Shown: positions 1 to 64,000 of the stretch, piece after piece
How positions within the stretch are numbered: the stretch's first letter is position 1
Layout: every line of letters starts with the position of its first letter
DNA from: an uncultured Phycisphaerales bacterium
GTDB lineage: Bacteria > Planctomycetota > Phycisphaerae > Tepidisphaerales > Tepidisphaeraceae
DNA: 64,000 nt
Direction of reading: 5' to 3'
NCBI GenBank assembly: GCA_963758525.1
Contig: CAVWVQ010000003.1
Coordinates: forward strand, 64,001-128,000
Made by a program: the position numbers and the translations under genes
Notes under the pieces: model-generated
What the model was told of the DNA's origin: nothing
Seen by the model: the letters and a program-made list of their open reading frames with translations, nothing else
The model's database searches: none

Positions 1-183
1 CACACCGAGCCCAAGGTCATCATCCGCGCGGACAAGGACCTGCCCTACAGTCAGCTCGAAAGCGTTCTGCTGGCGTGCGCCGAGGCGGAAGTCACCAACA
101 TTGCCTATGAGACCAAGGAAGGTCAGGAAGCCGCCGACACCGCTGAGAGTCCGGCCCCCGCGGACGCCCCGAGCAATCCATAG
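1..183 (+). CDS. exbD: ExbD/TolR family protein, 3' partial
   Basis: Frame 1 reads HTEPKVIIRADKDLPYSQLESVLLACAEAEVTNIAY...; the IRADK..Y motif is the ExbD C-terminal domain; stop TAG at 181-183. Confidence 0.8.
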   Translation, partial: HTEPKVIIRADKDLPYSQLESVLLACAEAEVTNIAYETKEGQEAADTAESPAPADAPSNP

Positions 184-203
184 TCCTCAAGCAGGAACCT
201 GGC

Positions 204-674
204 ATGAAAGTCAAAGGCGCTAAGAAAGTCCACTACGATTCGGGGCCCAACATGACGCCGTTGGTGGACGTCGTGATGGTCATCCTGATTTTCCTGATGC
301 TGGCGGGCAGCTTCGGCGGCGCCGCGCGCTTCCTCGTGAGCAAGCAGGGGATCAAAGCGAGCGGCGGTCACGGTCGCCCGCTCAAACCCGGCGAAGTCCC
401 CGACATCAACCTCGACATTCACGTCGACAACGCGCGCGACGGCGTAGGATTCGTCGCCCAAGGCACCGGCATTCCGCCCACGGGCGACGCCGACAAGCTC
501 AAGGCGTTTCTCGACGGCCAGCTCAAGCGCTTCAATGACGCCGGCACCAAGACCGATCAGTTGCAGGTGGTGCTCTATCCCGGCCGGCGCGTGAAGTACA
601 AATATCTGATCGCGATCTATCAGGCGGCGCTTCAGGCGAAGTTTGAGAAGATTGCCTTTGCGACGTCGCATTGA
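204..674 (+). CDS. exbD: Biopolymer transporter ExbD/TolR
   Basis: PNMTPLVDVVMVILIFLML transmembrane signature. Confidence 0.9.
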   Translation: MKVKGAKKVHYDSGPNMTPLVDVVMVILIFLMLAGSFGGAARFLVSKQGIKASGGHGRPLKPGEVPDINLDIHVDNARDGVGFVAQGTGIPPTGDADKLKAFLDGQLKRFNDAGTKTDQLQVVLYPGRRVKYKYLIAIYQAALQAKFEKIAFATSH

Positions 675-755
675 TTGAACGCGCACAGGCACGCGTTTGT
701 GCAAATAGTTGGCTGCCTTAGCGGGCAAACGCTCAGCCAAGCGCCGGCTTCATTA

Positions 756-874
756 CCCCCTCTCCCGGTACTTCGGGAGAGGGTTGGGGTGAGGGTGATT
801 TCGAGGACCAACGGCATCCGACGATCAAAAATCACCCTCAACCCCGCCCTCTCCCGGAATACCGGGCGAGGGGG
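756..874. repeat. REP/BIME-like inverted pair (CCCCCTCTCCCGG...GGGAGAGGG..GGGGTGAGGG family), copy 1
   Basis: Two inverted palindromic units; near-identical copy at 28463-28580, variant at 27439-27568. Confidence 0.85.
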
Positions 875-944
875 TGGCTCGCTCGAAATTCGGAGATGTG
901 CTCTAAACGATGTTGGGAGCGCACAATCGCCCAAGATTACTTAG

Positions 945-1418
945 GTGGTCACGATGCTCATCACGCTCCGGTCCCGGCAGACGCGATATGACGCAGGACC
1001 AAACCTCACCCCGCTTGTCGATGTCGTGCTTGTCGTGCTGATTTTCCTGATGCTCGCGGGCAGCTTTGGAGGTGCAACGCACTTTCTCGGCGGCAACGTT
1101 CTCAGAGGCGGAGTGAGCCGCAGTGCGATATCCCGTGCCGCGGAAATTGCGCCGACTTCGATTGATCTGTTCGTTCAGCAGTCCGGGGACGGACTGATTA
1201 TCCGCGGAAATCAAATTGGGACAACTTCGAGCCTGTCTCTCGTGCGGCAAAGATTGCGGCTAAAATCCGACGGGCTGATTGCCGGCGGAATGAGCCCGGC
1301 GAAAGTGCTTGTGGTGCTGCATCCGGGAAGGAGCGTGCGGTACGGCCAACTGATGGCGGTGTATGATGCGGTTGAGGGCGCCGGATTACCATCGATCGCG
1401 ATGTCGAGGGCGAACTAA
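945..1418 (+). CDS. exbD: Biopolymer transporter ExbD/TolR paralog
   Basis: PNLTPLVDVVLVVLIFLMLAGSFGGA, paralogous to 204-674. Confidence 0.85.
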   Translation: MVTMLITLRSRQTRYDAGPNLTPLVDVVLVVLIFLMLAGSFGGATHFLGGNVLRGGVSRSAISRAAEIAPTSIDLFVQQSGDGLIIRGNQIGTTSSLSLVRQRLRLKSDGLIAGGMSPAKVLVVLHPGRSVRYGQLMAVYDAVEGAGLPSIAMSRAN

Positions 1419-1445
1419 GTTTCGAGAGATCAGCGAGATTTCATT

Positions 1446-4338
1446 ATGATGCCGAAGATTCGCAGAGGAATGATCCGACTTGCAGTGGCCGCGGGTTGCG
1501 TCGCACCGTGCTTATCAGCCGTCAGCGCTCGAGCGGATGATCTTTCCACTCTGGGCGACGACAAGACGATGAGCAAGTTGTCCGATCTCGGACTCGACAC
1601 GCTGCTGGATCGAATGTTCGAGCTGAAGCACACCCCCGAGGCCCAGCGGACCGGATTGCGCGCGTTGCGGGCGTTGCACGAACTGGCCGATCCGAGCGTC
1701 AAGCTCACCAACTCGCAACGACAGCGGCACGTCAAGGCCGCGGTGGACGGCATCGCCGCGATCCTGCCCACCATGAACGACCCCGACGCGCTGATGGCAT
1801 ATGCGGGTTCTCTGCTGGAATACGGCGTCACCCCCGACGTGAATACGCTGGAATATTGGGGTGATAATCCGGTGACCGAATCGCGTCTGAAGCCGGTGGT
1901 GAAAACCGTGATCGATCTTCTCGATCGCGCCGCAACCGTGTCGACCGCGCAAGCCGCCGATCTGGGCAACAAGCTTAACGGCGCGGACGATCCGCGCCAA
2001 TATCTGGGAGCATCTGGACAACCTATCCCACACGACCGTCTACAAGAAAAACATGGTGGCGTACTATCAGGAGCTGGCGACGGATCGCAGCACCGCCGCC
2101 GGCCAGCAGGAACGAGTGAAGATTGCCCAGACCGCGCTGAAGTATCTGACGGACATCGACAACGCCGACAGCGGCGTCATGCCGGCGGTGCGGTTGATGA
2201 TGGGCAAGCTCTACCTGGCGATGGGAAGTTATTCCGAGGCTCGTTCCCGCTTCGACAGCATCGCGAACAATCCGAAGAACGAGGTGGTTCCCCCGCCGGA
2301 TGTCTATCAGCAATACGAGGCCCGCTACTTCCATCTCGTGGCCGATCTGGAGAACCGGAACACCGCCGCCGCCAAGAAGGGGCTCAGCGAGTTGATTGCC
2401 TGGCAAAAGTCGAAGCTGCCTGCCGACAAGGCGACGCAGGAAGGCGTCGCCGCGGCGGCGGAAATGATGCGCTATCGCATTTACAGCGCCGAGGCGGCGG
2501 AGTCTGACGCAACTGCCGATGCCCGCAAAAAGGCGGACGATAACGCCATCGCGGTGCTCGAAAAGCTCAAGAAGGATCGCCCCGAGCTGGCGCCGATCAT
2601 TTACGAGCAGTTGATGAACCGCATCCCGGCGGACAAGCCGGTCGCGACGCTGGATCCATTGATTCTGCAGGGACTGATGAACAAGGGAATCGTCGAAGCG
2701 AATAAATCGGACGCGGACAAGCCCGATGCAAAGGTGATCGGCCGCGCCATCGATGCCGCCCGCGAAATCGTCACGCGCAAGGATCGTTCCGGCATCAGCC
2801 GCGATCTGGTCGGCGACGCGGAGCTGCTGATCCCAAAGCTGTATGACCGGTTGGGCAAGAATCTGGAAGCCGCCGAGGGATACGTCGAATACGCCGAGAA
2901 GAACGCCACTTTGAACATGCAGCAGGCGAAGGACGCGATGGACCGCGCGGGATATCTGATCTTCAACGCGAGGAAGACGACTCCCGACGACGTGAAGCTG
3001 GGAGCGATCTACGACCGCTTCCTTCCGGTCGCGATCAAGCCGCCGTTCAATCACAAGGAGCTCACGTACCTCTATGCCAAGCATTTGCGGGCGCTGAACC
3101 GGCCGGCAGAAGCGGTGGTCTATTTTCGGATGGTCCCGAAGGACGACGCAAACTATCTCAACGCGCAATATTTTCTCATGCTCGCGCTGAAGGATGTGCT
3201 TGATACCAAGCTGAGTGACGCGGCTCGCGCGAAGACCGTGGCAGAGATGCAAGCGGTGGGCGACGTGGTGAAGCAACTCGGCTCGGCTTCGTCGGATCCG
3301 AAGGATCGCTTCAAAGCGGCACATGCGACGCTCATCGCCGCGGAGATCGCGGTCGAGGATCCCAAGTCGAAAGATCCCAGGCGCGCCCTTCAACTGCTCG
3401 ATGGTTTCGAGGCACAGGTCAAGGGAGTTCCCGGACAGAAGGATCTGCTGGCCGAGGCGCTTTTCGTCCGCGTGAACGCGTTCATGGACGTCGGCCAACT
3501 CGATCAGGCGACCGGTGCTCTCGTCGGGCTGCTCGATAAAGCTCCGGATTCAGCGCCGGGACTTGTTCGGCAGATGCTCGAGAAACTCGACTCCGAATAT
3601 GCCCGCGCCGACGTCGCCAATGACACAAAGACGATGCGCGAGGTGGCGACCAACGAGGCGAAACTCACCGGCTTCCTCGCCGACTGGGCGACCAAGAACA
3701 GCGACCCCAAGATTCATCAGTTCGCCTACCAGTACCGCGTTTACGACGCCAACACCAAGCGCAAAGCCGGCACGCTCGACGAGAATCCGCAGTCGCGGCA
3801 AAAGCAACTGGAGGCTGCCAAGGCCCTGTACACGGATCTGCTGAGCCCGGCGAATCATCAGCTCTACCTGGCGACGCTGGACCAGGCAAAGATCAAGGAT
3901 GGCACGATTGACCCGTCACTGGACGATACGGCCGTGCGCGTCGGCCTGGCGTTCACCGAGTTTCAGTTGAAGGAGTACTCAGACGCGCAGAAGATTCTCG
4001 GCGACCTCGTCGGCAACCGAATGCTTGGCAGCCCGACCGTCCAGGTCGACGACCACGGCGAACAGAAGCTGAAAGACAACGACCTTTACTGGGAAGCCAA
4101 TGTGACGCTGCTCGAGTGCAACGTGGGCATCGCCCGCCAAGGCGGCGCCGATGCGAAGAGCATCATGGACGGATGCCAGCGGGGCCTCAAGCAATATCTG
4201 ATTCGCGGCGGCATTCCCGAGCGTTGGCAGGATGACTTCGAACGCGTCCGCGCCGACATTCTCCCCGACTGGAAGCCCCCCGTCCGCGAAAATCTCGCCG
4301 CCGCCACCCAGCCCTCGGCGGCTGCGTCTGCGAAATGA
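1446..4338 (+). CDS. Large exported alpha-helical/TPR-like protein (frameshift near 1995, probably a sequencing error)
   Basis: Signal peptide ending ..SARA-DD; ORFs 1446 and 2053 join via ANIWEHLDNLSHTTVYKKNMV in a shifted frame; helical repeat character; lies downstream of the exbD cluster. Confidence 0.65.
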
Positions 4339-4352
4339 GTGCTGGTGATTGC

Positions 4353-4751
4353 TCAGCTGGCTTTGCTCCTGATCACCTGCTTCAGGCGTAGCAGCCATCG
4401 CTGCGGATCTTGATTGATCTCGTCCAGTAATCGGCGCACCGGCCCTGCTGGCGGACGCTCGCCTTGCTCCCACGATTGAACAGTCTTGACGTTGACAGCG
4501 AGCAGTCTCGCAAACCCCGCCTGGCTCAGTCCGAGCTTCGCTCGTGTATCCCGAATCTCAGCTGCTTTGTATTCGGCCGGAGCCAGATCAAGTCTGATGT
4601 CACGCACCGTGACCTGCTCACCACGATTCAATGCGTCGAAGAAATCGTTAAGACTGTGAATTACTTCTGCGCCTAGATTCGTTTCCTGTCGAAACGGCTT
4701 CCGTTTGGTGTTGCCGGAACGAGCCATATTCACCTCCGTCAAAGGACGCAT
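4353..4751 (-). CDS. HigA-like XRE HTH antitoxin
   Basis: IRDTRAKLGLSQAGFARLLAVNVKTVQSWEQGERPP is an HTH_3 motif; directly downstream of a RelE-like gene. Confidence 0.85.
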   Translation of the reverse strand: MRPLTEVNMARSGNTKRKPFRQETNLGAEVIHSLNDFFDALNRGEQVTVRDIRLDLAPAEYKAAEIRDTRAKLGLSQAGFARLLAVNVKTVQSWEQGERPPAGPVRRLLDEINQDPQRWLLRLKQVIRSKAS

Positions 4752-5206
4752 TATCCTCCGGCCTTAATCCAGTTGTAGAGGCGATCCAGCAGACTGGTGA
4801 TTTGCCTCTTCTGTTCGCCGGTCAAATTATCCTGATCTTTTTTTGCGAATACCGCGATCGCGACAATTACGCCAAACTCTTCGAAATATGCGTAAGCGAT
4901 GCGATACGAGCCACTCTTACCTCGACCGCCTGATGCTTTGGCGAATCGGCATTTCCTGAGGCCATTAGCGCCTGAGATCACCGGGTGGCGCTTCGGATCG
5001 AGCATCGTCTGAATCTGAAAGGCTCGCAAATCGTCGTCATCAAGCCCAAGCGCTCTCCATTTATTTTCAAAATACGGGGTCAAGATCCACCGCTTCCAGT
5101 CCTCCGCCCTGCATGGTTGCCGGATGCTCGACAGACAAACGTGCGATGGAGCGCCGCTTATGAGGAGCCATCCAGTCTCCCCGGAAGCTTTACTTCTCAG
5201 ACACAA
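4751..5206 (-). CDS. RelE/HigB family toxin (true start probably near 5114)
   Basis: VISGANGLRKCRFAKASGGRGKSGSYRIAY...FAKKDQDNLT matches the RelE/HigB2 pattern; toxin-first order. Confidence 0.85.
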   Translation of the reverse strand: MCLRSKASGETGWLLISGAPSHVCLSSIRQPCRAEDWKRWILTPYFENKWRALGLDDDDLRAFQIQTMLDPKRHPVISGANGLRKCRFAKASGGRGKSGSYRIAYAYFEEFGVIVAIAVFAKKDQDNLTGEQKRQITSLLDRLYNWIKAGG

Positions 5207-5273
5207 CCAACGAATTGGACTGCCGATCTATACCATTTAGTAGGATAGAGCAAAGAAACTGAATTTTCAACAC

Positions 5274-6032
5274 CTAGACCGGCTGGACAGGGGATGCACC
5301 CACCGTCCGCGGAACCGGCACGGACCGGCCGTCGACACTCCAGAGAAAACTCAGGTAGGGCAGCAATCTCACCGGCAGCAGGACCTGCAGTGCGATCCGA
5401 GCAATCGGTCTGCCAAGAATTTCGCCCGCGAGGATGCTCACCATTTGAATTCCGGCGACTGTCGCCAGCACCGTCCATCCCCAGTCGGCAAAACGAGGCT
5501 TCGTCACCGGGGTGTAGGCAAATGCCCGCCATGCGTTCCACGCAATGGGCACGATCAGAAGCGGCAGCATCGTGGCCAGGTATCGCACGCCCCGCCGCCA
5601 GTGCCAGCAGAACGTCGCGAAGAATCCCCCCAACGCGGCGCCAACGATCGCTCCGCCGGCGAGTTCCACCCAAACCGGATTTTGCATTTCCGCGTTGACG
5701 GCGTGCCGATCGTTAAACGTATCGTCCAGGTAGGATGCCTGGGACGCCCAGAAGAGTGCTCCGCTGGCAATCACGACCGCCAGCAGGAATCCGATGTAGA
5801 GGACAAGCGCGCCGGTCGCCAGCCGCTGGGTGAACTTCTGGCTTGCCGTCGTCATGTTGCCGGCCGCGCTAAATCGTCCGCATTCGGGACATCGGCAGAC
5901 GAGGATTCCCAGCCGCTGGTCCCGGGAAACCACCTGACTGAAGAGGTTGTAATGGCAATGTGCGCAGAAAGAATCCACCTGCACATGCCCGACCGGCGTC
6001 TGCGGGCCCGCGTCCGCGGCAAGTTCCTCCAT
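5274..6032 (-). CDS. Zn-ribbon-containing membrane protein
   Basis: CAHCHYNL...CRCPECG followed by about 4 hydrophobic helices. Confidence 0.65.
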   Translation of the reverse strand: MEELAADAGPQTPVGHVQVDSFCAHCHYNLFSQVVSRDQRLGILVCRCPECGRFSAAGNMTTASQKFTQRLATGALVLYIGFLLAVVIASGALFWASQASYLDDTFNDRHAVNAEMQNPVWVELAGGAIVGAALGGFFATFCWHWRRGVRYLATMLPLLIVPIAWNAWRAFAYTPVTKPRFADWGWTVLATVAGIQMVSILAGEILGRPIARIALQVLLPVRLLPYLSFLWSVDGRSVPVPRTVGASPVQPV

Positions 6033-6150
6033 GCCGGGCAAGAATAAGCGGCCATCGCCGGCGACGCAAAGAGCATGGCGGGAGGACGCGCAGTCGATTT
6101 GCGGGCGATGGTATTTGATCGTTACCATGCATGCGCAGCGGGAGGACCCA

Positions 6151-6504
6151 GTGTCACAGCTCTTCTTCAAAAAGCAGTTTTTTGCCGCGATCCGCGACGG
6201 GAGCAAGCGCACCACCATTCGGCGCTGGCCGAGAGCGCGCGTCAGCGCCGGGCAAGACGCGTATGCGCCGCATATCGGCTGGCTGCACATTGAGGGGGTT
6301 GAATCCGTGCGCCTTAAGGAATTGGGAGAAGCCGATGCGATTGCCGATGGCTTCGACAGCCGGGCGTCGATGCTGCAGGCGCTCCGTCAACTTTATCCCG
6401 ATTACCGCACGGATGGGAAACAGTGGTTCCGGGTCATCTTCACCATCAAGGAGCTGATCGAGCCGCGTCTGCGCCCGGACGCGGCGCAGCTGAGCATGTT
6501 TTAG
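6151..6504 (+). CDS. ASCH domain protein
   Basis: FKKQFFAAIRDGSKRTTIR (GxKxxTxR) and DAIADGF; GGAGGA RBS before GTG 6151. Confidence 0.8.
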   Translation: MSQLFFKKQFFAAIRDGSKRTTIRRWPRARVSAGQDAYAPHIGWLHIEGVESVRLKELGEADAIADGFDSRASMLQALRQLYPDYRTDGKQWFRVIFTIKELIEPRLRPDAAQLSMF

Positions 6505-7467
6505 GATTCGTTGAGGCGCGACGACAACATCTCCACGATGAGGTTGGCGGAGAGTATGAGTATGGCTCCGCCGATCGCGGCCGGTCCGATCGTATGGTGG
6601 GCGACGACGGCCGCATAGATAGCAGCGATCACCGGTTCCATGAGATAGATCAGCGTCGCCCGCGCCGGCTCGAGCTGCGGTTGAAAATGCGTGAGCAGAC
6701 CAAATGCTGCCGTCGTCGTCAGCAGCGATAACAGCAGCAGATTCCATCCAACGCTGGGCAAAATCAGCAGCCGCCCGATCGCGTCCGGATCGCGGAGGAG
6801 TCTGCCACCAGGAATCACTGCACCGGCAACAACGCACGTCAGCGCGACGACGACGAACTGTCCGAATGCCAGGCGAGAGGCGTTTTCGTATTGGGCCGCC
6901 GCGTTCAGGGCCAGAATGTAGACGGAGAATCCCGCGGCACAGCCGAGTCCGAGCAATTCGCCGGCGCCCAAACCCGTGGGCTGCGCCGGTCATCAACCAC
7001 ACTCCTGCTGTCGCCAGCGCCACGCCCAGCCAAAGCACGCCGCGCGGGGGACGACGCGCGACAAAGGTGAGAAGGATCGGGACAAAGAGAACAGTCAGGC
7101 TTGTCAGAAAGGCGCTGACGGACTCGGACGTTCGTTCCAGGCCGACATGCTGCAAAATGAGGCTCACCGCCAGCAGGGTGCCGACACAGACGCAGCGCAG
7201 CGCTCCGCGCCAGGTCCAGCCGCGCAGAGCGCTCGGAAAGACGATCGGCCACAGCGCCGCGGCAATGCAGAATCTGACGGCCAGCGAAAAGACCGCGCCA
7301 AACGCCGCTTGGGAAGGCAGATGAACGGCAGCATTGATTCCGGCGATGGCCGCCTTGGCCCACGTGAAGCCGCATCCCCAGAAGACCGTGCCAAGCAGCA
7401 GCATCGCAGCCGGCAGGCGGGCGTCGCTCCATCGGTGCTGCCGGGCGTTCGATTCTGGCGCGTTCAC
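6501..7467 (-). CDS. EamA/DMT family transporter (frameshift near 6975)
   Basis: FWGCGFTWAK, SAFLTSLTVLFVP, RATLIYLMEPVIAA motifs, split over two ORFs. Confidence 0.85.
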
Positions 7468-7605
7468 GTACGCCTTTCAATCGGCCGGCGCAGCGCTGTT
7501 GCAGACATCAATTGTTCGATTTGAATTCTCAGATTTGAAAACGGTCTGACGATTACCGGAGCCGCGCGACGGATGAGAAGTTCCAACGTTGAGCGCATCG
7601 TTCTC

Positions 7606-7702
7606 GCTTCCCGCTCCTGACTCCTGGCTCCCGCTTCTGACTCCTGGCTCCTGGCTCCTGACTCCTGGCTCCCGCTTCTGACTCCTGGCTCCTGGCTCCC
7701 GC
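7606..7702. repeat. 7-mer tandem array (RCTCCTG/GCTCCCG/CTTCTGA), about 13 units
   Basis: Direct reading: gactcctggctcctggctcctgactcctggctcccgcttctgactcctgg. Confidence 0.9.
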
Positions 7703-7710
7703 CCCGTTCC

Positions 7711-9741
7711 CTACAAATGCACTCGCCGCGTATAGACATACCATTCGACCAACAGCAATGGCAGCGCTCCGCACAATGCGATCCACCACCACAGCTCCAA
7801 TCGCGAGCGCGAGTCCTTCACTTCCTCCACCGCCGCGTTGACATCGCCTGGGGGAGCGTCGGACGGCACCAGATTGCTCTCGTTGGCGTCCAGCAGATTC
7901 ACCGCCAGTTGCTCGTACTGGGGAATTGCCGGCTTGGTCGTGTATATGCCCACGCGCTCCAACGGCGGCAGTGCGAAATCGCCGGCGGCGGGGATCGTCA
8001 GGTCCATTGACATCGAGGGACCGATCAACTGAATCTTCTTCAGCGACGGATCGAGTTTCAGCAGATTCGCCCGCGGAATCACCGGCGATTCGCCCGGCTC
8101 GTACGAATGACGAACGTCCATCTCTGAACCGACGGCCAGATACTCCATCGCGTTTTGCAGAAACATTGGAAAGCTCACTTTCAGCGGCCAATTGCTCTGC
8201 AACACGTCAAACGCCACGATCAAATGCGTTCCCGTTTTCTCCCGGTCCAGCACGATCAATGGCCCCTTGAGCCCGTCCAGCAGGACCTCGACCTGGTCGG
8301 GAACGTCAAGCTTCGCGGCCTCGGCAACATACAGCTTGCTGAGCGCCAGCTCATGCAGAATCGGATGATCGCGCTTCCAATCCAGCACGCCGACGTCTTT
8401 CAGTACCACCGTCTGCCGGCTTGCGTCCTTGACAACCTTGACCTTCAGATCGGCGGGAAGCTCCGCCCGGGGTCCGTCGAGAAAATAAAGGAAGCTTCCT
8501 GCAGGCGGAAGTTTTTTCGGCGAGTAGCGATCGAACAAAATGACGTCGAAGTCGCCCGGCAGCGCTTTCTCGTATGCCGCCGGTGACATCACGACCGGTT
8601 TCTGCAGCCCCAGACTGCTCATCGCCCGCTCGAGAAAATAGTTCCCTTCCGTCACCAGGCAGACCGCCAGCGTCTTGGGCGGCGGCACGACCACTTGCGC
8701 CACGTCGTCGGCGGCAAGTTCGTCTCCGTCCTTGAGCATCTGCTCGACCTTGATCACCGCCGAGCTGGTCAGATCCAACTGAAACTCGACGCTGTCCACT
8801 TCCGGCCGGCCTCCCTGCTTGTCGTACGCATCGCGTTTTTCCTGGGACCATCGGGCTGGAAGGAGATAGACGTTTCGCGTCTGCGATCCCTGCATGCCGA
8901 CAATCTCCCCATCCACGCTCAGTTGGACGGGCACTTCAACCGGATCGGGCCCATCGTTGGCCAGTCGCGCAAAGACCTGCACTTCCGTCGGCCGTTCGTA
9001 GTTTCGCCTGGCATTGAGCGCAACGATGCCGACATTGCGCGCCGAATCGGTCCCGATCTTCTCGAAAATCAAGTTGCCGCGCAGCGTGAGATCCGCCGGA
9101 TCATCCAGGACTCTGCCATCGGAGAACAGGCGGACGTCGAAATGGCTCGCGTCGGAAACATGGACCTGGTCGGGGTTGAAGTTGCTTTGCCCGTCGGCAA
9201 GCTCGTAAGCGAGCTTCAGTCGCGACCGCCGGTCGCTGGGGGTGATGGAATCGATGGCGCGGCGCAATGCCGTAGCATCGCTGGTCCAAGGCTGAAGCGT
9301 GCGGGCCGAATCATCGAACGCAACGACCATTGCCGTCGCATGACGGCCCATCGAATCGACCACTTCCTTGGCGCGTCTTTTCGCTTCGTCGAGGCGTGAA
9401 TGTCCGTCGATGTCCTGTGCCGACATCGATGCTGAGCGATCGATCAGCAATACAGTCGCCTTGCCGGCGCCCGGACGATAGTTCGTGACGGGCCGCGAGA
9501 GCGCCAGGAGGAGGAGGAGCAGGAGCAGCAGTTGCAGAAGCAGCAGCAGATTGCGCCGCAGCCGCTGAAACGGCGCATTGACCTGGAGGTCCTCGATCGC
9601 CTTGCGCCACAAGAGCGTTGAGGGCACGTCCATCGACTGTCGCCGCAGCTTGAGAAAGTAGAGGATCAGGAGCGCGGGAATCGCGAGCGACGCCGCGAGG
9701 AGCGCCGGAAGCGTGTTGAGGAAATGGGGAAACCAGGACAT
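7711..9741 (-). CDS. BatA N-terminal + vWA domain membrane protein
   Basis: PALLILYFLKLRR...PSTLLW...LLLLLQLL..LALSRP (BatA), DRSASMS (MIDAS), C-terminal TM ending EWYVYTRR. Confidence 0.9.
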   Translation of the reverse strand: MSWFPHFLNTLPALLAASLAIPALLILYFLKLRRQSMDVPSTLLWRKAIEDLQVNAPFQRLRRNLLLLLQLLLLLLLLLALSRPVTNYRPGAGKATVLLIDRSASMSAQDIDGHSRLDEAKRRAKEVVDSMGRHATAMVVAFDDSARTLQPWTSDATALRRAIDSITPSDRRSRLKLAYELADGQSNFNPDQVHVSDASHFDVRLFSDGRVLDDPADLTLRGNLIFEKIGTDSARNVGIVALNARRNYERPTEVQVFARLANDGPDPVEVPVQLSVDGEIVGMQGSQTRNVYLLPARWSQEKRDAYDKQGGRPEVDSVEFQLDLTSSAVIKVEQMLKDGDELAADDVAQVVVPPPKTLAVCLVTEGNYFLERAMSSLGLQKPVVMSPAAYEKALPGDFDVILFDRYSPKKLPPAGSFLYFLDGPRAELPADLKVKVVKDASRQTVVLKDVGVLDWKRDHPILHELALSKLYVAEAAKLDVPDQVEVLLDGLKGPLIVLDREKTGTHLIVAFDVLQSNWPLKVSFPMFLQNAMEYLAVGSEMDVRHSYEPGESPVIPRANLLKLDPSLKKIQLIGPSMSMDLTIPAAGDFALPPLERVGIYTTKPAIPQYEQLAVNLLDANESNLVPSDAPPGDVNAAVEEVKDSRSRLELWWWIALCGALPLLLVEWYVYTRRVHL

Positions 9742-9767
9742 ATGCAACGGTCGCTTTTGCGCAAGCT

Positions 9768-10822
9768 CTAAGCCGGGTCCTTGTCCGTTCCGTCAAACAA
9801 CCCATCCTGAGCCGCCGGCGGGGGATTATATTTCAGTCCGAGATGCTCGTACGCCGGCCTGGTCGCGCGGCGTCCCTGGCGCGTGCGGGTGACGAAAGCC
9901 TTCTGCAACAGGTACGGCTCAATCACGTCTTCCAGTGTGTCGCGCTCCTCGCCCATGGTCGCCGCGATCGCTTCGATCCCTACCGGCCCGCCATTGTAGA
10001 CTTCGATAATGGTCCGGAGAAACGTGCGGTCCTGCTCGTCAAGGCCGCGGCCGTCAATTTCCGCCAGATCCAACGCCGCCTGCGTGATCGGGACGGTGAG
10101 CTTGCCGTTCCCTTCAACAGTCGCGTAATCCCGGGTGCGGCGCAGCAGTCGATTCGCAACCCGCGGCGTTCCCCGGCTGCGCCGGGCCAGCTCCCACAAG
10201 CTGTCGTCATCAGCGTTGAGCTTCAGCGACCGCGCGTTGGCGCGAAGGATTTCATGCAGAGACTCGGGACTATAAAACTCGATGTGCTCGCTGATGCCGA
10301 AGCGCCGCGCATCGGCCCGGTCAACAGCCCGATCCGCGTGGTCGCACCGATCAGCGTGAATGGCTGCACCGGAATTGTCACCGTGCGGGCGTGCGCGCCA
10401 TGATCGAGCATCACATCCACTTTAAAGTCTTCCATCGCCGGGTAGAGGTATTCCTCCACGATAGGACTGAGGCGGTGGATTTCGTCGATGAAGAGCACGT
10501 CGCCGGGACCGAGTTTCGTGAGGATGCCGACCAGATCCGCGCCCTTGGTCAGCGCCGGGCCATTGGTAACGTGGACCTGCGCACCCACTTCGTTGGCGAC
10601 CACATGCGCCAGCGTCGTCTTGCCCAGCCCGGGCGGCCCGTGCAAAAGGGTGTGATCGACCGGCTCTTTGCGGCTGCGGGCCGCCTGCACGGCAATGCTC
10701 AGCTTGCGAATGAGCGAATCCTGGCCGATGTACTGCGCGAACCGCAGCGGACGGAGCGCGAAATTTTCGCGCTCCTCCGCCTCTCCGCCCGATTCGCCGG
10801 TGACAATTCGTTCACGCGCCAT
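9768..10822 (-). CDS. ruvB: Holliday junction helicase RuvB (frameshift near 10305)
   Basis: [48 protein letters not shown]. Confidence 0.97.
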
Positions 10823-10893
10823 CAGGATTCACTTTTACCGCCGGAGGCGCTGGAACGCGAACCTTCAACGCCACGCGGGGGTGCGAGTCCCCC

Positions 10894-11532
10894 CTATCCC
10901 CTCGGCGAGCGCAAGCGAAGCATCTCGCGCACAAATGCGTCGGTGCTCTTCATCTGCGGATTGCTCGACCGCGCCCGGTCCAGCAGAAGCTCCGCGTCGA
11001 CGCGCTTTTCTCCCAGCGCCATCAAGGTTGCGATCGCATCCTCCTCTTCCGCCACGCGCGAGCGAGCGGATGCGACGGGTCCGCCGCGCGTGGCATTCAC
11101 CGCCGTCGCGTAGGGTGCCGCTTTTCCCGCAAGCTCAGCGACAATCAACTCCGCCATTCGTTTGCCAATCTGCGGCAGCTCGACGAGAAACCGCGTGTCG
11201 CGCGACTCGATCGCCTGGGCGATCTCCCCCACCGGCAGCGCCAGCGCCCGCAACGCCTTCTTCGGGCCGATCCCCTTGACCGTAATGAACAGTTGAAAAA
11301 AACGCTTATCCTCAGCGCGCAGGAATCCCACCAGCCGCGGCTCGATGTTCCCCCCGCCGGCATCCCCTTCGAGATAGAAGATGGTATGAAAGGTGATCTC
11401 CTCCCCCACCGTGTTCCGCAGAAACTCCACGTCAAACGCGGCCACGAGCAATTCGCAGACGAGTGGCCCCACGCGCACGTGGGCACGATCTTCGTCCACT
11501 CGAATCAGGTCGCCGGTCAGGGAGGAAATCAT
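10894..11532 (-). CDS. ruvA: Holliday junction protein RuvA
   Basis: FITVKGIGPKKAL, LPQIGKRMAELIVAEL HhH motifs; upstream of ruvB. Confidence 0.95.
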   Translation of the reverse strand: MISSLTGDLIRVDEDRAHVRVGPLVCELLVAAFDVEFLRNTVGEEITFHTIFYLEGDAGGGNIEPRLVGFLRAEDKRFFQLFITVKGIGPKKALRALALPVGEIAQAIESRDTRFLVELPQIGKRMAELIVAELAGKAAPYATAVNATRGGPVASARSRVAEEEDAIATLMALGEKRVDAELLLDRARSSNPQMKSTDAFVREMLRLRSPRG

Positions 11533-11553
11533 TGACGGCGAGTGTAGCGGACA

Positions 11554-11763
11554 GAAACCCGAATGACGAAACCAGAAACCAGAATCAAAGAATCAAATCC
11601 GAAACCCGAATGACGAATGTCGAAGCTCAGTTCGTGCAACACGCGCTCGGAACATTAATACGATCGAAGTGCCAAGTCGCACGAGTTATCCTCTTCATTT
11701 GGTCATTCGTCATTCTGGTTTGATTCGTTTTGATTCGGGGATTCTGGTTTCGTCATTCGGGTT
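11554..11763. repeat. Inverted pair of 7-mer-like arrays (GAATGAC/GAAACCA family)
   Basis: gaaacccgaatgacgaaaccagaaaccagaatc... faces ...gattctggtttcgtcattcgggtt; a solo copy lies at 17896-17960. Confidence 0.85.
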
Positions 11764-11838
11764 GCAGAAGAGCTTGTATTTCGTCACAGAGCCTCGCGCT
11801 CCTATCCAAACCCGCGCCGCGCGCACTAAGATGGAGCA

Positions 11839-12762
11839 ATGCTTTACCGCACCCTTGGAAAGACCGGCTTAACCGTTTCCGTTGTCGGCATCGGAACGTG
11901 GCAATACGGAGGCGAATGGGGGAAAGACTTCACGCAGCCGGAGGTCGATGCCATGTTCGATCGCTGCCGGGACCTTGGAATCAATCTCGTCGATACCGCC
12001 GAGTGCTACGGCGATCATCTTTCGGAACGATTTGTCGGAAGCGCGGTGAAGCGAGATCGCGATCAATGGATTGTGGCAACCAAGTTCGGTCATCACTTTC
12101 ACGGCTTCCAGGACCGCACGCAGGGATACGACCCGGACGATATTCGCCGGCAACTTGAGGCATCGCTCAAGGCGCTGCAGACCGATTACATCGATCTGTA
12201 TCAGTTTCACTCCGGAAAGAACGATGAATTTCAAACGCCCGGCTTATGGGAGATGCTGGCCGAGCAGGTGAAGGCGGGCAAGGTTCGGCATCTGGGAATT
12301 TCGGTAAGCCCGCCGGACAATATTTTTCAGGTCGAACGAGCGACTTCGGTGGCGGCGCAAGCCGTGCAGGTCGTCTACAACCGTCTGGAGCGCAAGCCCG
12401 AGGCGGCGGTTCTGCCGTCATGTCAGCAGCAACAACTTGGCGTTCTGGCGCGGGTGCCGCTGGCGAGCGGATATCTCACCGGGAAATACAAACCAGGCAT
12501 GCAGTTCGACAAGTCTGACTGGCGTTCCACGGCCGATCCAAAGCGGCACGAAGAGCGGCTTCGCGAATCGCAGCGCATCCTGGAAACCGAAGTTCCGCAG
12601 AGGACCAACATGGCCCAGTGGGCACTGGCGTGGTGCCTGAGGCACGACGCGGTCGCGTGCGTCATCCCCGGCTGCAAGGACGTCAAGCAGGTCGAATCCA
12701 ACGCGGCCGGCGCGGAATCGGCGCCAAAGGATCATCCTCTGGCCGCTGCCGCCCCAAGATGA
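11839..12762 (+). CDS. Aldo/keto reductase
   Basis: LGKTGLTVSVVGIGTW, DTAECYG, ATKFG, LQTDYIDLYQFH, VPLASGYLTGKY. Confidence 0.95.
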   Translation: MLYRTLGKTGLTVSVVGIGTWQYGGEWGKDFTQPEVDAMFDRCRDLGINLVDTAECYGDHLSERFVGSAVKRDRDQWIVATKFGHHFHGFQDRTQGYDPDDIRRQLEASLKALQTDYIDLYQFHSGKNDEFQTPGLWEMLAEQVKAGKVRHLGISVSPPDNIFQVERATSVAAQAVQVVYNRLERKPEAAVLPSCQQQQLGVLARVPLASGYLTGKYKPGMQFDKSDWRSTADPKRHEERLRESQRILETEVPQRTNMAQWALAWCLRHDAVACVIPGCKDVKQVESNAAGAESAPKDHPLAAAAPR

Positions 12763-13640
12763 TGGAGCCGGCGCCCCTCGATTCCGATGTGCTGGCATCC
12801 GACTGGTTCTGCGTGCGGTGCGGCTACAACCTGCGCGGTCTGAGCCGCACCGGACGCTGTCCCGAATGCAATACACCGATCCCGCGGTCGCTGCGGACGC
12901 GATACCTTGCCGGCAGAAGCCGGGAGTGGGTGCGCGACGTGCGCGACGGCGCATTGATCCTGGCCGCTTGCTATGCGGTGGAAATCCTGCGCGATGCCCT
13001 CGTCGAGGTTCCTTCGTGGATCCACCTTCCGTATGGCGTCTTCCGCGGCCTTCTATCGAATGGAACGCACCTCACGCTCTACGCGATCGAGTGCGTCGGA
13101 ATCTGGCTGCTGGCCAGGCGAGAACCTCTTTCCGTGGACCACCGATCGCTCCGCGCCGCCCTGTGGATTCGCCGGCTCTACGTCGTTGGGTTCATCGCCA
13201 GCATCATCTACCGCCTGGTCCTTGTTCCATACTTCCTGCGCGATGTCTACCGCGCGTGGGCCACCGGAGAACTGCTGCTGCTGATTGTGGTCGAAGTGCT
13301 GCTCTACAACTATCTCGCCGGCCTGGCTCAACGGATACCGGACCTGTCGCTGGCGCGCAGGTTTTCGACGCTCAAATGGCTTGGACCGTTGGCGACGATT
13401 GTGGGAAGTCTCATCCCGTCGGTGCTTCTGTACTTTCACATCTGGCGAATGCCCCCCACCCGATTCGCGCCGCACGGCACGGCTGTTTATATCGGCCATG
13501 CGCCGGCCATGGTGTTGTGCGCCGACCTGTTCAGACTCGTCGTGTTCGTATGGGCGGTGAGCGTGATCTGGAGCTTCGCGAGCGCTCTGAAGGCGGTTCT
13601 CGCGGCGCAGAGCGCCGCAGCCGATTCAATCAATCCTTGA
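12759..13640 (+). CDS. Zn-ribbon-containing membrane protein
   Basis: CVRCGYNLRGLSRTGRCPEC then about 6 TM segments. Confidence 0.7.
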   Translation: MMEPAPLDSDVLASDWFCVRCGYNLRGLSRTGRCPECNTPIPRSLRTRYLAGRSREWVRDVRDGALILAACYAVEILRDALVEVPSWIHLPYGVFRGLLSNGTHLTLYAIECVGIWLLARREPLSVDHRSLRAALWIRRLYVVGFIASIIYRLVLVPYFLRDVYRAWATGELLLLIVVEVLLYNYLAGLAQRIPDLSLARRFSTLKWLGPLATIVGSLIPSVLLYFHIWRMPPTRFAPHGTAVYIGHAPAMVLCADLFRLVVFVWAVSVIWSFASALKAVLAAQSAAADSINP

Positions 13641-13645
13641 GCCAT

Positions 13646-14377
13646 TCAGCGCGGCGTGTCGAGCCAGCCTGAGGGCCGCTTCCCAAACGCAACAGGCGGG
13701 CCTGCCGAAATCGGCGCTGTCCACCGCACGCCGTTTTCGATGATTCTCATTACATTCGGGTCGTGGTAGGTCGGATACGTCTCATGGCCCGGCCGGAAGT
13801 AAAAGATTCTGCCGGCGCCGCGCGTCCAGGTGCAGCCGCTGCGGAAAACTTCGCCTCCGGAAAAACTGCTGATGAGGACCGTTTCCGTTGGCTCGGGGAT
13901 GTCGAAGAACTCTCCGTACATTTCCTCGGCTGCGAGCGTGAAGTGGTCGTCGATTCCTTTGACGATCGGATGACCGGGCCGCGTGACCCACAGAATCTCG
14001 CGATCATTCGCTTCGCGCCATTTGAGATCGCACGTCGTTCCCATGAGCTTGCGAAACAAACGCGAATAATGGCCGCTGTGCAGAACGACCAGGCCCATCC
14101 CCGCGAGCACGCGCCGATGCAGGCGATCGACCACTTCATGCGAAACTTCATCGTGCGCCATATGAGCCCACCAGATCAGCACGTCGGTCTGATCGATCTG
14201 CGCCTGCGAGCATCCATGTTCCGGCTCGTCGATTGTGGCAGTGGACACCGAAAGGTCGGCGGCGCGCCGCAGATGATCGGCAATCACCTCGTGCATTCCC
14301 CGAGGGTAGATCTCAGCCACCCGCGGGTTTTTCTTCTCGTGGCGGTATTCGTTCCAGACCATCACTCGAGTCTGCAT
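13646..14377 (-). CDS. thuA: ThuA trehalose-utilization family protein
   Basis: [46 protein letters not shown]. Confidence 0.9.
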
Positions 14378-14399
14378 CCTGACTCCTTGAATCGCGGCG

Positions 14400-15512
14400 T
14401 TAGCGCGCGCCTTCCCACAGATACAACAATCGCGGCCGCAGGAAGCGATCGAGCGTTGCCTGATCGATTGTCACTCCGTTCACGGAAACTCCGGACGAAG
14501 CGGAGGGCGTGAGGTGCATCGCTTTGGCGTCATCCCCGAAGAGTTGGAACAGTGACATCTTCTCCTCGAAGCGGACGACCTGCGGCTTGGCCACATGGGC
14601 GGTGGCGGCGGCGTACTTCCAGGCATCCTCCAAATATCCCGTGCTGTCGATCAGACCCTCGGCAAGAGCCCGCTCGGAGGTGTAGACGCGCCCGTCGGCT
14701 ATCTGAGCGATCGCCAGCTTCAAATTGCTGCCCCGCCCCTTGCTGACAACCTGCTTGAAGCGGGCGAACGCCGAATCGATGATCCCCTGAAGATAGGCGT
14801 CGTCGCGCGGGTTGTCGGGCGCGAACATGGAGCCGGCGTTTTTGTACGTGGCGCCGCTGGAGACGATGGTGTCTTCCTGAATCCCATATGTTTCCGCCAG
14901 CTTGCTGAGATTGAACCGCGGCATGAGCACGCCGATGTTCCCCGTCAGCGTCGTGTGCTCCGCGATGAGATAATCCGCGGCACAGGAAGCGTAATATCCG
15001 CCGCTGGTCGCCATCGCGCCCATCGAAACGACGACGGGAAGACTCTTTCGCGATTTGTACAGCTCGATGCGCTGGTAAATCTCATCGGAAGCGGTCACCT
15101 CGCCGCCCGGCGTGTTGATGCGGACGACGAGCGCCTTGACGTTGCCGTCGCTCTCGACGCGCGTCATGACCCGGTCAAACCTGGCGGCGACCGTTTCATT
15201 GATTTCACCTTCCAGCGGAACGACGGCAATCTCCGTACTGGGATCGCCCGCCTGAATCGTCTGCTCCTGCCCGCCAAGCCGTGACCCGCGCATTGCCAAC
15301 AGGGCAAAGTTCAGCAGCAGCGACAGGCCCAATCCGGTCAGCAGCAAGATTGTGAAGAAAATACGCCAACCGCCGCGACGTGGCGGCGGAGGAGGACCGA
15401 AAAACGGCGGCGGCGGACGCATGTCCGGCGCCGGCGCAAACATTCCTGGTGGCGGAGGAAGAAACCCGGACTGCGGGTCAATCGGTCCCTGTCCTGAGAT
15501 CGGTGAATTCAT
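14400..15512 (-). CDS. sppA: Signal peptide peptidase SppA (S49)
   Basis: [41 protein letters not shown]. Confidence 0.92.
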
Positions 15513-15545
15513 AAAAGCCTCGACGTTCTCAAACGGCCTCTTCGA

Positions 15546-16019
15546 TTAGCGAGCAGATGGACCGCGCGGCTTCCGTCGCTTGGCGGTTGTCGCTGCGCCG
15601 TTTGTCGATTTAACCCCGGCCTCGTGGTGCGCCGTGACCGTTCCCGCAGTGCCGCCGCGAACGGCAAAGTCGCCGATGACGGTCATCTCCCTCGGGGACA
15701 GCAGCGCCACCAGATCATCCAGGATCGTGTTCACCGCCGCTTCGTAAAACATCCCCTGGTTTCGATACGCGAAGAAATAGAGCTTCAGACTCTTCATCTC
15801 CACGCACAACGCATCGGGGACGTAGCGAACGGTGATCTTCGCAAAATCGGGCTGACCGGTCACCGGGCAAAGGCTGGTGAACTCGGGAAAAACAAATTGG
15901 ACTTCGTAATCTCGGCCAGGCCGGGGATTCGCGAAGGCTTCGAGAATGGATCGCGGCTCGGCAAGCTGCGCGGCGGTCAGGATCGAACGCGAACCAAGGT
16001 GTTGAAACGTGCGGGCCAT
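15546..16019 (-). CDS. queF: PreQ0 reductase QueF (type I)
   Basis: PEFTSLCPVTGQPDFA, EMKSLKLY, RGG. Confidence 0.95.
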   Translation of the reverse strand: MARTFQHLGSRSILTAAQLAEPRSILEAFANPRPGRDYEVQFVFPEFTSLCPVTGQPDFAKITVRYVPDALCVEMKSLKLYFFAYRNQGMFYEAAVNTILDDLVALLSPREMTVIGDFAVRGGTAGTVTAHHEAGVKSTNGAATTAKRRKPRGPSAR

Positions 16020-16028
16020 CGGCCGGAA

Positions 16029-16913
16029 TTATAAGGGAAACAGCAGGGGTTGCGCAGGGTTCGCCGTGATGGCGTCGATGCGCGAAAATCCGACGATGCG
16101 ATCAAGCTTGAATGTCCGCCGTTCGTTTCGCAATTGGCAGTGGGCGACGAGGATCAATTCCCCGGCCACGCGGCGCACGTGCAACGGCTCGATCGCGCGC
16201 TGCGTCCGAAAGTCACGCGCATCGATATAGTCCATCATGACCGCGCACTTTTGTTCCAGCGCCTCCTCAAGCTCGAGCGGCAGCATCCTCTGGCGCGGCT
16301 TGAGCGGTAAAAGCCCCATTGGGCCGCCCTGCGCCTGAATGACGTCGCAGAGCATTGCGTGCCAGCCGCCGATCGGCTCCAGCAACCGGCCTAGAACATT
16401 GGCGGTGGTTTGCGCATCGGCCAGGGCACGATGCGCGCCCGATGGAATCACTCCCAGCCGCGGCGCCAACCGCTGCAATCCATTGCCGCCGCGCCCGAAG
16501 CGACGCCGGGCGATACGAACCGTATCAAGAACGGGCACGGCTCCCAGAGTTTCTTGAATATCAAACCCCGACCGGCGAAATTCTCGATGCAGAAATGACA
16601 GATCAAAGCGAATGTTGTGTCCGACGACGATCGCGCCGCGAAGGAAAGCAAGGGCGGGAACCAACTGGTCGCAAAATTGCGGCTGGCCGATGACCATTTC
16701 GCTGGTGATTCCCGTCAGCGCAGTGATGCCGGCGCTGATGGGCCGGGCGGGATAGATCAGTTGCTGATATTCCCCGACAACCTGGCCGCCTTCGATCCGG
16801 ACGATGCCCAGCTCGATGACCCGGTGCCCCAGATCAGCCGACGCCCCGGTGGTTTCCACATCCAGGATCGCCAGCGGAATTTCCAACAGTGGTTGTAACA
16901 GTGAAAACGACAT
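16029..16913 (-). CDS. DEDDh 3'-5' exonuclease fused to C-terminal WYL domain
   Basis: LDVETTG, VGHNIRFD..FL, HRALADA (DEDDh); C-terminal Y.....T.R.IEP...L.AHCQLRNERRTFKLDRI (WYL). Confidence 0.88.
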   Translation of the reverse strand: MSFSLLQPLLEIPLAILDVETTGASADLGHRVIELGIVRIEGGQVVGEYQQLIYPARPISAGITALTGITSEMVIGQPQFCDQLVPALAFLRGAIVVGHNIRFDLSFLHREFRRSGFDIQETLGAVPVLDTVRIARRRFGRGGNGLQRLAPRLGVIPSGAHRALADAQTTANVLGRLLEPIGGWHAMLCDVIQAQGGPMGLLPLKPRQRMLPLELEEALEQKCAVMMDYIDARDFRTQRAIEPLHVRRVAGELILVAHCQLRNERRTFKLDRIVGFSRIDAITANPAQPLLFPL

Positions 16914-17037
16914 TGCCGACAGCACACTCCATTGGCTGACGTCCACCCTCTTCCCCGCAATGCCTCCGTGCCCCCTCACATCCCTTACTTCCTCACCCTT
17001 CGTGCCTACGTGCCTTCGTGCCTTCCTCCCCTTCCCC

Positions 17038-17511
17038 CTACATCTCCGTCCCAATGATAGTCGACTCAAAGACCAGGCTGCCGTCGACGACCCCCTGAAT
17101 TTTGGAGCAAAATCTGCGGTGACGCACCCATTGCTTCTGCCCCACCAGATAGAGCCGCTGCCCCGGGCGGACAGCCTGGCGGAATCGAATCGCGTCGGCT
17201 CCCCCGAAGCCGATGAATCCCTGCCATTTCTCGTATTTGCGAACGTAAAACGAGGCGAGCTGAGCCCCCGCTTCGATCATGAGCACGCCAGGAAGCAGCG
17301 GGTTGCCGGGGATGTGGCCCGCGACCCAAAACTCGTCGGCCCGCGCATCCTTGTAGCCGATGATCCGTCCCAGTTCTGGCGCGGTATAGACAATCCCGTC
17401 GAGTTGCTCCATGTCCCCGCGCTGCAGATTGCAGCGGCGAATCTCCTCCTGATCGAACACAACACGGCTCAGGTCGATGACGGAGATGTCGTAGAGCAGT
17501 TGCGGCGGCAT
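17038..17511 (-). CDS. fabZ: FabA/FabZ-type 3-hydroxyacyl-ACP dehydratase
   Basis: GHIPGNPLLPGVLMIEAGAQL, RFRQAVRPG hotdog fold. Confidence 0.8.
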   Translation of the reverse strand: MPPQLLYDISVIDLSRVVFDQEEIRRCNLQRGDMEQLDGIVYTAPELGRIIGYKDARADEFWVAGHIPGNPLLPGVLMIEAGAQLASFYVRKYEKWQGFIGFGGADAIRFRQAVRPGQRLYLVGQKQWVRHRRFCSKIQGVVDGSLVFESTIIGTEM

Positions 17512-17559
17512 GATAAGCAGACAACCTGGAAACGAAGGCGAGTCTACGCGAAGCGGATA

Positions 17560-17772
17560 TTAATCAGCATCGTCGGGCGTCGATGCGGCCGCGCCCGGTT
17601 CACCTTCTTCGCGCCCTTCGAGGATCTTCTTGCGAACATCCTGGGCGGCAGACTTGATCTCCTGCATTTTCTTCCGAACGCGCGTCCCGGCGGCCTTGTT
17701 GCCTCCGTGCGCTTTGTTCACATCTTCTTCCGCCTCGGCAACCAGTTGCTTGAGCTTCTCGTATTCCTGCAT
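17560..17772 (-). CDS. Hc1 / histone H1-like small basic protein
   Basis: GNKAAGTRVRKKMQEIK..AQDVRK motif; GGAGG RBS. Confidence 0.85.
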   Translation of the reverse strand: MQEYEKLKQLVAEAEEDVNKAHGGNKAAGTRVRKKMQEIKSAAQDVRKKILEGREEGEPGAAASTPDDAD

Positions 17773-18062
17773 GGAACCTCCGTAAGAACCTGACTTAGGG
17801 GCGAAACTCTAATGGGAGGGGTAGGGAGTGTCAATTCCAGTGAAAAATGAGGGGTGGGGGAAAAGCCCGAATGTGGGACATCCCGGCGCGCGGGGACGAA
17901 ACCCGAAACCAGAATGAAATAATGAAATCCGAATGGCGAATGACCGAATGTCGAAACGAACCCTGCGGCCGCCGACAGGAGTTCTTCCCCTTTGTCCCTC
18001 TTAGTCCTAACCCTTCGTGCCTCCGTGCCTTCGTGCCTCCGTGCCTTCCTCGGGTGCCTTCC

Positions 18063-18926
18063 TTAGCTGCCTTCGGCGATATACTCTCTGAACGCACCCA
18101 TCAGCCTCCGCGTCAGCGCCCCCGGTTTACCATCACCGATTTCGCGGCCGTCGATTGTTGTCACCGGCGCGATCTCCGCCGCGGTTCCCGTCAAGAAGCA
18201 TTCGTCGGCTATATAGAGGTCATGCCGCTGCAGGGTTTTCTCGACGGCTGGAATCTGTAACCGCTGACACAAAAGGAGGATAAGTCCGCGGGTCACCCCT
18301 TCCAGGATCCCGTCAGACGTAGTCGGCGTCTGCACCTGGCCATGGCGGATGATGAAGATATTATCTCCCGAACACTCGGCAATGTTCCCCTCATGGTTGA
18401 GCATGATTGCCTCCTCAACCCCGGCATCGCACGCCTCGATTTTGGCAAGGATGTTGTTGAGGTAATTCAGACTTTTGATGCGCGGAGAAACGGCATTGGG
18501 ATGGTTGCGTATCACTGAAGCCGTCACCACCGCCATCCCTTTTTCGTAGACTGCCGGGTCATACAACGCGATCTGGTCGGCAATGATGATGACGCCGGGA
18601 TTTTCACATTTATTGGGGTTCAATCCCAGACACCCGACGCCACGGGTGACGATCGCGCGGATGTAGCAGTTCCTCAGCCCATTGACGCGAACGGTCTCTT
18701 CCATCGCCGAACGCATTTGCGGCAGCGTGATTGGAACCCGCAGGCGGATCGCCCGGGCGGACTGATACAGGCGATCGAGATGGGCATCGGCCTCAAAGAC
18801 CTTCCCGTTATAGACGCGCACGCCTTCAAAAACGCCGTCGCCATACAGCACGCCGTGGTCGTAGACGCTGATCTTCGCATCGGCCTGATCGACCAGCTTC
18901 CCATCCATCCAAATCTTCAACGACAT
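18063..18926 (-). CDS. ilvE: Branched-chain amino acid aminotransferase
   Basis: DHGVLYGDGVFEG, IKSLNYLNNILAKIEA, ILEGVTR, FLTGTAAEI. Confidence 0.95.
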   Translation of the reverse strand: MSLKIWMDGKLVDQADAKISVYDHGVLYGDGVFEGVRVYNGKVFEADAHLDRLYQSARAIRLRVPITLPQMRSAMEETVRVNGLRNCYIRAIVTRGVGCLGLNPNKCENPGVIIIADQIALYDPAVYEKGMAVVTASVIRNHPNAVSPRIKSLNYLNNILAKIEACDAGVEEAIMLNHEGNIAECSGDNIFIIRHGQVQTPTTSDGILEGVTRGLILLLCQRLQIPAVEKTLQRHDLYIADECFLTGTAAEIAPVTTIDGREIGDGKPGALTRRLMGAFREYIAEGS

Positions 18927-18989
18927 TTCATCTCCATAGCCGCGCCCGAAGCGCGGTGCGAACGAACGAACGGAAGCTGCGCCGGTTCC

Positions 18990-20125
18990 TTATTGGTAAT
19001 CGAGCGTCCCGGCTTTATCGGGTTCCGGCCCATCGCCCGGGCGCTCGAGCCGGCCGTTGCGAAGCACCAGCACGCGATCCGCCTTGCTGGCGACGCTGCG
19101 GTCGTGAGTGACCATGACAATCGTCTGCCGCTGCTCGCGATGCAGGCGTTCGAGCACCGCCATGATCTGCCCGCCGGTTTCAACATCGAGATTGCCGGTC
19201 GGCTCATCCGCGAAGAGAACGCGCGGGTTGTTCATCAGCGCCCTCGCGATCGCAACCCGCTGGCGCTCGCCGCCGGAGAGTTCGCTAGGCTTGTGCTTCA
19301 GGCGCTCGGCAAGCCCTACTTCCGTCAGGACCTCGGTCGCCCGCGCCTTCAGCGCCGGCTTGTCCCGAAGATACCGCAGCCAGGAGCGCTCGACCATCGC
19401 GGGCATCAGCGCGTTCTCAAGTACATTCAACTCCGGCAGCAGATGATAAAACTGAAAGACGAACCCAAACGAGTTGGTTCGCAGTTCGCAGACGGGTCGT
19501 TCCGCAATATAGCCGGCAATCGCCAGGTAGATTGCAAATACAACAGGCGGCGCCACTTCGATTGCTGTCCGGAGCCACCACGTCACATTCGCCGCTTCCA
19601 GGCACCACTCCGCCCCTGCAAAGACCCACGCGGCAGCAATCAGCAGCAGCATTCGCTCCGATTTCTTGAACAGCGCCACTGCCACCCAAATCAGGGTGAT
19701 CACCGGCAGCGAGATTCGCACAATCGGGACGAGCGGGATCAGTGCCATTGCGCTCATGATGGATACTGCAACAATAGCCTCGATCCACATGCGAACTCGA
19801 AGCGGAATAGCCAAAAGCCCTCGAAACGGCGTGGGATACAGCCACCCTTTGGGGTTGGCGGCATATCGTGCTCCCTCGAATTCCAGCGTTCCTGCATCGG
19901 GCACATCAAGACCGCCCATGATGTGCAGCAGAGTGCTCTTGCCGGAGCCGGATTTTCCTTCGATCGCGACGAACTCCCCTTCCCGCAGCGTCAGGTCGAC
20001 AAGTTTGAGAATCTGCAGCACGTCGCGGCCGGTTTCGTAAGTTTTTTTCAATCCCTTGTGCGCAGAATCGTCGGCCGCTCCGACCGGGAGGATTGCACCG
20101 CTGTTTGAGAGACCACTTGCGACAT
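18990..20125 (-). CDS. lolD: LolD-like ABC ATPase with internal hydrophobic insertion (probable 5' frameshift near 20060; ORF track starts 20051)
   Basis: GKSGSGKST, FGFVFQFYHLLPEL..LEN, LSGGERQRVAIARAL, ADEPTGNLD, VTHD; downstream of lolC/E. Confidence 0.85.
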
Positions 20126-20144
20126 AAATTCAAATCCGCAATCC

Positions 20145-20166
20145 GTAGGGCGGGATTCATCCCGCC
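20145..20166 (+). repeat. GTAG-type REP (GTAGGGCGGGATTCATCCCGCC)
   Basis: Identical copies form an inverted pair at 34622-34689. Confidence 0.85.
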
Positions 20167-20213
20167 GCAGGTTTAGCTTAGAGCCAGTTTCAGAACTTGC
20201 GCAGGCGCCGCCA

Positions 20214-20317
20214 CCTGTTTAGCCGCACCGCGCAGCAAAGCGCGTCCTGACGGATCGCTGCCAAAGGTCCATAAAACGTCGCTCGGCGCGCTTCGCTGCG
20301 CGGCGCGGCTAAACAGG
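20214..20317. repeat. TTAGCCGC...GCGGCTAA palindromic REP-like pair
   Basis: cctgtttagccgcaccgcgcagcaaagcgcg / cgcgcttcgctgcgcggcgcggctaaacagg; relatives at 29174-29235 and 41256-41284. Confidence 0.75.
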
Positions 20318-20344
20318 CTCCGAATGGACCCACGGTCGCAAATT

Positions 20345-22132
20345 TTACTCCCACCGCAGCGATTCCACGGGATTTTTTCGCCCTGCCGCGATCGCCGGAA
20401 TCAACGCGCCCAGCACGCTGGCCAGGATCGCGATCGGCACAATCCATTTAATGTCGGTCGCGCTCATCTGGTTGGGAATCTTGTCGAACAGATACACCTC
20501 CGGATTCCAGATCTGCACGTGAAACTGCCGGCCCAGCCATGCGTGCATTTCGTTGATGTAATGCACGATGAGATAGCTGACCAGCAGGCCCAATCCGCTG
20601 CCGATGAGCCCGATGGTCAAGCCGTACCACAGGAAAATGCCGGCGACGCCCGCCGAGCTGGCGCCGACGCTCTTGATGATGCCGATATCCCGCGTCTTCT
20701 CCAGCACGATCATGTAGAAGATGCAGAAGATCAGGAAGATCGCCACGATGCTGATGACGCCAAACAGCATCACCGTCAGCATCTTCTCGTTCTCGATCGC
20801 ATTGATCCAAACCGCCTGGCTCTCCAGCCACGTCTCGACGTACGGATGGCCGGTTCCGGTGATGTTTGTCCCCTCGTGCGACAGTTCCACCGCGTCGACT
20901 TGCTTCTCAATCTCGTCGCGCGCGACGGCCAGCGACGCGTCGTCGGTGAATCCGGGCTTCATGCGGACATGAATTTCCGTCGTTCGCGCGGGAATTTTGA
21001 TCTTCTCCCCCGTGTCCAATGTCGCGTCCTGCGCATTCATCCCCAAATCCGACTGGAGCTGAGCGAACGACACGTAAACGTAGTTGTTGTCGTATTGCCA
21101 GATTTGCGTTCGGCTGTCGTCCACGAGCCAGTAATTTCGCTCGGACCGGTTGTTGATATCCGGGCTCGACTCCCCGGGATGAAATCCCAGCACCGTCAGC
21201 TTCAGCGGTCGGCCATAAATCCCCGGATCGTCCGGCAACGGCAGCCGCGGCCCAAGCGGCGACCCCCACGTCCCCGTCTTGTCGCGCTGAATCCCGATCA
21301 CGCCGATGCCGACGATCATCCCCGGCCATTTCGTGACATCCTGCCGCGTGCGCGGCACCAGCGACTGGTAATCGATCACCTCCCCGCTGTTGGAAATCGC
21401 GAAGAGCTGGTCGACTGCCTGCTTGAACTGCGCATCCTGCGACAATCCCCGCAGCAGCAGCCGATCCTCCGGCCCCATGATCCCCTTGAACATCAGCTTC
21501 CCCGCCTGCGGATCAAACCAGAATCGCGACGCCAGGCTTTCGGGGAGATTTGCCTTTCCCACTGAACCTTGAACCCTGAACTCTGAACCCTCCTTCGCGA
21601 GCCGAACATCGCCCGGCATATTTTTAAGCGGCACGCCGCACCGATCCAGCAGATCGAACGACGCGGGCTGCTTCAGTTGTTCCTGGAGCTGCGCCCGCAG
21701 CTCGGGCGAGAGCTTCGGGTCGGCCAGCATCTCTTCGAGGTTGGTGTGCTGCCGAAACAGCGAATCCGGAAACCGGTTCACATTTCCGATCTGCTCGATG
21801 GGAATGCCGATCACCTTCACCGCCGCCGTCGGGTATGGCCCGACATTCAGCAGACCAAACGTCTCGATGCTGGGGACCGCCGCCGCCACGCCCGGCACCT
21901 GCAGGATCTTGTCCATCATCTCCTGATAATACGGGAATCCCGTCAGCGAAGAGCTGCGCACGATGATGTCGCCGGTGAGTCCGTGGAACGACTGCTTGAA
22001 CATGTTGAGCCACCCGCCCATGACGCTGATGACCACCAGCACCATGGTGGTGCAAAGCATCACCGCCGCGAGGGAAACCCAGGCGATTCGGCGCTTGAGG
22101 AGGTATTTGAGGATGAGGAGGAGTTTGTACAT
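20345..22132 (-). CDS. lolC: LolC/E-type ABC permease (FtsX/MacB) with enlarged periplasmic region
   Basis: MYKLLLILKYLLKRR, VVISVMGG, IVLEKTRDIGIIKSVGAS, YLFDKIP, NPVESLRWE; lysS-lolCE-lolD order. Confidence 0.85.
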   Translation of the reverse strand: MYKLLLILKYLLKRRIAWVSLAAVMLCTTMVLVVISVMGGWLNMFKQSFHGLTGDIIVRSSSLTGFPYYQEMMDKILQVPGVAAAVPSIETFGLLNVGPYPTAAVKVIGIPIEQIGNVNRFPDSLFRQHTNLEEMLADPKLSPELRAQLQEQLKQPASFDLLDRCGVPLKNMPGDVRLAKEGSEFRVQGSVGKANLPESLASRFWFDPQAGKLMFKGIMGPEDRLLLRGLSQDAQFKQAVDQLFAISNSGEVIDYQSLVPRTRQDVTKWPGMIVGIGVIGIQRDKTGTWGSPLGPRLPLPDDPGIYGRPLKLTVLGFHPGESSPDINNRSERNYWLVDDSRTQIWQYDNNYVYVSFAQLQSDLGMNAQDATLDTGEKIKIPARTTEIHVRMKPGFTDDASLAVARDEIEKQVDAVELSHEGTNITGTGHPYVETWLESQAVWINAIENEKMLTVMLFGVISIVAIFLIFCIFYMIVLEKTRDIGIIKSVGASSAGVAGIFLWYGLTIGLIGSGLGLLVSYLIVHYINEMHAWLGRQFHVQIWNPEVYLFDKIPNQMSATDIKWIVPIAILASVLGALIPAIAAGRKNPVESLRWE

Positions 22133-22138
22133 GGAGCA

Positions 22139-22755
22139 GGTGATTGGTGATTGGAACGTGACTCAGAACTTGCCGTCTGCGGATGCTTCGGCCGAGCGTT
22201 CATTTGGCAGCTGTTGCCTCCGCGGGTCCGCTGATTGGTGAGTGGAACATGGCAAAGCGTCTGCGTTCGGTGCGTCGTTCAGTTGAATATTCTTCCGTCG
22301 CTCGTTGGCAGCCATACGGATCAACAACTTTGCCAATTGCGTCATGATTCCGATCCTATGGGCGGTTACTTTGGAGCCCAGCACGGCTCGTGCCTTGAAA
22401 TACCAGTCCCGAGTTTCGCGCGGAGCCGAGTGCGTACTCATAAAACCTCGCGCGGTCGCGTCCACTCCCGCGTGAGTAGCCTTCCGCGACGTTTGAACTA
22501 ATGTTGCCTGCTGCGCGACATAATTGGTCGGCGGTGGACTTGGCGCGGGCGTCGCGCATTAGCTTCGCGCCGTCATTCCAAGCCAGATCAGACGCAAACA
22601 GTCCAAGTCGGTACGCCTCCATCTTCCAAACAGAGTCACCTCGAATCTCCTCCGGAACCTGCTTCTCCCAGTCATCAAATGTCACGGCATCCCCGTCTTG
22701 TCAGGTTCCACGTTCCAATCACCAGCGCCTTGTCACGTTCCAATCACCAATCACC
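22139..22755. mobile_element. Inverted-repeat-bounded four-helix-bundle cassette
   Basis: Perfect 24-bp IRs GGTGATTGGTGATTGGAACGTGAC (22139-22162) and its reverse complement (22732-22755) enclose a single gene. Confidence 0.6.
22163..22685 (-). CDS. Four helix bundle protein (23S rRNA IVP / TIGR02436-like; frameshift near 22415)
   Basis: DQLCRAAGNISSNVAEGYSR...RFYEYALGSAR|ETRDWY. Confidence 0.85.
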
Positions 22756-24241
22756 CTGACGTCAAACGGGTCGGCGATTCCATCGGCCGCATCAAAGGAA
22801 ACAGAAGCACATCCCGTATGCTCTCCGCGCCCGTCAGCATCATCACCAGCCGGTCGATTCCCATTCCCATGCCGCCTGCGGGGGGCATTCCATATCGTAG
22901 GGCGGTCAGGAAGTCTTCGTCGGTCTTTTGCTTCTCGGCATCGTCGCCAACCTGATGCGCGAAGTTTGCCGCTTGAACGTCCGGATCGTTCAACTCACTG
23001 TAGCCAGGGGAGATCTCCGAGCCGTTGATCGCAAGTTCGTAGACGTCCGCGAAGAAGGGATCGGCGGCGTTTTTCCTGGCAAGCGGAATGATCACCGACG
23101 GAAAATGCGTGACGAAGCACGGGTCGATCAACGTCGGCTCGACGAGTTTCTCATACACCTCCACAAGCTGCTCTGCTGGCGACTTCCCGCGCAGGGCAAG
23201 CTGCTTGCCACCGATGTCCGACTCCCGGAGGTCGCCGAGTTCGATCGTCTTCTTCTGAAATTTCCACCCCGTCTTCTCTTCGACAAGCTCCGCCAGGCGG
23301 ACACGCCGCCAGGGGCGCTGGAGATTGATGGCTTTCCCTTCGCGATGGGCGATCTGCAGCCCGCCGACCAGCTTCTCAGCCACGGAGCAGATCATCCCCT
23401 CGACCAGGTCGGCCATGGTTTCCCATGATCCGAACGCCTCATACGCTTCGAGCATGGTGAACTCGGGATTGTGCCGCGGGCTGATTCCTTCGTTGCGGAA
23501 GTTGCGGTTCAGCTCAAATACCTTGCTGAAGCCGCCGACGAGGAGGCGCTTGAGATAGAGTTCCGGCGCGATCCGCATGTAGAGCGGGATGTCGAGCGCA
23601 TTGTGATGCGTGACAAACGGCCGAGCCGCGGCGCCGCCCGCCAGCGGCTGCATCATCGGCGTTTCGACCTCGAGATACCCCTGCTCCTTCATATATTGCC
23701 GGATCGCGTCGACGATCTGCACCCGCAGCTTGAGCACGCGCATTACCTCCGGATTGGCCCAGAGATCGACATACCTTTGCCGATACCGCAGTTCCACATC
23801 CGACAGCCCCTCCCACTTCGCGGGAGGCGGAAGCAACGCCTTCGACGCCATCGTCACCGATGTCGCCCAGATCGTGATCTCGCCTTTGTTTGTCGAGCCC
23901 AACGGCCCTTCAACGACGATCAGATCGCCAAGATCGATCAAATCGCGCACGCCCCACGCTTTTTCGTCCACTCGTCGTTTGTCGATCGCGATCTGCAGGT
24001 CGCCGGTCTCGTCGCGGAGGGTGAGAAAGCTAAGCTTCCCCATGTCGCGCTTGAGCATGACCCGCCCCGCCGCTTTCACCACGGGTCCGGCGTCGTGCCC
24101 CATCGCCGGCTCAAACGATCCCTTGATTTGCGCCAACGGCTGCAGTCCTTCGGTCCGCGTCCCGTACGGATCGACGCCCAGCTCGCGCAGCTTGGCTAGT
24201 TTCTCCCGTCGAATTTGTTCCTGATCGCCTGAGTCGCTCAT
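22751..24241 (-). CDS. lysS: Lysyl-tRNA synthetase class II
   Basis: RYRQRYVDL, GGAAARPFVTHHN, FRNEGISPRHNPEFTMLEAY, YGMPPAGGMGMGIDRL. Confidence 0.98.
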   Translation of the reverse strand: MSDSGDQEQIRREKLAKLRELGVDPYGTRTEGLQPLAQIKGSFEPAMGHDAGPVVKAAGRVMLKRDMGKLSFLTLRDETGDLQIAIDKRRVDEKAWGVRDLIDLGDLIVVEGPLGSTNKGEITIWATSVTMASKALLPPPAKWEGLSDVELRYRQRYVDLWANPEVMRVLKLRVQIVDAIRQYMKEQGYLEVETPMMQPLAGGAAARPFVTHHNALDIPLYMRIAPELYLKRLLVGGFSKVFELNRNFRNEGISPRHNPEFTMLEAYEAFGSWETMADLVEGMICSVAEKLVGGLQIAHREGKAINLQRPWRRVRLAELVEEKTGWKFQKKTIELGDLRESDIGGKQLALRGKSPAEQLVEVYEKLVEPTLIDPCFVTHFPSVIIPLARKNAADPFFADVYELAINGSEISPGYSELNDPDVQAANFAHQVGDDAEKQKTDEDFLTALRYGMPPAGGMGMGIDRLVMMLTGAESIRDVLLFPLMRPMESPTRLTSG

Positions 24242-24548
24242 GATCCGCTCTTCCGCCAGTCAAAGGGAGAGGATGATAGTCGGAAGAAGGCACGAAGGGA
24301 AAATGCGGAAGAGCCGCGGAGCGGGACGGAACGGAGTCGCAAATCGAGGCTCGCAAATATTGCTGCAGATTGCAGATATTGCAGATTGCAAATCAAATCT
24401 CAAACATCTCAAAATGTGAGTAAGCTTTGAGCCCGGGGAAACGGCTTGCATCGATCTCGCCGCACCTCGCCGCCGTGGCTTGCCCTTCGCGGAGCGACGC
24501 CGGCGATGAATTGCAAAACGCAGCAGCGAACTTATGGGTCTACCGCAA

Positions 24549-25079
24549 TCAGAACCACGACCGTCCGTGGTTCACGTGCGCCCGATAGAAATCGTCTTCG
24601 CTCATCGACAGGTAGATGATGCCTTCGATGAAGCCGATGACGCTCATCACGATGGCGCCGACGCCGGTGAGCGTCACGAGCAGCATGAGTACGCCGGTGC
24701 CGGTGTATCCGAGGATGAACTTGTGTATGCCAAGTCCGCCCAGCAGCAGGCCGAAGATGCCTGCGACGGTTTTGTTCGGGTTCCGCCCACCGCTGCGCGC
24801 CTGGGCGTACTGCGGCTGAACCTGCATTCCGCTGGCGTGAGCGTTCGCCGCCGGCGAAGCAGCAATGGCTGCTGGAAACAGCGTGCGAATGGGCTGCCAG
24901 TCGGTCCCGTCGCGCCAAATCATGGCATCGGCGGTGATCGTGCCGGTGGCTACGAATTCAGCAATCTGGCTCTTGGAAAACGGCCCGCTCGCTTCGCCGC
25001 CGGGATAGCTCAAGTACCACTGAATGGGTTGCGGTGGCCGAATGGCATCGTTCATGAGGAGCGCTTCCCAATTGGTCAA
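24549..25079 (-). CDS. GYF_2 + TM2 (NINE) domain membrane protein
   Basis: WY...GEASGPF...G.ITADAMIWRDGTDWQP; NKTVAGIFGLLLGGLGIHKFILG. Confidence 0.85.
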   Translation of the reverse strand: MTNWEALLMNDAIRPPQPIQWYLSYPGGEASGPFSKSQIAEFVATGTITADAMIWRDGTDWQPIRTLFPAAIAASPAANAHASGMQVQPQYAQARSGGRNPNKTVAGIFGLLLGGLGIHKFILGYTGTGVLMLLVTLTGVGAIVMSVIGFIEGIIYLSMSEDDFYRAHVNHGRSWF

Positions 25080-25248
25080 ACCGACAGAGCGAGTTCGGTA
25101 GCGGTCGTGAGTGTATCAAACGGCACGTACGGAGTCGCGTGACAGACACGCTCTCCGCTGCGCGGCTACTTCGGACGGCTGCGCCCGTGTCGGGAGCAAC
25201 ACTTTTGAGGTTCTGAAGCGGCCGCGTGGCCGCGACGCGCGAGGAGTG

Positions 25249-25663
25249 TCAAACAGCGGTCTGTTCACGTGCACTGCGAGTCGCTCCGCAGCACCACCAA
25301 TAGCACCCGGCGAGGACCCCGCCGATCCCGTATGCGACGATGTCCCACGGGTCGCCCGCAGCGATGAAGACGTTCGGGAAGCGGGGAACCACGATTTGGA
25401 AGACGAGCGTAAAGACCACCAGGTTTTGGAATATCTCCCATGCGCGGGAAACCGCGATGTTTTCGCAATCCGATGAGGTGCTGCACATAGAGGATGATCG
25501 GAACAAACAACGGCAGGCAAAGAATGTCGTTCAGGTAGCCGTGCGTGAACCAACCGCCGACGTGATGTGGCTTGAAAAAGAAACGGTTGACGGCGTAAAG
25601 AAGAAGTGAGAGCACGCAAGCGCCGTCGGCGATGTAGCGAAACTGACGCGGGCGCGGAATCAC
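25249..25663 (-). CDS. Small membrane protein (frameshift near 25440)
   Basis: LYAVNRFF...YLNDILCLP joined to FQIVVP...GDPWDIVAYGIGG. Confidence 0.6.
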
Positions 25664-25683
25664 GGTGGACCTGCAAGGAGCCC

Positions 25684-25848
25684 CTAATGCCCGCCTCCGC
25701 CGACGGGCATCAGAAATAAGGCCGCGGCCGACGCAATGAGCGCGCTGACGATCGTGCCGGCGACGACATACCACACGATTCTCCACGGGTCGGCTTTCGG
25801 CGGCGATGTGTCGTAATCGAGCGGCTCGGGTTCGGATTCGTCTTTCAT
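25684..25848 (-). CDS. 54-aa single-TM protein with N-terminal PLDY motif
   Basis: MKDESEPEPLDYDTSPPKADPWRIVWYVVAG...; TATGAT 7 nt upstream. Confidence 0.55.
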   Translation of the reverse strand: MKDESEPEPLDYDTSPPKADPWRIVWYVVAGTIVSALIASAAALFLMPVGGGGH

Positions 25849-26131
25849 TGCGTCTATCATACTGTTGACGACGCAGCGGGAGCGAACTAACGATCGAGGC
25901 ACACGCGAGTTTCCGGCCGGAGAACGAACAAACTGCGCTCGCATCGTTGCAGTTGCAGGCTGTCTTCGATCCTGGGGCACTCTTCGAGCCGGAGCGGCAC
26001 GGCGAGCCTGCACCACAATGTAGCGCCCGAGGATTCGCCCCCGCCCTTGGCGGCTTGTCGAGTCCCGGCTCTTTCCGGATTTCCTCTCCCGACTTAGAAT
26101 CGCCCGTTTCCATAAGGAGCACTCACTTTCC

Positions 26132-27382
26132 ATGAGCGACGACAGCTACATTCAGAATCTCTTTGCCGACCGCATCGGCGGAAAAACTTACGGCAAAGGG
26201 ACCGAGATCTACAAGTTCGAGAAGATCAAACGCGCCAAGAAAGCCGCGCTTGCGGCCAATCCCGGGGCCGAGCTGATTGACATGGGCGTCGGTGAGCCGG
26301 ATGCGATGGCGTTTGAGTCGTGCGTGGAGGCGCTCGCGCAGGCAGCGCGCAAGCCGGAGAATCGGGGTTACGCGGACAACGGAGCCGACCCATACAAGCA
26401 GACGGCGGCGCGGTGGCTGGAGAAAGTCTGCGCCGTGCGCGGAATCAACCCCGACACGCAAATCGTTCACTCCATCGGCTCCAAAGGCGCATTGACGATT
26501 CTGCCGGCCTGCTTCATCAATCCGGGGGATGTGGCGCTCATGACCACGCCGGGGTACCCGGTGTTCGGGACACACGCCAAATACTTCGGCGGCGAAGTCT
26601 TCAATCTGCCGTTGCTGGAGAAGAACAAGTTTTTGCCGGACCTGGGAGCGATCCCAGCTGACAAGCTGGCGCGGGCCAAGACGCTGGTCATCAATTATCC
26701 GAACAATCCGACCGGCGCTTCGGCAACACCCGCGTTTTTCGCGGAGGTGGTGGCGTTTGCGAAGAAGCACAATCTGATCGTCATTCACGACGCGGCTTAC
26801 GCGGCGCTCGTGTTCGATGGCCAGCCGCTTTCGTTTCTCGCGACGCCAGGCGCTTTGGACGTCGGAGTTGAGCTTCACTCGATGAGCAAAGGCTTCAACA
26901 TGACCGGCTGGCGGCTGGGCTTCGTCGCCGGCAATCCGCTGATCGTCAAAGCGTATGCCGATGTGAAGGACAACAGCGATTCAGGGCAGTTTCTGGCGAT
27001 CCAGGAAGCGTGCGCGTTTGCTTTGGATCATCCGGAGATCACGCAGGAGATTGCCGGCAAGTATTCCCGACGAATGACACAGCTTGTTGACGTGCTCAAC
27101 AAACACGGATTTGGCGCGCGGAAGCCCAGAGGATCATTCTTTTTGTACGTGCGCATTCCCAAAGCCGCGGCCGGAAAGATCGGCCAGCGCGTCGCGTTTG
27201 AGAAGGCGGAGCACTTCAGCCAGTGGATGATCACCGAAAAGCTGATCAGCACCGTCCCCTGGGACGATGCCGGGGCCTATGTGCGATTCAGCGTCACGTT
27301 TATCGCGAAGGATGAGGCAGAGGAACGCCGAGTGATTGGAGAGATCGACAAGCGATTGGGGAGCAGCCGATTTGAGTTTTAG
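26132..27382 (+). CDS. dapL: LL-diaminopimelate aminotransferase
   Basis: FADRIGG..YGKGTEIYKFEKIKRAK, NYPNNPTG, HDAAY, SMSKGFNMTGWR, KDNSDSGQF. Confidence 0.92.
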   Translation: MSDDSYIQNLFADRIGGKTYGKGTEIYKFEKIKRAKKAALAANPGAELIDMGVGEPDAMAFESCVEALAQAARKPENRGYADNGADPYKQTAARWLEKVCAVRGINPDTQIVHSIGSKGALTILPACFINPGDVALMTTPGYPVFGTHAKYFGGEVFNLPLLEKNKFLPDLGAIPADKLARAKTLVINYPNNPTGASATPAFFAEVVAFAKKHNLIVIHDAAYAALVFDGQPLSFLATPGALDVGVELHSMSKGFNMTGWRLGFVAGNPLIVKAYADVKDNSDSGQFLAIQEACAFALDHPEITQEIAGKYSRRMTQLVDVLNKHGFGARKPRGSFFLYVRIPKAAAGKIGQRVAFEKAEHFSQWMITEKLISTVPWDDAGAYVRFSVTFIAKDEAEERRVIGEIDKRLGSSRFEF

Positions 27383-27438
27383 ATCGGATTCATGCGAATC
27401 GTGAGCAACGCATCGCAATCTGGAGATTGCAAGCCTTT

Positions 27439-27568
27439 CCCCCTCCCCTGGTACTCCGGGGGAGGGCTGGGGTGGGGGCTTGCTCCGATCGCGCAGGTTG
27501 GCTACCGAACCGGTTCTTTGCTTCCCGCCCCCCACCTCGTTCCTCCCCCCGGGTACGAGGGGAGGAGG
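27439..27568. repeat. REP/BIME-like pair, CCCCCTCCCC variant
   Basis: Similar to 756-874. Confidence 0.7.
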
Positions 27569-27639
27569 CAAGAAACAAGCTCCCGGATTTTCGGGCACAC
27601 CCGTGTCGGCGATAGCGCGATTCCCCGCCTTTTAATTTG

Positions 27640-28437
27640 CAATTTCCAATTCCCGACCCTGATATTCTGGCTCCTCGCTGCTAGCTCCTTACTCCTAATG
27701 ACCGGCTGCGCTGCTCCTACCAACCCCTCCTTTCCCATTTCGATCAATCAGGGTCGGACCGCGCTGAAACAAATGGCGGCGGACCCGCGGCCGCTGCCTC
27801 GACCGCTGATCCTGATCGGCGGATTCCTCGACCCGATTTCAACCGACTGGATGGAAGCGGAACTCCGCGCCATATCGCACGACCGGCGGATCGTGACCGT
27901 CTGCATCGCCGGGCACCTGAGCTTCTGGGGATACCGCCGCGAGCTGCTGGAGAAGATTGCACCCTTTTTGCCGCCCGACGAGAACGGTCGGCGTCCGGAA
28001 GCGGACGTGGTCGGCTTCTCGCTCGGCGGCCTTGTCGCACGATATTCCGCCATTCCGGAAAATGACGGCCGGGCGCCCTGCGCATATCGCGGCTTTTCAC
28101 CATCAGCACGCCCCACCGCGGATCGGCCAGCGCCCAGGCATTTCCTGTTCTCTTTAATCTGCAGGGAGAACTGCGTCATGAATCCGCTCGCTTGCGGGAG
28201 ATCGACAACGCGCCGCGCGATTATCCGATCTTTCCCTACGTTCGGCTGGGTGATCTGATCGTCGGGGCGAAGAACGCCGCGCCGCCAGGAGAGCGGGCGT
28301 GGTGGGTCTATACGCCGTGGTTTAATTTCGCCCACGAGGGAGCGCCGTGTGACCCGCGCATCATGGCTGATATTGCGCGGCGAATTCGCGGGGAGGAGCC
28401 GTTCTCGACGCTGCCGGCGACGCCGTTGCCGAAATGA
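27640..28437 (+). CDS. Alpha/beta hydrolase lipoprotein (start uncertain; frameshift near 28075)
   Basis: Lipobox-like LMTGC, VVGFSLGGLVARY nucleophile elbow, ISTPHRGS after the shift. Confidence 0.7.
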
Positions 28438-28462
28438 ACATCCCTGAGAGCCCGTTTCACAA

Positions 28463-28580
28463 CCCCCTCTCCCGGCACTTCGGGAGAGGGTCGGGGTGAG
28501 GGTGAGTTCGAAAACCAGCGGCTTTCGACGCTCCAAATCACCCTCACCCCAGCCCTCTCCCGGAGTAGCGGGCGAGGGGG
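28463..28580. repeat. REP/BIME-like inverted pair, copy 2
   Basis: Near-identical arms to 756-874. Confidence 0.85.
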
Positions 28581-28641
28581 AAGGGTTCGGAAATGGGCGA
28601 TAAACTAGATTTGAGAATCGGAATCGCCTTTGGAAAATCAC

Positions 28642-29115
28642 GTGAGACGTTCGAACTGCATCGCTTACATCGCGCTGGGATCAAATCTAGGGGACCGCGA
28701 GGCGCAGATTCGTTCGGCCGCTGAACTGCTTCGGCAGACGCCGGACGTGGAACTGGTGACGCTGTCGCCGCTTTTGCAGTTTCCCGCCGTCGGGGGGCCA
28801 GCGGATTCTCCGGATTTTCTCAATGGCGCTGCGGAGGTGCGGACAACACTCTCGCCGAGACAATTGCTGGACCGGTTGCTGGAAATCGAGCGGCAACTCG
28901 GACGCGTGCGCAACGAGAAATGGGGGCCGCGGAAGATCGACCTCGATCTGCTGCTGTACGGGGATCAGATCATCTCTTCCTCGGAGCTGAAAGTGCCGCA
29001 TCCCTTGATGGCCGAACGGCGATTCGTGCTGGAGCCCCTGGCACGCCTGGCGCCCGACGCGCGGCACCCAGTGCTGGGGAAGACGGTGTTGGAACTGCTG
29101 GAGAGGGTTCGCTAA
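28642..29115 (+). CDS. folK: HPPK (2-amino-4-hydroxy-6-hydroxymethyldihydropteridine pyrophosphokinase)
   Basis: AYIALGSNLGDR, FLNGA, KWGPRKIDLDLL, VPHP.M.ERRFVLEPL. Confidence 0.96.
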   Translation: MRRSNCIAYIALGSNLGDREAQIRSAAELLRQTPDVELVTLSPLLQFPAVGGPADSPDFLNGAAEVRTTLSPRQLLDRLLEIERQLGRVRNEKWGPRKIDLDLLLYGDQIISSSELKVPHPLMAERRFVLEPLARLAPDARHPVLGKTVLELLERVR

Positions 29116-29173
29116 TGCGGGACTAAACGGGATGCCGTTCCGAAAGAAGCTGGCGTCCCCGTGCATTTGCAAA

Positions 29174-29235
29174 GGTTAGCCGCGACGCGCAGCGGAGCGC
29201 GTCCGGACGCGCTCCGCTGCGCGTCGCGGCTAACC
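29174..29235. repeat. Perfect 62-bp palindrome
   Basis: GGTTAGCCGCGACGCGCAGCGGAGCGCGTCC|GGACGCGCTCCGCTGCGCGTCGCGGCTAACC. Confidence 0.95.
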
Positions 29236-29317
29236 CGCTACAGCAGGCTCCCCACTTCCGCGCCTGCGCATTCATGGCGAGTTTGCATTTTCCGTGGACC
29301 GGCCTAATCTCGCGGGC

Positions 29318-30193
29318 GTGACGGTTGTCAAAACAATCGCGGAGTGCCGGGCGGAACGATGGAAACTGGGGAAACTCGCCCTGGTCCCGACGATGGGGGC
29401 GCTGCACGCGGGGCACGTCTCGCTGATCGACTTGGCGCACGAGCACGACGCGGCAGTCGCGGTCAGCATCTTTGTCAATCCGACACAATTTGGGCCGCGG
29501 GAGGATTACAACCGGTATCCTCGGCCGATCGAGCAGGACCTCGCGAAGTGCGAAGCGGCAAAAGTGGATTTTGTCTTTCTGCCAGACGCGGAGGAAATGT
29601 ATCGGCCGGGATTGGCGGACATTGTCGTCGATCTGCCGCAACTCACCAGCGTTCTGGAAGGAAAACATCGCCCCGGACATTTCCGCGGTGTCTGCCAGGT
29701 AGTGGCAAAGCTCTTCAACATCACCCGGCCTGACTTTGCGGTCTTCGGGCAGAAAGATTTTCAGCAGCTTCGCGTAATTACCGCGATGGTCGAATCTCTC
29801 GATTGGCCGATCGAGATTGTTTCCGCGCCAACGCTCCGCGATCCCGACGGCATGGCCATCAGCAGCCGCAATCAATATCTGACGGCTGATGATCGCCGGC
29901 GCGGCCTGGCGATCAGCAAAGCGCTCTTCGCCGCCCAGGCCGAGTTCGACCGGGGCATCAATCAGACGAACCGTCTGTTGACGACGATGCAAAGGATTCT
30001 GCTCGAGCCGCACCTGCACATCGACTACATCGCCGCCGTCGATGCGCGGACCCTGAAGACGGTTGACGTCGTGCTGGAGCCGACAGTGCTCGCGCTGGCC
30101 GCTCGCGTGAATAACACCCGGCTGATCGACAATGTGGTGTTGGGAGAAGGCACGAAGGCACCAAGGCACGAAGGCACGAAGGGAAGGAACTAA
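29318..30193 (+). CDS. panC: Pantoate--beta-alanine ligase
   Basis: VPTMGALHAGH, SIFVNPTQF, RPGHFRGV, FGQKDFQQ, SSRN.YL, RLIDN. Confidence 0.97.
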   Translation: MTVVKTIAECRAERWKLGKLALVPTMGALHAGHVSLIDLAHEHDAAVAVSIFVNPTQFGPREDYNRYPRPIEQDLAKCEAAKVDFVFLPDAEEMYRPGLADIVVDLPQLTSVLEGKHRPGHFRGVCQVVAKLFNITRPDFAVFGQKDFQQLRVITAMVESLDWPIEIVSAPTLRDPDGMAISSRNQYLTADDRRRGLAISKALFAAQAEFDRGINQTNRLLTTMQRILLEPHLHIDYIAAVDARTLKTVDVVLEPTVLALAARVNNTRLIDNVVLGEGTKAPRHEGTKGRN

Positions 30194-30381
30194 ACGACAT
30201 GGCGCGGCACCAACATGCCTTTCCTGTCTCCCTCTCCATCCCTACAATTCACCAAGCCATGAGGGATTCACAAATGACGACGTTTAAGAGATTTGTTCAC
30301 GCTTCACGTTTTCACGTTTCACGTCTTCACGTTTCCACTCCCTCACTTCGTGCCTTCGTCCCTTCGTCCCTTCGTCCCTTC
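30146..30381. repeat. Inverted pair of GGCACGAA 8-mer arrays with a nested TTCACGT array
   Basis: gaaggcacgaaggcaccaaggcacgaaggcacgaagg ... cttcgtgccttcgtcccttcgtcc; also at 34746-34884, ~16997-17030, ~18011-18060. Confidence 0.85.
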
Positions 30382-30390
30382 TGACCCCCC

Positions 30391-31338
30391 ATGTACCCCG
30401 ACCTCTTCAAAATCCCCTTCACCAACTTCCCCGTCCACAGCTTCGGCGTCATGCTCGTGCTCGGCTTCATGCTGGCCATGGCGCTGGCGAAGTTTCTGGC
30501 ACGGCGCAGCAACCTGGACCCGGAAATCTTTGCCAACGCGGCGCTGATCGCCCTGCTCTCGGGCGTCGTGGGCGCGCGGCTTTCCCACGTCATCGAAAAC
30601 TGGCATCAGTACACCGACCCGACTCGCTCAGCGTGGGCAAACTTCCGCGAAGCGGTCAACATCACCGAGGGAGGGCTCACCTATTACGGCGGGTTTTTGA
30701 TGGCGACGGTCAGCTGCATCGGCTACGGCCTGTGGAAACGCGTGCCCATCCGCCTGGGAATGGACATCCTCGCACCGTGCATCATGATCGGCCTGGGATT
30801 CGGCCGCATCGGCTGCTTCCTCAACGGCTGCTGCTTTGGCGCTCAGTGCAATCTGCCGTGGGCGGTGGAGTTTCCGTATCACAGCTATGCGTTCATGGAC
30901 GAATACTCAAAGAACCAGCTCAAGACCAACGTGCCGGATGAGGTCCTCGGGCCGCCCAACATCTGGGGCGAGCGGTATCCGCTGCCGGTCGAGCAGGTTG
31001 GGCCGCAGCCCGAGCTGAAATCAAATCCGCTTCATCCGGCGCAGCTCTACAGCACCTTTACGGCATTGCTGCTCGCGGCGCTGCTCTACGCCTATTTCAC
31101 GCTCCCCCACGTTCCGGGGCGCGTCTTCGCGCTGATGATGGGTCTGGAGGGGATTTGCAGATATTTGCTGGAGCTGGTGCGCGATGAGCCGCGCGACTAT
31201 CTCAATCACACGGCAAGCCTGGGAATGGTGCAGGGCATTCTGATCTGTACCGGAGGATTGGCGTTGTGGGCGATTTTCGGGGCGATGCATCCAAGAAAGC
31301 CAGTCGCGCAACGAACTGGACCACCACTCACGACGTAG
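30391..31338 (+). CDS. lgt: Prolipoprotein diacylglyceryl transferase
   Basis: HSFGVM, GARL.HV, GGLTYYGG, GRIGCFLNGCCFG, HPAQLY. Confidence 0.95.
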   Translation: MYPDLFKIPFTNFPVHSFGVMLVLGFMLAMALAKFLARRSNLDPEIFANAALIALLSGVVGARLSHVIENWHQYTDPTRSAWANFREAVNITEGGLTYYGGFLMATVSCIGYGLWKRVPIRLGMDILAPCIMIGLGFGRIGCFLNGCCFGAQCNLPWAVEFPYHSYAFMDEYSKNQLKTNVPDEVLGPPNIWGERYPLPVEQVGPQPELKSNPLHPAQLYSTFTALLLAALLYAYFTLPHVPGRVFALMMGLEGICRYLLELVRDEPRDYLNHTASLGMVQGILICTGGLALWAIFGAMHPRKPVAQRTGPPLTT

Positions 31339-31389
31339 TGGCCCAGGCCAAAGGGGTTATGCGCCACAATATAGATGACGGCTCATTGT

Positions 31390-31437
31390 TGCGTTGATGT
31401 TTCGAAATTGACATCAACGCACCACTGAATATACATT
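31390..31437 (+). promoter_or_regulatory. vapBC promoter with overlapping inverted-repeat operator
   Basis: TTGACA (31408)-18 nt-TACATT (31432); TGCGTTGATGT-N10-ACATCAACGCA palindrome overlaps the -35. Confidence 0.65.
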
Positions 31438-31444
31438 CCCCTAC

Positions 31445-31693
31445 ATGCGCACCACCCTCACACTGGACGACGACGTAGCTGTGATGCTGGAACAGGCGAG
31501 GGTGAAATCAGCTGGGAATTTCAAGCAGTTGGTTAACGACTTGCTTCGAGCGGGGCTTCAACAAGCCTTGGAGCCGAAGGTGCCGGCTGTGCCGTACCGA
31601 ACACCATCGAGTGATGCCGGGAAATGTTTGATAGGCTCGATTGCTGACATCGAGCATGTGTTAACGGAGCTGGAAGGACCAATGCGTCGATGA
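31445..31693 (+). CDS. vapB: VapB-type antitoxin (RHH)
   Basis: MRTTLTLDDDV...FKQLVNDLLRAGL. Confidence 0.85.
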   Translation: MRTTLTLDDDVAVMLEQARVKSAGNFKQLVNDLLRAGLQQALEPKVPAVPYRTPSSDAGKCLIGSIADIEHVLTELEGPMRR

Positions 31694-32121
31694 TTCTGGT
31701 CGATGCGAACCTGCTTCTATACGCGCGCATTTCGTCGTTTGCCGAGCACGAACGGACCAGATTCTGGCTTGACGGCCAATTGAACGGTCCCACACCTGTG
31801 GGTATACCGTGGCCATGTCTGACCGCATTTTTGCGGATCGCAATTAACCCTCGAGTATTTACCCGCCCGCTCGCCATAGACGAAGCTTGGAAACAGGTAC
31901 AGGAATGGCTGGCGTGCGGTCCGGTTTGGACGCCCGCTCCGACGGAGGCGCACGCGAGGGTCCTGGGCAAGCTCCTCGGAAGCACGGCCATGACGCCCAA
32001 CCTCATCGGTGACGCGCATCTGGCTGCACTGGCAATGGAACACGGACTCGCGCTCTGTTCGGCCGATGGCGATTTCGCCCGGTTCGACGATCTGCGATGG
32101 ATAAACCCGCTGGCCGATTGA
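31690..32121 (+). CDS. vapC: VapC PIN-domain toxin
   Basis: ILVDANLLLYA, DAHLAALAMEHG, SADGDFARF; ATGA overlap with antitoxin. Confidence 0.92.
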   Translation: MILVDANLLLYARISSFAEHERTRFWLDGQLNGPTPVGIPWPCLTAFLRIAINPRVFTRPLAIDEAWKQVQEWLACGPVWTPAPTEAHARVLGKLLGSTAMTPNLIGDAHLAALAMEHGLALCSADGDFARFDDLRWINPLAD

Positions 32122-32251
32122 GCAGGTCTACCAGCTGTTGCACGACATTTTGGAAGTCAACGGGAACTGCGCACCGGGTGAGCCAGCAGTCCTCCGCCCG
32201 ATCGGTACGGGGACGCCGTGGCTCTTCCAGGTGACGACGCGACAGGCAAGC

Positions 32252-33043
32252 TCACGCGATTCCCAACACATCCGTCATCGCATAGCGGCCCGGCTTGCGC
32301 CCGGCGATCCATTTGGCGGCGCGGAGCGCGCCATGCACGAACGTGTCGCGGTTGGTCGCGACGTGCGTGAGTTCCAGTCGCTCACCCAACGCCGCGAAGT
32401 ACGCGGTGTGCCGCCCCACTTCATCCCCGACACGCAGCGAATGCATCCCGATCTGCCCGGGCTTGCGCGGAACGTCGTCCCCGTGACGATCAAATATCAG
32501 CGCATCCCGCTTTTTGCCGGTGGCTTTGAGAATCGCGTCCGCAATTCCCATCGCAGTTCCGGAAGGGGCGTCTTTCTTGAAGCGATGATGCGCCTCGGTG
32601 ATTTCGATGTCGTACTCCTCGCCGAGCATGCTGGCGACCTGCGCCGCGATGCGGAACAGCACGTTGACCCCGAGGCTCATGTTGGGAGCCTGGAGAATCG
32701 CGATGCGCTCTGCGGCGCGATCGATGGCGGCATGATCCGCCTCCTGCAGGCCGGTGGTCCCGATGACCATCGCGATTTCCCGGTCGCAGCAGGTTTTCAG
32801 CCAGTGGCGCATCGACGAGGGGGAAGTGAAGTCGATGAGCACGTCGGGCGTGGGGCGAAGATCGAATGTGATCGGCACGCCGATCGCTCCCACGCCGGCG
32901 ACTTCGCCGATGTCCTTCGCCAGGTCGGGGTGATCCGGCTTCTCGATCGCACCGGCAATCTGAAAGTTGCCGTCCTGTTTCGAGAGCGCAATCAGTCGAC
33001 TGCCCATGCGCCCCGCGGCGCCGGTGATGGCGATGCTCGTCAT
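32252..33043 (-). CDS. dapB: 4-hydroxy-tetrahydrodipicolinate reductase
   Basis: ITGAAGRMG, IGTTG, APNMSLGVN, EAHHRFKKDAPSGTA. Confidence 0.97.
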   Translation of the reverse strand: MTSIAITGAAGRMGSRLIALSKQDGNFQIAGAIEKPDHPDLAKDIGEVAGVGAIGVPITFDLRPTPDVLIDFTSPSSMRHWLKTCCDREIAMVIGTTGLQEADHAAIDRAAERIAILQAPNMSLGVNVLFRIAAQVASMLGEEYDIEITEAHHRFKKDAPSGTAMGIADAILKATGKKRDALIFDRHGDDVPRKPGQIGMHSLRVGDEVGRHTAYFAALGERLELTHVATNRDTFVHGALRAAKWIAGRKPGRYAMTDVLGIA

Positions 33044-33045
33044 AA

Positions 33046-34521
33046 TCAATACTCCGCGATCGGAACGCTCGACTTGGTCCCCTGAATCTGCCGCCCGCCT
33101 AGCATGCCAGGATTGCCGCCCATCGCGCGCACGATGGCCTCGAGATTGTCCTCCACCGGCACCGGGCGATTCGACAGTCGGCCGTGCGGCTCGACGCGCG
33201 GCGCCAGATCCTGCACGCTCTTCATATCGACTCCGGTGTGATACTTCACGGTGGCGTTGGGATCTTTTAATTCGTGGCCGGTCAGGATGCAGACCACCGT
33301 CTCCGCAGGCGAAACCACCTGTTCGGCAAGCAGCTTCATCAGACCCGCGACGCTTGCCGCACTGGCCGGCTCGCATCCGAAACCCCACCGCGCAACCATC
33401 GCACGCGCTTCGAGAATTTCCTCGTCGCTTACTTCCCGGACCACGCCATTCATCACCGCCAGCGCCCGCAGCGCCTTGGGCAGATTCACCGGCCGCCCGA
33501 TTTCGATGGCGCTGGCGATGGTGTGCGCTTCGTAATTGCTTTCGTCCATCGCGGCGTAATATTTCTGCACGGTCTCAGTGTCGTATGCATCGTCCTCCCA
33601 GCGTACTTTCTGCTGCTCGAACAAGCGGTAGAGCGTGTTGGCGCCCGAGGCGTTGATCACCGCCAGGCGGGGAATCTTCTTGATCAGGCCAAGTTCCTTC
33701 AGTTCGGCAAACGCCTTGCCGAACGCGGCGCAGTTTCCCAGGTTTCCGCCGGGAACGATGACCCAGTCGGGGCTTTCCCAGCCGCGCGCTTCCAGCACGC
33801 GGTACATGATGCTTTTCTGTCCTTCGAGCCGGAACGGATTGACGCTGTTCATCAGGTAGATGCCCATTTGCGGCACATCGACGGCGATCTGCCGGACGCG
33901 CCGCAGGCAGGCGTCGAAGTCTCCTTGAATCTGCAGGGTTAGCGCACCGTAATCGAGGGCTTGCGAAAGTTTGCCGAAGGAGATTTTCCCGCTGCCGATG
34001 AAGACGACCCCGCGCATCTCCGCGAGGGAGGCAAACATCGCCAGGCTGGCGGACGTGTTGCCGGTCGAAGCGCACGCGACGCGCTTCGCGCCGACCATGC
34101 GGGCGTGGGTGAAGGCGGCGGTCATCCCGTTGTCTTTGAAACTGCCGCTGGGATTGAGCCCTTCATATTGAAGCAGCAGCGAGCCGGCCTTCATGTGGAG
34201 TTGGCGCGCCAGGAGGTCGGCGGTCTGGAGGACGGTGCGGCCCTCGCCGATGGTGACGATGTCGTCCGGCGTGCGATAAAACGGGAGTAATTCGCGGAAT
34301 CGCCAGACGCCCGAGAAGTCGTCACGGCCGTCAGTGCCCGTCCCCTTGGTGCTCCAGCGGTGCTCGAAAAAGCTCAAATCCTTCGGCACCGGCAGCCGCG
34401 ACCAGTCATATTTGATGTCCAGCAGGCTGCCGCACTTCGTGCAGGCGACTTTCGCTTCAGAAACGGAGTAAGTCGTGCCGCATAGCTTGTTGATGCACTG
34501 TTGGTAGGCGACGTCGGTCAT
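33046..34521 (-). CDS. thrC: Threonine synthase
   Basis: [59 protein letters not shown]. Confidence 0.95.
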
Positions 34522-34621
34522 GCGTCATGAAGGGTAAACCCGCGCGAGGCAAAGGGGAAGACAAATGCGACAAATGCGAGGCAGACGGGGTGTGGCGCTC
34601 GAAAGTGGCGATCGGCTCCGA

Positions 34622-34884
34622 GTAGGGCGGGATTCATCCCGCCGATTTGTTGGCCGGCTGAGAAAACGGCGGGATGAATCCCGCCCTACGATCGCAAAAT
34701 CTGCAATCGCCACAAATAAAAGTTACACCCAGGCAGACGAATACAAGGCACGCAGGCACGAAGGCACGAAGGCACGAAGGGTAAGGAAGTAAGAGACGGT
34801 CGATGAGTACTCCCTACAAAATCCCCCTTCCTTCCCTTCGTGCCTCCGTGCCTCCGTGCCTTCGTGCCTTTCCCCTTCCGTGCC
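34622..34884. repeat. REP inverted pair (34622-34689) followed by GGCACGAA inverted arrays (34746-34884)
   Basis: Direct reading. Confidence 0.85.
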
Positions 34885-35158
34885 TTTCCCCGTCTTCCCT
34901 CAGGGCCTTCCTGCCGTTCCTGCCCTCCCCTTGCAAATTGCAATTCTCCCCTTCGATCTGCAAGCTTTTCGGGATTGGCGGCCGGTGCAGCTGCCTGTTG
35001 ATTGCGCAGAATTTTCTTGCGATTCTGATGAGACCGCCTACACTCCGCGGCGAGCCGTTCGAAACCAACCTGATGGCTCGCTGGATCCCCATCGCGGGAT
35101 CTCCCATTCCAACCGCCGCTCATCTCGGTCTATCAGACTTCCCGGTAAGGACTGCGCT

Positions 35159-36055
35159 ATGAAAACCAAGGAAAAGGAAAAGAAGAAGGATAAAAACGGC
35201 TCGGCGAACGGCAATGGCAACGGGCATGGCGAACCAATTGCGATTCACCACGGGGATCTGCGGGCCGAACGGCACGACATCAGAAACAAGATCTATCTGA
35301 AGGAGCTGGCCCGTTTGCAGATCGAGCTGGTCAAGCTTCAGCAATGGATCAAGGCCAAGGGATTGAAGGTCGTCGTGATTTTCGAGGGGCGGGATGCAGC
35401 CGGCAAGGGAGGCGTCATCAAGCGAATCACCGAGAGCCTGAACCCCCGCATCTGCCGGGTGGTGGCCTTGGGAAGCCCCAGCGAGCGCGACAAGACAAGC
35501 TGGTACTTCCAGCGCTATGTACCGCATCTTCCTGCCGGCGGCGAAATGGTGCTGTTCGACCGCAGTTGGTACAACCGCGCCGGCGTCGAGCACGTCATGG
35601 GATTCTGCACCCCGGCGGACTACGACGAATTCCTGCGAAGCTGTCCTGAGTTTGAGAATATGCTCATTCGTTCAGGCATCATCCTGATCAAATACTGGTT
35701 CTCCGTCAGCGACGCAGTGCAGGAGGAACGTTTTCAGGGCCGGCTCAACGACGTCACCCGAAGCTGGAAACTGAGCCCGATGGACATCGAATCGCGGTCG
35801 AAGTGGGTCGAATATTCACACGCCAAGGATGCAATGTTCAAGCACACCGACACGAAGCAGGCCCCTTGGCGCGTGGTGCGCGCCGACAACAAGAAGGCGG
35901 CCCGCCTCAACTGCATTCGGCATCTGCTGAGCATGATTCCGTATCAGGATCTGACCCCTGAAGCGCCGCCGGAATTGCCGCCCCGTCCGCAAATGCCGCC
36001 GGATTACGTGCGTCCCCCGCTGGAAGATCAGACGTTTGTGCCTCACCACTATTGA
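35159..36055 (+). CDS. ppk2: Polyphosphate kinase 2
   Basis: FEGRDAAGKGGVIK, WYFQRY, FDRSWYNRAGVE, WKLSPMD. Confidence 0.96.
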   Translation: MKTKEKEKKKDKNGSANGNGNGHGEPIAIHHGDLRAERHDIRNKIYLKELARLQIELVKLQQWIKAKGLKVVVIFEGRDAAGKGGVIKRITESLNPRICRVVALGSPSERDKTSWYFQRYVPHLPAGGEMVLFDRSWYNRAGVEHVMGFCTPADYDEFLRSCPEFENMLIRSGIILIKYWFSVSDAVQEERFQGRLNDVTRSWKLSPMDIESRSKWVEYSHAKDAMFKHTDTKQAPWRVVRADNKKAARLNCIRHLLSMIPYQDLTPEAPPELPPRPQMPPDYVRPPLEDQTFVPHHY

Positions 36056-36062
36056 TTTAATT

Positions 36063-36710
<648 letters not shown>

Positions 36711-36750
36711 TTGTTCTGTGATCTGCAGGAATCCTCGGCGTCCGCGCAAC

Positions 36751-37080
36751 TCATTTCTTTCTGATTCTGGTGCGCCAGAGGAAATCGTCTCGTTTGTTCT
36801 TCCATCGGAGAACCTGGAATCCCCCCACGCAGGAAAACACGAAGCCGAGCAGTCCGCCGAGACTGCAAATCAGTGCGGCGATGTTTTCTGGCAAACCGTA
36901 CCTCATCCCAACGGTCCGGGAGATGGTGGCTGCCAACCCTTCACGCACGTCTGACGCGTTGTACAGGACCAGCAGACCCCCAACGCAGGTTGCCAGCCAC
37001 CAACGCGGCATCGCAGGCGCGGGTTCCGATTGATAATTCAGGATCTGCGGATCGCCGTCCGATGGAGGGTTCTGGGGCAT
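36751..37080 (-). CDS. Small 2-TM membrane protein with N-terminal ILNY motif
   Basis: PQILNYQSEP then two hydrophobic segments; TAAAGT 6 nt upstream. Confidence 0.55.
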   Translation of the reverse strand: MPQNPPSDGDPQILNYQSEPAPAMPRWWLATCVGGLLVLYNASDVREGLAATISRTVGMRYGLPENIAALICSLGGLLGFVFSCVGGFQVLRWKNKRDDFLWRTRIRKK

Positions 37081-37383
37081 CCATGAACTTTAGCATGACG
37101 TCGCTACTAATCCTGCGGCCGCTGCTTGGTCGATCACGGACGGACTTGCCAGTGAACACCGCCGCCGGCAGCGTTACGGTTCAATCTACCTGGATTGACC
37201 AGGGGCAAAGCTATGCGCAACCGGCACTGCTGCACACGATAAGACGCCGTGTCCGGTTATACCGGAGACGTTGCATAACGAAGAGGACTTTATCCAGCGT
37301 GCGGAAAAACCGTGAGCAAGCCGGATCGATTCAACGCACGCTGGATAAAGTCCTCTTCGTTAGCCGACACAGGGACGCCGATC

Positions 37384-37686
37384 GTGAAATTGTACATTCT
37401 CATTCGCGAGTCGGTGCCGATCGGATTTGCCGTGCTTGGTGCGGCGCATGCGTCGCTCGCGTGTTACCTGAAGTTTCGCGACGCGCCCAAGGTGGCGACT
37501 TGGCTTTCGGGTCCGTTCTACAAAGTCGTCTTCAAAGTCACCGATGAGGAGTTCGAGAAGGCGAAGGCTTTCGAGGACCACGTCGTCCTTACCGAGTCCG
37601 CGATGTCCGCGCAGGAGGTCGCGATCGCGTTCAAGCCGCGCGAGGAATGGCCCAAAGCCTTCAAGTTCTACCGGCTGTTCCCGTAG
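37384..37686 (+). CDS. PTH2-like (peptidyl-tRNA hydrolase II fold) cassette protein
   Basis: KLYILIRESVPIGFAVLGAAHASLA...WL...FYKVV. Confidence 0.65.
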   Translation: MKLYILIRESVPIGFAVLGAAHASLACYLKFRDAPKVATWLSGPFYKVVFKVTDEEFEKAKAFEDHVVLTESAMSAQEVAIAFKPREEWPKAFKFYRLFP

Positions 37687-37690
37687 TGTC

Positions 37691-37786
37691 GGCTAACCCA
37701 ACACTGCACTGGACCGGGGCCTCGATGGTGCTTACGATTCGAACGCTGGTCGTCGGCCCCGGCCAGTGAATGTTGGTACGTTATTG
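37691..37786 (+). other. attC-like site
   Basis: GGCTAAC..CCAACACTGCACTGG-A-CCGGGGCC...GGCCCCGGCCAGTGAATGTTGG..CGTTAT: imperfect palindrome with bulged bases, right after a stop codon. Confidence 0.8.
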
Positions 37787-37801
37787 CCGCCACGAGATCG
37801 C

Positions 37802-38347
37802 TTGATTGACCCCTACCCTAAATACCAGTTCTTCCCTAGCACCTCGCCCCCGCCGGTCTTTGCGTCCCGCATTGCAGAAGTGTTCGCGAAAAATCGAGCT
37901 TCAATCGATACCGTCGCTTTGAAGAAGGGGCTTACGAGCAATGAAGTGCTCGCGAAGCTTCGCCCTGATCTCGTCGATCTCGGGTTCGCCGTCGAGGCAA
38001 GCAAACTCGACGCGGACAAGCTTCAGCGTCCGGTTTATTTCGGCTTACAAGGTGACCCAACGCTGCGATATCAGATTGACGCTTACCAATCGGAGTGGCG
38101 GTGTGGCTTAGAAATTGAGGCCGGAAGGGCTTGGATGGGTAACGCTGTGTACCGCGACTTGATCCAAGCAATGGTGATGGTGGATGTTGATGTGCTGGCG
38201 CTTGCTGTGCCGATCGCTTACAAATTTAACAACTCAGGGAAGCAGACAATCAGCAACGATTTCGAGAATACGCTAGCCGTGGTATCGGCCGTTTATGGGC
38301 ACTCCCGGGTAAAGATTCCCTATGGCCTATTACTGATCGGCTATTGA
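37802..38347 (+). CDS. Putative PD-(D/E)xK / restriction-endonuclease-like cassette protein
   Basis: YQIDAY...LEIEAGRA...RDL motif arrangement; no methyltransferase nearby. Confidence 0.55.
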   Translation: MIDPYPKYQFFPSTSPPPVFASRIAEVFAKNRASIDTVALKKGLTSNEVLAKLRPDLVDLGFAVEASKLDADKLQRPVYFGLQGDPTLRYQIDAYQSEWRCGLEIEAGRAWMGNAVYRDLIQAMVMVDVDVLALAVPIAYKFNNSGKQTISNDFENTLAVVSAVYGHSRVKIPYGLLLIGY

Positions 38348-38472
38348 GATCGGGCATAACCAGACTGTGGACGGCCCGCGTCGCGGCTGTACACTCTTCT
38401 AGACCTTGGCCCGCTTCGCGCCTCGCGTCGCCGGCTACAGGGCGTCATCCGTTCCCCGCAGGAGCGTTCCCC

Positions 38473-38907
38473 GTGACCCCCGCCAAATCGGATACCGAAC
38501 TGCGCCGTCGATTCAACGTTCCACTCGACCGCCTTACCGCGCGCCAAGGCATCGACGCGATGCTGGCCTTTTACGCCGATCAACGCGCTGACGGCGTCCA
38601 TGTGGACGAAGATGGCGACATGCTTCTATTCCAATGGGGCGTGTACAGCTTCTCCGGACCGCCGACCTTTCAGCTCAATCTTACTCGTCAATTTATCTTG
38701 CCGGACGAGGACGAGCCGTACCAGCTTTCGCTGACCTTTCATCATGCGCCTTCTGATCAAATGAAAGCGTTGAAGTCAGGAAATCGCTGGTGTCATTCGA
38801 CCGATGGTCTGCCGGAGTTCAGGACTTTCATTGACAGTTCGGCAGCAGTCGCAGTAGCACTTGGTTTAAAGCCGATCAGAGTGGATCTCACCTTCAGCCC
38901 GTGTTGA
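38473..38907 (+). CDS. Hypothetical cassette protein
   Basis: AGGAG RBS then GTG; DGDMLLFQWG...LTRQF motif. Confidence 0.65.
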   Translation: MTPAKSDTELRRRFNVPLDRLTARQGIDAMLAFYADQRADGVHVDEDGDMLLFQWGVYSFSGPPTFQLNLTRQFILPDEDEPYQLSLTFHHAPSDQMKALKSGNRWCHSTDGLPEFRTFIDSSAAVAVALGLKPIRVDLTFSPC

Positions 38908-39159
38908 AATCATCTACGATCGGGCCTGCGGGAGTATCTGTCTTGCCCAAATAACGCACGGAGCAAGCCGGTTCTGGCGTTCAGACGACGCGGGAGCGGG
39001 AATACCCACGTTTCTCTTGGGGCTCTTTTGTATCAGTGTTTCGGCTCGGTGGCTGTGGAAGGCGTCCCACGATGGATTCGGCAGATAACCAGCCGATCCC
39101 ACCACGGCGGGTCTTCGACTCTGGACGGGCCCACGTCGCGATTGGTATTTTCATTAGAC

Positions 39160-39809
39160 GTGCCGCTGCAGTTCGAACGCTATCGCGACCAATTTCGCCG
39201 CTGGCCAGCCGAGGGCCGTCACATCCTCGCGCAGTTTGATGCCGAATCGATCGTCATCTATCAGGCATTTCGGCCCGAGATCGCGCAGTATGCCGTCGCT
39301 CACGGCGCGTTCGGGGGGAGGGATTCAGCTATTCCCGAATGAGCTGGATCAAGCCAAACTTCCTTTGGATGATGTATCGCGCGGGCTGGGCGACGAAGCC
39401 AAAGCAAGAAGCGATACTGGCCCTTAGAATTTCGCGGCGATTCTTCGATACGCTGCTCACAGACGCGGTGGCTTCCAGCTACGACTCAACGCGCTTTGAA
39501 AGTCACGGGGAGTGGCAAAAGGCACTTGCTCGGTCGAACGTACGCTTGCAGTGGGACCCGGATCATGATCCGAGCGGCACACCACAGCTGCGACGGGCGA
39601 TTCAACTTGGTCTACGCGGCGAAACCCTTGCACAGTTTGGAAAGCGGGAACTGCTTGAGGTGATCGACCTGACTTCAGTCGTCACCGAACAACGCAGCCG
39701 AGTGGAGGAGGATCAAGCAAACCTCCAAATCCCCGCCGAACGTGCGTATCGGCCCTTGAACGAGAAGGCCGCGGATAACGTGGGGCTGGCGAGTGAGCCT
39801 GCTGAATAA
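39160..39809 (+). CDS. DUF4291 family cassette protein (frameshift in G-run near 39315)
   Basis: ILAQFDAESIVIYQAF, RMSWIKPNFLWMMYRAGWATK, VRLQWDPDH...RRAIQLGL; stop TAA lies within GAATAAC. Confidence 0.85.
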
Positions 39810-39841
39810 CTTCACGCTGCAATGGTCCGGCGGGACACCCA

Positions 39842-41218
39842 CTAAAGCCCAGCAAGCTTCTGATACAGCGCGGCGGCGGTTCTGGTTCCGCAATGCAGGG
39901 CATCCAAATCGAACTTTTCGTTCGGCGAATGGACGCGATCATCCGGCAGACCGAAGCCGACGAGCAGGGTGTCGATGTTCAGTTCTTTTTTGAACAGCGC
40001 GACGACGGGGATGCTGCCGCCCTCGCGGATCAAGGTGGGAGCTTTGCCGAAGCCGATTTCCACGGACTCGGCGGCGAGCTGCATGGCTTTGCCCTCGCGG
40101 GGAACCAGGACGGGCCCGGCTAATCCGTGCCGGGCGAATTCGATTGTTACGTTTTTGGGGCAGCGATCTCTCAGAGCCTTCTCATAGGCGGTGACGATCT
40201 CCATCGGGTCCTGATCTGGGACGAGCCGCATGGAGACTTTGGCGGACGCGACGGAGGGGATGATGGTCTTGGCTCCGTGGCCCTGGTAGCCGCTGGTCAG
40301 GCCGTTGATGTCGCAAGTGGGACGTGCCCAGCGGCGTTCGAGCGTGGAGTACCCGGCTTCGCCGGAGGCGCTGGTCAGGGCGAGGTGCTTGAGCATTTCC
40401 TTTTCATCGAAGGGCAGTTTTTGCCAGGCGGTGCGCTCTTCCTCGGCCAGCGGGCGGACGTGCTCATAGAAGCCGGGGATGTTGACGGTGCCGTCGGGGT
40501 TGTGAAGGGTGGCGAGCAGTTCGCAGAGCACGTTGGCGGGATTCGGGACGGCTCCGCCGTACATTCCGCTGTGGAGATCGTGATCGGGGCCGGTGAGGAA
40601 GACTTCGGTATAGACCAGCCCGCGCAGGCCGTAGGTGATGGCGGGGACGCCGCGGGCGAATTGGCCGGTATCGCAGACAAGCACGATGTCGGCGGCAAGC
40701 TCGGCGCGATTGGCGGCGACGAATCGTTCGAGGTTTTCGCTGCCGATTTCCTCTTCGCCTTCGATGAGCATCGTGAGATTGACGGGAAGGCCGCCGGACT
40801 CCTGCCAGACGGAGATGGCTTCCACGTTCGCCCAGACCTGCCCTTTGTCGTCAACCGCGCCGCGGGCATAGACCGCGCCATTGCGAACGGCCGGCTCGAA
40901 AGGGGGCGACGTCCACTTGTCCAACGGCTCGGGAGGCTGGACATCGTAATGGCCGTAGAAGAGGACTGTCGGGCGGCCGGCGCGATGCTCGTTTTTTGCC
41001 AGGACGATTGGGTGTCCACCCGTGGGGCGGACTTCGGCTTTCAGCTTTGCGGAACGAAGACGCTCCACGAGCCAGTTGGCGCAGCGCTGCATCTGCGGGG
41101 CGTGATCGGGTTTGGTGCTGACGCTGGGGATTTTCAGGAATTCGATCAGGCCCCCCAGGGTCTGGTCGCGGCGGTCGTCGATCGACTTCAGGATGGATTC
41201 AAGTTTGTCGTCGGGCAT
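39842..41218 (-). CDS. M20 family dipeptidase
   Basis: YGHYDVQP, RGAVDDKGQ, EGEEEIGS, DLHSG.YGG, GGSIP, HSPNEKF. Confidence 0.93.
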   Translation of the reverse strand: MPDDKLESILKSIDDRRDQTLGGLIEFLKIPSVSTKPDHAPQMQRCANWLVERLRSAKLKAEVRPTGGHPIVLAKNEHRAGRPTVLFYGHYDVQPPEPLDKWTSPPFEPAVRNGAVYARGAVDDKGQVWANVEAISVWQESGGLPVNLTMLIEGEEEIGSENLERFVAANRAELAADIVLVCDTGQFARGVPAITYGLRGLVYTEVFLTGPDHDLHSGMYGGAVPNPANVLCELLATLHNPDGTVNIPGFYEHVRPLAEEERTAWQKLPFDEKEMLKHLALTSASGEAGYSTLERRWARPTCDINGLTSGYQGHGAKTIIPSVASAKVSMRLVPDQDPMEIVTAYEKALRDRCPKNVTIEFARHGLAGPVLVPREGKAMQLAAESVEIGFGKAPTLIREGGSIPVVALFKKELNIDTLLVGFGLPDDRVHSPNEKFDLDALHCGTRTAAALYQKLAGL

Positions 41219-41305
41219 TTCGGCTTATCCTCAATAACGACTCTGGGTCTCGAATACGCGCTGCGCTTCGTGTCGCGGCTAACCTTTGGATACGCGGCTG
41301 TGTGT

Positions 41306-41797
41306 TTATAACCCCGGACGCAACATCTCGCTTGCCGCACGCGTTGCATTGTCGTCAACGAGAGTAGCGACAAACTCGCGGTGACGCTCGGGCGAAACAC
41401 GGATGTACTTTCCCGTGGCAAGTGTGGTGGTCTGGCCGCTGGCATCGCGGATCACGCCCTCGCATTGCATCACCTTTCGATCGGACGTCAGTCGCGCTTC
41501 GATATAGAGCGGCTGATTCACTGCCGCGATGCGGAGATAGCGAACGGTCATCTCCGCGCAGACGCAGAAGCGCCGCCCGCTCCAGGTGGCGGCCCACACC
41601 ATCGCTTCGTCGAGGACGGTGGCGAGCACGCCGCCGTGAACGATCCCCTCGAAGCCGATGTGATGTGCGGCTGGCGCGAACTCCGTGGACACGACACCGG
41701 TTGCGGGATCAACGTGCAGATCCAGGTGCAAGCCGTGCGGATTGTCGCGGCCGCAGACCAGGCAGCCGAGCGTGTGGGGAAGCTGGGTGTTGGACAT
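41306..41797 (-). CDS. PaaI family thioesterase
   Basis: CLVCGRDNPHGL, HGGVLATVLDEAM. Confidence 0.88.
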   Translation of the reverse strand: MSNTQLPHTLGCLVCGRDNPHGLHLDLHVDPATGVVSTEFAPAAHHIGFEGIVHGGVLATVLDEAMVWAATWSGRRFCVCAEMTVRYLRIAAVNQPLYIEARLTSDRKVMQCEGVIRDASGQTTTLATGKYIRVSPERHREFVATLVDDNATRAASEMLRPGL

Positions 41798-41835
41798 TGG
41801 GGGGATTGTAGCGAGCGGAGGGCCGGGCGGGACCG

Positions 41836-42154
41836 TGGTGATTGGGGGTGCTGGTGATTGGTGGCGCTGGTGATTGGTGATTGGAACGTGACGAGGGCGG
41901 AAACGTGAAGACGTGAAACGTGACAAAGCCTCGCCTTCGGTTCCCGATCATGTCTTCGCGCGCCCGCCGTCACATTCCGATTGGTGATTGGTGATTGGAA
42001 CGTGACGAAAGCGGGAACCTGAAGACGTGATCGGGAACTGACACCGAGGCTTTGTCACGTTTCACGTCTTCACGTTTCACGTCTTCACGTCTTCAGACTT
42101 CACGTTTCACGTCTTCACGTTCCGGCCTTCGTCACGTTCCAATCACCAATCACC
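41836..42154. repeat. Gene-less copies of the 24-bp IR (41869-41892, 41983-42006, reverse 42131-42154) with TTCACGT arrays
   Basis: Exact match to the IRs flanking the four-helix-bundle gene. Confidence 0.9.
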
Positions 42155-42190
42155 CGCCCCACCAATCGCCCGCGCCATCCGCGCGACCGT

Positions 42191-42784
42191 TCACGCCAGC
42201 GCCTTGAGCAGAACCCGCGCGACGCGGGTGAGCCCGCTCTTGGCGTTGGCGATGAACTGCTGGAAGATCTTGTTGGTGACGGCCATGAACTCTTCCATAT
42301 GCTCAAGCCGCTGGCGGGTGAGTTGCACGGCTTCCGACTTTGCTTCCGTTTTGCCCAGTGCTGACTCATCGAGCATCCGCTGACACTGCTTGATCGTCTC
42401 CAGGACCGGATCCATCTCGCGTCGCTTCCGCTCGGCAGCGATGATCGAAAACATTTCCCACACGTCAGTGAGACTCTCGAAATATTCGCGGCGCTCGCCA
42501 CGCTTGTGCAGGCGGTGAATGATGCCCCAGTCGCACAGCGCCCGCAGGCTCATGCTGGCGTTGCCGCGGCTGATGTTCAGCCGCTCCATCACGTCGTCGG
42601 TGCATTGCGGCTGGCCCGTGATGTAGAGGAAGGCGTGAATCTCCCCCATCGTGCGATTGATTCCCCACGTCTGCCCCATTTCTCCCCACCGGCGGATAAA
42701 CAGGTCCTGCGAGATTCGCAGTTGCTGCTGAGCGGCCGGGAGAACCGTGGCTGCTGGACGCGGAACGTCGAGAACGGTGGACAT
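42191..42784 (-). CDS. GbsR/MarR family transcriptional regulator
   Basis: WGEMGQTWGINRTMGEIHAFLY, ISRGNASMSLRAL..WG, GERREYF. Confidence 0.9.
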   Translation of the reverse strand: MSTVLDVPRPAATVLPAAQQQLRISQDLFIRRWGEMGQTWGINRTMGEIHAFLYITGQPQCTDDVMERLNISRGNASMSLRALCDWGIIHRLHKRGERREYFESLTDVWEMFSIIAAERKRREMDPVLETIKQCQRMLDESALGKTEAKSEAVQLTRQRLEHMEEFMAVTNKIFQQFIANAKSGLTRVARVLLKALA

Positions 42785-42798
42785 GTCAGCTCCTTGTG

Positions 42799-42865
42799 GT
42801 TTCAAAACTTATTGAAACTCTAGCGGAAACCTGGAGGCATGTGAAATATTTCACAGAATTTGAAA
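42799..42865. promoter_or_regulatory. Putative operator palindromes upstream of the GbsR-like regulator
   Basis: GTTTCAA-N6-TTGAAAC (42799-42818); GTGAAATATTTCAC (42841-42854). Confidence 0.55.
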
Positions 42866-43002
42866 GTCGTGGCCTGAATTGCCCGAACTGGCGGTTTGAA
42901 GCAAAAAAACCCTGAAGATCATCCGTTGACGACCGGCAAATTCAGGGAATAGGTTGATTGCAGAATCGTGGCGAAGCAACGCGTCTGACGCGGTATCAGT
43001 TC

Positions 43003-44259
43003 ATGGATCCAATGATCAAGGAGAGATCGACCGGTGCTTCACTCGCTCCCCCAGAGCGGGAGCGGGCCAGTCCGCCTGCTGCTTCGGCCCAGGAACCAGG
43101 TAAGGCAGCGACATCAAAGCCCGGCCGGCGCAAGCGGCGACCCTGGTGGCGAATCGCGGCCATCACAGTGCTCGTCCTGGGATTGTTGATCGCCTGCGTC
43201 CGTCCGATGCTTCCGTGGTGCGTGCGGTGGTATGTCAATCGAACCTTGGATCGAAATCTGTTGTATGAGGGCCGAATCGGCGATGTAACGCTGCATCTGT
43301 GGCGCGGGGCATATTCAATCTCGGACGTCCGTCTGATCAAGAGAACCGGCGATGTGCCGACGCCCTTTTTCCAGGCCAAGCAGATCGAGCTCGCGATTCA
43401 ATGGAACGGCGTGCTGCGTCGCAAAGTCGTCGGCCAACTGGTGATGGACCAGCCGGAACTGAACTTCGTTGACTCATCCGACGATTCCGAATCTCAGACC
43501 GGCGCCGGTGGCCCGTGGCTGCGGACGCTGGCGGATCTGTTTCCATTCAAGCTGAACAGCGTGCAGATTCGCAACGGGTCGGTTCATTTTCGAAGCTACA
43601 AAAGGGAGAAGCCAGTCGATGTGTACCTGAGCGACTTGGACGCCTCGGTCGACGACCTGACCAATATTGAGGACAAGACGACGCCGTTGCTGACGACCGT
43701 CAAGGCAACCGCCAAAGCGATGGATCAGGCAAAATTCGAGCTGCACATGACACTCGATCCATTCTCCTACCGCCCTACGTTTAAGCTGGCAGTCCGCCTG
43801 ATCGGGCTCGACGTTACCAAGATCAACGATCTGGCACGCACCTACGGGCAATTCGATTTCAAACGCGGCTGGTTTGATCTGGTGATTCAAGCAGATGCCA
43901 GCGAAGGACAAATCAACGGCTACGTGAAACCGCTCTTTCGCGATCTGAAAGTATTCGATCTGGTCAACGATCTGAAGACCGACAATAATCCACTGCAATT
44001 TTTCTGGCAGGCGCTGCTGGGGGTTGCCACGCGATTGCTGAGCAACCAGTCGCGCGATCAATTCGGAACCTTCATTCCCTTCACCGGTGACCTGACGCAG
44101 CCGGACACCGATATCCTGTCGGCCGTGGGAAACGTGCTGCGCAATGCCTTTGTGCGCGCATATCTCCCCCGCTTCGAAAATGGCTCGGATCGTCCGGACG
44201 GAATGCAATTCGGGGCCCCATCGATTACGGACCCGATTTCGATTGGAGACAACCCATGA
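43003..44259 (+). CDS. DUF748 (AsmA-like) protein
   Basis: N-terminal TM, then Y.G.IGDVTLHLWRGAY, GYVKPLF, LRNAFVRAY. Confidence 0.75.
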   Translation: MDPMIKERSTGASLAPPERERASPPAASAQEPGKAATSKPGRRKRRPWWRIAAITVLVLGLLIACVRPMLPWCVRWYVNRTLDRNLLYEGRIGDVTLHLWRGAYSISDVRLIKRTGDVPTPFFQAKQIELAIQWNGVLRRKVVGQLVMDQPELNFVDSSDDSESQTGAGGPWLRTLADLFPFKLNSVQIRNGSVHFRSYKREKPVDVYLSDLDASVDDLTNIEDKTTPLLTTVKATAKAMDQAKFELHMTLDPFSYRPTFKLAVRLIGLDVTKINDLARTYGQFDFKRGWFDLVIQADASEGQINGYVKPLFRDLKVFDLVNDLKTDNNPLQFFWQALLGVATRLLSNQSRDQFGTFIPFTGDLTQPDTDILSAVGNVLRNAFVRAYLPRFENGSDRPDGMQFGAPSITDPISIGDNP

Positions 44260-44864
44260 AACTGATGATCCTGATTCCGCTCATTCTGCTCTGCGGCTGC
44301 GGCGGAACTCAAAAGCAGAACAAGGACTTCTACACCTCCGGCAACCGTGCAGCGGATGAACGGGCCGATCAGCGGATGGCGCAGTCCGAGCAATTGACAG
44401 GAGAAGGGGAAGGCGCGGGAGACAAGCCGGCGCGAACTGATACGAAGCGATCGCTGTACGACCGTCTGGGAGGCGATCAGGGCCTTGCGGCAATTTCCGA
44501 TGATTTTGTGAACCGCGCGATGGCCGACCCCCGGGTGAATTGGCAGCGAAAAGGGGTGATTCAGGGCGGATTCAGCATCCATCACGACCGATCTATGGAA
44601 TGGGATCCCAACGCCGATCAGATCAAAGCGCTTAAGGCCCATCTGACGCAGTTTCTGGCTCTCTCCACTGGCGGCCCGACGAAGTATGACGGGAAGGAGA
44701 TGAAGTCGGCACATGCCGGGCTGCATATCACCAATGACGAGTTCGACGCCAGCGTCGGCGATCTCAAGGCGACCCTCGACAAGATGAAAGTCGCGAATAC
44801 GGAACAGAAAGAACTGCTGGCGGTCATCGAAACCACGCGGGCCGAAATTGTGGAAGAGCGGTGA
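44256..44864 (+). CDS. Lipoprotein with group I truncated hemoglobin domain
   Basis: Lipobox LCGC; SLYDRLGG, TGGP.KY.GKEMKSAHAGLHITNDEFDA. Confidence 0.88.
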   Translation: MKLMILIPLILLCGCGGTQKQNKDFYTSGNRAADERADQRMAQSEQLTGEGEGAGDKPARTDTKRSLYDRLGGDQGLAAISDDFVNRAMADPRVNWQRKGVIQGGFSIHHDRSMEWDPNADQIKALKAHLTQFLALSTGGPTKYDGKEMKSAHAGLHITNDEFDASVGDLKATLDKMKVANTEQKELLAVIETTRAEIVEER

Positions 44865-45046
44865 ACCCGACGAGGATTCATGGTGGGTGCTTGCAGCGGC
44901 CGCGCATCCGTCACATTTCGCCCGATTTGTCAAAAAATGTCGGTGAAGCTGACACGAAAGCCGCGGAATAGGGATCGCACCGATTTGAGCGACCCGGGCA
45001 TTTTGCTATTGTTCCCCCTCGTCGGGCGCCGCCCAGAGGAATTCAC

Positions 45047-45175
45047 ATGCCCCCCTACCAGTACCCGGACATGCCCCCCTATCGTCGCCGCCGATTCCGG
45101 ATGCCGTGGTTCGTAGTGGCGTGCACGGCCGCCGCTAGCTGGGTCGCGATTCTGTTCCTGCATTATCGGGCATAG
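45047..45175 (+). CDS. 42-aa small membrane peptide (below the ORF-track cutoff)
   Basis: AGAGGA RBS; MPPYQYPDMPPYRRRRFRMPWFVVACTAAASWVAILFLHYRA. Confidence 0.45.
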   Translation: MPPYQYPDMPPYRRRRFRMPWFVVACTAAASWVAILFLHYRA

Positions 45176-45257
45176 CCGTGGCGCATCCCCTATTTCTGAT
45201 CCGCGCCACCACCTGTTTAATCTCCGCGCAATTTTTCTGGCAGGAAATATCAAGAGC

Positions 45258-45420
45258 CGCGGAGACGCGAAGCAGCGAAGACAGAAGCGAAGGGAAAAAG
45301 GCTCAGAATATAGTGAAACAGCAACCAGCCTAACCTTGTGCGTCCCCCCAAACTTCTGCGCTACATATTTTGCTCCCCCCGCTTCGCTTCTGTCTTCGCG
45401 CCTTTGCGCCTTCGCGGCTC
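45258..45420. repeat. Inverted pair of CGCGAAG/CGCAAAG-type short repeats
   Basis: gagccgcggagacgcgaagcagcgaagac ... gtcttcgcgcctttgcgccttcgcggctc. Confidence 0.65.
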
Positions 45421-45704
45421 TTTCGTGTGGTTGTTCGCAACCCGTTATCAGATAACTGTTTGGATCCTGCTGTAGTTCCGCTTCTCCTCTCTTGGCGTCC
45501 GCGAAGACGCAAAGCGACGGCTTGGCCCAGCCGGCTGCGACGAACAGCTTGTTCTGCATCGCATTCCGAGGGGCATCGATTGGTCGCTCGGAACGGTCGA
45601 TGAGCAACATATCGGACATATCCTTGTGAACCCGGGCAATAAAGCCGAAGAGCCGACGTTGATATGATCGGAGCTGTTCACCCCAATTGACTCACGGTTG
45701 CTGC

Positions 45705-48137
<2,433 letters not shown>

Positions 48138-48147
48138 GAGGTTTCCC

Positions 48148-49515
48148 ATGCAATTGCCGCAAATTCCCGCATTTTCCCGCCGTCAGATGCTGCTGAGCGG
48201 CGCCTGTGGGTTCGGATATCTCGCATTGGCCGGGCTGTGCGCCAAGGCTGCGGAAGCCGATGGCGGTTCCTTCGTGAATCCTGTCGCGCCCAAGCCGCCG
48301 CAATTTCCTGCCAAGGCAAAGCGCGTCATCTTCCTGTTTATGCAAGGCGCACCTTCGCACGTTGATACGTTTGACTACAAGCCGAAGCTCACCGCCGATA
48401 CCGGCAAGCCCGGTTTGAAGGGGACGCTGCTCGGATCGCAGTGGAAATTTAACCGTTCCGGCAAGAGCGGCCTGTATATCTCCGAGCTGTTCCCGGACAT
48501 CGCGCGTCATGCCGACGACATGTGCATTCTCAACGGCATGTACACCGACAACCCCGCCCACCCCCAGGCGACGATCCAACTGCACACCGGCACCGCCCGT
48601 TTCGTGCGCCCATCCATGGGCGCATGGGTTCTCTACGGACTTGGCACCGTCAATCAAAACTTGCCGGGCTTCATCACAATCAACCCCCCGCCGGGCGTCG
48701 GCGGGGCGCAGAACTACGGCAGCGGGTTTCTGCCGGCCGCGTTCGAAGGAACCCGCGTCTCCGGCGACGGCTCGCTCATTCCCAACGTCACCAGCAGGGT
48801 TCCCGCTTCCATGCAGCGCAAGCAGCTCGACCTCATCCAGGCAATGAATCACGACATGCTCAAGCGCTCCGGCGATAACGCTCAAATCGAAGGCGTCATC
48901 GCCTCCTACGAGCTCGGCTTCCGCATGCAGACAACCGTGCCGACGGTGATGGACACCAACAAGGAATCGCAGACAACGCTCGACATGTACGGCATCGGCG
49001 AAGGCAAGCCGACCAACACCTTCGGCCGCCAGTGTCTGCTGGCCCGTCGCTTTGCCGAATCCGGCGTCCGCTTCATCGAAGTCGCCCACACCGGCTGGGA
49101 TCAGCACAACCAGCTTCGCGAGAAGCATGCGGCCAACGCGCTGGCCGTCGATCAGCCGATCGCTGCGCTGCTGACCGATTTGAAGCAGCGGCGCATGCTG
49201 GATGACACGCTGGTCATTTGGGGCGGAGAATTTGGACGCACGCCATACGCCCAGAACGGCGACGGCCGCGATCACAACAACAAAGGCTACAGCATGTGGA
49301 TGGCCGGCGGCGGCGTGAGGGGCGGCATGAACTACGGCGCCACCGACGACTACGGCTATCGAGCCGTCACCAATCCGACGCACATTCACGATCTGCACGC
49401 CACGATTCTCGCCCTCATGGGTCTCGATCACGAGAAGCTGACATACCGCTACGCCGGCAGAGACTTCCGGCTGACGGACGTCGCGGGGATTGTGCAGAAG
49501 CCGATTATTGCTTGA
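48148..49515 (+). CDS. DUF1501 protein (Tat-exported)
   Basis: SRRQML, KAKRVIFLFMQGAPSHVDTFDYKP, WGGEFGRTP, RDFRLTDV. Confidence 0.95.
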   Translation: MQLPQIPAFSRRQMLLSGACGFGYLALAGLCAKAAEADGGSFVNPVAPKPPQFPAKAKRVIFLFMQGAPSHVDTFDYKPKLTADTGKPGLKGTLLGSQWKFNRSGKSGLYISELFPDIARHADDMCILNGMYTDNPAHPQATIQLHTGTARFVRPSMGAWVLYGLGTVNQNLPGFITINPPPGVGGAQNYGSGFLPAAFEGTRVSGDGSLIPNVTSRVPASMQRKQLDLIQAMNHDMLKRSGDNAQIEGVIASYELGFRMQTTVPTVMDTNKESQTTLDMYGIGEGKPTNTFGRQCLLARRFAESGVRFIEVAHTGWDQHNQLREKHAANALAVDQPIAALLTDLKQRRMLDDTLVIWGGEFGRTPYAQNGDGRDHNNKGYSMWMAGGGVRGGMNYGATDDYGYRAVTNPTHIHDLHATILALMGLDHEKLTYRYAGRDFRLTDVAGIVQKPIIA

Positions 49516-49555
49516 GTCCTAACGCCGATTGCCGTGGCCACGCTATAATTCGTTC

Positions 49556-49762
49556 ATGACTGTTCTACGGGCCCATTTCGACGGGAAGGTTTTCGTGCCG
49601 GACGAGCCGCTGAACCTGCGACCGGGAAATGTCACATTGCAGGTGATCGACTTTGACATGGATACCCAACCGCTGACGGATTTACCGATCCTTCGCGTGC
49701 CAGCCGGGGCCAGAACGATTACATCTGAAGACGTGCGGCGTGCGATGGAAGAGGAAGACTGA
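49556..49762 (+). CDS. Putative antitoxin
   Basis: LRAHFDGKVFVPDEPL; coupled to a PIN gene; TATAAT 6 nt upstream. Confidence 0.65.
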   Translation: MTVLRAHFDGKVFVPDEPLNLRPGNVTLQVIDFDMDTQPLTDLPILRVPAGARTITSEDVRRAMEEED

Positions 49763-49947
49763 TGCCGGTGCACCTGCTCGACGCCAACGTCTTGATCGCC
49801 CTCGGCTGGCCCAATCACAAGCATCGCGCATCCGCACACCGGTGGTTTTCATCGATCGACGCCCGCGGTTGGGCCACGTGCCCGTTCGACAGCGCCATCA
49901 GCGCGATCATCGCCGATCCCAAGCTCGTGACGAACATCCGGGCCTAA
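49762..49947 (+). pseudogene. Truncated VapC PIN toxin
   Basis: LLDANVLIALGWPNH.H...A..WF...WATCP, after which similarity stops and the ORF ends at 61 aa. Confidence 0.7.
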
Positions 49948-50054
49948 GCGACGACCATCGTTCACCGCGACCGCAGCTCCGGACCCTACCCTGACTGCCG
50001 TCCAAGCCGGTCCGACCGCACCGACCCCGGCGACCCGGATGCGCAGTGTATTCT

Positions 50055-51065
50055 TCACTGCGACGGCCATTCCCATTTTTTCAGGTCGTCGCTCCAGGCG
50101 ATGCCGATGCTGGCGAAACTGTCGAAACCCCCGCGCGGGTCCGACTCCTTGAAGTCGGAGCCGTGGAAGAACATGAGATATTTTCCGACGCCCCTGATCT
50201 TTCGGCCGTCGAGGACGAAGCCGGCGGTGAGACGGCCCGCGGTCCAGGGCCATTGCTTCTGTCCCAGGGTGATGATGCCGCAATCTCGCCAGGTCTTCAG
50301 GTCGGCCGATCGCTTGATACCGATCCCATTGTTGGGGGAATAGAAGAGCACGTATTCATCACCATCGACGATCACGCACGGGTTTTCGCCGGCGCGCACG
50401 GAGCCAGCGAAGTTCCAGGTCTTCAGGTCGTTCGACCAGGAATAGCTGATGCCGTTCTGTTTGAAGAAGCACCACCACTTCGTGGGATCGTCCTTATCCT
50501 GCAGCAAAAACGGGTCGATCATGCGCCCCATCTTCTCGACCGGGACGTGCGGTCCCTTCACGGCCAGCAGCTCGGCTGGTCCCCAATTTTCCAGGTCGCT
50601 GCTGCGCATGATCCAGAGGCGCGACAATTCGTTCCCGAACCTCTCGCCGTTGGGACGGGGATACGTTTGCAGGCAGATCACCCACTGATCACCAAAACGG
50701 ACGACATCGCCGGGACTGGAATAGTTCAGCGACCGGTCGCGCGGAGTGAAAATCTTCGGCGGCGTCCAATTTACGAGATCGCGGCTTTTGGTCCAGGCGG
50801 TGCGCTGGAACACCTTGCCATCGGGCTCAATCTTGTTCAGCGAAATGTACAGGTAGAACCATCCATCATGGTAGATCACTGCCGGATCGCGGTAGGCGGT
50901 GGTCGCATCGCCGCGGAAGAGGATCGGAGAACGCAGGGCAGCAAGGTCGGGCGTTGCGGTTGACTCTGTTGCGTCGGGTGCGGCCGGCGACGCGGCAAGG
51001 GCCAACGGCGAGCCAACAATGCACAACACTACACCGATGACAATGGCTTGAATAACCCGCGTCAT
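50055..51065 (-). CDS. Secreted five-bladed beta-propeller glycoside hydrolase-like protein (GH32/43/130 clan-like)
   Basis: Signal peptide; AYRDP, SRDLVNW, SSDLENW, RMIDP, GENP, SADLKTW, SDDLKKW repeats. Confidence 0.7.
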   Translation of the reverse strand: MTRVIQAIVIGVVLCIVGSPLALAASPAAPDATESTATPDLAALRSPILFRGDATTAYRDPAVIYHDGWFYLYISLNKIEPDGKVFQRTAWTKSRDLVNWTPPKIFTPRDRSLNYSSPGDVVRFGDQWVICLQTYPRPNGERFGNELSRLWIMRSSDLENWGPAELLAVKGPHVPVEKMGRMIDPFLLQDKDDPTKWWCFFKQNGISYSWSNDLKTWNFAGSVRAGENPCVIVDGDEYVLFYSPNNGIGIKRSADLKTWRDCGIITLGQKQWPWTAGRLTAGFVLDGRKIRGVGKYLMFFHGSDFKESDPRGGFDSFASIGIAWSDDLKKWEWPSQ

Positions 51066-51100
51066 GTGAGACATTCTAATCACTGTTCAGGTCGGTTACA

Positions 51101-54100
51101 GTGCCCCAACACTTGGAACCCTCGATAGCTGAAACCGCCCCGCCGCCTGATCCGGGCGAAACCATCGCATCGGTGGATTCGCCGCCCACGGCGCCAAGTC
51201 TTCTGCTGCCTTCGCGGAGCTATATCGTCGGCCGGGAGATCGCCCATGGCGGGATGGGGTCGGTTCTTCACGCTCAGGACTGCAAGCTCGGACGCGACGT
51301 GGCGATGAAGGTGATGCGGCTTTCGTCTGCCGCCTCGGAAGAGGCGCGATCGCGGTTTATCCGCGAGGCGACCGTGCTGGCGCGGCTGGAGCATCCCAAC
51401 ATTGTCCCGATCCACGAGCTGGGATGGGACGCGGAAAACCGGCTTTATTACACGATGAAGCTGGTGCAGGGCCGCACACTCCAGGCCGTCCTCAATGGGC
51501 TGCGAAATCGCGATGCGGATTTCATCAGCTACTACACACTCGATCGCCTGCTGACGATCTTCCGCAAGATCTGTGATGCCATGTCGATGGCTCATGCCAG
51601 AGGCGTCATCCATCGCGATCTCAAGCCCGACAACATCATGGTGGGTGAGTTTGGCGAAGTGCTGGTGATGGATTGGGGATTGGCAAAGATCCAGGCAGAC
51701 GCCCGGCAAGTCGCCGAAGAAGCGGCGCTCAAGGCGGACGCGGGATCAGCCGAGCGATTCCGGGAATTGGCTGATTCAGAACTGAGCAAATCCGCCGGTC
51801 TGACCCTCGACGGCGCGGTGATGGGCACCCCGCTCTATATGTCGCCCGAGCAGGCCAGCGGGCACCTCGCGGAGATCGACCAGCAGTCGGATATTTTCTC
51901 ACTCGGCGGAATTCTCTATGCGCTGCTGACGCTGCATGCGCCGGTGGATGGGAAGACGGCTGATGAAATCATGAGCCGGATCAAGGGCGGTCAGATTCTT
52001 CCGCCGACGGTTTACAACGTCACGACCAAGTCGGGCACAAGCGGTAGAGAAAAGGACGCAAAGGCGGCTGATCCAAAGAAGTTCCAGCCTCTGCCTCATT
52101 GTCCGCATGGGAAAGTGCCCTCGGCCCTTTCAGCGGTGACCATGCGGGCGCTGTCGGTGGACAAGTCCAGGCGCTACAAGGCGGTCGCCGAACTGGCGGC
52201 TGACGTCGAATCGTACCAGGGCGGATTCGCCACCAGCGCCGAGCGCGCCGGGTTGCTCACGCAACTGCGCCTGCTGATTCAGAGGCACAAGCGCGAGTTT
52301 GGCGTTGCTTTCGCCGCATGGCTGGTTATCACCGCACTGGCGGTCTGGTTTGTGATCAATCTTCGCGCCAGTGAGCGCGAGACGCGCCGCCAGGCCGACA
52401 TCGCCCGGCAGAACGAGTTGCAGGCGGTTGCAGAAACGGCCCGTGCGACGGGTGCCGAAAAGCAAGCCAGGGATGAGGCCACCCGCGCCACGGCGGCCGA
52501 GCACAGCGCAAAAATATCCGAAGCTGTTGCCGTGCAGGAGCGGGAATCGGCCCGGCAGTCACTGGCGAAGTCAGCGCTATCGCTCGCCGAGGCAGCGCGG
52601 CGGGATGGAAATGGCCCGGAGATGCAAGCCGCACTGGCCGACGTGCCGGAAGATCTGCGGGACTCCACCTGGCGATATCTGCTGTCGCAATCCGACACGT
52701 CGATCGGCGTTGTCCACAGCAGCGGCCCGACGGTCACTATAGAAAACGCCGCCGCCGTCCCGCGACGCCCCAGCGTCTTCGTTATCATTGAAAGTAACAA
52801 TCATGTCTCAATGGTGAACGTGCATACCGCAGAGCGTCTGCTGGAGTTTGAGACTCCCGTCAAGCGTGGAGGCTACGACCGCGACATCGCCGTATCGGCC
52901 GATGGCCGGTTCATCGCCATCACCCGTCACTCGGAGAAAGATTCCCAGATCGTCATTCACAGGCGCAGGATGGGAAGATCTTGCAGCGGTGGATGGCGCC
53001 TCTTTCCACCGGACGACTGGAGCTCAGTCCGGACGGCAAGTACCTGATTCAAGAGGAAAGAGGTCGGAAACATCTGAGCGTTTGGAACGCCTCCGAAGCA
53101 AAACTGGCGTGGGAATACGCGCCGGCTCAAGATCCGAACAGTGTCTTCGCGACATTCATGTCCGATGGCACGCACGTCATCACCCACGGGCACGGCGATG
53201 GGTTTCGCGTGGTCGACATCGACGATGGCACCGTCGTCCGCAGCTTCAACAGTCGATTAGATCCGAAAAGCACGTTAGCTCTTTCAGACAATCTCTTTCT
53301 GGCCAGCGAAGCTGGATATGGTCGCGTCACGCTGTTCGACCCGGGCGGCAAGGTGATTTGCGACTTGCGGGCTGGCACCAACAGCCTGAATTATCTGGGC
53401 TTCGCCCCCGGTGGCGAACAATTGGTGACCGCGGTCGGACTCCTTGATGGCCGCCAGGAAATTTCCGTTTGGCGCACCGCCACCGGTGATCGAATCGGCT
53501 CCCTGTTTGGCGGCAGCGGTGAGCTTCGGCACGCGGCCATTCACCCACTCACCGGCGAGCTGGTGATTGTCGGGCCTGCAACTCGCGTCTGGAGCCTCAC
53601 CGGGAAACCGGCAACCTGGAATTTTGCCTCTGGCAAATGGGGACTCCGCCCGACCTTCTGCGGATCAGATGACCTGCTCTTTGTCAGCCGCGGCTCTGAG
53701 CGCCCTGGATTAATTCAACTCCAGCCCAACAGCTCGGTGCCGCTTTGGACGCCTGATGGGCCTCCCGTCAACAGAACCGAGGTGAGCGGGGACGGAAAGG
53801 TTGCCATCTTATTTAATGACACCTCAGTTAAAGAGGCGCTGAATTTTGAGGTTCTGCACAGCCTGGGTCCCAGCCCGCAAATCGTCCGAACCGGCAAGCT
53901 GACGCGTGGCTATGACTTCATGCGCCTCAGTCGCAACGGCAGTCGCGCGTTGGCGCACGACCGGCGCAGCACCATGATTGACCTGATTAATTCCGAAACT
54001 GGAGACGTGCAGATCAAGTTAAACGGCACGGGCGTGAAGCGCTGGCGAGATGCGGGCTGGGTTGACGGCGAGCAAGAGGTTGTCGGCCTGGTGACAGCAA

Positions 54101-55113
54101 TTGCCGAGCGTGGCGACCCGGTTTCAGAAGAACGGATCGTCCTTTGGGATGCCGCCACCGGCAACGTCATCAAGTTCGTGAAAAACCGCACACCAATGGA
54201 TGTGCTGGCGATCGCGCCCGATGCGAAGCGGTTTGCCGAGGCCGGCACCGACAAAATAGTGCGCATCCGCGATTCCGCGACGCTGGCGGTGCTGCGCGAG
54301 TTCCGCGTCCATGATGGCCCGATTACGGCCATGGCCTGGCACCCGGGCAAACCGATTATCGCCACCGGTTCATCGGACTGCACCATCCGGCTATGGAATG
54401 TGGAGACAGGTCGAATGCTGGAAGAGTTTGGGGGTTCACTGACCGCGCCGCTTAGCCTGACGTTCAGCCCCGGCGGTCAGCGGCTTGCCTGCCTCTCGGA
54501 CCGCACGCGAATCTGGGATCCGCAATCGCTCAGCGACAAACGGGCGACGACCCAGCCGGCCGACGCCTGGGAAGACCTCATGGCAACCCTCACTCCCGAG
54601 ACCGTCGAAGGCATCGGAAATGGCTGGCGCCTCGAGGGAGGCGCACTGTTCTGCCCCGAAAAAAAACCCACCCCCCTTTCTCTGCCGGGCAGCTTTGCCG
54701 GAATCAGTTATCAGGTCCGGGTCCGGCTGATGCAGCTCGAGGCAAAAGATTCCTTCAACCTTCATCTTCCCGTCGGCAGCCGGGCGGTGAATTTCATACT
54801 CGATGGATTCCCAACCGCGGGCTATTACACCGGACTCAGTCACGTGAAAGGCAAGAATGCCGACAATCAGACCGGATCCGTACATGGAAAAATGATCAAG
54901 GACACGGAGCAGCACGAACTGGAAGCGACCGTCCGCCTATTTGGCGCCAATGCCGTCATCAGCATCACACAGGACGGCCAGTATCTCTATGAGTGGTCCG
55001 GCCCCGAATCCGCCCTGACTGACACTTTTCCTGCAACCCCCGGCGCCATAGGCGTCGGAACGCATGCCGGCGGGTGGGTGGTGTATGAGGTCAAGGCAAG
55101 ACGACAACCGTAG
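51101..55113 (+). CDS. Hanks-type Ser/Thr kinase with TM, coiled coil and WD40 repeats (frameshift near 52960)
   Basis: GGMG.V, VAMK, HPNIVPIH, HRDLKPDN, DWGLAK, GTPLYMSPEQA; later HDGPITAMAWHP...ATGSSDCTIRLWN. Confidence 0.9.
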
Positions 55114-55445
55114 CGTCAATCTTCGGCGCGTTCCGTCGAAGCAGGCGCCGAAAGGAACTCCAAGAGTGAAGCGATGCCATAACGGGACAGATCGCGACGG
55201 GTGAAGCTCTTCACTTGCAGTTCTGCCCGGTTACTAATTGTCGCGGCCGGCCGCCTTTGCTCCCTCTGCCGGTACGCCGGGAGACGGAACGTGAAGGGGG
55301 TCACCGCGACCCCCTTCCCATTTCGACCCCCTCCGCATTTCCGAGCCGTCGGCAGGCAGTGCGACGATGCCTCCCTTCTCGGGGCAGACGATGAACAGAA
55401 AGCGCATAGCGAGCCTCCGCCTGTTTCCGCAAAGGCACGAATGGA

Positions 55446-56612
55446 ATGAAAGCGAATGAATGTGTGCTATCCTCAACGGAGTCGATGTGGAGGAGTTTTA
55501 TGGTGCAATCTTGGTGGCGTCTATCGGCGTTGGGAGTCTGTTGTGTCATCGGCGTCAGCGCGATTGCCAGCGCGGTCGAGCCGGTCGCGTGCAAATGCCC
55601 GATGGGCCGCGACTATTTTCTGTACGCGCCGCAAACACCTGATGCGGGCAAGACGTATTTCCTTGTCGTTGGCGCACACGGGTTCAGGGGGTCGGGAAAA
55701 GACGTGAATCTGAGCGAATGGGCGGAGCGGGGGGACTGCATCGGAGCCTCGCCGAGCTTTCCCAACGGATACCAGATTCTTGCGGATGAGACGGATCGTC
55801 AAGTGATCGGCATCGCTCAACAGCTTTCCAAAAAATACAAGCTGTTTCCAAAGTTCTTTTTGCTCGGGCATTCGGGAGGGGGGCAGTTCGTTCATCGCTT
55901 TGTCCTGGCTCACCCCGAACTGGTGCTGGGATGCGTTGCCACTTCCAGCGGGACCTGGGCCGAGGCGCTGAACCCTGCCGCCGCCCGCATTCCGATTGCG
56001 ATCGGGTGCGGCGAAGCCGACAACCAGAAAACAGGCCCCGATGCCCCGTATACGCGCATCGAGTGGGCTCACCGCTTCGAGCATCTGCTGATGCAGGGCG
56101 ATTATTTCTACACAGCTCATTTCTGGAAGGGCGCCGGCCATGGGGGCGATGCCAGGGATATTCACCAGATGGAGCTGGACACGTTCGCGCTGGGCTCGTG
56201 CGGGATGTTCGAGCAGGCGAGGCAGGAGATCGATGGCAAGCTAGCCGACGCGGAGGCCGGGATCACGGCGGAGGACTACGGCAAGAGCGTTGCCGACGTG
56301 ACGGATGTGATGGAGCAAGCGAAGTCCCTGACCTCGGTCGAAGTTTCCAAATCGCTGGAGTCCGCACACTGGCACGCGAACCATGTTGTTCCGGAAAACT
56401 GCGTGAAGCTGGCGCGCGGCTACGTCTCTTTCCGCACGACGCCGCTCCTGGCGCGGCTGCAGACGGCAGGACTGGCGCGGGTGGCGGCGCTGCAGAAGCA
56501 GGGAGATGCCGACGCCGTGGAGAAGCTTGGGAAATTGAAGCAGGATTTCCAGGGAATCGCCCGCGTGAAACAGGCCGCCGACGCGGCCCTGCGCCGGCTG
56601 GAGCAGAAGTAG
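55446..56612 (+). CDS. Secreted alpha/beta hydrolase
   Basis: LLGHSGGGQFVHRF, GCGEAD, GAGHG. Confidence 0.75.
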   Translation: MKANECVLSSTESMWRSFMVQSWWRLSALGVCCVIGVSAIASAVEPVACKCPMGRDYFLYAPQTPDAGKTYFLVVGAHGFRGSGKDVNLSEWAERGDCIGASPSFPNGYQILADETDRQVIGIAQQLSKKYKLFPKFFLLGHSGGGQFVHRFVLAHPELVLGCVATSSGTWAEALNPAAARIPIAIGCGEADNQKTGPDAPYTRIEWAHRFEHLLMQGDYFYTAHFWKGAGHGGDARDIHQMELDTFALGSCGMFEQARQEIDGKLADAEAGITAEDYGKSVADVTDVMEQAKSLTSVEVSKSLESAHWHANHVVPENCVKLARGYVSFRTTPLLARLQTAGLARVAALQKQGDADAVEKLGKLKQDFQGIARVKQAADAALRRLEQK

Positions 56613-56696
56613 GGGCTGGACTTTCCGCTATCAGACAAATGTTTGCAAGACTGGTTTTCCAGACAAAGTCTGACGAAAAACCAAAAGGACCAGGAA

Positions 56697-58012
56697 ATGC
56701 CCGATCCGTTCTATCGATTCTTCCGGACGATCGGCCGCCGTTGGGAGAACCTGGGGCAGCGCAGACTCTCTTCCGGGAGGCCGCCGTCGGTCAATGGAAC
56801 GGCTCTGTGTGACCAGGCCCGCGAGGCGCTACGCCAGCATGTCATCGACACACTGGTGCCGCGCTGTCTCGACGAGGAGTACGGCGGGTTTCTCGTCGAC
56901 TTCGACGACCGGTGGAACGCCGCCGGGCGCACGACAAATCTCTCGAGCACGCCGCCCGCACAACCCGCGCGTTCGCGCTGCTCGACGAGGCTTATCCCGG
57001 CCAGGGATACGACCGCTTCGTCCTCCACGGCTGCAAGTTTCTCACCGAAGCGATGTGGGACCACGCGCACGGCGGCTTCTACGCCCGCGTTGACCGCGCA
57101 GGCCGCCCACGATGGGAAGGATTGAAACATCCGCACGCGGTGACGTATGCCGCCGAGACGTTTCTGCTGGCGGCGCCTTACCTTCCGCCAGACCAGGGCG
57201 TGATGTGGGCGAACCGCGCCCTCGACTGGCTCGACCAGGTTGCGTGGGATCCAACCCACGGGGGCTACTGGGGCTCTTTCCGGCGGGACAATGAGCGCTA
57301 CCCCGACGGAGCAAAGCTGCCGACGCCAGATGGGCTGGACATCTTCGGCCTGACGCCCGGCTTCAAGGAGATCAATACCCAGGGCGACGCCATCGAGATG
57401 CTGACTCGCTTCCAGGCGCGTCGCCCCGACCCGCGCCACGCCGCACGGCTCGACTGGCTGGTCGATCTCGTCACCCAACGGCTGGTGCAGCCCGGCGGGG
57501 TCCTGCCGTACCGCTACCTGCGCGACTGGCGGACGTCTCCGGATCTGATTCGGGTCGGCTATCAGTTCCTGATGGCCCGCCACCTGCACCAGGCCGTTGC
57601 GGGAAAAGGGATGTCCAGCGTTACAACCACGGTGTGCGACATGGTGGATTTTTGCCTGAAATGGGCACGCCATCCCTCCGGCGGATTCTGCTACGCCGTC
57701 ACATCTGAAGGTAGAAGCTGGCCATCGAGCAGCCCCTCCTGCGACCAACGCCAATGGTGGGTGCAGATTGAAGCCGTCTACACGCTGCACGTGCTCGCCA
57801 ACGATCCCGCGCTGGAACCCGCGCAGCGGGCACGATACCACCAGGCCCGCGATGCGGAATGGGCATTCCTGCAAAACGTGTTCTTCGACAATCGCCACGG
57901 CGGCGTCCGCGCCGAGCCCCTCGACTTCACGGCCTCATCGCCCCTCAAAATGCACTGCTGGAAGGACCCCGGCCACGAGGTTGGCGCGTTCATCGCGTTA
58001 AGCTGTGTCTGA
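56697..58012 (+). CDS. AGE family epimerase (cellobiose/GlcNAc 2-epimerase-like; frameshift near 56930)
   Basis: LDEEYGGF, WDHAHGGFY, WDPTHGGY, QWWVQIEA, WKDPGH. Confidence 0.8.
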
Positions 58013-58014
58013 AA

Positions 58015-58304
58015 CGCTATGGGGATTGTATCGATCTCCGAAGCGCTGTCCCACTCGATGCGAAGAACCGGGGGTGCAAGCACCGCCCAGCGTTCAACCC
58101 AACCGCTATGCACCGGTCCGGGAGGCCCGCTTCTTCTCCAATAGCTGGTCGGCGCCGGCAAACGCCGAGGGTGCTCGCACCCTCGGTCTTTTCGAAACCG
58201 AATGCAGGAATGCGACGAGAAGCTGCGCAGCTGGATGTCCTCGATCAGTCGTTGCCGAAGTGCCGTCATCAAACGCTCCTGTAAAAGAAGGGCCTGATCC
58301 CCTT
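58015..58304 (-). mobile_element. Relic of an integrase-associated (IS91-like) element, copy 1
   Basis: About 265-bp direct repeat of 60536-60811; AGGAG + MTALRQRLIEDIQLR (N-terminus of a tyrosine integrase); CAATCCCCATAGCG at the distal end. Confidence 0.6.
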
Positions 58305-58447
58305 AATTTCCCCCCCCTTAATTTTTCGGGTCAGGACCGATCAAACCGGTTTCCTTTTTTGGCGGGGACGGCAAGCAGTTGTAAACGAGCCGCCTGATCG
58401 AGAGTATGGTTTGGCGCGACGGAGCCGAACCTTCGGAACCTGCAGCC

Positions 58448-60432
58448 ATGAAACCTCACCGCATATTGTCGCTTCTGTCCATCGTTTTCATTGTTGTCTC
58501 GCCGCTGTCGGGCCAGGAAGCGATAGTTGGCAAGCCGGAGATTTTCCCCGATGCGACGGCGAAAGCCGGCGACAATCCGGCGTTTATTGATAAAGCCGGC
58601 ATCGCCCTGGCCGAGCCTTTTGATCTGCGACAGGTGCGGCTGCTCGACGGGATTTTTAAAGCCGCCCAAGTGGCGGACGAGAAGTTTCTGCTCTCGCTCG
58701 ATCCCGACCGCCTGCTGCACAACTTTCGCATCAATGCCAAACTCCCTTCGACGTCCATGCCTTATGGTGGATGGGAAGCTCCGGGTTTCGGCATCCGGGG
58801 GCATTTTACAGGCCATTACCTCTCGGCCTGCGCGGAGATGTATGCATCGACCGGCGACGGAAAGTTCAATGACCGGGGCAGGTACATGGTGGCTGAACTC
58901 GCAAAATGCCAGGCGGCGATGGGGACCGGCTATCTGTCTGCGTTCCCAAGCAGCGTGTTTGACCGCATCGAAACCAAGTCCGCTGCCGGTTCTTCCGCGC
59001 CATACTACGCCGTGCACAAAATCATGGCGGGCTTGCTCGATCAATACCACTACTGTGGCAATCAGCAGGCCATCGCGGTGCTCTGCAGGATGGCGGACTA
59101 CTTCAAAGGCCGCCTTTCCAGACTGACGCCGGACCAGATCGAGTCTGCATTGTTCACCAGCAACGCTGGTCCTCAGCCCCGTCATGAGATGGGGGGCATG
59201 TCGGAAGTCATCCACAACTTGTACGCCGTCACGGGCAAGCCCGAATATTTGGAATTGGCCAATACGTTCGATCGCGCCTGGTTCCTTGACCCGCTGGCAA
59301 ACGGTAAGGATCAGTTAAGTGGTGAGCACGCCAACACGCACATCCCCGAGGTCACCGGGTTCGCCCGCCGGTACGAGGTGACCGGTGACGAGCGCTATCG
59401 CCACGCGGCCGAATTCTTCTGGACGCAGGTCACGCGGCATCATTCCTACGTCACAGGCGGCAACAGCCGGGGCGAAGTGTTTTTGAAGCCGGATGAAGAA
59501 GCGAACGCGCTTCGCGATGACACCGCCGAGACATGCAACGTCTACAACATGCTCAAGCTCACGCAGCATCTGTTCACCTGGAAAGCGGATGTCCCCACCG
59601 CTGATTATGATGAGCGCGCCATTTACAATCACATTCTCAGTTCGATCGATTCCGACAGCGGCGCGATGGCCTACTACCTGTCGCTCAAGCCGGGTCACTA
59701 CAAGCTCTATGGAACGCTCGACACCGCCTTCTGGTGCTGCACGGGCACCGGAATAGAAAATCACGCCAGGTACGGCAACTCAATCTACTTCCACCACGCG
59801 GACGCTCTCTGGGTGAATCTCTTCATCCCCTCGCGACTGTCGTGGGAGGAGAAGGGTGTCTCGCTGATCCAAAACACCAATTATCCGGCCGATGGTCAGT
59901 CCACGCTTACGTTCACCACCGCACGACCCACGCGGCTGAAGCTGCTGCTGCGATATCCTGGCTGGGCCAGGCTGGGAGCGACCGTCAGCATCAATGGTCA
60001 GGAGCAGAGGGTCACCGAACCACCTGGAACATTTATTTCCATCGATCGAGCCTGGCAGAGCGGGGACGAAATCACGCTAAACATTCCCCTTGAGCTGCGT
60101 CTTTATCATCCGATCGATAACGCAAGGATGATCGCGATCATGTATGGCCCCGTCGTCCTCGCCGGCACCTCGGTCGAGCCGGCATCTCACACGATGACAA
60201 AAGCGCCGACCATCGCGCCTTCTTCAAGGAACCCGACCCAGCCGCCCCAATTCTCTCGGGCGACAGCAGCAATCTCGCTTCATGGATCAAGCCCGTTGCG
60301 GGCGAACCACTGCACTTCACCACAGTGAGCGCCGGGCAACCCAACATCATTCCGCTGAGACCCTTCTATGAAATTCATCACGACCGCTACACGGTCTACT
60401 GGCATTTCGTCGACTCCAGCCAGGTAAAGTAA
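58448..60432 (+). CDS. GH127 beta-L-arabinofuranosidase-like protein (frameshift near 60165)
   Basis: YGGWE, GHFTGHYLSA, HEMGGM, HANTHIP, ETCNVYNMLKL, FWCCTGTGIEN; shifted tail ends RYTVYW. Confidence 0.92.
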
Positions 60433-60535
60433 CTTCGACTCGATGCGACGGTTTCCCGCAGCAAGCGATCTGCGGCAAGGCACGTCCAAACCACGCGGAT
60501 ACCGCCCCGGCCCGGGTAGAACTAAAGGCGCGGGT

Positions 60536-60811
60536 CGAAGCGCTGTCTCACTCGATGCGAAGAACCGGGGGTGCAAGCACCGCCCGGCGTTCAACCCAAC
60601 CGCTATGCACCAGTCCGGGAGGCCCGCTCATTCTCCAATAGCTGGTCGGCGCCGGCGAACGCCGAGGGTGCTCGCACCCTCGGTCTTTTCGAAATCGAAT
60701 GCAGGAGTTCCACCGAGTGCGCCGACAAGTTGCGCAGCTGGATGTCCTCGATCAGTCGTTGCCGAAGTGCCGTCATCAAACGCTCCTTAAAAGAAGGGAC
60801 CTGACCCCCTT
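60536..60811 (-). mobile_element. Relic of an integrase-associated (IS91-like) element, copy 2
   Basis: Direct repeat of 58039-58304; MTALRQRLIEDIQLRNLSAHS. Confidence 0.6.
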
Positions 60812-61208
60812 CGCATTTTCCGAACAAACACAAAAACACAAAAAGGGGTTGGAGAGGCGACGCGTAACAGCATAGTGAATCGGAAGCTGCTCTCCTCCCA
60901 GGGCTCTCTTTTTTTTGTGTCGTTTGCAGGTCGTCGTGGCAATTACTCTTTCGGACTGGCGCGGCTGGGAACCGGCGAAGGAGGTGCAGCGTGAACCGCC
61001 GTGTTCGGCTGCTCACGACGAGTCGCTCGCGGGGGTCGTACCCCAGCCGTGACGAATCGTAATTTCTCGCACCTTTCAGCTCCAAAGTAAAAGGCTTTTT
61101 GCAGCATAATCGGGGGCACAAGGGCGGGGAGTGTTCTCCGTTGTTCAATTTTTCTTTTTCGCGTCCGGGTTTTTCTTGACCTCATACACTAAGTAGTTAC
61201 ACTTAGTC

Positions 61209-61532
61209 ATGAGGAGGAATGCCATGAAGCTTCCCAATCACCCCACTCTGCTGCGGCGGATGCGGGACGCCAGGGTCAAGGAACTTGTCCCGCGATGTCC
61301 GCCCCTGGCCGCATCCCTTGGCACGCAACGCGGCGGCGGCTGCCAGTTGACCCTCAAGCGCCGCGGCAAGACCCGTACGGTCTACGTCCCCAAGGATCTC
61401 AAGGATGAGGTGGAGGCATGGGTGCAGGAACATCGGCGGCTCAAACGTCTGCTGCAGGAGATCACCAATTTGCAGCTGGCCCTGATCCAACTGCACCGGA
61501 CCGACAAAGCCCGGCGCGCCGGCAGGGTTTAG
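61209..61532 (+). CDS. IS accessory protein (DUF6788-like)
   Basis: QLTLKRRGKTRTVYVP...EVEAWVQEHRRLKRLLQEI. Confidence 0.7.
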   Translation: MRRNAMKLPNHPTLLRRMRDARVKELVPRCPPLAASLGTQRGGGCQLTLKRRGKTRTVYVPKDLKDEVEAWVQEHRRLKRLLQEITNLQLALIQLHRTDKARRAGRV

Positions 61533-62839
61533 ACCTGGGCGCGACACTGGCCAGGACGGTCAGCCATTTCTTCCCCGATCTGTTCCAATGGCTCGGGGAA
61601 GTGGGCGACAAACGCGACCAGGACGCCATCACTTATGGCCGGCGGTTCCTGACCTGGATGGGCCTGATGCTCTTCCTGCTCAAGCTCGGCTCGCGCCGAA
61701 GGCTGCGTTTTGAGCTGGACACGCCCGAGGCGCTGGCCAATCTCAATGCGCTCTCCCGCGCAGAGCAGGAGACGATGGCCCACTCCGACACCCTGAACTA
61801 TTTCCTGGGGCGGGTGCCCGCGGCGTCTTTGCCGCTGCTGCGGCGGAAAATGGTCCAACGCCTGATCCGCATGAAAGCCCTGGACAACGGCCGGCTCATG
61901 GGCCACTTCCTGGTGGTCTTCGATGGCACCGGGCAACTGCGTTTCAACCAGCGTCATTGCCCCCAGTGCCTGGAGCAAAAGCACGGCGAGACGACGCTCT
62001 ATTTCCACAATGTGCTGGAGGCCAAGCTGGTCACCCCCGAAGGCCTCGCCATCTCCCTGGAAAGCGAGTTCGTCGAGAATGCCGATCCCAAGGCCAGCAA
62101 GCAGGACTGTGAACTGAAGGCTTTTGCCCGCCTGGCCAAGCGGCTCAAGAAGAGCTATCCCCAATTGTCGCTGTGCCTCTGTTTCGACGCCCTCTACGCC
62201 AACGGCACGGCGATGGACATCTGCCGTAAAAACTGCTGGAAGTATTTCATCACCTTCAAGGAAGGATCGATGCCGGCTTTCTGGCAGGAATATCAGAGTC
62301 TTCTGGCGATGTGTCCCAAGAACCGCAAGACCCAAAGAACCGACGACGGCGTCCGCCAAACCTTCGCCTGGGTCGGACAATTGGAACATGTCGACGACCA
62401 GAAGCGGCGCCACCGCGTCAACGCCTTCCAGTGCCGGGAAAAGCTCGACGGCCAAACCCGCCTCTTTGCCTGGCTCACCAACTGGTCGGTCAACGCCGAC
62501 AGCGTTGCGACCCTGGGCAACCGCGGAGGACGGTGCCGCTGGAAAATCGAAAACGAAGGATTCAACCTCCAGAAGAACGGCGGGTTCAACCTGGAGCATG
62601 CCTACAGCATCGGCTCATTGCAGATCAAGAACTTCTACATCCTGTTGCAGATCGCCCATCTGATCCTGCAACTTGTCGAACGCGGCAGCCTGCTGACGCG
62701 ACAGGCCAAGCAGCTCTTTGGCTCCCTGGCCAATCTGGCCCGACGCCTCGCCGAAAGCATCCGCAACGTCCTGATTGCCGCCGACGCCACCGACCCGACC
62801 CGCGCCGCCAAAATCCAGATACGGCTCAATACCTCCTGA
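61418..62839 (+). CDS. DDE transposase (start uncertain)
   Basis: VVFDGTG, KQDCELKAF, CFDALYA, RWKIENEGFNLQKNGG.NLEH. Confidence 0.9.
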   Translation: MGAGTSAAQTSAAGDHQFAAGPDPTAPDRQSPARRQGLDLGATLARTVSHFFPDLFQWLGEVGDKRDQDAITYGRRFLTWMGLMLFLLKLGSRRRLRFELDTPEALANLNALSRAEQETMAHSDTLNYFLGRVPAASLPLLRRKMVQRLIRMKALDNGRLMGHFLVVFDGTGQLRFNQRHCPQCLEQKHGETTLYFHNVLEAKLVTPEGLAISLESEFVENADPKASKQDCELKAFARLAKRLKKSYPQLSLCLCFDALYANGTAMDICRKNCWKYFITFKEGSMPAFWQEYQSLLAMCPKNRKTQRTDDGVRQTFAWVGQLEHVDDQKRRHRVNAFQCREKLDGQTRLFAWLTNWSVNADSVATLGNRGGRCRWKIENEGFNLQKNGGFNLEHAYSIGSLQIKNFYILLQIAHLILQLVERGSLLTRQAKQLFGSLANLARRLAESIRNVLIAADATDPTRAAKIQIRLNTS

Positions 62840-63062
62840 CCGGCAAGCTGTACGCATGACCGGCATGGAACCCGCCCGATTCGCCAACTTGCATTCCCCA
62901 GACAGCCGTGGGGCAGCTCTCCGTACGCGCCGTGCAAACCCGGTTCACCTCGATCCGCCGCCGTAAGGCTTCACGGCCCTACGATTCGTCACGGCTGGTC
63001 GTACCCCCCTGCCGTCGCTTTTAACGTCTGCTCGCGGTAAATTGTGGCAAGGAGATCGCCTG

Positions 63063-64000
63063 ATGATTGAACGTCGACCTACACGGAAAGTAGTGGTTGG
63101 GGACGCGGCACATGGATTTGTCGCGATCGGCGGGGATGCGCCGGTTTCGGTCCAGTCGATGACGGCTGGCTACACGTACGACATCGAAAGCTGCGTCGCC
63201 GAGATTCATAAACTGGCGGCCGCGGGCGCGGACTTGGTGCGCGTGGCGGTGCCGGAGCGGAAGGATACCGATGCGCTGCGCGAGATTCTGCCGCGGGTGC
63301 AGGTGCCGATCGTCGCGGATGTGCATTTTCATTTTCAGCGGGCGCTTGAGGCGCTCGAGGCGGGCGTTCACAAAATTCGCCTCAACCCGGGGAACATCAA
63401 CGACCGCGCGCAGGTCATTGATGTCATCCAGGCCTGCAAGGCGAAGAAAGTGCCGATCCGCATCGGGGTCAATGAAGGGTCCATCGTCGAGCGCCGCGAC
63501 AAGCAGAAGCGGATGAAGGAACTGGGCGGCGTCTTCTCCAACAACAAGAACGGCCATTTCCTGGCGATCATGATCGCCAAGCTCGAAGAGTATCTGGAGA
63601 TCTTTCAGGAGCAGGATTTTCACGACATCGTGATCAGTGCCAAGAGCATCGATCCGCTGCTGGTGATCGACGCATATAAGGAGATCAGCAAGCGGTTCGA
63701 TTATCCGCTGCATCTTGGCGTGACTCATGCCGGGCCGAAGGAGACGGGGGCGATCCGCTCGGTAGTTCCGCTGGGGCATCTGCTCTGCAGCGGCATCGGC
63801 GACACCATCCGCATCAGCTACGCCAACGATCCCATTTACGAAGTGCAGGACGGACTGGAGCTGTGCTACGTGCTGGGTCTGCGAACGCGCTGGGCGCGGA
63901 GCTGATCGCATGTCCGACCTGCGGGCGGATTCAGGTCGATCTCTTCACGCTGGTGCAGGACGTCCGCAAGGAACTGGCCAAAGAGATTCGTCTGCCGATC
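63063..64000 (+). CDS. ispG: (E)-4-hydroxy-3-methylbut-2-enyl-diphosphate synthase, 3' partial (frameshift near 63890)
   Basis: IGGDAPVSVQSM, ADVHF, RLNPGNI, IRIGVNEGS, YPLHLGVTHAG, GIGDTIRIS, then IACPTCGR in the shifted frame. Confidence 0.96.

Follow-up and report, generated by a model that had tools for sequence, protein, structure and literature searches.

LolCDE and LolDF are essential in many diderm bacteria and are an active antibiotic target, and their ATPase is described as a cytosolic subunit. Canonical LolD, at about 220-250 aa, is soluble and cytoplasmic and has no membrane helices. MacB, also of type VII, is a fused ATPase-permease in which an intact ATPase is joined end-to-end to its own permease. 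In E. coli LolCDE (PDB 7V8L, 7ARH), LolD is a type VII ABC ATPase with all motifs; it is cytosolic according to the available part of PMC8333309, and engages LolC/E via the coupling helix, the C-terminus and the elbow helix (available parts of PMC8333309 and PMC13350855). The available parts of PMC13575116 and PMC13350855 describe Acinetobacter LolDF as homodimeric with a soluble LolD and report the Q-loop residue Tyr93 to be essential; in the former, the Q-loop of LolD is also described as touching the elbow and coupling helices of LolF. Further general background is given in the available parts of PMC10094684 and PMC9595528.

The locus described here lies in a window of 64,000 nucleotides, the whole stretch of DNA that was analysed, from an uncultured soil planctomycete of the family Tepidisphaeraceae (genome G000). 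Its LolD resembles that of E. coli LolCDE, its top family, sequence and structure match, in being a type VII ABC ATPase with all motifs, and its gene follows that of a four-helix lolC/E permease. Whereas E. coli LolD is cytosolic, the window's LolD is interrupted by a net 116 residues with four predicted membrane crossings, which makes it a LolD variant rather than a canonical member. The genes of the locus, in the order lysS-lolC/E-lolD-ilvE, are as follows.

22751..24241, minus strand: lysS, upstream synteny marker (family match, synteny)
20345..22132, minus strand: lolC/E (LolF-type) permease, 595 aa, four predicted membrane helices (best TIGR02212 match in the genome)
18990..20051, minus strand: lolD open frame, 353 aa from a TTG start
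18990..20125, minus strand: probable full extent of lolD, from an ATG at 20125 across a one-base break near 20057-20059 (homologue read-through)
18063..18926, minus strand: ilvE, downstream synteny marker (family match, synteny)

The open frame at 18990-20051 is the lolD orthologue, as the earlier note had proposed; this identity follows from synteny and from the sole strong lolC/E-like gene adjoining it. TIGR02211 LolD is its top NCBIfam family, at 234 bits against a cut-off of 307.75. An insert-free orthologue reaches 260 bits, so that the cut-off is missed even without the insert, and just one of 14 control genomes was found to pass it. TIGR02212 matches four genes in the genome, the lolD-adjacent one at 2.4e-33 (itself under the cut-off) and the three others at 1e-13 or weaker. 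These sub-threshold scores would also fit an ATPase that drives a different type VII system, or a pair that has stopped exporting lipoproteins, as would the five further type VII ATPases of the genome, which score 214-248 bits on the LolD model, and the lack of an Lnt match in G000 (91% complete). Such a reassignment is nevertheless very improbable: lolC/E adjoins lolD in 20/22 insert loci and 90/100 plain loci (some of them incomplete), the top PDB matches of the insert-free orthologue are E. coli LolD chains, LolA is present above its cut-off (PF03548, E=2.3e-18), and the five paralogues do not have the FQFYHLLP sequence in the Q-loop. Only 62 of the 141 family genomes have an Lnt above the cut-off. 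Like Acinetobacter LolDF, the window's genome has one permease gene, and a homodimeric F2D2 machine is therefore likely; unlike the soluble LolD of that system, the window's LolD carries predicted membrane helices. With MacB it shares the covalent tie of an ATPase to membrane helices, but its own helices lie within the ATPase fold, and the permease is a separate complete protein. A MacB-type fusion, with the ATPase N-terminal to a four-helix FtsX permease that bears a periplasmic domain, was excluded: Pfam gave no match for the insert at E 0.1, and a separate permease gene is present.

Several other features of the surroundings were observed. The permease gene encodes 595 aa against a median of 505 in plain relatives, with the surplus in the periplasmic domain. 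The LolD core and LolC/E of G000 cluster with genus label g2 and not with its own genus mates G001 and G002, reflecting either a gene-pair transfer or a loose genus assignment. The spacer between lolC/E and lolD (20200-20334) holds a long GC-rich hairpin with six sub-threshold miRNA-type Rfam matches, probably a REP-like repeat. Between lysS and lolC/E lies a four-helix-bundle gene (23S_rRNA_IVP, PF05635; 22163-22685, minus strand) with a one-base frame break near 22416, unbroken in six related loci. A small membrane-protein ORF (25249-25700, minus strand) seems to carry on in a second frame near 25445, which is likely a third indel in the 64-kb window, and a DEDDh exonuclease with a fused C-terminal WYL domain is encoded at 16029-17069 (minus strand).

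The 5' end of lolD contains a one-base frame break near 20057-20059 and a probable ATG at 20125, both absent from the earlier note. The real start is probably this ATG, which lies in a frame other than that of the main ORF. Contigs of runs X1 and X2 each have one extra base at 20057-20059 (depth below 5 apiece), and in five close homologues the lolD frame is unbroken where the window breaks near 20058. A neighbouring gene 2.3 kb away has a similar one-base break and is intact in six relatives; this second break indicates indel noise in the assembly. Overall, the 5' frameshift is likely an assembly error and the gene no pseudogene. Within the open frame, the motifs and the inserted segment are arranged as follows.

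19935..19958, minus strand: Walker A, GKSGSGKS (sequence, alignment)
19503..19871, minus strand: 123-residue segment in place of a 7-residue stretch, net 116 aa (comparison with relatives)
19434..19469, minus strand: Q-loop region, GFVFQFYHLLP (sequence, alignment, mapping onto E. coli LolD)
19104..19280, minus strand: signature LSGGE, Walker B/D-loop and H-loop, intact (sequence, alignment)

Walker A, Q-loop, LSGGE, Walker B, D-loop and H-loop were all found intact and in one frame by both sequence and alignment, as previously claimed, and the Pfam ABC ATPase match of the ORF is divided into two parts. The essential Q-loop Tyr93 probably corresponds to Phe199 in the window's LolD, a family-wide trait unrelated to the insert. 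In the helical subdomain, a segment at about residues 217-231 (19360-19400, minus strand) is six residues longer and strongly amphipathic (moment 0.84); it occurs in nearly all Phycisphaerae LolD proteins examined, with or without an insert, and is a possible second membrane contact.

The comparison with relatives was based on the best match from each of the 129 Tepidisphaeraceae genomes, out of 141, that gave a match and from 18 class outgroups (147 loci), of which 7 were dropped because they had no in-frame Walker A and 140 were scored; the 122 scorable family genomes include G004, counted as an insert-free row on which no conclusion depends. Walker A and the Q-loop are separated by 167 aa in the window and by exactly 51 in 111 of the 140 scorable relatives, giving a net insert of 116 aa. 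The in-frame insert reported earlier is thus real, and extends nine bases beyond the interval first given. The 123-residue segment is bounded by GTLEFEG and ERPVCELR, where the post-Walker-A strands give way to the pre-Q-loop helix. Mapped via the insert-free orthologue, the site corresponds to residues ~74-80 of E. coli LolD, 15-20 residues before the Q-loop pair Tyr93-Gln94. Since it is with its Q-loop that LolD touches the permease's elbow and coupling helices, the site would face the membrane.

The insert recurs, at 36-54% identity, in nine further proteins or genomes (G153, G155, G156 and P0002-P0007), among which P0004 and P0007 are on syntenic metagenome contigs; P0008, labelled Tepidisphaeraceae by its source, is encoded in the family genome G156, and the family name derives from this label. 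Over the ten members of this clade, 19 positions of the insert are invariant, mainly at both ends. As for whether the insert is conserved or variable among orthologues, a question already raised, it is conserved in these relatives; some insert in this loop occurs in 22 of the 122 family genomes. In rough NG86 estimates, with dS often near saturation, dN/dS of the window against L257 and L258 was 0.30 and 0.27 for the insert and 0.05 and 0.08 for the core; the other pairs with finite values gave 0.23-0.73 and 0.09-0.14, respectively. The insert value is 2-6 times that of the core, reaching 0.73 in one pair. The insert is under purifying but relaxed selection, and has been retained across near-saturated synonymous divergence (dS 1.3-2.3). 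Across the inserts, GC3 follows that of the host core (Spearman 0.87, n=22, the genomes being kin and so not independent).

These data bear on whether the insert is real in the protein. It would be scarcely credible that it reflects a misassembly, a pseudogene, or a mobile DNA or RNA element removed before translation. The frame break near 20058 could be read in that way, as could the fact that none of the listed contigs spans the whole insert: coverage of the 3' junction was confirmed by an X1 soil-run contig over 19296-19603 with 1 mismatch, but 19614-19868 is without a covering read or contig in X1-X3, so that only this part of the proposed junction check held. The independent homologues, the dN/dS values below 1, the contig over the 3' junction and the assembly indels indicated by the break 2.3 kb away all point the other way, and the insert is no artefact. 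In addition, the insert is single-copy in the genome, has no Rfam match, and shows no terminal or notable repeats, with just one 11-nt direct pair and one 17-nt 76% inverted pair. Three 'skip' joints in X1-X3 were rejected, since their sides are only 26-32 bases and derive from other ABC genes. No RNA data set was listed as a holder. A coding palindromic repeat or MITE (RPE-like) was excluded by the single copy and the lack of palindromic or terminal repeats. Inteins end in Cys/Ser...His-Asn; an intein or self-splicing intron was excluded, because these end motifs are absent and neither Pfam nor Rfam gave a match. Among the other 15 insert segments, 7 have weak generic membrane matches in Pfam, so that no donor family was found, and the ESM Atlas returned no usable match for the insert.

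The insert had been described as transmembrane, and the prediction was borne out by AlphaFold2, run on a 26-row alignment, and by hydropathy over the clade. The predicted elements, with residues numbered in the 353-aa frame, are as follows.

Residues 75-81, minus strand: basic amphipathic helix preceding helix 1 (AlphaFold2)
19746..19802, minus strand: predicted membrane helix 1, residues 84-102 (AlphaFold2, clade hydropathy)
19668..19727, minus strand: predicted membrane helix 2, residues 109-128 (AlphaFold2, clade hydropathy)
After helix 2, minus strand: basic KKSER loop, predicted cytoplasmic (AlphaFold2, clade hydropathy)
19593..19658, minus strand: predicted membrane helix 3, residues 132-153 (AlphaFold2, clade hydropathy)
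19470..19580, minus strand: predicted membrane helix 4, residues 158-183, continuous with the native pre-Q-loop helix to 194 (AlphaFold2)

The model places helices at 84-102, 109-128, 132-153 and 158-194, with pLDDT of 82-94 over the block. All of the hydrophobic segments quoted earlier are present, with 19-residue Kyte-Doolittle means peaking at 2.46, 2.32, 1.63 and 1.83, and the four segments average 1.7-1.9 in the ten-member clade. The clade (n=10) averages 5.1 K+R per sequence in its N-flank and 2.1 in its middle loop; the two outer loops have 0.2 and 0.1. In the 18 inserts for which an even number of helices was scored, K+R make up 102/548 residues inside and 32/314 outside. With a simple hydropathy scan, the number of helices came out odd for 8/32 inserts at a threshold of 1.6 and for 6/32 at 1.4; six of the eight belong to the clade whose alignment shows four segments. 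Overall, the insert is very probably embedded in the membrane, and both of its ends and the middle basic loop are predicted to be cytoplasmic. A Foldseek search with the model returned LolD and other type VII ATPases; among the 40 matches listed, no chain has the layout of the window's LolD.

Inserts in the loop between Walker A and the Q-loop are scattered over the family tree, in 22 of the 122 genomes and 13 of 68 genus labels, and six genus labels hold plain sisters beside insert carriers. The earlier note had suggested an extra membrane module for planctomycete lipoprotein trafficking; such a dedicated role is putative, and the insert is not planctomycete-wide: 100/122 family genomes are without it. 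Family inserts are 12-119 aa long, 17/22 being 64 aa or longer; the short ones are mostly amphipathic (moments 0.5-0.9) and the long ones mostly two-helix hairpins. In total, 32 inserts fall into 15 blastp groups. A second Phycisphaerae family has its own inserts (G263 and G401; 2/22 there), and a profile of planctomycete inserts found no full-length match in 400 genomes drawn from the phylum, a search that very different inserts could escape. Two class outgroups, L138 (G039) and L143 (G048), carry inserts in the same loop (53 and 24 aa) that are hydrophilic and not of the membrane type, indicating that the loop accepts soluble additions too. P0009 is a 481-aa LolD with a four-helix insert related to that of the window and a 109-aa PDZ-like stretch, which lies between the first two predicted helices in a predicted outer loop; its sole basis is a sub-threshold Pfam PDZ match (E=0.025), and a single-sequence fold was poor (mean pLDDT 43).

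How often was the insert gained? In a tree of the LolD core and LolC/E (40/94 rows: all long inserts, their genus mates and chosen neighbours), the insert trait requires 10 changes, of which strong branches force at least 7, and 57 of 500 shuffles did equally well. A single insert clade was rejected (p-AU 3e-56 concatenated, 0.004 with the LolD core only), and the same test ruled out that a single insert-bearing lolD spread by transfer of the whole gene. Each of the 17 long inserts of the family begins after a Tyr that occurs in just 5/100 plain genes; many could therefore go back to a common origin, which makes the number of independent gains uncertain. In addition, 60/62 plain lineages have Arg or Lys at position Q-12, and this basic residue is gone in 10/11 insert lineages. 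The shared Tyr and the Q-12 loss may reflect either structural convergence or one cassette spread by sub-gene recombination.

A membrane domain in the same loop was also found outside the planctomycetes. From a profile search of 1.84 billion representatives, the best 150 matches were examined; 21 have a Walker A-Q-loop spacing at least 10 above the norm, one of them a tandem-ATPase artefact. P0153 carries a Pfam RDD domain at this site (E=1.7e-15). RDD-LolD proteins occur in at least 105 clusters (among 120 clusters listed; 45-85% identity), named as Flavisolibacter, Ferruginibacter, Terrimonas ginsenosidimutans and Flaviaesturariibacter amylovorans, all Chitinophagaceae where named; P0162, labelled Nostoc by its source, shares 84% identity with P0153, which belongs to the Chitinophagaceae-type group, and is probably a contaminant. 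The design is therefore not specific to planctomycetes. Like the window's insert, the RDD form (as in T. ginsenosidimutans, L163) is patchy among close relatives: the 80 GTDB loci found with the Terrimonas protein comprise 7 RDD, 72 plain and 1 unscored. Unlike it, the inserted segment is a recognisable domain of ~145 aa, unrelated to that of the window. RDD and plain loci have common gene neighbours, and LolD is the top family for both forms, under the cut-off in each case. The neighbours seen do not include lolC/E, so that Lol identity there rests on the best family and on synteny with plain orthologues, and since genomes with RDD-LolD hold additional type VII ATPases, Lol function there is putative.

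What might the insert do? The preferred reading, with a probability of roughly 0.55, is that it is a useful, sequence-tolerant putative tether or brace, added to what is otherwise an ordinary LolDF-like machine. The four-helix insert would tether LolD to the inner membrane next to LolC/E, its partner, leaving the ATP-binding motifs untouched. The helix bundle would lie at the rim of a (LolC/E)2(LolD)2 complex, adding eight helices altogether, and would act as a generic anchor or brace while extrusion proceeds as in LolDF. Any amphipathic or membrane segment that brings the chain back to the cytoplasm may be a suitable module. Such a module-tolerant site would explain the range of inserts, from amphipathic peptides of 12-55 aa through two-helix hairpins and four-helix bundles to RDD, and the unrelated modules that other planctomycetes and Bacteroidota have in this loop suggest that LolD has likely been tethered several times. 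Counting against a benefit of the putative tether, most relatives manage without an insert.

Near-neutral baggage would fit the raised insert dN/dS too. On this account the membrane-embedded insert confers no advantage and is kept because the frame, hydrophobicity and topology of an essential gene must hold; with the loop at the membrane surface, only amphipathic or membrane-spanning additions would survive. This alternative, unlikely but to be taken seriously, accords with the patchy spread and plain sisters, with the unrelated insert sequences and with the relaxed selection. It also agrees with two candidate roles that did not hold: a link to Lnt was rejected (Lnt present in 6/17 vs 48/100, p=0.43), and so was compensation for lost permease helices, since four helices are present in 6/6 long-insert and 33/35 other complete LolC/E proteins. 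It sits poorly with the 19 invariant positions, with retention of the insert over the dS range given above, and with an RDD form kept in so many clusters.

A recruiting or sensing module appears distinctly unlikely; in it, the helices would bind a partner, be it a lipid, an enzyme of lipoprotein maturation or a periplasmic signal, and would gate the ATPase via the helix running into the Q-loop. The modelled continuity of the last insert helix with the pre-Q-loop helix, the sub-threshold PDZ-like domain of P0009 in its predicted outer loop, and the folded RDD domain with its conserved motifs are in its favour; yet in the window's clade the outer loops are of only 4-8 residues and unconserved, no new gene is common to the insert loci among the neighbours lolC/E, ilvE and lysS, and Lnt is uncorrelated. 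A broader form of this idea is tentative and rather improbable: a membrane-facing plug-in socket just before the Q-loop would have been filled repeatedly in two phyla with unrelated modules, namely amphipathic peptides, hairpins, a four-helix bundle, a PDZ-like bundle and RDD; the outcome would be an integral-membrane ATPase with its last inserted helix wired to the coupling surface, such that membrane or periplasmic cues tune lipoprotein export.

In titles and abstract openings of the literature, with subscription papers and supplements outside this scope, no description of a membrane-inserted LolD or of RDD-LolD was found. Returning to the tether or brace reading, the membrane-anchored LolD series indicates that a nucleotide-binding domain can be interrupted beside its coupling surface by entire membrane modules and yet be kept as the lolD of its locus. 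The inserts grade from 12 to 225 aa, a rare record of a soluble subunit turning into an integral membrane protein. Because the RDD form occurs in named species (Terrimonas ginsenosidimutans, Flaviaesturariibacter amylovorans), the idea can be tested directly, and RDD-LolD may offer a handle on the poorly understood RDD family.

Follow-up and report, generated by a model that had tools for sequence, protein, structure and literature searches.

A four-helix-bundle gene between lysS and lolC/E within inverted heptamer arms, and a possible role for its protein in the spread of the repeat

Results

Anatomy of the cassette and its protein

The window analyzed here is a 64-kb stretch of the genome of an uncultured Phycisphaerales bacterium (genome G000). 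It carries a four-helix-bundle gene between lysS and a lolC/E-like permease gene, where an earlier note on this DNA had placed it and where gene calls and profile matches confirmed it (Table 1). The gene lies between inverted copies of the 24-mer GGTGATTGGTGATTGGAACGTGAC, a degenerate heptamer array composed of three heptamer-like units (GGTGATT, GGTGATT, and GGAACGT) followed by GAC. Exact sites of the 24-mer in the window are 22139-22162 (+), 22732-22755 (−), 41869-41892 (+), 41983-42006 (+), and 42131-42154 (−); all of the positions and inverted orientations reported earlier hold, and 100 shuffles gave 0 matches, even when 3 mismatches were allowed.

As the earlier note had stated, the stop codon of the gene adjoins the left arm and the right arm supplies the stop codon of lysS. 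Its description of the gene as exactly bracketed does not hold on the 5′ side, where the start codon is preceded by a 46-nt leader with a second, partial arm; the 3′ end contains a decayed arm. The folding energy of the whole cassette was unremarkable (z, −1.1), with pairing confined to the arms; the predicted arm pairing brings the lysS stop near the lolC start. The cassette had no match in Rfam. The first bases of the arm (GGTGAT, 22139-22144) are complementary to the 3′ tail of 16S rRNA in this genome (C3:27594 region), which may be a chance complementarity, as other arm types lack it.

Table 1 Features of the cassette and of related repeat sites in the window
Feature	Position	Strand	Remarks
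lolC/E-like ABC permease, downstream host gene	20345-22132	−	ATG at 22132, 6 nt past left arm; TIGR02212 match, below cut-off
Arm, lolC side (24-mer, degenerate heptamer array)	22139-22162	+	Adjoins stop codon of the gene; 6 nt from lolC/E start
Four-helix-bundle gene (TIGR02436/PF05635), ~174 aa	22163-22685	−	GTG start at 22685; TGA 22163-22165 adjoins left arm; frame break at ~22412-22416 in assembly
Decayed inner arm	22230-22253	+	Within nonconserved 3′ extension of the gene
Codon 23 (Glu) of the cassette gene	22617-22619	−	Covaries with heptamer base 4
Second, partial arm	22700-22723	−	In leader of the gene
Arm, lysS side (perfect inverted 24-mer)	22732-22755	−	Includes lysS stop codon, 22751-22753
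lysS, upstream host gene	22751-24241	−	TIGR00499 above cut-off
Gene-less nested hairpin, ~340 nt	41837-42176		Three 24-mers (41869+, 41983+, 42131−); GAAACGT/GAAGACGT arrays; complementary unique spacers
Mosaic repeat sites	16963-18036, 20145, 24289-24478, 30149-30368, 34622-34931, 55680, 61234		

In this assembly, the ORF shifts frame near 22412-22416, giving 91 codons followed by 83 in another frame. A single public contig of 151 nt (depth, 2.5; possibly from the source sample) is otherwise identical, carries 2 extra bases at the break, and keeps the family motif GSARExRDWY in frame; the break is therefore likely to be an assembly error. Further frame breaks occur in the same genome in dnaE2 and in three other PF05635 genes (C3:4378474, C3:4532839, C5:136237, and C2:13691), which suggests that these too are indel errors of the assembly. 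The names dnaE2, infB, rpe, and accD are used here for genes that we take to be these from their translations.

The first frame alone scored 43.2 bits against TIGR02436 (cut-off, 24) and 40 against PF05635 (cut-off, 33.8). A structure model of a relative (P0001; pLDDT, 88) had its best Foldseek matches in 2RLD and 2GSC (TM score by target, 0.83 to 0.89), and it matched the fold of Avd, the accessory protein of diversity-generating retroelements (DGRs), with a TM score of 0.68 to 0.81 by target length at 8 to 11% identity. The earlier note gives the relation of the TIGR02436/23S-IVP four-helix bundles to Avd as known, and homology of Avd and PF05635 is confirmed in PMC10053308. Avd is described as a positively charged, noncatalytic pentamer that partners a reverse transcriptase (RT) (PMC6182149); RNA bases that are flipped out are bound through the same residues from different subunits of this pentamer (10.1101/2023.10.23.563531). 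By analogy with the solved relatives (2GSC, 2RLD, and Avd), the cassette protein would also be a pentamer. Related proteins were found in Chloroflexota, Verrucomicrobiota, Rhodothermota, Poribacteria, and others, and the top named records belong to Tepidisphaerales, which agrees with the earlier note.

Gene-less copies of the arm in the same genome

Across G000 we counted 46 exact copies of the 24-mer; with as many as 3 mismatches allowed, the count is 69, and these copies form 51 clusters. Only one cluster, that at lysS-lolC, contains a four-helix-bundle (PF05635) gene. Enrichment of the 24-mer beside such genes, which the earlier note would have expected, was therefore not seen within the genome; we judge this to be the wrong test, the right one being the association across genomes described below. 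The genome has eight PF05635 genes. By eye, six sit between inverted arms (7 or 8 nt) of a type of their own, one has decayed arms, and one is unbracketed; five of the seven arm types counted are dispersed in the genome and two are not (1 and 2 matches).

The placement of the copies was assessed with rough gene calls made for this analysis: 55 of 58 copies lay outside called ORFs and 3 lay inside. In 27 of the 58 copies, the GG end faced a gene end no more than 30 nt away, compared to 1 for the opposite end, and the outer end was most often 4 nt past the stop codon (7/27). Arm polarity was constant, with the GG end outward, and the purine arm came first in all 10 inverted pairs of the 24-mer, as it did in each of the 63 pairs that six other arm families form in this genome. 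Bases +1 to +4 after the arm were purines in 52 to 56 of the 58 copies, with A and G mixed, and 10 copies shared at least 7 nt of inner flank (null mean, 4.5; maximum, 13). An inverted partner was present for 36 copies (25 exact) and absent for 33 (21 exact), indicating that single copies are as well conserved as paired ones.

Are the gene-bearing unit and the gene-less pairs full and empty forms of one element, as the earlier note had proposed? An autonomous element moving whole between its 24-bp terminal repeats, together with an internally deleted MITE, would account for the perfect repeats, for the presence or absence of the unit at lysS-lolC in relatives, where one cassette is partly deleted (L003), and for the occurrence of the subfamily at many other sites. 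The gene-less pairs, however, have spacers of 21 to 238 nt that are unrelated to each other and to the cassette interior; none holds a gene remnant, and the interior matches elsewhere in the genome only through arm sequence. No direct repeat longer than 3 nt was present at the junctions of the 11 pairs. The filled unit occurs once, 33 of the 69 copies are unpaired, and the nearest located relatives share the lysS-lolC junction. A full and empty MITE pair is largely contradicted by these data, and we consider movement of a whole element highly improbable; an identity of the gene-less pairs as MITEs was rejected for want of a shared interior, target duplication, and cognate transposase ends.

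The site at 41869-42154, which the note had likened to an empty form, does contain three 24-mers with an inner inverted pair around 124 nt, but these are parts of a nested hairpin (folding z, −21) and not a simple empty pair. Its two flanking genes were not neighbors in the relatives that matched.

Several other repeats accompany the 24-mer. A 16-nt motif (core, GGCTTGCCCTTCGCGG) has 68 copies in the genome, for example, at 24478 of the window; in 44 of the 68, a purine-rich arm of one type or another lies ahead of the motif on the same strand, and in 0 of the 68 does such an arm come after it. It lies inward of 10 of the 33 unpaired 24-mers, where it may replace the second arm. Other repeat families in the window (GGCACGA, GCAAATT, GGGAC, and TCAGGG arrays and GTAG REPs) form mosaics at many of its junctions, within which the 24-mer is usually outermost. 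Genes of the GxxExxY family (PF13366; G000:C3:275451 and three more) lie beside 8- to 10-nt tandem arms; the gene at C3:275451 has clean arms on both sides, and the 47 matches to its repeat form 19 clusters.

Occupancy of the junction in relatives

We used 20 lysS loci, taken regardless of the gene from 24 family matches and 1 match of another family. lolC was downstream of lysS in 19 of them. Three of these 19 junctions contained the gene (one decayed), 10 were short or empty, including those of both congeners, and 6 contained other inserts or gene-less arms. The check for absence of the unit proposed in the earlier note therefore revealed filled, empty, and otherwise occupied states. A search with the gene detected the subfamily in 31 of the 141 genomes of the family. 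It was located at lysS-lolC in 11 genomes besides G000 and in five distinct metagenome loci, and all of these loci have inverted arms, the sequence of which differs between the 11 genomes; no relative was found that keeps the gene here without repeats. In a broader survey of 191 loci (duplicates kept), inverted arms with a score of at least 14 were present at 134 of the 174 loci with enough flank, compared to 26 for a direct-repeat control.

In a tree of lysS plus lolC from 37 loci, a set enriched for filled loci, filled and unfilled junctions were not clustered (12 changes versus 12.6 in shuffled data), and supported branches forced at least 6 changes. The cassette of the window was sister to that of L073 in both the host and the protein trees, its other located near relatives occupy the same junction, and the nearest proteins, although from different genera, have the nearest arms; the protein tree was built by a quick method from 58 rows, two of which are long, and has 3 starred branches. 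Approximately unbiased (AU) tests of four host clades (P = 0.10, 0.31, 0.13, and 0.047) mostly did not reject vertical descent. Horizontal swapping at lysS-lolC, considered in view of the differences between the trees, was not retained for the same reason. Because the near relatives share the junction, L073 is sister in both trees, and the AU tests are mostly nonrejecting, these sequence comparisons indicate that the cassette is an old resident of lysS-lolC that has been lost or replaced repeatedly and is no recent arrival.

Other occupants of lysS-lolC were BrnT-like genes, GTAG REP pairs, or gene-less arms (L005, L016, L019, L020, L013, L069, L071, L072, L011, and L018). The small genes among them are, by their look, presumably BrnT-type toxin-antitoxin modules. 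Judged from the sequences, the junction is an insertion hotspot. A second recurrent site of the subfamily, which we take to be nuoC-nadB, is occupied in five genomes with five different arms (L023, L035, L043, L047, and L050).

Gene-less sites were similarly variable. The junction after infB has a purine-first heptamer hairpin in 5 of 6 genomes (L241 and L247 to L251), the unit being different in each; in 4 of 5 relatives, the hairpin at this position is made of another heptamer. The rpe-accD junction is empty in 2 of 4 relatives. These comparisons indicate that gene-less sites turn over; the congeners are too distant for insertion ends to be mapped.

One PF05635 cassette of another subfamily (756 nt) lies inside dnaE2 (G000:C3:4375037-4378474; L246), where neither the two arms nor the overlapped gene interrupts the host frame. 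In G015 (L263), the same dnaE2 codon is occupied by a related cassette, also in frame, whose arms differ; the site has gene-less arms in G003 and is empty in G001 and G002. The overlapped frame is naturally stop-poor, with 0 to 4 stops in nine other genes.

Dispersal of the arm of the resident cassette

To follow the association across genomes, we ran three patterns, made from the arms of seven cassettes, on 141 family genomes; G004 was counted in denominators only, and arms belonging to the cassette itself, as well as overlapping matches, are part of the counts. Every one of the seven genomes tested disperses the arm of its own cassette, with 58 matches in G000, 20 in G093, 13 in G024, 27 in G047, 15 in G048, 27 in G061, and 40 in G156. 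In the remaining background, 131 of the 141 genomes had 3 or fewer matches per pattern. Arm variants were genome specific down to single letters, as between G047 and G048. The association of gene and repeat raised in the earlier note is thus found across genomes. Three genomes had 14 to 23 matches without a matching cassette (G086, G091, and G062; 96, 95, and 74% complete, respectively); the first has the subfamily with another arm, and in the other two the subfamily was not found.

A comparable situation may exist in Xanthomonas campestris, which has 186 GGGAATC repeats placed as here (PMC4692102). According to the supplement of that paper, repeat #15 is flanked by bccP and by XCC0516, whose protein is the solved family member 2GSC; the main text names neither XCC0516 nor the helix-bundle family, though the repeat abuts the gene.

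Could the repeats instead spread independently of the gene, be it through REP-type Y1 transposases, through slippage, or through fold-back repair? The gene would then survive between two arms as a passenger, and its protein would bind them only to control its own expression. Y1 transposases were present in all six genomes checked, three genomes have the repeats without a matching cassette, and lysS-lolC also gathers REPs and other modules. Arms built in the same way accompany the GxxExxY genes, moreover, so that the layout does not depend on a PF05635 protein; this suggests that one cellular route is shared and that each gene supplies its specific reader, and it also supports spread with a passenger gene. 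Such independence would leave unexplained why, in seven of seven genomes, the dispersed repeat is exactly the irregular arm of that genome's cassette, unless arms were converted to the repeat of the genome. It also does not predict that the nearest proteins keep the nearest arms in different genera, and of the 23 Y1 matches in G000, none has a 24-mer within 500 to 700 nt (another Y1-like ORF, not among the 23, has one copy in its vicinity). We therefore hold a passenger gene to be rather unlikely.

Covariation of residue 23 and heptamer base 4

We next compared the proteins with the units of their arms. From the 191 loci, split or stop-containing genes, arm scores below 14, duplicate proteins, and unregistrable arms were dropped to leave 101 cassettes, of which 86 had at least 2 usable units and 81 remained after mixed bases were dropped. 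In a scan of all protein columns against the seven unit positions, residues 23 and 117 stood out for base 4. Glu or Gln at residue 23 was accompanied by G in 50 of 51 cassettes and other residues by A in 26 of 30, for a total of 76 of the 81 distinct cassettes. The column was chosen after all columns had been scanned; the best split was 73 for residue 117 and at most 63 for the others, with a baseline of 54. Links at unit positions 1 to 3 and 5 to 7 were weak or driven by misregistered units and were discarded.

On a tree built without the columns of residues 23 and 117, residue 23 switches 13 times and heptamer base 4 switches 14 times, and 15,000 trait simulations reached at most 65 of 81. 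Four supported independent pairs were available and were never opposite (P = 0.125, too few for significance). The link also held inside groups, with 18 of 19 cassettes in the family of the window and 15 of 17 in Chloroflexota; the protein of the window itself has Glu23 with GTGA units. Covariation of repeat and protein type, a check suggested in the earlier note, is therefore seen at a single residue.

Because the letters of the repeat change with one amino acid, the protein likely recognizes its own repeat and would help to spread it; for spread driven by the protein, we see about as much reason to believe as to doubt. That gene and repeat form a partnership is well supported by the comparisons as a whole, since arms are kept at lysS-lolC, the nearest proteins have the nearest arms, genomes disperse the arm of their own cassette, and the residue tracks the base.

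Sequence-specific covariation of residue and base could also mark a domesticated regulator, whose binding sites at operon junctions would be the dispersed arms, maintained under selection. The 55 of 58 copies outside ORFs, often with the outer end just past a stop codon, are placed as such sites might be. The subfamily, however, is present in only 31 of the 141 family genomes, the same junctions carry unrelated arms or none in relatives, and decayed cassettes such as L003 exist; exact 24-nt copies would, in any case, require a copying mechanism. Domestication is, in our judgment, an unlikely account.

DNA or RNA as the level of recognition

The cassette could also be an intervening sequence (IVS) that acts at the RNA level: the arms would pair in mRNA, RNase III would cut, and an RT with the Avd-like protein would reinsert the RNA intermediate. 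A Coxiella IVS has the same make (PMC4990558), Avd partners an RT (PMC6182149), and the predicted pairing of the arms brings the lysS stop near the lolC start. G000 has six RT matches, none within the window. A stem under selection should favor G·U over A·C mismatches on the transcribed strand, and this was not observed either in the arm pairs of 120 cassettes (65 G·U versus 77 A·C; P = 0.36) or at gene-less junctions (33 versus 29; n = 39). RTs were not found in three of five genomes checked (G093, G047, and G048; 91 to 98% complete), and these three disperse arms. In two genomes, the cassette inside dnaE2 leaves the host reading frame uninterrupted, as if it were translated through rather than excised, and 33 of the 69 copies have no partner with which to pair. 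We consider an RNA intermediate quite unlikely. With no G·U bias, well-conserved unpaired copies, and an open dnaE2 host frame, we favor DNA sites over a selected RNA stem; RNA binding would still be compatible with these data.

Discussion

Our preferred reading, which we judge to have an even chance of being right, is that the cassette is of the rRNA-IVS type and that its protein binds its own arms as a noncatalytic adaptor, letting an enzyme encoded elsewhere copy the arms to new junctions. The protein would bind its own heptamer arms, probably in DNA. Its ring, predicted from the 2GSC, 2RLD, and Avd fold, would read one heptamer per subunit, a fair inference because the fold is Avd-like and Avd is a nucleic-acid-binding pentamer. 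A separate cellular enzyme would write the copies. Since the copies match the irregular 24-mer exactly, the arm would be copied from a template made of nucleic acid; for the same reason, we rejected protein-templated repeat synthesis as a sole cause. A pair might arise through fold-back copying or, at a break, through addition to each of the two ends. Either fits a polarity that does not vary, outer ends that are sharp, inner purines that are random, and the lack of duplication. The gene would move rarely, like a RAYT gene, and the arms often, like REPs.

Candidate catalysts are a Y1 transposase acting in trans and host repair. Since no genome checked is free of Y1 transposases, a role in trans may be envisaged for them. 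The term “transposase-free” used in the earlier note is thus apt in cis, as the cassette encodes no transposase, but not for the genomes, all six of which encode Y1 transposases. Taken further, the reading would define a new class of selfish element, in which the only gene encodes a noncatalytic ring protein that reads heptamers residue to base and directs a cellular enzyme to write the repeat at operon junctions; we put this forward tentatively, as a possibility that we would not yet back.

A literature search with little subscription coverage found no prior description of the link between gene and repeat. The link would join two open questions, namely, the function of S23p/TIGR02436 proteins and the origin of dispersed bacterial heptamer repeats. 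It makes a one-residue prediction, that Glu or Gln at position 23 reads G and Lys or Thr reads A. If arm spread needs the protein, this would be repeat mobility with specificity and catalysis in separate genes. If a ring-reader element of this kind exists, the family would be a source of dispersed heptamers, including GGGAATC of Xanthomonas, and of ORF-bearing rRNA IVSs, and its protein would be a reprogrammable repeat reader.

How does the cassette compare with known systems? Gene-less pairs resemble MITEs in being short and intergenic, in many copies with inverted ends, but lack a conserved interior, target duplication, and cognate transposase ends. Avd of DGRs (4DWL and 8UB8) is a noncatalytic nucleic-acid-binding pentamer with the same fold as the protein, whereas the cassette has no RT or template and variable repeats and has lysS and lolC/E as neighbors. 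The dispersed heptamers of Xanthomonas and Nostoc (PMC4692102) and TAACTGA of Beggiatoaceae (PMC4679880) are placed as here. These are reported with the purine strand just past stops, the opposite strand before starts, and convergent pairs, their origin being left unexplained there; the terms “four helix,” “S23,” and “intervening” are absent from the main text of PMC4679880.

The closest likenesses are to two other systems. In Coxiella burnetii, the ORF-bearing 23S rRNA IVS is described with a 28-bp stem, heptamers, and cleavage by RNase III (PMC4990558). The IVSs of Coxiella burnetii and Leptospira share with the cassette an S23p-family ORF within terminal inverted repeats (28 bp there and 24 here), tandem heptamers upstream of the ORF, and a patchy, decaying distribution; the cassette differs in lying in an mRNA operon junction and not in a 23S rRNA gene, in having arms dispersed without the gene, and in that selection for an RNA stem was not seen by the G·U test. 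As in RAYT/REP/REPIN systems, one gene is flanked by its own repeat type, which has many gene-less intergenic copies and forms inverted doublets without target duplication (PMC3116915), and the gene-specific repeat is dispersed in gene-carrying genomes, here in seven of seven. The cargo, however, is a PF05635 protein and not a Y1 (HUH) transposase, the unit is a tandem heptamer and not a palindrome, and, unlike in REPINs, singlets make up about half of the copies and are conserved like pairs. Our best reading is that the cassette has the anatomy of an ORF-bearing rRNA IVS outside rRNA and appears to behave like a RAYT/REP system with a noncatalytic protein.

What the first reader, a model, noticed from the sequence alone, without database searches (positions are those of the whole stretch)
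37273..39835. Integron-like cassette array without integrase (CALIN) in a planctomycete
Seen: between adk and the M20 peptidase lie four short, same-strand, unrelated, more AT-rich ORFs. Each boundary has a palindrome starting ..TAAC near a stop and ending GTT (or ATT) just before the next start: 37273-37365, 37691-37786 (best, with bulged bases), 38354-38457, 39083-39159. A left half-site (GAATAACTTCACGCTGCAATGGTCCGG) at 39804 is cut off by the convergent peptidase gene. Known: attC sites have RYYYAAC...GTTRRRY ends and extrahelical bases. Inference: a decaying cassette array assembled by an IntI encoded elsewhere.
Basis: partly seen in the sequence, partly recalled or inferred. Interest (0 to 1): 0.72.

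Follow-up and report, generated by a model that had tools for sequence, protein, structure and literature searches.

The report
Decayed cassette array, transposon-scar head
This is a small, partly broken row of integron gene cassettes far from the genome's integrase gene, which is a common kind of thing; its first hairpin is not a normal cassette site but a mirror-symmetric copy of a jumping gene's end, likely a scar left by two such elements.

Summary
The CALIN call holds, but only two of the five 'attC' boundaries are complete attC sites. A model built from 15 attC sites elsewhere in this genome hits 37691-37786 and 38354-38457 (about 45 bits, bottom strand only). Sites 39083 and 39804 are left halves. 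An IntI with attI and an array lies on contig C1; one window cassette has an 86% identical copy there. Another is an attC-flanked cassette in a different genus. No intI or attI is near the window.

Site 37273-37365 is not an ordinary attC. It is a perfect 28-bp palindrome without bulges, derived from the 3' end of an IS91-type recombinase-plus-transposase element that sits in this genome's arrays like a cassette. Of 37 such ends, 35 are asymmetric and 2 are symmetric: this one, and one that starts at a gene's stop codon. It is likely a recombination scar.

CALINs are common. The scan has already noted attC-seeking IS91 elements in at least 31 other genomes. Only the symmetric form adds anything.

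The parts
36063..36710 (+). adk (accessory adenylate kinase after ppk2); left boundary, not part of the array
   Evidence: Pfam ADK; close homolog in 1 of 24 same-family genomes
36751..37080 (-). 109-aa orphan ORF, hydrophobic, opposite strand; possibly the remains of a leftward cassette
   Evidence: no family over cut-off; found in 0 of 140 relatives; no attC at its end
37268..37279 (-). left junction of site 1: reads G|TTATG on the minus strand like a cassette start; read on the plus strand it also resembles an R'' box
   Evidence: the same 12 nt follow the element end in L093/L094; only 11 open codons precede the TAA on the plus strand
37276..37362 (.). site 1: perfect 28-bp inverted repeat with a 31-nt loop; symmetric form of the 3' end of an IS91-type recombinase+transposase element; loop is in reverse orientation
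   Evidence: z -10.3; minus strand 86% over 79 nt to the C2 element end and 93% over 87 nt to L093/L094; loop orientation scores 38-42 against 13-15; alignment A3
37384..37686 (+). cassette 1 ORF, 100 aa, PTH2-like (weak); cassette runs from G|TT at 37359 to G|TT at 37780
   Evidence: PF01981 E 3e-4, below cut-off; cassette 5' end complements its own R'' over 12 of 12 nt
37691..37786 (+). site 2: intact attC with R boxes, unpaired spacer and two extrahelical bases
   Evidence: model R1 44.9 bits, bottom strand only; z -6.1; a short-read contig covers 37564-37795 with no difference
37802..38347 (+). cassette 2 ORF, 181 aa, predicted BglII/BamHI-like restriction endonuclease with no methylase beside it
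   Evidence: ESM Atlas 0.97-0.98 to BglII-type clusters; no Pfam, NCBIfam, PADLOC or PDB hit; 88% homolog is an attC-flanked cassette in G008
38354..38457 (+). site 3: full-length but damaged attC (5-nt deletion at L'', several mismatches)
   Evidence: model R1 44.4 bits; 71-76% to C1 attC sites; z +0.58
38473..38907 (+). cassette 3 ORF, 144 aa, no known family; second copy in the C1 integron array
   Evidence: 86% nt over 518 bp to C1:210088-210605; 86% aa; Atlas best score 0.78, uninformative
38925..39082 (+). stump of cassette 3's R'' box (homology to C1 stops at 38934), joined to an ORF-less remnant of another cassette
   Evidence: side-by-side with the C1 copy; no long ORF
39083..39151 (+). 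site 4: left half of an attC, right arm missing
   Evidence: nhmmer positions 2-52; 78% over 78 nt to a likewise truncated site at C2:265638-265713
39160..39809 (+). cassette 4 ORF, DUF4291, split by a frameshift at the G run 39313-39318 (real, or an assembly error)
   Evidence: PF14124 positions 1-33 and 41-180 lie in two frames
39804..39839 (+). site 5: left half of an attC, cut off just before the peptidase stop codon
   Evidence: 80.6% over 36 nt to C2:271179-271214
39842..41218 (-). M20 peptidase; right boundary, core gene
   Evidence: Pfam; present in 24 of 24 same-family genomes

Best explanation
This is a decayed cluster of integron cassettes with no integrase nearby (a CALIN) whose cassettes were likely joined by the IntI type found on contig C1, and whose first hairpin is a symmetric copy of an IS91-type element end, likely the scar of recombination between two oppositely facing copies. 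Shown: two complete attC sites of this genome's own attC family, two half sites, cassette boundaries at G|TT, one cassette shared with the C1 array, and the origin of site 1 in the element end. Inferred: IntI folds the bottom strands and joins cassettes at G|TT (established integron mechanism, not tested here). IS91-type elements or their mini-copies landed at G|TT sites in both orientations. Their 18-bp arms are then direct repeats, so a deletion between them removes both bodies and leaves the outer arm on both sides. Later deletions removed the attC of cassette 3 and the right halves of sites 4 and 5. Only cassette 2 still lies between two attC sites of the usual type, and one of these is damaged, so the array is likely mostly frozen.
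For: Model R1, built from 15 attC sites outside the window, shows strong covariation: 43 cells changed on both sides against 12.8 in shuffles. It hits sites 2 and 3 at E about 1e-12, bottom strand only; the next hit in the window is 15 bits. IntI scores 338.8 bits against a cut-off of 265. attI-like DNA occurs at 3 array heads on C1 and C2 and not in the window. Cassette 3 has an 86% copy in the C1 array. Cassette 1's 5' end complements its own R'' over 12 nt, as do 5 of 5 C1 cassettes checked (10-13 nt). The cassette 2 homolog in G008 is a cassette with different attC sites. Site 1 matches element ends. 35 of 37 distinct ends carry the element's inner motif on the left; 2 are symmetric. The two symmetric sites have opposite loop orientations, which are the two outcomes that a crossover in the left or the right arm predicts.
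Against: No element body or reciprocal junction survives next to site 1. No backward-landed element of this subfamily was found: by my reading, 19 of 31 distinct 5' ends follow an attC or an element end in forward orientation and 12 have unidentified flanks; one search gave no strong reverse-orientation attC at those ends. No empty site was seen, because gene order beyond the peptidase differs in each of the 5 relatives compared. The C1 intI is frameshifted as assembled. No read covers site 1 as a whole. IntegronFinder itself was not run.
Confidence: 0.75

Rival explanations
1. Same CALIN, but site 1 became symmetric by fold-back template switching in a single backward element end (one arm copied onto the other); cassette 1 was then inserted at the new G|TT.
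For: Needs only one element. The loop is in reverse orientation. The stem is perfect and would fold back readily. It would make site 1 an actively used target.
Against: Complementarity stops at the A after GTT, and the two flanks are unrelated. The loss of the element body still needs a second event. L094 has the loop in the other orientation.
Confidence: 0.2
2. The array is a piece of a larger integron moved by rearrangement or inversion, rather than one built in place at a secondary G(A/T)T site.
For: It lies at a synteny break. The C2 array retains attI and an intI stump, so arrays here do lose their integrase. An inversion between two element ends gives the same symmetric junction. Cury et al. 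list this route.
Against: No attI, intI remnant or reciprocal junction within C3:84-120 kb. Only one of four cassette proteins occurs elsewhere in the genome. This rival concerns origin only and is compatible with the CALIN call.
Confidence: 0.3
3. Site 1 is an assembly or polishing artefact of a long-read genome with many copies of the same hairpin.
For: The assembly carries indel errors: 5 of 27 conserved genes tested are split across frames. The hairpin pattern has 11 places in the genome. No contig spans site 1.
Against: Its loop is unique in the genome and closest to metagenome elements. Neither flank is element body. An independent metagenome contig has the same symmetric form.
Confidence: 0.07
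4. The hairpins are REP-like palindromes or terminators and the ORFs are ordinary accessory genes; no integron is involved.
For: The genome has 270 perfect inverted repeats of 22 bp or more. Homologs of cassettes 1 and 2 also occur without attC (G147, G091).
Against: Strand-specific model hits, cassette end complementarity and a shared cassette.
Confidence: 0.02

Closest known systems
[quoted passage not shown]
   Same: Two or more attC sites, no nearby intI, small, cassettes of unknown function, IntI elsewhere in the genome. Loot et al. (bioRxiv 10.1101/2022.09.11.507474, passages) count 2961 CALINs in 21,105 genomes, 1362 of them with only two cassettes.
   Different: Headed by an IS91-derived symmetric hairpin. 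In this attC family the first bulged base on the bottom strand is C, where the sites mutated by Nivina et al. carry G16.
IS91-family elements with an upstream tyrosine recombinase (ISShvi3; ISAzo26 and ISSod25 recalled or taken from scan notes, not from a paper I could read)
   Same: Recombinase plus Y2 transposase (NF033538, PF04986, PF14319, PF00589). [quoted passage not shown]
   Different: Here only the end hairpin is left, and it is symmetric. In this subfamily the end has an unbulged 18-bp stem with a 1-by-6 spacer, whereas distant relatives end in attC-shaped sites by my reading.
Engineered attC mutants without extrahelical bases or with a paired spacer (Nivina et al., PMC5027507, passages)
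   Same: Deleting the bulged bases can let both strands recombine at similar rates, so cassettes can enter in either orientation.
   Different: Site 1 is natural and lacks both features. The paper says the unpaired spacer avoids perfect hairpins and supports efficient, one-way recombination, so site 1 may be a poor substrate.
attC-targeting parasites: group IIC-attC introns and IS1111-attC elements (PMC8876359 and PMC9229058 passages)
   Same: Mobile elements that use cassette arrays as landing sites.
   Different: Those insert into or beside an attC and carry none of their own; the IS91-type element brings its own attC-like end.

Membership tests
CALIN | At least two attC sites clustered on one strand | tested here: met
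   Sites 2 and 3, 663 bp apart, 44.9 and 44.4 bits with a genome-specific model
CALIN | No intI nearby | tested here: met
   tblastn over C3:84-120 kb, best E 0.07; the only IntI over cut-off is on C1
CALIN | Detection by the IntegronFinder attC model | not testable with these tools
   Model not available; own model R1 used instead
attC (site 2) | AAC/GTT R boxes, unpaired spacer, L-box stem, extrahelical bases, strand asymmetry | tested here: met
attC (site 3) | Same features | tested here: inconclusive
   Homologous and full length, but 5-nt L'' deletion and z +0.58
attC (site 1) | AAC...GTT ends around a hairpin | tested here: met
attC (site 1) | Extrahelical bases and unpaired central spacer | tested here: not met
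   Perfect 28-bp arms, 0 bulges; 11.7 and 11.0 bits on the two strands
attC (sites 4, 5) | Right arm with R' box | tested here: not met
attC (all sites) | Recombined by IntI | not testable with these tools
   Needs an excision or insertion assay
IS91-type recombinase+transposase element end (site 1) | 18-bp stem followed by the 6-nt spacer and G|TT | tested here: met
IS91-type recombinase+transposase element end (site 1) | Inner end motif and element body on one side | tested here: not met
   Replaced by a second outer arm, so it is a derivative and not an element
Complete integron (C1 locus) | IntI with adjacent attI and attC array | tested here: met
Complete integron (C1 locus) | Intact intI reading frame | tested here: inconclusive
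   Frameshifted as assembled; one low-depth short-read contig for each of the two copies has one more base at that place
BglII/BamHI-like endonuclease (cassette 2) | Profile or structure match | tested here: inconclusive
   Language-model match only; no HMM or PDB hit; not folded

The most novel reading that the evidence does not exclude
Cassette-mimicking IS91 elements make new recombination sites. Landing backwards at a G|TTA that overlaps a stop codon, then collapsing to a symmetric hairpin, gives a gene an attC-like site exactly at its stop. That would seed new cassettes and two-directional arrays. Site 1 would be such a seed for this CALIN. L094, where a DUF3592 gene ends at the TAA of the same symmetric hairpin (168 open codons, against at most 91 for the 35 ordinary ends), would be a cassette being born.
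Probability: 0.12. Interest if true: 0.8.

Novelty: new member of a known kind. Interest (0 to 1): 0.3.

Why it matters
As a CALIN it is routine: 26 of 141 genomes of this order have an IntI, and small CALINs are common. It is a clean example of a satellite array sharing an attC family and a cassette with a distant integron, and it carries a probable anti-phage nuclease. The symmetric IS91-derived hairpin matters only if it recombines. It would be a natural site with no strand preference, and a testable route to how attC sites get attached at stop codons, the cassette-creation step that Cury et al. call an unknown mechanism.

Tried and rejected
- A strict geometric attC scanner missed sites 2 and 3 and several known sites; it was replaced by profile and covariance models.
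- An exact 19-nt scan of 185,579 genomes gave 7 hits; none showed a hairpin or a nearby transposase.
- A viral scan gave 27 hits; 0 had a stem of 10 bp or more.
- The element-end pattern was found in 2 of 141 genomes of the order (G000 and G112). Repeats are often unassembled, so this does not show absence.
- Empty-site search: long regions from 10 of the 24 family genomes with the peptidase and 3 adk loci showed no adk-peptidase adjacency, no cassette ORFs and no convincing attC (1 weak 17.7-bit hit in L051).
- No sigma-70-like promoter was found in 36600-40000; this says little for this phylum.
- No RNA holder was listed. Short-read contigs cover only parts of the array, not site 1 as a whole or the DUF4291 frameshift.
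- PADLOC gave no real hit for 5 proteins. Cassette 3 stays unassigned.
- The genome-wide model search scored only 150 of 5651 candidates, so 22 sites is a lower bound.
- The Shewanella mobile-element paper that I recall describing ISSod25 was not held; nothing here rests on it.
- Searches for a description of symmetric IS91-derived attC sites listed none by title or abstract start; one search returned 0 papers. The library lacks most subscription journals, and no supplements were read.
- Rejected: that the C2 tyrosine recombinase is a second IntI. It scores 193 against a cut-off of 265 and sits directly before an IS91 transposase.

Full report
Setting. The window is G000:C3:64001-128000 of a 6.47-Mb, six-contig genome. 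The region lies between an accessory ppk2-adk pair and a core M20 peptidase. A PSCyt1/PSCyt2/PSD1 gene nearby fits a planctomycete; I did not place the genome otherwise.

Observation. Folding the bottom strands gave z = -10.3 for site 1, -6.1 for site 2, and about +0.6, +0.6 and -0.1 for sites 3, 4 and 5. To test attC membership without circularity, I aligned 15 sites from arrays on C1, C2 and C3:3035 kb, none from the window. Their stems covary: 93.6% of cells pair, and 43 cells change on both sides against 12.8 in shuffles. The model built from them hits site 2 at 44.9 bits and site 3 at 44.4 bits, on the bottom strand only. The best other hit in 64 kb is 15.1 bits, and site 1 scores 11.7 and 11.0 on the two strands. 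Site 3 has lost five bases at the L'' box. Sites 4 and 5 are left halves.

Cassettes. Intact cassettes in this genome start at G|TT with 10-13 bases complementary to their own R'' end (5 of 5 checked on C1). Cassette 1 (PTH2-like, weak Pfam hit) shows 12 of 12. Cassette 2 shows 5 contiguous and 8 of 12. Its 181-aa product resembles BglII-type restriction enzymes by language-model features only. An 88% identical homolog in G008 is a cassette between other attC sites; homologs were found in 4 of 140 relatives. Cassette 3 is 86% identical to a cassette of the C1 array; the match stops at 38934, inside the R'' box, so its attC was deleted and an ORF-less remnant joined on. Cassette 4 is DUF4291, split at a G run. 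Homologs of cassettes 1 and 2 also occur without attC in G147 and G091.

Integrase. One IntI passes the TIGR02249 cut-off, at C1:197972-198829, followed by attI-like DNA and an array. attI-like DNA occurs at three array heads and not in the window; no intI remnant lies within C3:84-120 kb. The gene is frameshifted near its 5' end, as is a truncated second copy. This is likely an assembly error. Five of 27 conserved genes tested are split across frames in this assembly, and one low-depth short-read contig for each copy carries one more base at that place. G082's IntI has an in-frame insertion at the same position. The evidence is thin (depth 2-3), so present activity is open. IntI was found in 26 of 141 genomes of the order.

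Synteny. The peptidase is in 24 of 24 family genomes sampled and this adk in 1 of 24 (the unpublished G004 enters these tallies only). In long regions from 10 of those genomes and in 3 adk loci, the two genes were never neighbours and no cassette ORF was present. Gene order beyond the peptidase differed in each of five relatives compared, so no empty site could be seen.

Site 1. A perfect palindrome alone means little here: the genome has 270 with arms of 22 bp or more. Its sequence identifies it. The arms recur at 11 places in G000, at the 3' end of a 2.5-kb element on C2 encoding a tyrosine recombinase and an IS91 transposase and of a roughly 290-bp mini-copy present eight times in the C1 and C2 arrays. 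These elements begin at G|TT, mostly right after an attC, and end in an inner motif, an unbulged 18-bp stem, a 6-nt spacer and G|TT. The same end occurs in metagenome relatives and in G112, and the stem covaries. Site 1's minus strand is 86% identical to the C2 end and 93% to L093/L094, with its loop reversed. It has the outer arm on both sides and no inner motif. Among 37 distinct ends collected from G000, G112 and the 79 metagenome loci, 35 are asymmetric and 2 are symmetric. The second symmetric site, in L094, has the loop forward and begins at the stop codon of a DUF3592 gene.

How it likely arose (inference). Two element ends facing away from each other share their arms as direct repeats. 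A deletion or inversion crossing over in one arm leaves outer arm, loop, outer arm. The loop orientation depends on which arm is used, and both outcomes are seen. I put this at about 55% for site 1, fold-back copying at 25%, and artefact or other at 20%. Against it, no backward-landed copy of this subfamily turned up: by my reading, 19 of 31 distinct 5' ends are forward after an attC or an element end and 12 are unassigned, and one search added none. Scan notes on other genomes report backward landing in R'' boxes, which I could not confirm here. The clean cassette 1 boundary at 37359 does not prove that the symmetric site ever recombined, because a forward element landing in front of cassette 1 gives the same junction. 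From Nivina et al. (passages), a site without bulged bases would lose strand preference, and a paired spacer would likely lower efficiency.

Comparison and verdict. The array meets the CALIN definition (Cury et al., passages) and is of the commonest size class (Loot et al., passages). It works like a satellite store of cassettes for the C1 integron and is mostly frozen. Site 1 works like a possible two-way recombination site but fails membership as an attC. An IS91-like element forming a cassette-like structure is noted in PMC9229058 (passage), and 38 earlier scan findings in at least 31 genomes hold the search words for such elements. I found no description of the symmetric form in six searches, and the scan's index had no look-alike of site 1. 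Verdict: a real, ordinary CALIN with one unusual scar; interest 0.3.

Noticed in passing
G000:C2:272500-274989 (L028:2501-4990, minus strand): Full IS91-type element (tyrosine recombinase plus Y2 transposase) shaped like a cassette, inside an array. The two genes read as one 676-aa frame, with apparent single-base losses at the junction.
   Followed up: yes
G000:C2:267999-276910 and C1:203955-204240, 209249-209536: About 290-bp ORF-less mini-copy of that element, 8 copies at 96-100% identity, each placed like a cassette, one pair in tandem. It has an AT-rich middle that could be a promoter (not tested).
   Followed up: partly
G000:C1:202099-203460, 207393-208754; C2:268779-270140: Group II introns (TIGR04416) inserted backwards 5 bases into the mini-element's 5' end, directly after a small hairpin, rather than into the R'' side of an attC.
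   Followed up: partly
G000:C2:277723-277868: Second array head with attI and only the first codons of intI: a CALIN formed by integrase loss.
   Followed up: partly
G000:C1:205970-206422: Duplicated intI 5' part plus attI inside the C1 array, next to an ORF (205255-205947) that looks like a REP-associated transposase by recall.
   Followed up: partly
L094:824-1414: DUF3592 gene whose stop codon is the TAA of a symmetric element-end hairpin, followed by an IS91-type element; no cassette-type 5' end was seen upstream.
   Followed up: yes
L136, L137, L139, L143, L144, L145, L147: Distant relatives (39-41% transposase identity) end in canonical-looking attC sites after the same inner motif, by eye; minimum-energy folds recovered the full stem clearly only in L137.
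   Followed up: partly
G112:C5:424900-430400 (L187): Array with five element 3' ends and three 5' ends; no IntI over cut-off was found in this 82%-complete genome.
   Followed up: partly
window 58013-58290 and 60540-60800 (minus strand): Two short remnants of a related IS91-type element (recombinase start and inner end motif) flanking one gene; not at attC sites as far as the model shows.
   Followed up: no
window 29175-29234: Perfect REP-like palindrome of a family with many copies genome-wide. It starts with GTT and ends with AAC, the reverse of an attC, and could mislead a reader.
   Followed up: partly
G000:C3:2143223-2143705, C3:3035378-3036103, C2:258117-258627, C3:158520-158611: Further isolated single cassettes or element ends scattered over the genome.
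   Followed up: partly
window 51101-55113, 56643-58012, 58406-60430: Several long genes appear split by frameshifts, in line with indel errors in this assembly.
   Followed up: no
window 61209-62839: Two-ORF insertion sequence with a weak DDE transposase match.
   Followed up: no
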